Source of the DNA: Prevotellamassilia timonensis
Lineage (GTDB): Bacteria > Bacteroidota > Bacteroidia > Bacteroidales > Bacteroidaceae
Length of the DNA stretch: 24,000 nt
NCBI GenBank assembly: GCA_963589615.1
Contig: CAVALA010000001.1
Span: 132,951 to 156,950 of the forward strand
Direction: 5' to 3'
Shown piece by piece: positions 1 through 24,000 of the stretch (its first letter is position 1; each line of letters starts with the position of its first letter). A program made the position numbers and the translations under genes. The notes below the pieces were generated by a model that was not told the DNA's origin, searched no databases, and was given only the letters and a program-made list of their open reading frames with translations.

Positions 1-263
1 ACGAGAAATATGCCACTTCCAGCATTCCCGCTGAGCTCAGAGCAGAATTCCGCAGCGGGAGCCTTCCGCTCATAAAATATGCCAACATCCTCACGTTCAA
101 CACTCGTGCCATTGTGCTCTACATCACCTTGCTCATCGCAGAGCCGTGGGTTTACTTCGTTTTTGAAATCGTAGTGATGAATGCGCTCTTCTTCTACATG
201 CGAGCACGCCACGAATCGCTTTGCTTCAAGCTGACTAAGAAACTGCAGAGCAACAATTATTAG
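1..263 (+). CDS. CDP-alcohol phosphatidyltransferase family protein, C-terminal fragment (5' end lies outside the window)
   Basis: Frame 3 is open from the window edge to TAG at 261-263. It is absent from the ORF track because it has no start codon. My translation (...SLPLIKYANILTFNTRAIVLYITLLIAEPWVYFVFEIVVMNALFFYMRARHESLCFKL...) is hydrophobic. It resembles the conserved C-terminus of Bacteroidales CDP-alcohol phosphatidyltransferase family proteins as I recall them. The catalytic D-G-x2-A-R...D-x3-D motif would lie upstream of the window, so the family call rests on recall only. Confidence 0.5.
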   Translation, partial: EKYATSSIPAELRAEFRSGSLPLIKYANILTFNTRAIVLYITLLIAEPWVYFVFEIVVMNALFFYMRARHESLCFKLTKKLQSNNY

Positions 264-287
264 CCCCTCTCACAACCGTGCCCAATC

Positions 288-1424
288 GTGACAAAGCACG
301 GATATTCCTTACCTGTGTCAGCAACACTTCCTCTACACAAGAAGATTGCCACACGCGATACCCCCAACACATTGAAACCTCTTTTCCGTAACATTTTCCT
401 TCTATTCGGCATTGCAGCCATAGTGGTGATGCTCTGCAAATTTCCTGTCAACTATAGTGAGATAGGAAGCAACATTCGCCTCATGGGCCTTTACTTGCCA
501 GCTGTTATAGGCGTTTGGATTTTTGTCTATGCTTTCAACGCCTGGGCATTCCAGATCATCGTCAACAACGGCACACACGACAAGCACCTATCCTTTCGCC
601 ATGCCTACAAACTCACCGTATCGGGCTTTGCCTTCAGCTATACCACTCCCTTCGGCTTTGGCGGAGGACCATACCGCGTGATGGAACTCAGTGCCTTCAT
701 CGGAGTGCCACGCGCCATGTCGTCCGTAGTGCTCTATTCCATGATGCACATCCTTTCACACATATGCCTTTGGAGCACAGCGGTTGTCGTTTTTGCCCTG
801 GCATACACTGAAAAGATGACGCCATTCCTTTGGTGCCTCTTCGCCGGCTATTTCGTAGTTCTTCTTGCTGTACTATTTGTGTTCAACCTTTGCTACAAGA
901 AAGGAGTTATCGTAAAGCTCTTCACACCCCTGCTTCACGTTCCTTTCGCAAAGAAGTGGGCAAGAAAGTTCTACGACAAGAACATCGACTCCATGCGCAA
1001 AGTCGATGAAAACATCGCGTATTTACGTTCGCAGCCTCGTGCTTTTTGGCTTTCCCTGCTCTTTGAATACATAGCCCGCGTAATCAATTCACTCGAATAT
1101 TACTTCATTCTCCTTTCCCTTGGCGTATGCCTTGACTTTTGGGACGCGCTTCTCGTTCTCGCCTTTTCCTCACTCATCGGCAATCTGCTTTTCTTCCTAC
1201 CCATGCAGCTTGGCGCACGAGAAGGCGGTCTTTCCGCAATTGTCAAGATTCTCGGACTCAGTGCTCCTGGCATAGGTGTGCTCACCTCCCTTTACACCCG
1301 AATACGCGAACTCGTGTGGATTTTCATCGGTGTTGGACTCGTCAAGATTGGCAACAAGAACATCATGCGCGACGGAGCATCAGCTCAATACGATGTCAAA
1401 AACGCCGACACTAACAACAAATAA
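288..1424 (+). CDS. Polytopic membrane protein, flippase-like / lysylphosphatidylglycerol-synthase TM-domain (UPF0104) family
   Basis: 378-aa ORF with many hydrophobic helices and a basic loop (KKWARKFYDKNIDSMRK) mid-protein. The C-terminal MQLGAREGG...Y.R..E pattern is typical of the MprF-flippase-like family. It starts 25 nt after the upstream stop. The start at 288 is GTG. The next in-frame ATG (432) would remove a TM helix, so the start is uncertain. Confidence 0.6.
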   Translation: MTKHGYSLPVSATLPLHKKIATRDTPNTLKPLFRNIFLLFGIAAIVVMLCKFPVNYSEIGSNIRLMGLYLPAVIGVWIFVYAFNAWAFQIIVNNGTHDKHLSFRHAYKLTVSGFAFSYTTPFGFGGGPYRVMELSAFIGVPRAMSSVVLYSMMHILSHICLWSTAVVVFALAYTEKMTPFLWCLFAGYFVVLLAVLFVFNLCYKKGVIVKLFTPLLHVPFAKKWARKFYDKNIDSMRKVDENIAYLRSQPRAFWLSLLFEYIARVINSLEYYFILLSLGVCLDFWDALLVLAFSSLIGNLLFFLPMQLGAREGGLSAIVKILGLSAPGIGVLTSLYTRIRELVWIFIGVGLVKIGNKNIMRDGASAQYDVKNADTNNK

Positions 1425-1445
1425 AAGACTTCAATCCCCTCACAT

Positions 1446-2162
1446 ATGCAACACCCCCAAGCCCTACTCTTTGACTATGGCGGCACACTTGACACTGCTG
1501 CTTGCCATTGGTCCTACGTTTTGGAAGAAGGCTACCGCCATGCCGGCATCCATTTGTCTGAAGCCGACTTCCGCACAGCCTACGTCTTTGCAGAACGCGC
1601 ATTGGCAAAATCTCCCATCATCAAGCCCGACTACACTTTCAGACGTCTGCTCGAAGAGAAAGTACAATTGGAGTTGCAAAGCCTTTCAGCACAAGGCGTC
1701 TGGAACTTCGCTTCCATCGAGGAGCACTACAATGCAGTTGACAGAATCGCTACCTTCTGCGACACATTCGCACACGAACACGTAGAACAATCACGTCACA
1801 CGCTTGAAAAGCTCCACGACAAATACAAACTGATCATGGTTTCCAATTTCTACGGAAACCTCCCCACCATTCTTCAAACCTACGGCATTGCCCATCTCTT
1901 CGATGCCGTAGTAGAAAGCGCAGTCGTTGGCGTGCGCAAGCCAAATCCCGAAATCTGGAGCCTCGGTGTAAAAGCCGCACAATGCGAACCTAGCGAAACT
2001 GTAGCCATCGGCGATAGCTTCTCAAAAGACATTGTACCAGCCCAGTCCATTGGTTGCCAAACTATATGGTTTAAAGGAAAAGAGTGGGAAGAAAAAGAAT
2101 ACGACGAAACACTGCCGACCCACATCATTTCCTCATTGGAAGAACTCACAGACCTTCTATAA
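1446..2162 (+). CDS. HAD superfamily hydrolase (subfamily IA-like)
   Basis: 238-aa ORF with four HAD motifs: I LLFDYGGTLD, II MVSNF, III RKPNPEIW, IV AIGDSFSKDI. In motif I a Gly replaces the usual second Asp (D-Y-G rather than D-x-D). It starts 22 nt after the upstream gene, which suggests an operon. Confidence 0.8.
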   Translation: MQHPQALLFDYGGTLDTAACHWSYVLEEGYRHAGIHLSEADFRTAYVFAERALAKSPIIKPDYTFRRLLEEKVQLELQSLSAQGVWNFASIEEHYNAVDRIATFCDTFAHEHVEQSRHTLEKLHDKYKLIMVSNFYGNLPTILQTYGIAHLFDAVVESAVVGVRKPNPEIWSLGVKAAQCEPSETVAIGDSFSKDIVPAQSIGCQTIWFKGKEWEEKEYDETLPTHIISSLEELTDLL

Positions 2163-2201
2163 AGTTTACCTCCCTGAGATAAGCTAATCAAATGCGAGTT
2201 T

Positions 2202-2555
2202 ATGAAAATCATTTACAACAAGGTCATCCCTTTTGGAAAAGATTTCTATGCCATAAACCTCTTCGGCATCCTTTTCGCCAAAGGTTCGTGCGATGAAATC
2301 ACACTTAATCACGAAAGTATTCACACAGCGCAAATGAAAGAATGGGGATACATTCCCTATTATCTAGTCTATTGCTTTGAATGGCTCTTCCGTATAATAC
2401 AATATAAAGGGTACACACGCGGATATTTCAATATCTCTTTCGAACGCGAAGCATACGCAAACCAATACAACCTTCGCTACTTGAAAGAACGGAAACATTA
2501 TGCATCACTTCATTATCTGCGGAAACGGCCAGACTGCCCAGACTTGACATTATAG
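2202..2555 (+). CDS. Small hypothetical protein with HExxH motif (possible zinc metallopeptidase-like fold)
   Basis: 117-aa ORF. It carries NHESIHTAQMKEWGY (HExxH) and a downstream FEREAY that could supply a third zinc ligand. I see no signal peptide. The function is not recognised. Confidence 0.55.
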   Translation: MKIIYNKVIPFGKDFYAINLFGILFAKGSCDEITLNHESIHTAQMKEWGYIPYYLVYCFEWLFRIIQYKGYTRGYFNISFEREAYANQYNLRYLKERKHYASLHYLRKRPDCPDLTL

Positions 2556-2613
2556 AATAAGCTAGGCGGAAAAGCAAAGCACGGTGTAGAAAATCCAAGG
2601 CATCCCGTGAAAA

Positions 2614-2649
2614 CTCCAAGGCTTCTCAATACGTTGAGAAGCCTTGGAG
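2614..2649 (+). terminator. Hairpin downstream of the HExxH gene (16-bp perfect stem, 4-nt loop)
   Basis: CTCCAAGGCTTCTCAA-tacg-TTGAGAAGCCTTGGAG, followed by the T-rich TTGTTAGTAAATTTTA. It lies about 60 nt after the stop at 2555. Confidence 0.45.
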
Positions 2650-2737
2650 TTGTTAGTAAATTTTACCACAAACGTTCTCCTACTTTCAGCGGATGTACTG
2701 CTGGCATTTAATGGCATCAATGCTTATCTTAATGATT

Positions 2738-2767
2738 CGCGCGTGCGCGCACGCGTACACGCGCGCG
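2738..2767. repeat. 30-nt perfectly alternating pyrimidine-purine GC-rich tract with an internal 16-bp palindrome
   Basis: CGCGCGTGCGCGCACGCGTACACGCGCGCG read directly from the sequence. CGCGTGCGCGCACGCG (2740-2755) is its own reverse complement. The tract sits in otherwise AT-rich intergenic DNA. Confidence 0.9.
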
Positions 2768-2774
2768 AATACAG

Positions 2775-2918
2775 AAAGTTTGTGCAAACAATCTTCAGCC
2801 TTCAGCCGTGGTATACGTTTTTCTCCAGAACTCTCTGCATTTACACATTCCATGGAGGCAACGTTTACTATGTTACAGTCCTTACGGCTGAAGGCTGAAG
2901 ATTGTTTGCACAAACTTT
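2775..2918. repeat. Perfect 35-bp inverted repeat flanking a 74-nt spacer (144-bp element)
   Basis: The left arm at 2775-2809 (AAAGTTTGTGCAAACAATCTTCAGCCTTCAGCCGT) is the exact reverse complement of 2884-2918. Each arm contains a tandem CTTCAGC CTTCAGC. The spacer has further imperfect self-complementarity (ACGTTTTTCTCC ... GGAGGCAACGT). Confidence 0.9.
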
Positions 2919-2940
2919 GGTGTATACTATAAGCACACTA

Positions 2941-2988
2941 TGTAAATTATCTGCGGGCCCAACATGTTGGGTCCGCAGATAATTTACA
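2941..2988 (-). terminator. Hairpin immediately downstream of glyA (22-bp stem with one G-T pair, 4-nt loop)
   Basis: TGTAAATTATCTGCGGGCCCAA-catg-TTGGGTCCGCAGATAATTTACA begins 16 nt past the glyA stop at 3004. There is no clear U-tract on either strand, so its terminator function is presumed from position only. Confidence 0.45.
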
Positions 2989-3003
2989 CAAGTTGCTAAA
3001 AAG

Positions 3004-4284
3004 TTAGTAAGCAAACAAGGGGTAGCTTTCCATTGTTTCGTTTACCTTTCGGCGCACATCGGCAATGACACTTTCGTCCGTCGGATTGTCAAGTACACGT
3101 TCTATGAGCTCGGCAATGAGAATCATGAGATCTTCCTTCGCACCACGTGTGGTGATGGCTGCTGTACCCAGACGTATGCCAGAAGTTTGGAAAGCGGAAC
3201 GGTCGTCGAAGGGAACCATATTTTTGTTTACGGTAATGTCCGCAGCAACCAAAGCATTCTCTGCGACCTTGCCTGTCAGCTCCGGATATTTGGGACGAAG
3301 GTCTACAAGCATGGAGTGGTTGTCTGTTCCACCACTGACAATGGCAAAACCGCGCTTGACGAGTTCGTCTGCAAGACATGCAGCGTTTTTCTGAACCTGA
3401 AGTGCATATTCCTTAAACTCGGGTTGCAAAGCTTCGCCGAAGGCTACTGCTTTCGCGGCAATCACGTGTTCAAGCGGGCCACCTTGTTCTCCAGGGAAAA
3501 CAGCGCTATTGAGCAGCTGGCTCATCATCTTGACAACACCTTTTGGCGTCTTCTTTCCCCATGGATTTTCGAAGTCTTTACCCATGAGAATCAAGCCGCC
3601 GCGCGGCCCGCGCAGTGTCTTATGGGTAGTAGTAGTCACAATGTGGGCGTACTTTACCGGATTGTCCAACAAGCCAGCAGCGATAAGACCTGCAGGATGT
3701 GCCATGTCAACCATAAAGAGTGCGCCTACCTTATCGGCTATGGCACGCATTCTTGCATAGTCCCACTCGCGACTATAAGCAGAACCTCCGCCAATGATAA
3801 GTTTGGGTTTATGTTCCAATGCGAGACGTTCCATCTCATCGTAATCTACGCGTCCAGTCTTTGGATCAAGGTTATAACCGACAGGATGATAAAGAATTCC
3901 ACTTGTATTAACGGCTGATCCATGTGAGAGGTGACCACCATGGGCAAGGTTAAGTCCCATGAAGGTATCGCCAGGGTTGAGTACGGTGAGAAGGACGGCG
4001 GCATTGGCTTGTGCTCCGGAATGGGGTTGCACGTTGGCATACTCTGCACCAAAGAGTTTCTTAGCACGTTCTATAGCCAACGTTTCCACTTGGTCTACCA
4101 CCCCACATCCGCCATAGTAGCGATGACCAGGATAGCCTTCGGCGTACTTATTGGTAAGGCAGGAGCCCATGGCGCGCAACACTTCGTCGCTGACAAAGTT
4201 TTCTGACGCGATTAATTCAATGCCGCGCAACTGACGACGGCGCTCAGCCTCTACGAGCTGAAAGATTTGTGTGTCTCTTTCCAT
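3004..4284 (-). CDS. glyA: Serine hydroxymethyltransferase
   Basis: 426-aa ORF. It has the PLP-lysine motif [14 protein letters not shown] plus ELIASENF and YYGGC, and the length is typical for SHMT. Confidence 0.97.
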
Positions 4285-4370
4285 AGATAAGATATTTGTC
4301 GTTCAAGGTCTTTTGCCTAAAGGTTCGTACGAATAGGCAAAAGGCTTATGTTCACTTTTATTCAAAAAGC

Positions 4371-4416
4371 AAGAGAACGTAAGCGGCGGACTTCAATCTG
4401 CTACTTACGTTCTCTT
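4371..4416 (-). terminator. Rho-independent-type terminator after the flavin reductase gene
   Basis: 13-bp stem (AAGAGAACGTAAG / CTTACGTTCTCTT) with a 20-nt loop, starting 4 nt after the stop at 4420. On the minus strand it is followed by TGCTTTTTGAATAAAA. Confidence 0.6.
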
Positions 4417-4419
4417 CTA

Positions 4420-4989
4420 TTATTTCTTTACGCTCCAACCAAATTTGCCTATTAACTCTCCAAGCCCATAGTACCCACCATGCAGATAGACCAAAGGGCT
4501 GCTGGCTTCCAAGTGCCATTTTCCTTCATTGTCAAGGTAGCGCTCGTCTGCCTGTACGTTTACGACTTCTGCTATAAACATATCGTGCGAACCAAGATGA
4601 ACAATCTCCTTGACCCGGCACTCAATGCTCAAAGGCGACTCCATGACGATTGGTGCCTTGACGCAGGATGCTTTGCCTATAGTAAGACCCATTTCTTCGA
4701 ACTTGTTGAAATCGCGTCCGGAGCGTACGCCACACCAATCTGTGGCGCGTGCAAGGTCTTCGGTCGTGAGGTTAAGCACGAACTCCATGTTACGACATAT
4801 GATGTCGTAGGAATGACGTTCCGGACGGACTGAAATGTAGCACATGGCAGGGTTGGTACATATAGTTCCGCTCCACGCCACAGTGAACACGTTGTACTCT
4901 TCAGGATTTGCTCCGCACGAAACGAGCAATGCCGGAAGCGGATATATCATCGTACCAGGCTTCCAATCCATCTTGCCTTTTGCAGCCAT
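4420..4989 (-). CDS. Flavin reductase family protein (FMN-binding split-barrel)
   Basis: 189-aa ORF. The overall pattern (PLPALLVSCG...NVFTVAWSGTICTNP..., ...HDMFIAEV...) matches the Flavin_Reduct-type proteins of Bacteroidales as I recall them. It starts 22 nt downstream of pyrI. Confidence 0.75.
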   Translation of the reverse strand: MAAKGKMDWKPGTMIYPLPALLVSCGANPEEYNVFTVAWSGTICTNPAMCYISVRPERHSYDIICRNMEFVLNLTTEDLARATDWCGVRSGRDFNKFEEMGLTIGKASCVKAPIVMESPLSIECRVKEIVHLGSHDMFIAEVVNVQADERYLDNEGKWHLEASSPLVYLHGGYYGLGELIGKFGWSVKK

Positions 4990-5011
4990 AAACGGTGAGT
5001 ATAGTAGTCAG

Positions 5012-5470
5012 TTAAATCAGTTTTGCCTTATCAAGTTCTTGCTCTTTCTCGCAGTAATGACACTGAATGAGTCCGAGTTTACTGTCCTTCACGCGGAAAC
5101 GTGTCGGCATAGGCTCATTGTTGCAAATGCATTTGGGATTTGCGCATTTCACGATGTTCACGAGTTCCGTAGGGAGCGCAACACACTTTTTCTCCACGAC
5201 CTCATAGTCGCGAATGATGCAAAGCGATACGTTGGGAGCTACTACGGAGAGCTTGTTTAACTCTGCATCGGAAAAGAATTTATTCTCAATCTTCACGATG
5301 CTTTTGTTGCCCATTTTCTTACTCTTGAGGTTATAGCCTATCATCACCTGCGACGACTTCAAATCCTCAAGATGTAGCAGACGTACCACCTGAAATAGTC
5401 TGTTAGAAGGTATGTGGTCGATGACCGTACCATTTTGAATGGCGGCCACCATGAGTTCTTGACGTTTCAT
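5012..5470 (-). CDS. pyrI: Aspartate carbamoyltransferase regulatory subunit
   Basis: The sequence has [14 protein letters not shown] and a C-terminal Zn domain (CANPKC...CHYC). I place the start at the ATG at 5470 (MKRQELMV, 152 aa). The track start at 5518 would overlap pyrB and add a non-conserved extension. Confidence 0.92.
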
Positions 5471-5501
5471 GACTATGACGTTTTTCTTTTGAATTCGGAC
5501 A

Positions 5502-6434
5502 CTACTGTTTGATTTCATTGAGTGTTATACCAAGCACGTCACAAATGATGGCCTGACGGGCAAAGAGTCCGTTGTGTGCTTGTTCGAAATAATAGGCATG
5601 GGGATTATTGTCCACGTCGTATGCGATCTCGTTCACACGAGGGAGTGGATGAAGAATTTTCATATTGTCACGGGCACCGGAAAGCATAGAAGCCTTGAGA
5701 ATGTAAACGTCCTTTACGCGCTCATATTCCATAAGGTCTGTGAAACGTTCCTTCTGTACGCGCGTCATGTAGAGTATGTCTGCATCTTTGATGATGTCGG
5801 CGTTAAACTCCTCGTGCTCAACAAAGTGAATATTATTCTCGCGACAGTAAATCTTGTATTCCTCAGGCATTGCGAGTTCTTTCGGAGCGATGAAATGGAA
5901 TGTCGGATTGAAATGACGCATAGCCATGATGAGCGAGTGCACCGTGCGTCCATACTTGAGATCACCCACTAAATAGATGTTGAGGTTTTCAAGTGTACCC
6001 TGCGTCTTGTAGATGCTGTAGAGATCAAGCATGGTTTGGGAAGGGTGCTGATTTGCGCCATCGCCGGCATTAACGACGGGAACGGGCGAAATCTCGCTAG
6101 CGTAGCGTGCAGCGCCTTCAAGGAAATGACGCATTACTATCACGTCGGCATAGTTGCTGACCATCATTATGGTGTCCTTCAAGGTTTCACCCTTAGTGGA
6201 ACTAGTTACCTTGGGGTCTGTAAATCCAATGACGCGGGCGCCCAAACGATTAGCTGCCGTTTCAAAAGAAAGGCGGGTGCGCGTGGAAGGCTCGAAGAAC
6301 AGCGTAGCCACGACCTTATCGTCAAGAATTTTCCGGTTCGGATTTTTCTCGAACTCCTGTGCCATACTGATTAGATAGAGAATTTTCTCTTTCGACAAAT
6401 TGGCAATCGTCACCAAGCTATGTTTCTCTGACAT
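5502..6434 (-). CDS. pyrB: Aspartate carbamoyltransferase catalytic subunit
   Basis: Motifs [13 protein letters not shown] and HPLPR are present. I place the start at the ATG at 6434 ([10 protein letters not shown]..., 310 aa). The upstream 34 codons of the track ORF look like non-coding leader. Confidence 0.95.
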
Positions 6435-6780
6435 GTTGTGAGTGTAAGATAGTTTTGCACGCAGTTTCAGCCGCATGAAACCATGTGTTTGTTTTAACGT
6501 AGTGCATGCAGTTTGCCTTAACAATCCAACATTCATGGGCTTTTAAAGACCATTGGGAAGCTAGGAAAGTGCAGCCGCGGCTTTTATTATCGGTAAAATT
6601 AGTCAGAAAAGATGAGTTGATTGAAACGCAGAGGCGTCTTTTTTTGTGTGCGTTGGGCGTTTGACCGATTTTCGCAGAAACGCAGCAGTTTTGTCAGAAC
6701 TATTCGGTAACTTTGCTTCTCATCGTTTTATGCAATAGACGCAAGAAGTTTACAGCCTTTTATTCCTCCATGTTTTTCGC

Positions 6781-7422
6781 CTATTGCGCGTAATCAATTT
6801 TTATGACTATCACTTTCACAAATTGCTCTGCCTTTGCCGTACGCACTTTTGCTATGTGCCAGTCGCAAGGGAACATCACGTTGAACGTTCCAGGAATGGA
6901 TTCAAAGCGTTCGAGCTTCTGTGAATCAAAATTGTAGTGAAGCACATCGGGGGTGTATTCACAATTGGGTTTGGACGTTTCATGATCAAGACGTGCAAAA
7001 CCTTCAGTCCCCTTCACTACTATCATGAAGTCGATCTTGGCTCGATGCGACTCGGAACCTTTGCCGTTTTGCAAATCTTCTTCGCTACACCAGTTGTCGC
7101 CTTCTTCAACGGAAGCCGTTAGTCCACTGTTTCCAATAGGGACTCGTCCTGGTTTGATAGTGAGTAAGTCTGTTTGCTGAAGCCAATTGAACACGGCGTC
7201 CCATTGTTGCGAATTACGACTATACTGAACGCAGAACTCTGTTTCGTTTACTGTAGGGGCCGGACTTGCCTTGTCAAACCCCTTACGCCACTCACCTTTT
7301 TTCACCCAATGGTGTGCTGCTTTAGCAACAGATTTGGGATAAACATTGGTATATGTTTGGGCTGAAAGCGCAAAGGGAATGAAAGTGAAAGCCGTAGAGA
7401 GAAGGATTTTTTCGATTTTCAT
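6781..7422 (-). CDS. Secreted YhcH/YjgK/YiaL (DUF386, EbgC-like) family protein
   Basis: 213-aa ORF with an N-terminal signal peptide (MKIEKILLSTAFTFIPFALSAQ). HRAKIDFMIVVKGTEGF and the C-terminal FPCDWH resemble the cupin-like DUF386 family that includes the E. coli Ebg beta subunit. Confidence 0.65.
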   Translation of the reverse strand: MKIEKILLSTAFTFIPFALSAQTYTNVYPKSVAKAAHHWVKKGEWRKGFDKASPAPTVNETEFCVQYSRNSQQWDAVFNWLQQTDLLTIKPGRVPIGNSGLTASVEEGDNWCSEEDLQNGKGSESHRAKIDFMIVVKGTEGFARLDHETSKPNCEYTPDVLHYNFDSQKLERFESIPGTFNVMFPCDWHIAKVRTAKAEQFVKVIVIKIDYAQ

Positions 7423-7544
7423 GAATGTATTTTTATGGATCTTATAATATTCTGTTTCTTCAAGTGAAAGCGAACATTCAAATACCGAGCGTTGTTGCAG
7501 AAGAGATTCTTAAATTCTATGCAAATATAGACAAAAGCAATAGA

Positions 7545-7579
7545 AAAGTCCCCATTCTCAACAGAAGAACGGGGACTTT
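7545..7579 (-). terminator. Hairpin after the beta-galactosidase gene
   Basis: 9-bp stem (AAAGTCCCC ... GGGGACTTT) with a 17-nt loop, 25 nt past the stop at 7604. On the minus strand it is followed by TCTATTGCTTTTGT. Confidence 0.5.
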
Positions 7580-7603
7580 ACTCTATTCGTATTTATAATG
7601 TAC

Positions 7604-12842
<5,239 letters not shown>

Positions 12843-12972
12843 GAACGGTTCTTAATTGAGAAACGGCTACAGAGTCGGTTATATTCGACACTAACAACCA
12901 AATAAAGAACTGCTTTAAACAGGAAGTGTCAAAATGCTGCAGTCCAAATAATTCACAAGTGTATAGAATTTA

Positions 12973-13530
12973 CTATTTCGGTGCTTTCACCTTATAGCCG
13001 CAGTTAAACTTCCCTTTGAGAAGCGCATTGAGTTTACTGCGTACCATCTGTTTACGCAACGGAGAGATTCGATCAATGAACATATGACCGTCAAGATGAT
13101 CAAACTCGTGCTGCATAACACGCGCGAGGTAACCGTCTACCCATTCGTAGTGTTCATTGAAATCTTGGTCCAAATAGGTCACGTGAATGCGTTTAGGACG
13201 ACGAACCGGCTCACGTATGCCCGGAAGGCTCAAACAACCTTCATCAAGGAGTTCCGTTTCGCTATCGTCAAACTCAACAATATGCGGGTTGATATATGCT
13301 TCGTTGAAATCGGCGTATTCAGGAAATTCTTCCTTTAAACAGTCAAGCGTGATAACTACAACACGGATGGCTTTACCTATCTGTGGTGCTGCAAGCCCTA
13401 CGCCATCACTATGATACATGGTTTCAAACATGTTCTCAATGAGTGTTTTCAACTCAGGGTAGTCGGGAGTTATGTCTTCTGCTTCTTTACGGAGTACTGG
13501 CATTCCGTAAGTATAAATGGGGAGAATCAT
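12973..13530 (-). CDS. def: Peptide deformylase
   Basis: The three signature motifs are present: [13 protein letters not shown] and HEFDHL. Confidence 0.95.
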
Positions 13531-13653
13531 ATATTATTGCGTTTATTTAATGTTTTACTTTTAACTTGTTGAGTCCTAACTTATTGCAGACTTACAAGCT
13601 TTAAAGAGTAAGCGTAAGAATGTTTGGCATAACCTTTCGAAACTCGCAAGAAA

Positions 13654-14070
13654 CTACTTTTGGCTTTCCATCCAACTTTGAAGAATGATGCAGGCACTAA
13701 TTTCATCAACAAGCCCTTTGTCTTGCTGGCGGCGTTTCTTTCCAATTCCAGAATTAAGGATAACCTGATGAGCTAAAACCGAAGTAAAGCGCTCGTCGTA
13801 AAGTTCTATGGATTTATCGGGAAAGCGGTTCTTGAATTTCTCCATGAAAGCAAGCACACGTTGCTGATTCTCCGAAGGTTGTCCATTTGGTTGGCTCGGT
13901 AAACCGAGCACCACACGTTCTACATCTTCGCGGGAAAAATAATCTGCAAGATAACTAATCAGCGTAGGCGTTTCAACCGTTGCCAACCCATTGGCAATGA
14001 TCTGTGCAGGGTCTGTCACTGCTATACCCGTGCGTTTTTTACCATAATCTATTGAAAGTATCCGTGGCAT
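13654..14070 (-). CDS. ruvX: Putative pre-16S rRNA nuclease / Holliday junction resolvase-like YqgF
   Basis: The N-terminal MPRILSIDYGKKRTGIAV is the family signature. I place the start at the ATG at 14070 (138 aa) rather than the track start at 14148. Confidence 0.9.
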   Translation of the reverse strand: MPRILSIDYGKKRTGIAVTDPAQIIANGLATVETPTLISYLADYFSREDVERVVLGLPSQPNGQPSENQQRVLAFMEKFKNRFPDKSIELYDERFTSVLAHQVILNSGIGKKRRQQDKGLVDEISACIILQSWMESQK

Positions 14071-14141
14071 AAAGTAAATCTTGAACGCAGCATTTGCTAC
14101 AAACTTCAAAAGCGCAATCTCTAGAATGGATTTATTTGAAA

Positions 14142-14190
14142 AAGGCACGACAATCGTTGCCGGGGAAATGACAATAATATGCCGTGCCTT
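14142..14190 (-). terminator. Hairpin after serS (8-bp stem, large loop, flanking T-runs on both strands)
   Basis: AAGGCACG ... CGTGCCTT. The minus strand continues TTTTTCAAA and the plus strand continues GTTTTTC. It lies 26 nt past the serS stop. The large loop weakens the call. Confidence 0.4.
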
Positions 14191-14215
14191 GTTTTTCTGT
14201 GCAAGCAGTAAAGGA

Positions 14216-15490
14216 TTACTTTATCATGTCGCAACCCATGTAGGGCTGAAGCGCCTTTGGAATGCGTATGCCATCGGGAGTTTGGAAATCTTCAAGAAGA
14301 GCAGCTACGATGCGCGGCAAAGCGAGAGCGGAACCGTTGAGTGTATGACAAAGTTGTATCTTCTTGTCAGCACCGCGGTAACGACACTGCAAACGATTTG
14401 CTTGATAAGTATCAAAGTTCGACACCGAGCTAACCTCAAGCCAACGCTTCTGGGCTTCGCTGTAGACCTCAAAGTCGTAACATACAGCCGCTGTAAAACT
14501 GATGTCGCCACCACAAAGACGAAGAATGCGGTAGGGAAGCTCAAGTTTCTTCAACAGACCCTCTACATGGTCCAACATTTCTTGATGCGACTCTGCTGAG
14601 TGTTCGGGCTTGTCGATGCGAACAATCTCAATCTTTGAGAATTCGTGCAGACGATTCAGTCCACGCACATCCTTTCCATAACTTCCAGCTTCACGACGGA
14701 AGCACTGCGTGTAAGCACAGTTCTTTATGGGTAACTGATCCTCCGAAAGAATCACATCGCGATAGATGTTCGTCACGGGCACCTCAGCCGTAGGGATAAG
14801 ATAGAGATCGTCCTCGTTGCAGTGATACATCTGGCCTTCCTTATCAGGAAGCTGACCTGTACCATAGCCAGAAGCCTGGTTTACAACTGTCGGAGGCATA
14901 ATTTCAGTATAACCTGCCGCACGAGCTTCATCGAGGAAGAAATTAATGAGTGCACGTTGCAGGCGTGCACCTTGTCCTATATACACAGGGAAGCCTGCAC
15001 CTGTTATCTTTACACCGAGGTCAAAATCGATGAGGTTATATTTCCTTGCAAGTTCCCAATGAGGAAGCGGATTTTCAGGAAGTACAGTATCATGTCCACC
15101 TGTTTTTACAACGAGGTTGTCCTCTGCACCATTTCCTTCAGGAACGATGTCGTAAGGTACGTTAGGAATGGTGTAAAGCACCAACTTCTTGTCTTCTTCA
15201 GCTTGCTTCTTCACCTCCTCAAGCTCTTTGCTCTTTGCCTTAATATCAGAAACTTCCTGCTTGGCAGACTCGGCTTCTTCTTTCTTACCTTCTTTCATAA
15301 GGCCGGCGATGCTCTTCGAAAGGACCTTCACTCGATTGTTAAGGGAGTCGAGTTCTGCTTGGGCTTCCTTACGCTTGTTATCTAATGCTAGCACGCGTTC
15401 AATGGCTTCGCGCGCACCGCTAAAGTGCTTCTTTTCGAGGCCGCGAATGACGGCCTCCTTGTCTTCGAGGATTTGTTTGATAGTCAGCAT
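14216..15490 (-). CDS. serS: Seryl-tRNA synthetase
   Basis: 424-aa ORF with an N-terminal coiled-coil arm and class II motifs (FRREAGSYGKDVRGLNRLHEF, GSALALPR). Confidence 0.97.
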   Translation of the reverse strand: MLTIKQILEDKEAVIRGLEKKHFSGAREAIERVLALDNKRKEAQAELDSLNNRVKVLSKSIAGLMKEGKKEEAESAKQEVSDIKAKSKELEEVKKQAEEDKKLVLYTIPNVPYDIVPEGNGAEDNLVVKTGGHDTVLPENPLPHWELARKYNLIDFDLGVKITGAGFPVYIGQGARLQRALINFFLDEARAAGYTEIMPPTVVNQASGYGTGQLPDKEGQMYHCNEDDLYLIPTAEVPVTNIYRDVILSEDQLPIKNCAYTQCFRREAGSYGKDVRGLNRLHEFSKIEIVRIDKPEHSAESHQEMLDHVEGLLKKLELPYRILRLCGGDISFTAAVCYDFEVYSEAQKRWLEVSSVSNFDTYQANRLQCRYRGADKKIQLCHTLNGSALALPRIVAALLEDFQTPDGIRIPKALQPYMGCDMIK

Positions 15491-15518
15491 TGCTATTACT
15501 ATTTTGATTTATTGAGAG

Positions 15519-15526
15519 CAAAAGTA
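15519..15526 (-). promoter_or_regulatory. Candidate -7 promoter element (TACTTTTG) upstream of serS
   Basis: Exact TAnnTTTG match on the minus strand, 29 nt upstream of the serS ATG at 15490. Confidence 0.4.
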
Positions 15527-16170
15527 CTCAATTTTTCGGAAATCGTCCATCCACATGCGAAACTTTTGACCGCACGAACAAATTCACGCTTCCTTTCTTT
15601 CACGAACTACACATATCAGTCCTAATAAAGCAACACACGAAAACACTCTAATGTAAAATAATGCAAACAAAAAGCCACTCTTTTCGCCGCGAGAATCGCG
15701 TAAAAGCGACCGAACATACATTTGCTTTGATACAGACGAACCACGCCGGACGCAGAAATCTATGATTTCAGCACAATACACAGAATAATAAAACCATTAT
15801 CAGGATTGATCGAAAAACAGGCTCATTCTTAGCGATTTCTCCTCCATTCATAATAGAAAGAACAAGGCTTCTAGGAAAAACTCCAAGGCACGCCGTAAAA
15901 AATGCATGCCTTAGAATTTCTACGAGACGCCTTTGAGTGAGCAATCTCACCCTTATACGCGGATTTTCAGAGTCTATTTCACGGTCTTTAAAGCGATATT
16001 CTCCATTAATATCTATTTACATTGTTAGCCAATTATACCTTCATACACTCACATTTATTACGAATCGCACAACCCTCATGATCCAAGCTACGAAAACCAA
16101 ACCTTTACTATTCAAACATCAAGATGGACAAAAACTTGGCAAATCGTTTCAATTATCGTGCGTCAAGCAC

Positions 16171-16178
16171 TATCTTTG
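16171..16178 (+). promoter_or_regulatory. Candidate -7 promoter element (TATCTTTG) upstream of the TPM/LemA genes
   Basis: Exact TAnnTTTG match on the plus strand, 56 nt upstream of the ATG at 16234. The only -33-like element nearby is GTTTC at 16146-16150. Confidence 0.4.
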
Positions 16179-16233
16179 CAAGTGAAATAAAAGGATATAT
16201 CCTCTCGGATAGACGTCTGAAAAGCTAAACCAT

Positions 16234-17145
16234 ATGGGTCACATCAAAGCCACATTACTCACAATATGCCTACTGGCAAGCCTATCGCTTTATGCAACCA
16301 AATGGTCAGCACAAACGTTGCCAATGCCTTATTTGCAAGACGAGCGAAAGCACGTATGCAACCCAGATCAAGTAATTTCGCTTGCCGCCGAAGATTCCAT
16401 CAACACAAGACTTTATGCCCTTGAGCACGAAAAAGGGATTCAAGCCATTTTCGTTGCAGTTGAACACATTGAGGGTGATGACCCTTATACGTTCGGTATG
16501 GAACTAGGTAAGAAATACGGCATAGGCTCGAAAGATAATACGGGACTAATTGTCATACTTGCATCAAAGGACCGCAGTTATTATATACTCACAGGAAACG
16601 GACTTGAGGGAACACTCCCCGATGCCATTTGCCGAAGGATAGAAAACCGCACCATGGTACCGTTGCTCCAAGAAGGAAGATGGAGCGAGGCTATGGTTGA
16701 GACAGCAAGGGATATAGACCGCTACATCCGAAAAGACCCAACGCTGTTCAACAACGTTGATGAAGAAGACGACGGGGCAGCGGAACTGAGTTTCGTAGCT
16801 CTAGCATTTGTCTTAACAATAGGTATCGGAAGTTTTGCTTTCACTCGTTATAAAAGACGCAAACGGTGCCCACAATGCGGACACTACCCAATGAAGAACC
16901 TCAGCAGGAAGCGCGTTCGCAACATGGCCACAAACAGTTCCTATATAAAAGTGGAGCGACAATGCCCGAGGTGCGGATTCAAAAAGACCGATTTTGAAGA
17001 CGAAGCACAAAACCAGAATAACGCCGGTGGACTTTTCCCACCACCTTTCATTGGAGGCACGGGGCATAGTAGTGGTAGTTCTTTTGGCGGAGGCAGTTTC
17101 GGCGGCGGTAGTTTCGGTGGAGGCGGAAGCGGCGGCCGTTTTTAG
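16234..17145 (+). CDS. TPM (TLP18.3/Psb32/MOLO-1, YgcG-like) domain protein with TM helix, C4 zinc ribbon and Gly-rich tail
   Basis: It has a signal peptide, then a TPM-like core (GIQAIFVAV...GIGSKDNTGLIVILASKDRSYYILTGNGLEG) and a TM helix (aa 185-203). Next come CPQC...CPRC (aa 212-247, nt 16867-16974) and a GGGSFGGGSFGGGGSGG tail (nt 17026-17142). Confidence 0.8.
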   Translation: MGHIKATLLTICLLASLSLYATKWSAQTLPMPYLQDERKHVCNPDQVISLAAEDSINTRLYALEHEKGIQAIFVAVEHIEGDDPYTFGMELGKKYGIGSKDNTGLIVILASKDRSYYILTGNGLEGTLPDAICRRIENRTMVPLLQEGRWSEAMVETARDIDRYIRKDPTLFNNVDEEDDGAAELSFVALAFVLTIGIGSFAFTRYKRRKRCPQCGHYPMKNLSRKRVRNMATNSSYIKVERQCPRCGFKKTDFEDEAQNQNNAGGLFPPPFIGGTGHSSGSSFGGGSFGGGSFGGGGSGGRF

Positions 17146-17279
17146 AAATACGCTCAATTATTGCCATTTCCGTCTCTGTTGTGTTTCGGTTTGACTGACA
17201 CAACAATGAACGCAATAAAGTATCTCTTCTTCCTCTAGCATTCCATAAAAAATAGCATACACACTACAATAGATAAAAT

Positions 17280-17879
17280 ATGGCTCTACTCAAACGAAAC
17301 CAAACCATTTTAATAGGCCTTGGCATCGTGGTGCTCATCGTAGCGTTTTTCACGTTCCACTCCTACAACCTTCTCGTAGCCAAAGATGAGGCTGTTGCTA
17401 CGGCTTGGGGTAACGTGCAGACGCAATACCAACGACGTGCCGACCTCATCCCCAACCTCGTCAATACAGTGAAGGGGTATGCAAAACATGAGAACGGAAC
17501 TCTTAAGGAAGTTGTAGAAGCACGTGCAAAAGCCACGCAGATTAAGGTAGAAGCCGACGGCCTAACCCCCGAAAAGCTCAAACAAATACAAGCTGTGCAA
17601 GGTGAACTCTCTCAAGCCCTCGGCCGATTGCTCGCTGTCACAGAATCGTATCCCGAACTGAAGGCTAACGAAAACTTCTCTGAGCTTCAGGCTCAACTCG
17701 AAGGAACAGAGAACCGTATCAACGAGAGCCGCAGACTTTTCAACGAGTCCGTAAAGGATTACAACGTGTCGGTACGTTCGTTTCCCAAAAACATCGTAGC
17801 AGGCATGTTCGGCTTTGAGAAGAAATCGCAGTTTGAAGCCGAAGCTGGAGCTGAAAAAGCGCCAAGCGTAGAATTTTAA
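17280..17879 (+). CDS. lemA: LemA family protein
   Basis: It has an N-terminal TM helix followed by the highly characteristic YN.LV..DE.V..AWGNVQTQYQRRADLIPNLVNTVKGYAKHE. Confidence 0.92.
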   Translation: MALLKRNQTILIGLGIVVLIVAFFTFHSYNLLVAKDEAVATAWGNVQTQYQRRADLIPNLVNTVKGYAKHENGTLKEVVEARAKATQIKVEADGLTPEKLKQIQAVQGELSQALGRLLAVTESYPELKANENFSELQAQLEGTENRINESRRLFNESVKDYNVSVRSFPKNIVAGMFGFEKKSQFEAEAGAEKAPSVEF

Positions 17880-17955
17880 TGAACAAATATGCAGGACTGG
17901 TGCCCAACACCTATTCCGTTAATATACGATAAACCCAACACAGCCAACCACAACA

Positions 17956-19125
17956 ATGGACAGCAACCAACGTTATATGATGCGCGGTGTATCCGCCATG
18001 AAAGAGGACGTTCACAACGCCATCAAGAACATCGATAAGGGTATTTTCCCGCAAGCATTCTGCAAGATTATCCCAGACATTTTGGGAGGCGATCCCGAAT
18101 ACTGCAACATCATGCATGCCGATGGCGCAGGCACAAAGTCAAGCCTCGCCTACATGTATTGGAAAGAGACTGGCGACCTCTCCGTTTGGAAAGGTATAGC
18201 ACAGGACGCACTCATCATGAACACAGACGACCTTCTTTGTGTAGGTGCCGTAGACAACATCCTCGTCAGCTCCACCATAGGCCGCAACAAGATGCTTATT
18301 CCCGGTGAAGTAATTTCTGCCATCATCAACGGAACGGACGAACTGCTCCAGCAAATGCGCGAAATGGGCGTAGGCATCTACGCAACAGGCGGTGAAACGG
18401 CCGATGTAGGCGACCTCGTTCGCACCATCATCGTAGACTCCACCGTAACTTGCCGAATGAAACGCTCCGACGTCATCAACAATGCCAACATTCGCCCGGG
18501 TGACGTCATCGTAGGTCTTTCATCTTGCGGACAAGCCACCTACGAGAAGGAATACAACGGCGGAATGGGTTCAAACGGTCTGACGTCCGCACGCCACGAC
18601 GTGTTTGCCAAATACCTCGCAGAGAAATATCCCGAGAGCTACGACCACGCAGTACCTGAAGAACTTGTCTACAGCGGCGGTTACAAGTTGACCGATGCCG
18701 TAGAAGGTTCGCCCATCAACGCAGGAAAACTCGTACTCTCCCCCACCCGCACCTATGCACCTGTGGTGAAGAAACTACTCGATGCGATGCGAAGCGAAAT
18801 ACATGGTATGGTACACTGCACCGGCGGTGCACAGACCAAGGTGCTCCACTTCGTGGGCGACAACTGCCGTGTGATAAAGGACAACATGTTCCCCGTACCT
18901 CCCCTCTTCCGTGCCATCGCCGAGCAGAGCGGCACGGACTGGGCAGAGATGTACAAAGTGTTCAACATGGGTCACCGTCTCGAAGTCTACGTATCGCCCG
19001 AAATGGCAGAACAAGTCATTACGATAAGCAAGAGTTTCAACATCGATGCACAAATAGTAGGCCACATAGAAGAAGGTCCGCGCTCATTGACGATAAAGAG
19101 CGAGTTCGGCGAATTCAACTATTGA
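17956..19125 (+). CDS. purM: AIR synthase-related protein (Bacteroidetes-type phosphoribosylformylglycinamidine cyclo-ligase, PurM-like)
   Basis: 389-aa ORF. HADGAGTKS corresponds to the PurM DGVGTK motif. The length and N-terminus (MDSNQRYMMRGVSA..KEDVH) match the long Bacteroidales form as I recall it. Confidence 0.8.
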   Translation: MDSNQRYMMRGVSAMKEDVHNAIKNIDKGIFPQAFCKIIPDILGGDPEYCNIMHADGAGTKSSLAYMYWKETGDLSVWKGIAQDALIMNTDDLLCVGAVDNILVSSTIGRNKMLIPGEVISAIINGTDELLQQMREMGVGIYATGGETADVGDLVRTIIVDSTVTCRMKRSDVINNANIRPGDVIVGLSSCGQATYEKEYNGGMGSNGLTSARHDVFAKYLAEKYPESYDHAVPEELVYSGGYKLTDAVEGSPINAGKLVLSPTRTYAPVVKKLLDAMRSEIHGMVHCTGGAQTKVLHFVGDNCRVIKDNMFPVPPLFRAIAEQSGTDWAEMYKVFNMGHRLEVYVSPEMAEQVITISKSFNIDAQIVGHIEEGPRSLTIKSEFGEFNY

Positions 19126-19180
19126 TACAAAGCGATAAGAAGAACTCCACAAACCACAACATACGAAACATCTCATCCCG

Positions 19181-19393
19181 ATGACCAGACGAAAGACATT
19201 TGAAGCCATATATATGACCGCGTGCATGCTCTGCCTCGGTTTCCTTCTCGGATTTGAGTATCAGGAATTGGTCAACAAAGAGGCGGGATTCGTACGATGG
19301 GCGGGAGGCATCCTCGCCGTCATCGGTTGGTGCTGCATCCTATGGAAAGCAGCATTCCGACTTTTCCGTCCATCCAAAAGAAAAAGACAATAA
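19181..19393 (+). CDS. Small hypothetical membrane protein (two predicted TM helices, basic C-terminus)
   Basis: 70-aa ORF ending 7 nt before prfA. It has two hydrophobic stretches (ACMLCLGFLLGF, ILAVIGWCCILW) and a KRKRQ tail. No family was recognised, so it could be spurious. Confidence 0.4.
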   Translation: MTRRKTFEAIYMTACMLCLGFLLGFEYQELVNKEAGFVRWAGGILAVIGWCCILWKAAFRLFRPSKRKRQ

Positions 19394-19399
19394 CCAGAA

Positions 19400-20512
19400 A
19401 TGGCTGAAAACAACACACTGCTTGAGAAACTGAACGGCCTCGTTTCACGTTTTGAAGAAGTTAGTACACTCATCACCGACCCTTCCGTCATAGCCGACCA
19501 GCAACGTTACGTTCGCCTCACGCGCGAATATAAGGAGCTAGAGAATCTTATGGCAGCGCGAAAGGAATATGCTTCGCTCATCAGCAACCTCGAAGAAAGC
19601 AAAAACATACTCCTCAACGAGTCTGACCCAGAACTCAAGGAAATGGCCCGCGAAGAAGTTGCGGCATGCGAGAAGTCCATTCCTGGAATGGAAGAGCGCA
19701 TAAAACTCATGCTCGTGCCCAAAGACCCCGAAGACGCAAAAAATGCAATTCTAGAAATACGTGGCGGTACGGGAGGCGACGAAGCTGCTCTCTTTGCAGG
19801 CGACCTCTTCCGAATGTACAGCAAATACTGCGAGCGTAAAGGTTGGAAACTTGAAGTGTCAAGCGCAAGCGAAGGCGCAGCAGGCGGTTTCAAAGAAATC
19901 GTCTGCTCAGTAACGGGAGCCGACGTCTACGGCACACTCAAATACGAAAGCGGTGTACATCGTGTTCAACGCGTTCCCGCCACAGAAACGCAGGGACGTG
20001 TGCACACATCTGCCGCAACCGTTGCAGTTCTCCCCGAAGCGGAAGCCTTTGATGTGGTTATCAACGAAGGCGAGATAAAGTGGGATACGTTCCGCTCAAG
20101 CGGTGCCGGTGGACAGAACGTAAATAAAGTAGAGTCAGGAGTGCGCCTCCGCTACAATTGGAAAAATCCCAACACGGGAGTCGTGGAGGAAATACTCATT
20201 GAATGTACCGAAACGCGCGACCAGCCGAAGAACAAGGAGCGTGCTCTCGCACGTCTACGCACGTTCATCTACGACCGTGAGCACCAGAAGTACGTGGACG
20301 ACATCGCTTCGCGCCGCAAAACACTTGTGAGCACTGGCGACCGTTCAGCAAAGATACGTACTTACAATTATCCACAAGGACGCATCACAGACCACCGCAT
20401 CAACTATACCATCTATAACCTCCAAGCTTTCATGGACGGCGACATCCAAGACTGCATTGACCATCTCGTCGTAGCAGAAAATGCTGAACGCCTACGCGAA
20501 GCGGAGATGTAA
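19400..20512 (+). CDS. prfA: Peptide chain release factor 1
   Basis: It has the GGQ motif (SGAGGQNVNKVES) and the RF1-specific PAT tripeptide (RVPATETQGR). The Bacteroidetes-type insertion after the GGQ region (NWKNPNTGVVEEILIEC) is also present. Confidence 0.96.
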   Translation: MAENNTLLEKLNGLVSRFEEVSTLITDPSVIADQQRYVRLTREYKELENLMAARKEYASLISNLEESKNILLNESDPELKEMAREEVAACEKSIPGMEERIKLMLVPKDPEDAKNAILEIRGGTGGDEAALFAGDLFRMYSKYCERKGWKLEVSSASEGAAGGFKEIVCSVTGADVYGTLKYESGVHRVQRVPATETQGRVHTSAATVAVLPEAEAFDVVINEGEIKWDTFRSSGAGGQNVNKVESGVRLRYNWKNPNTGVVEEILIECTETRDQPKNKERALARLRTFIYDREHQKYVDDIASRRKTLVSTGDRSAKIRTYNYPQGRITDHRINYTIYNLQAFMDGDIQDCIDHLVVAENAERLREAEM

Positions 20513-20536
20513 CGGAGCGTCACAACAACTTACCCC

Positions 20537-20722
20537 ATGAGCGACGGAAACTACAACCGAAACCTTCTCCCCTACCATCAGTATGCAAGCGGACTAAGAG
20601 CAGGCAAAGCACAAATGCACAGCAAAACGCTTGTTGCTTTTCGTCAATGGCTTGAAGATGAAGGCTACAGCAAAGAGGATACAGAAAAAGCCTTGCTCAA
20701 GTTGCGCACGTACCTCGACTGA
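20537..20722 (+). CDS. Small hypothetical protein (61 aa)
   Basis: The ATG is 24 nt after the prfA stop. The C-terminal half (LVAFRQWLEDEGYSKEDTEKALLKLRTYL) looks like a real amphipathic helical domain. No family was recognised. Confidence 0.35.
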   Translation: MSDGNYNRNLLPYHQYASGLRAGKAQMHSKTLVAFRQWLEDEGYSKEDTEKALLKLRTYLD

Positions 20723-20776
20723 TATGCAACACGACATACAAGACATTTCTCTCCATAGCACCCCCAACATACAAAC

Positions 20777-21208
20777 TTGAAATCAATGAAAAGAATCAAC
20801 AAACTTGCAGCAACGCTCTTCTTTGCCTTCCTTGCTGTAAGTATTGGCATACAGGCACGAACTGCGGGCAGCCCCGAAAAGACTATCTATGCCTTCGGCT
20901 TCAGCACTTCCCTGACAGACTCCACCATCTATCTAACGCCAATATCCACACTACCCGGTGCATCCATCGACAAGAAAACGCACTTCCTCAACGACCGGAC
21001 GGAATATACTCATCAGCTGAAGACATTCCTCGAGAGCAAATATCCCGGTCACCAGACAAGCGTGATATTCTTCAACACTTCGCGTAAGAAACTTGAAAAT
21101 CAATATGTGAAGGTCAGACGCTCTGCCAAGAAGAACGCTGCCAACAAAGTAGTAGAGCTTGAAGGAAACACATTCAAGTTTGCAGCCGCGCCCCAAGTCA
21201 CAGAGTAA
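20777..21208 (+). CDS. Hypothetical secreted protein (signal peptide, 143 aa)
   Basis: It has an N-terminal signal-like segment (MKSMKRINKLAATLFFAFLAVSIGIQA). The mature part begins TIYAFGFSTSLTDSTIYLT, a pattern I recall from conserved Bacteroidales hypothetical proteins. The function is unknown. Confidence 0.6.
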   Translation: MKSMKRINKLAATLFFAFLAVSIGIQARTAGSPEKTIYAFGFSTSLTDSTIYLTPISTLPGASIDKKTHFLNDRTEYTHQLKTFLESKYPGHQTSVIFFNTSRKKLENQYVKVRRSAKKNAANKVVELEGNTFKFAAAPQVTE

Positions 21209-21287
21209 CATCACGAGCAATTCATCTCTGCAGTAACACGATGTACATAGATGCATCACCTTAATTTTACCAGACAACAAGTTTCCG

Positions 21288-22217
21288 ATGTCACAGTCCT
21301 TGCACTCCTCTCACAAAATAGAACTCTCCATTGCTGAAATCAATTTTACCATAACGGCATCCGACACGCAGTATATCAAAAGATTACTGCCTTCCTACGC
21401 TCCGTTCCAAAGGAAAAAGGACAATACAAGGCAGCACGCAACGGAAGAGGTGGTGGAAGTTGAAGTTAAGGACAACTTCTCCTGCAAGGAAGAACTTTTC
21501 AGTCCCGTTCATGAGTTCTTCACGATGGACATCCGCCAGAAAGTGTTCGAAAGCGAAGAAGGCAATTTGCTGTTCAAACTCTACACTGCAGACGGCGTAC
21601 ATGTTACCACGTTGGTAGCCCCAAAGAACTACGACAAATTCGAAATAGGCTTGTATGGAACCGTTGCAGGGCAGTCCTTTGGACTGAACAACGCAATGAT
21701 GCTCATCTTCACATTAGCAGGCGCAGCACGCCAAACGTTGCTGATACACTCTTCCACGGTCCACTGTAATGGACAAGCATTTTCATTTCTCGGCACAAGT
21801 GGAACAGGAAAAAGCACCCATTCAGACCTTTGGGTGAAACATATTCCAAATGCCTGCATCCTCAACGACGACAATCCCGCTCTCAAGGTGATGCCAGACC
21901 ACACGATCAGAGTGTACGGTACGCCGTGGAGCGGAAAGCGAAACTACTACATCAACGAGTCATACCCGCTTGCGGCTATAGTACGACTACATCAAGCGCC
22001 CAAGAACGAAATCAGCAAACTAAAGCCGATTATGGGATTCGTGGAACTTTGGGCGTCATGCTCCAAACTGATATGGGACCGCGAGTTTTCCAATCAAATC
22101 CGTAGTTTAGTGGAAACCATTTGCACAAACGTAAACTCTTTCTCTTTGAATTGCCTGCCTGATGCCGCAGCTGCCCAACTATGCCACGCCACAGTGACAA
22201 CCCATTTAGAAGAATAA
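21288..22217 (+). CDS. HPr kinase/phosphorylase C-terminal-domain-like P-loop protein (HprK-related kinase)
   Basis: 309-aa ORF. LLIHSSTVHCNGQAFSFLGTSGTGKSTHSDLW (Walker A at nt 21792-21818) is followed by ILNDDNP and GTPWSGK. This layout matches the catalytic domain of HprK and the HprK-related kinases of lasso-peptide clusters. The N-terminal ~150 aa were not recognised. Confidence 0.65.
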   Translation: MSQSLHSSHKIELSIAEINFTITASDTQYIKRLLPSYAPFQRKKDNTRQHATEEVVEVEVKDNFSCKEELFSPVHEFFTMDIRQKVFESEEGNLLFKLYTADGVHVTTLVAPKNYDKFEIGLYGTVAGQSFGLNNAMMLIFTLAGAARQTLLIHSSTVHCNGQAFSFLGTSGTGKSTHSDLWVKHIPNACILNDDNPALKVMPDHTIRVYGTPWSGKRNYYINESYPLAAIVRLHQAPKNEISKLKPIMGFVELWASCSKLIWDREFSNQIRSLVETICTNVNSFSLNCLPDAAAAQLCHATVTTHLEE

Positions 22218-22283
22218 GAAGCCGTGACCGCTGCGATTTCATTCCTCAATTTAATCCGGTCCTTCTTAAACACGCCGTTATAA

Positions 22284-22799
22284 ATGTCCACTTCAAATAC
22301 ACAGGATACGCAACAAGAGAAACACACCATCACCCTCCCGAACGATGAATTCGTGAAATTCATCGAAAGAGACATTCAAGAGGGACATAGCGTGACCATC
22401 ATAGCCAAAGGATGGAGCATGAGACCATTCCTTGAAAATAGACGGGACAAAATAATACTGACCCCCCTACCGACGTCAGGTCTTAAAGTAGGCGATGTGG
22501 TACTTGCGAAGACGGACATCAACAATTGCGTACTGCATCGAATCATAAAGATTGAAGGTAGCACCATAACGCTTCAAGGCGACGGCAACGCCTTTGGCAC
22601 CGAACGCACAAGCAACGAAAGAGTTGTGGCAAAGGCTACGGCATTCATAAGAAAAGGACGCCAAAAAGCAGAAAGCGTAGACTCCGCAAAATGGAGAATC
22701 TATTCCTTCATATGGATGCACACACGCCCCTTACGCAGATATTTCCTCTACATCTACCGCCATTTCTTGGCAGACAACGAGAAGTACGGCAAACTCTAA
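22284..22799 (+). CDS. S24/S26 family serine peptidase, Sec11/SipW (S26B, Ser-His)-like, without N-terminal membrane anchor
   Basis: 171-aa ORF. It has GWSMRPF (catalytic Ser box, Ser45 at nt 22416-22418), GDVVLAK, VLHRIIKI (His where bacterial SPase I and LexA have Lys) and LQGDGNAFGTE (compare TKGDNN in Sec11/SipW). The N-terminus is hydrophilic (MSTSNTQDTQQEKH...). Confidence 0.7.
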   Translation: MSTSNTQDTQQEKHTITLPNDEFVKFIERDIQEGHSVTIIAKGWSMRPFLENRRDKIILTPLPTSGLKVGDVVLAKTDINNCVLHRIIKIEGSTITLQGDGNAFGTERTSNERVVAKATAFIRKGRQKAESVDSAKWRIYSFIWMHTRPLRRYFLYIYRHFLADNEKYGKL

Positions 22800-22875
22800 G
22801 CAACGGCTGATGTAGAACAATGTTTGCGGACACTCTTTCGCCCACAGTAACATTCACCACAAGACCAAACATAAA

Positions 22876-23142
22876 ATGAAAATCAAACCAGGATTCGAAA
22901 TGCGTGACGTATGCGGAGAGAAAGTAATCTTTGCAAACGGCATCAGCAACATAGACTACACGAAATTCAACGTTTCCAACGAGACAGGCGCATTTATCTT
23001 CGACCTTATGGCACGAGGCACCGAGGACGAGACGCAGATAGCAGAAGCACTGATGGCAGAATACGATGTCAACGAGGAAACGGCTGCTGAAGACGTACAC
23101 AATTTCTGTCAACAACTGAAAGACGCCGGCATTGCCGAGTAA
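22876..23142 (+). CDS. PqqD family protein (RiPP recognition element-like peptide chaperone)
   Basis: 88-aa ORF with the typical PqqD pattern: an N-terminal beta region ([13 protein letters not shown]), then [47 protein letters not shown]. Confidence 0.7.
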
Positions 23143-23200
23143 GCGTACATACCCTCACGATTTATCAGCTAACATTCAACATACATACAACAACACATCA

Positions 23201-24000
23201 ATGAAAGAACTTGCATTAAAGTATGGTTGCAATCCCAACCAAAAACCCTCACGCATCTACATGGAAGAGGGTGAGTTGCCCATAGAAGTACTTGGCGGTC
23301 GCCCCGGCTACATCAACTTTCTCGATGCTCTCAACGGTTGGCAACTGGTACGCGAACTCCGCGCAGCAACAGGACTTCCCGCAGCAGCTTCGTTCAAGCA
23401 CGTATCACCTGCTGGCGCAGCTGTAGGTATGCCATTGAGCGACACCTTGCGCAAGATTTACTTCGTTGATGATGTAAAGGAGCCTCTCACTCCCATAGCA
23501 TCAGCTTACGCACGTGCTCGCGGTGCGGACCGCATGTCGTCCTACGGCGATTTCATCTCTCTGTCCGACACTTGCGACCTTGCCACCGCACTCCTCATCA
23601 AACGTGAAGTGAGCGATGGTGTCATCGCACCCGACTATACCCCCGAAGCACTCGAAATTTTGCGTGCAAAGAGAAAGGGCACATATGTCATCCTCAAGAT
23701 GGACACTAACTATCGCCCTGCCCCCATTGAACACAAGCAGGTCTTCGGCGTGACCTTTGAACAAGGTCGTAACGAGATAGACCTCACGGGCGAAGATCTC
23801 TTTGAGAACATACCCACAGAAAACAAAACATTCACCGAAGATGCCAAGCGCGACCTCCGCATTGCCCTCATCACACTCAAATACACGCAGAGCAACTCAG
23901 TATGCTACGTCAAAGACGGTCAGGCCATCGGCATCGGAGCTGGACAGCAAAGCCGCATACACTGTACACGCCTTGCCGGCAACAAGGCCGACATATGGTG
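23201..24000 (+). CDS. purH: Phosphoribosylaminoimidazolecarboxamide formyltransferase (AICARFT domain, PurH-like), 3' end outside the window
   Basis: Frame 2 is open from the ATG at 23201 to the window edge, so it is not in the ORF track. My translation [16 protein letters not shown]...[13 protein letters not shown]...[12 protein letters not shown]...[32 protein letters not shown] carries AICAR transformylase signature segments. It starts directly at the transformylase domain, with no MGS-like IMP cyclohydrolase domain at the N-terminus. Confidence 0.88.

Follow-up and report, generated by a model that had tools for sequence, protein, structure and literature searches.

A Bacteroidales gene cassette joining a PEPCK/HprK-superfamily enzyme, an S24/S26-fold peptidase and a PqqD-family RRE: a candidate module for the maturation of a ribosomal peptide or small protein

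Results

Organization of the locus

The window, that is, the whole 24-kb stretch of DNA analysed here, carries three ORFs on the same strand, K, S and D, whose coordinates agree with those of the preliminary description and which are separated by gaps of 66 and 76 nt (Table 1). The motifs by which K had been recognized are present as quoted, FLGTSGTGKSTHSDLW at residues 167-182 and ILNDDNP at residues 191-197. The gene prfA does lie upstream of K, as had been claimed, but it is not the immediate neighbour: a 61-aa ORF and a further gene, X, intervene. X is tightly linked upstream of K and the cassette of the window thus comprises four genes.

Table 1. Genes and ORFs of the cassette region of the window
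Feature	Position	Strand	Length	Description
61-aa ORF	20537..20722		61 aa	ORF between prfA and K
X	20786..21208	+	140 aa	secreted orphan protein, fourth cassette gene of the Prevotellaceae lineage
K	21288..22217	+	309 aa	two-domain P-loop enzyme of the PEPCK/HprK superfamily (Pfam PF27840 'ScmC'), putative ATP-dependent kinase
S	22284..22799	+	171 aa	soluble S24/S26-fold serine peptidase with S26B (ER/archaeal-type) Ser/His signature, putative leader peptidase
D	22876..23142	+	88 aa	stand-alone PqqD-family RRE, putative leader-peptide-binding protein

Hydropathy analysis detected neither a signal peptide nor a transmembrane segment in K, S or D, and from this absence all three are predicted to be cytoplasmic. 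The other genes of the 24-kb window have housekeeping functions, and neither an exporter nor a nucleotidyltransferase gene lies within it. No structured RNA of the window matched Rfam. A scan that lacks statistical power revealed no terminator-like site on the + strand between 20400 and 23400; promoter and terminator predictions as a whole stayed at background level, the promoter model being one that does not cover Bacteroidota promoters. An anti-phage defence system was also considered and rejected, as none of the PADLOC models matched X, K, S or D at E<=0.01.

K is a PEPCK/HprK-superfamily protein distinct from HprK

K was initially described as an HprK-like kinase. Its membership of the PEPCK/HprK P-loop superfamily stands, but K is not HprK proper, no Pfam HprK match being obtained at E<=1. 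Residues H154, G169-SGTGKSTH-178, L192-NDDNP-197 and G211-TPWSGK-217 are invariant among 28 homologues of 33-87% identity. They comprise the feature set of HprK/P, namely the catalytic histidine (H154), the GxSGxGKS P-loop (G169-SGTGKST-177) and the acidic DD pair (D194-D195), a pattern which is common to PEPCK and therefore marks the superfamily, not HprK specifically.

The family is large, with 2,497 clusters of homologues, and family models place it between several groups. NCBIfam models were matched by 20 (PEPCK), 17 (ScmC), 17 (HprK_rel_A) and 11 (HprK_rel_B) of the 28 members, whereas the true HprK model, TIGR00679, was matched by a single one (8.6e-4). All NCBIfam scores of K are below the curated cut-offs. 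K weakly matches TIGR04249, TIGR04352 and TIGR04355 far below their equivalog cut-offs (19 against 125 bits for the first, 16-18 against 200 bits for the others); for ScmC TIGR04249, K itself scored 19.1 bits against 125, and the best of the 17 weakly matching members reached 4.4e-6. The Pfam family PF27840 'ScmC' is precomputed for most of the 120 K homologues listed, and it is assigned to the K of the window itself (locus L084, precomputed, E<=1e-5).

For the structure model of K (AF2, pLDDT 92.8, pTM 0.90), the top 50 Foldseek matches in the PDB are all PEPCK structures, starting from E=1e-8 and aligned over both domains (TMq about 0.5, TMt about 0.3). The sequence alignment with PEPCK_ATP is confined to some 55 residues surrounding the P-loop, and K has 309 residues against about 530 for PEPCK; K belongs to the PEPCK fold superfamily and is not a member of the PEPCK family. 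Searching the sequences of the PDB with K or with S as single sequences returned nothing meaningful, while profile results were weak but coherent. At the level of sequence models, K appears nearest to ScmC and to the HprK-related A and B proteins rather than to true HprK; it is equidistant from these and from PEPCK, and not specifically HprK-like. Since the best structural matches are small-molecule enzymes and K is equidistant from all these groups, a role of K in phosphorylating a protein or peptide is an inference.

S is an anchorless S24/S26-fold peptidase

The assignment of S as a Ser/His peptidase of the S26B kind is upheld by an intact catalytic signature and by profile and Foldseek support for the S24/S26 beta-barrel fold. 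G43-x-S45-M46, H85-R86, G99-D100-G101-N102, E107, W144 and R151 are invariant in sets of 28 and 31 homologues. The catalytic Ser of box B (SM-x-P in S26B) corresponds to S45-M46, F49 being nearly invariant; box D has His instead of Lys (H85-R86), and box E (GD-x-N) is G99-D100-G101-N102. This equivalence follows from motif order and from the TIGR02228 alignment of residues 37-120. TIGR02228 matched S with 2.2e-7 and 30.9 bits, under its cut-off of 51.85, and matched 21 of 28 family members, likewise below cut-off; Pfam Peptidase_S24 matched 24 of 28, and the NiSOD maturation protease model 14 of 28. NCBI names the homologues 'S24/S26 family peptidase'.

Foldseek searches with the S model (AF2, pLDDT 76) found human SEC11A best (7p2p_A, 9.6e-4, probability 1.00), followed by lambda cI, LexA, SpsB and SipA (4n31); the fold also resembles that of the self-cleaving proteins LexA, lambda cI and UmuD. 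That S is anchorless was borne out, as it contains no transmembrane segment (maximal 19-aa hydropathy 1.32) and no N-terminal hydrophobic segment. Its C-terminal tail is conserved, basic/aromatic and amphipathic. Invariant catalytic residues at about 30-40% identity in both K and S indicate that the two proteins are under selection as active enzymes.

D is a PqqD-family RRE close to the lasso B1 proteins

D matches Pfam PqqD (PF05402) with 1.1e-15 and 58.1 bits, well above the cut-off of 23.4, and its identification as a PqqD-like RRE holds. The best NCBIfam models are the lasso PqqD chaperones NF033530 (2.2e-10) and NF033536 (1.3e-8), both under cut-off. When the D family profile was searched against the PDB, TfuB1 (9.4e-7), a lasso PqqD chaperone and TbiB1 came first, with genuine PqqD ranking behind. 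Matches with ScmD TIGR04248 (17.8 bits, cut-off 100) and PqqD_rel_X TIGR04353 are weak. D is 43% identical to its counterpart in locus L001. By homology D is an RRE of the lasso-B1 type, and its relationship to B1 proteins solved as leader binders makes it a putative leader-peptide-binding protein. PqqD-like RRE proteins are a handle for mining RiPP pathways and, to our knowledge, every characterized stand-alone PqqD-family protein is a peptide-binding RRE.

X is a secreted orphan protein of the Prevotellaceae form

Mechanical ORF finding starts X at TTG 20777, while independent gene calls place its start at the ATG at 20786. The protein consists of a type-I signal peptide with a hydrophobic N-terminus (KD 1.86), ending at about IQA, followed by a conserved domain of about 100 aa with the motif YxFGxxxxLxDSxVYxS. 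While a word-index search recovered no more than 6 close relatives, an exhaustive one showed the family to have 758 representatives at 50% identity; neither Pfam nor the PDB yielded a relative. An N-terminal hydrophobic segment is present in 143 of 150 representatives. In X proteins this segment ends in AQA, SAQ or similar; one Asp is invariant, and a DS motif is conserved.

Besides the window, 15 non-redundant loci contain X, whose end always falls between -80 and +61 nt from the start of K; X was independently called as a gene in L084, L085, L086 and L088. The gene that immediately precedes K in L001 shares 38% identity with X (3e-25). A diverse profile of 39 sequences still revealed no X in type-1 loci. 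X and an adjacent ABC exporter are mutually exclusive, the exporter occurring in 0 of 9 full-flank loci with X against 42 of 52 without it (Fisher p=5e-6). X-type loci essentially form one clade and this exclusivity may reflect a single evolutionary event.

The cassette is conserved across Bacteroidales

Linkage was counted in 61 species-level loci with at least 3 kb on both sides (full-flank loci) and in a wider set of 82 loci. Among the former, K has S as a neighbour in 57 and D in 56; 52 loci have both, and none of the 61 lacks both. The order K, S, D on the same strand within 1.5 kb is kept in 59 of the 82 loci. K and S are fused as a single ORF in L036, as are S and D in L081, where one protein matches both Peptidase_S24 (2e-6) and PqqD (3.6e-5); L001 and L088 show a 4-nt overlap between the K and S genes. 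On the outside the cassette is bordered by housekeeping genes that are unrelated to one another, no flank family covering more than 4 loci, and a genuine PEPCK gene adjoins the cassette in four loci. The claim that the trio is a unit is therefore sustained by synteny in about 80 species, non-conserved flanks and both kinds of fusion.

Bacteroidales of gut, mouth and rumen carry the cassette, in hundreds of lineages including Prevotella and Bacteroides, and it looks like a vertically inherited core module rather than a strain-variable natural-product cluster. In most lineages other than the Prevotellaceae it is accompanied by an ABC exporter (42/61 full-flank loci) and often by a PF14907 nucleotidyltransferase (N) (17/61; 18/82 in the wider set). 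The majority architecture is K-S-D-(N)-ABC, where ABC stands for a half-transporter of the exporter type (ABC_membrane+ABC_tran). The window form is derived from it by reduction. The module had been called minimal, a term that does not suit the cassette in general, since the majority form adds the ABC exporter and often PF14907.

Search for a core enzyme, a precursor and earlier descriptions

As had been proposed from the window alone, no RiPP core enzyme belongs to the cassette: neither a lasso cyclase, a transglutaminase-like B2, a radical SAM enzyme nor a YcaO recurs within 7-10 kb on either side of the 82 loci. Neighbour families were defined by all-against-all BLAST clustering rather than by direct HMM scans of every ORF, and by this measure S, D, X, N and ABC are the only families that recur within 7 kb of the 82 loci. 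Where D is displaced by 2-5 kb, a hidden core enzyme was sought among the intervening genes and rejected, as these encode a GH3 protein, an aminotransferase and an NTP transferase on the other strand.

A substrate gene was equally elusive. Clustering of ORFs of 18-90 aa inside or within 900 nt of the 82 cassettes gave only alternative-frame shadows of conserved genes, and the immediate unassigned neighbours of the cassettes form no family. The lasso leader motif YxxPxLxxxGxxxxxTx was matched 3 times in six-frame translations around 80+ cassettes against 2 times in a shuffled control, never within a plausible small ORF. The 61-aa ORF between prfA and K was rejected as a precursor, since its conservation does not extend beyond close relatives.

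No published description of the cassette was found in the full-text literature, in line with the earlier description, which knew of no characterized example. An antiSMASH 'RRE-containing' cluster family, homologous across at least 10 oral Prevotella species and with no product assigned, has been reported without gene content, mechanism or substrate (PMC13455363). The cassette, itself an RRE locus common throughout that family, has probably already been flagged by antiSMASH in Prevotella under this label.

Discussion

A possible maturation module

The locus was first seen as a possible leader-guided phosphorylation-and-cleavage module. Its existence as a unit, its RRE and its peptidase signature are now established, while the phosphorylation and cleavage of a leader-bearing substrate is still a matter of hypothesis. 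Tentatively, and short of calling it probable, we favour the view that X-K-S-D is the Prevotellaceae form of a Bacteroidales cassette which matures a ribosomal peptide or small protein in the cytoplasm, in a lasso-like manner without a cyclase. D would bind an N-terminal leader of the substrate and present it to K, which would most likely phosphorylate a hydroxyl side chain, like the HprK-like kinases of the paeninodin type. D would also hand the substrate to S, which would remove the leader in place of the lasso cysteine protease B2. Lacking a macrolactam cyclase, the pathway would give a linear product. It would be completed in most lineages by a dedicated ABC exporter, and the PF14907 nucleotidyltransferase, often present, could decorate the phosphate; the locus of the window's lineage has neither gene and encodes the secreted X instead.

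The proposal is favoured by the linkage, the fusions and the varying flanks of the cassette, by the invariant catalytic residues of K and S, by the likeness of D to lasso B1 and of the majority architecture to the accessory set of paeninodin/pseudomycoidin clusters, and by the predicted cytoplasmic location of K, S and D. In addition, the models nearest to K, ScmC and HprK_rel_A/B, have PqqD counterparts named for the same systems (ScmD and PqqD_rel_X), and the match of half the S members with the NiSOD maturation protease model offers, by analogy, a precedent for an S26 enzyme that trims leaders. The lack of a linked substrate gene, the PEPCK-like structure of K, the housekeeping setting and the sub-cut-off scores of K and S count against it, as does the lack, in the window form, of an exporter that would let a cytoplasmic product leave the cell.

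X itself could be the substrate in the Prevotellaceae form, D binding its signal-peptide-like N-terminus with the classical A-x-A end, S cutting it and K phosphorylating it before or after; lineages with the ABC exporter would then use a different, unlinked substrate. X abuts K in 16/16 X-type loci despite differing outer flanks and excludes an adjacent exporter, its AQA/SAQ-like ends fit the -3/-1 specificity of S26-type enzymes, and it is a large orphan family whose members share an Asp without exception and a DS motif. Yet linkage within essentially one clade may be inherited synteny, and type-1 loci show no X even with a diverse profile. The normal site of Sec signal-peptide cleavage, moreover, is outside the cytoplasm, where membrane SPase I acts, while K, S and D are predicted to be cytoplasmic, and RREs normally bind short peptide leaders, not the signal peptides of folded 12-kDa domains. 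We consider a role of X as substrate unlikely. Decidedly unlikely, in our estimate, is a new class of RRE-dependent maturation without a macrocyclase, in which a soluble Sec11-type Ser/His peptidase, guided by the lasso-B1-like RRE, would act as leader peptidase in the cytoplasm and a miniature PEPCK-fold kinase would add a phosphate, with X as the substrate in Prevotellaceae and its signal-peptide-like N-terminus as the leader.

Alternatively, the cassette may not act on a peptide at all. K could be a PEPCK-like phosphotransferase for small molecules that serves the biosynthesis or export of envelope components or metabolites, with the ABC protein exporting the product and S and D as accessories, S as a LexA-like protease, self-cleaving or regulatory, and D as a non-canonical adaptor. 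Such a role would suit the top 50 structural matches of K, all of them PEPCKs aligned over both domains, the 20/28 members matching the PEPCK subfamily model, the genuine PEPCK genes beside four cassettes, the resemblance of S to LexA, lambda cI and UmuD, the fruitless precursor searches, and the housekeeping surroundings with apparent vertical inheritance. It is opposed by D, closest to lasso B1 in a family whose characterized stand-alone members all bind peptides, and by the S+D fusion, which physically ties the protease to the RRE. K lacks most of the PEPCK mass, with TMq of only about 0.5, and its nearest sequence models are ScmC and HprK-related proteins with PqqD-family partners; S displays a His-type S26B signature rather than the Ser/Lys dyad and cleavage-site loop of LexA. 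We therefore think a non-peptide pathway improbable.

Very unlikely, in our view, is a kinase-gated regulatory proteolysis. Here S would act, in a SodX-like way, on a regulator or an enzyme precursor of the cytoplasm, with D as targeting adaptor and K setting the timing by phosphorylation; the ABC protein would not export a product but serve as partner or as a target of the regulation. The 14/28 NiSOD-protease matches, the core-like distribution in a housekeeping context, the absence of a hypervariable precursor nearby and the conserved basic/aromatic tail of S, suggestive of docking to a partner or the membrane, agree with it. However, type-1 loci contain no linked conserved candidate target, the strict pairing with an exporter-type half-transporter and PF14907 better fits tailoring and export of a product, and no precedent for RREs in regulation is known to us. 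Finally, a nonfunctional remnant of a lasso cluster that lost its cyclase, protease and precursor could account for the lasso-like accessory genes (B1-like D, HprK-superfamily K, PF14907, ABC) and for the absence of cyclase and precursor, but it is effectively refuted by the conservation pattern, that is, K and S catalytic motifs invariant across hundreds of lineages at 30-40% identity, preserved gene order and translational coupling (the 4-nt K/S overlap), the emergence of fusions, and S as a consistent, specific addition.

Whatever its substrate, the cassette locks a lasso-B1-like RRE to two enzymes, a serine peptidase of the S26 type and a member of the PEPCK/HprK superfamily. It does so in hundreds of Bacteroidales lineages, among them abundant Prevotella and Bacteroides of the rumen and of the human gut and mouth. 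Should it yield a phosphorylated linear peptide or a matured protein, it would add a new type of leader peptidase and possibly a new RiPP-like class, would explain the recurrent 'RRE-containing' orphan cluster of microbiome BGC surveys, and would assign a role to three or four families of conserved hypothetical proteins, among them the 758-cluster X and Pfam 'ScmC'. If X proved to be the substrate, the dominant gut, oral and rumen Bacteroidales would share a conserved protein-maturation pathway rather than a peptide natural product. With four genes, the cassette is tractable for heterologous reconstitution.

Comparison with known systems

In the paeninodin and pseudomycoidin lasso clusters, K phosphorylates the C-terminal Ser of the precursor, N glycosylates the phosphate and B1 binds the leader (PMC8498205). 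These Firmicutes clusters (A, B1, B2, C, D, K, N) share with the cassette a stand-alone PqqD/B1 protein, a P-loop kinase of the HprK/PEPCK superfamily, a PF14907-type nucleotidyltransferase and a half-size ABC exporter. Unlike them, the cassette contains no Asn-synthetase-like cyclase C, no transglutaminase-like B2 and no lasso precursor or leader motif, whereas it does encode an S26B-like Ser/His peptidase, and its K fits no HprK model; the window form further differs by lacking N and the exporter and by containing X. Every characterized RRE we know of works with a class-defining enzyme.

S shares the S24/S26 fold and Ser/His motifs with the S26 maturation peptidases SodX, SipW of B. subtilis and SipA of S. 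pyogenes, each of which is dedicated to one or few substrates, SodX trimming the NiSOD precursor. It differs from them by having no membrane anchor and by being coupled to an RRE, to which it is even fused in L081.

The closest parallels to the pairing of K with D are the SynChlorMet cassette (ScmC/ScmD) and the 'HPr-rel-A system' (HprK-related A/B with PqqD_rel_X), both defined only as TIGRFAM/NCBIfam models, in which an HprK/PEPCK-superfamily protein likewise accompanies a small PqqD-family chaperone. As far as we know, they too are uncharacterized and have no identified precursor. SynChlorMet includes two radical SAM/SPASM enzymes, ScmE and ScmF, while no such enzyme recurs near the cassette described here; the S24/S26 peptidase, X and the distribution in Bacteroidales set this cassette apart from both systems.

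Gene content and flanks of the cassette

The genes for a kinase-like P-loop enzyme (K), a peptidase of the S24/S26 fold (S) and a PqqD/RRE protein (D) lie on the same strand with intergenic gaps of 66 nt (K/S) and 76 nt (S/D), and thereby reproduce the coordinates, orientation and spacing proposed in the preliminary description of this locus. The P-loop and ILNDDNP motifs quoted there were both found in K. Likewise, no plus strand terminator-like site was detected within 20400-23400, in a scan that itself performed at background level. The flanks are indeed made of housekeeping genes, but prfA is not the immediate neighbour of K as had been described, since a 61-aa ORF and a gene coding for a secreted orphan protein, X, intervene. 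The remaining genes of the window code for SHMT, PyrB/PyrI, a GH2 beta-galactosidase, Def, RuvX, SerRS, TPM/LemA, PurM-like, PrfA and PurH-like proteins, and neither an ABC exporter nor a PF14907 gene was found in its 24 kb.

Features of the cassette and of its surroundings (positions in the window)
Feature	Position	Strand	Size	Remarks
PurM-like gene	17956..19125	+	389 aa	AIRS and AIRS_C domains matched weakly (about 1e-11)
70-aa ORF	19181..19393	+	70 aa	two hydrophobic stretches; between PurM-like gene and prfA
61-aa ORF	20537..20722	+	61 aa	between prfA and X
X	20786..21208	+	140 aa	between PrfA and K
K	21288..22217	+	309 aa	
S	22284..22799	+	171 aa	
D	22876..23142	+	88 aa	
PurH-like ORF	23201..24000	+		58 nt after D; runs past window end

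Several neighbours deserve mention in their own right. The 61-aa ORF is 84% identical in the homologous locus L085, whose K is only 66% identical; it is gene-called in L084 and L085, absent at every other cassette locus, and exhibits only weak, insignificant matches to the XerD N-terminus. The 70-aa ORF may encode a small membrane protein, and L085 carries at the same position a called gene of 75 aa that overlaps the start of prfA there. Instead of a canonical PurM, the PurM-like protein, whose place beside LemA is conserved in L085, may represent a divergent protein related to AIR synthase. The alignment of the PurH-like ORF with Pfam AICARFT_IMPCHas starts only at profile position 76 and no MGS/IMP-cyclohydrolase domain was found at its start; this ORF may represent a paralogue that is truncated or limited to AICARFT.

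Proteins encoded by the cassette

While K itself gave no match against the local Pfam collection, its homologues carry the newer family PF27840 'ScmC'. Among 28 members of the K family, NCBIfam models for the PEPCK subfamily (20), ScmC (17), HprK-related kinase A (17) and HprK-related kinase B (11) were recovered, and the true HPr kinase model in a single member. H154, G169-SGTGKSTH-178, L192-NDDNP-197 and G211-TPWSGK-217 are invariant. Every one of the best 50 PDB matches of its confident AF2 model (pLDDT 92.8, pTM 0.90) is a PEP carboxykinase, and the alignments span both domains (E=1e-8 upward, TMq about 0.5). Based on these family matches, invariant motifs and structural matches, K belongs to the PEPCK/HprK P-loop superfamily as a miniature member with two domains. 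The initial label 'HprK-like' thus holds at the level of the superfamily but is too specific, and the identification of K as HprK/P was rejected.

Taken alone, S matched nothing but TIGR02228 (archaeal/ER-type signal peptidase I), and did so at a score under the cut-off (2.2e-7). In its family, Pfam Peptidase_S24 was found in 24 of 28 members, TIGR02228 in 21, bacterial signal peptidase I in 12 and LexA in 9. The invariant residues G43-x-S45-M46, H85-R86 and G99-D100-G101-N102 are the signatures of boxes B, D and E of the Ser/His S26B subfamily, and the best PDB match of the AF2 model (pLDDT 76) is human SEC11A, followed by lambda cI, LexA, SpsB and SipA. Both the motifs and this top match agree with the S26B-like Ser/His peptidase first proposed, which was also correctly called anchorless, no hydrophobic anchor being found in the sequence of S. 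Its conserved C-terminal tail is basic, aromatic and amphipathic (W144, R151, R152).

D matches Pfam PqqD at 1.1e-15 and clearly belongs to the PqqD family, as had been claimed. Its top NCBIfam matches are two lasso PqqD chaperone models. When a profile of 29 family members was compared with solved structures, TfuB1 ranked best (9.4e-7), followed by a lasso PqqD chaperone and TbiB1, with genuine PqqD below these lasso B1 proteins. D is an RRE whose nearest relatives are lasso B1 proteins.

In X, a type-I signal peptide is combined with a linker rich in Lys and with a conserved domain some 100 aa long; it has no relative in Pfam or the PDB. An exhaustive HMMER search yielded 758 representatives at 50% clustering, all small stand-alone proteins; an N-terminal hydrophobic segment is present in 143 of the top 150.

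Distribution and synteny

Homologues of K form 2,497 90%-clusters, and a one-genome-per-species scan confirmed at least 335 relatives, the best 80 of which were taken further. Nearly all of these 80 belong to Bacteroidales; K-bearing taxa include Prevotella, Alloprevotella, Prevotellamassilia, Paraprevotella, Bacteroides, Muribaculaceae, Proteiniphilum, Dysgonomonadaceae and Cryptobacteroides, among others. Two of the 80 fall outside this order. The Sphingobacterium siyangense isolate (L031) has the gene order S-D-ABC-K. In the MAG labelled Fibrobacter succinogenes (L082), the contig bears the usual K-S-D-ABC order and its K groups with Bacteroidales sequences, a pattern that points to mis-binning or transfer.

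HMMs refined by iteration for the proteins of the cassette delineated 82 non-redundant loci; in 59 of them K, S and D follow one another in this order, all on the same strand and within 1.5 kb. Of the 61 loci flanked by 3 kb or more on either side, 57 have S, 56 have D, 52 have both, and none lacks both. K and S are fused in one 441-aa ORF (L036:9650-10975), and S and D in one 246-aa ORF matching both Peptidase_S24 and PqqD (L081:4276-5016), although both loci come from MAGs and these fusions may therefore be sequencing or assembly artefacts. In independent gene calls, the K and S genes share 4 nt (L001, L088). In loci where D has moved a few kb away, the genes in between bear no relation to the cassette and are read from the other strand. 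The flanking genes (e.g., CTP synthase, sigma-70, Mur ligase, PEPCK, phosphate transporter, OmpA, methyltransferase, DAG kinase) are not conserved, the biggest flank family covering 4 loci. Since linkage is conserved, fusions and a gene overlap occur and the flanks vary, the cassette is an autonomous, sharply bounded module set among housekeeping genes; the trio keeps its synteny across related genomes, so that the corresponding refutation named in the preliminary description fails.

Some loci show particular arrangements. In L085, a close relative, the place behind S at which D would be expected is taken by an ORF (5720-6454) presumably resembling Rpn-family/PD-(D/E)XK transposase-like proteins; as this contig stops at that point, D may have moved or been lost. 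Four related loci (L030:12264-13871, L041:4464-6071, L044 and L075) have a genuine gene for PEP carboxykinase (PEPCK_ATP 1.9e-198) immediately after the cassette, on the other strand; K itself is PEPCK-like in fold. L039 (7181-12000) reads D-ABC-S-K-D-ABC, with two PqqD proteins, two ABC exporters, one K and one S.

Accessory genes and search for core enzymes and substrates

When all ORFs within +/-7 kb of the cassettes were clustered, three more families, and no others, proved recurrent. Directly after D, 49 of 82 loci (42 of the 61 fully flanked ones) carry an ABC exporter of half size (ABC_membrane and ABC_tran, about 546 aa); a PF14907 'uncharacterised nucleotidyltransferase' (N; 4.9e-45) occurs in 18 of 82, and X in 15, the window included, or 16 if L058 is counted, where X was overlooked by the 3-kb proximity count. 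Two architectures emerge: the majority [N]-K-S-D-[N]-ABC, and X-K-S-D without adjacent ABC or N. X and an adjacent ABC gene never occur together (0/9 vs 42/52, p=5e-6); as X-type loci are essentially one clade of the K tree, this exclusivity may reflect a single event. The X-type form is found in abundant lineages, one of its K clusters holding 1,032 member sequences. The initial interpretation is partly borne out and is extended by a fourth gene, X, by a broader five-gene ancestral form and by the relatedness of the RRE to lasso B1.

No family of lasso cyclases, B2 proteases, radical SAM or YcaO enzymes recurs among the ORFs clustered within +/-7 kb of the 82 loci, in agreement with the reported lack of a core enzyme; consequently, the trios do not always sit beside a lasso cyclase or a radical SAM enzyme, as a known RiPP class would have it. 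No substrate gene was found in or around the cassettes: small ORFs (18-90 aa) there form clusters only as alternative-frame shadows of conserved genes, and the lasso leader motif occurs nearby at background level. The 61-aa ORF upstream of X was rejected as a substrate, being limited to close relatives.

Proposed function

We tentatively favour a pathway in which D would bind the leader of a substrate, K would phosphorylate this substrate using ATP, S would take off the leader, and the linear product would be exported where the ABC transporter is present. This reading is the best supported because the component logic fits the accessory half of lasso clusters, with an S26B-like peptidase for B2 and no cyclase. 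The phosphorylation-and-cleavage or maturation module first put forward is supported as a linked unit lacking a core enzyme, but we infer both the chemistry of K, including its substrate class, and the substrate of the cassette, and the structural neighbours of K are small-molecule enzymes.

X is the sole linked substrate candidate, in one lineage only, and is unlikely to be the substrate in Prevotellaceae. A non-peptide, small-molecule pathway seems equally doubtful. The NiSOD maturation protease model was matched by 14 of the 28 S family members, and a SodX-like, kinase-gated regulatory proteolysis of a cytoplasmic protein is rather improbable. A decayed lasso remnant is essentially excluded by the invariant catalytic motifs.

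Under the favoured leader-guided reading, the cassette would stand for RRE-dependent maturation that relies on a new type of protease and has no class-defining enzyme; its function and substrate are hypothetical. Uncharacterised so far, it occurs widely in important bacteria and lends itself readily to testing.

Comparison with known systems

In paeninodin/pseudomycoidin-type lasso clusters, leader binding is the task of B1 (PqqD), a homologue of HPr kinase puts a phosphate on the C-terminal Ser of the precursor, which a nucleotidyltransferase then glycosylates at that phosphate, and the product is exported through an ABC transporter (PMC8498205). The component logic of our cassette is that of the accessory half of such clusters. 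Unlike them, it has an S26B-like Ser/His peptidase in place of the cysteine protease B2, physically tied to the RRE in the S and D fusion, and no cyclase. Tests for a cyclase, for B2 and for a precursor all came out negative, which places the cassette outside the lasso class. To our knowledge, there is no precedent for an S26-type peptidase as RRE-coupled protease, a loose analogy with SodX aside.

The pairing of an HprK-superfamily protein with PqqD is common to this cassette and to the SynChlorMet and 'HPr-rel-A' systems, which are uncharacterised and defined only as protein-family models. The cassette was rejected as a SynChlorMet cassette (no radical SAM partners; K scored 19 bits vs a cut-off of 125).

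In line with the preliminary description, which knew of no characterised example, no description of the cassette was found in the full-text literature, whose coverage leaves out most subscription journals, nor is it covered in a Bacteroidales RiPP-mining paper. An antiSMASH 'RRE-containing' cluster family without function, kept in at least 10 oral Prevotella species (PMC13455363), is probably this locus. By analogy, the cassette would come closest in its working to a lasso-derived pathway that lacks a cyclase and serves RRE-guided tailoring and export.
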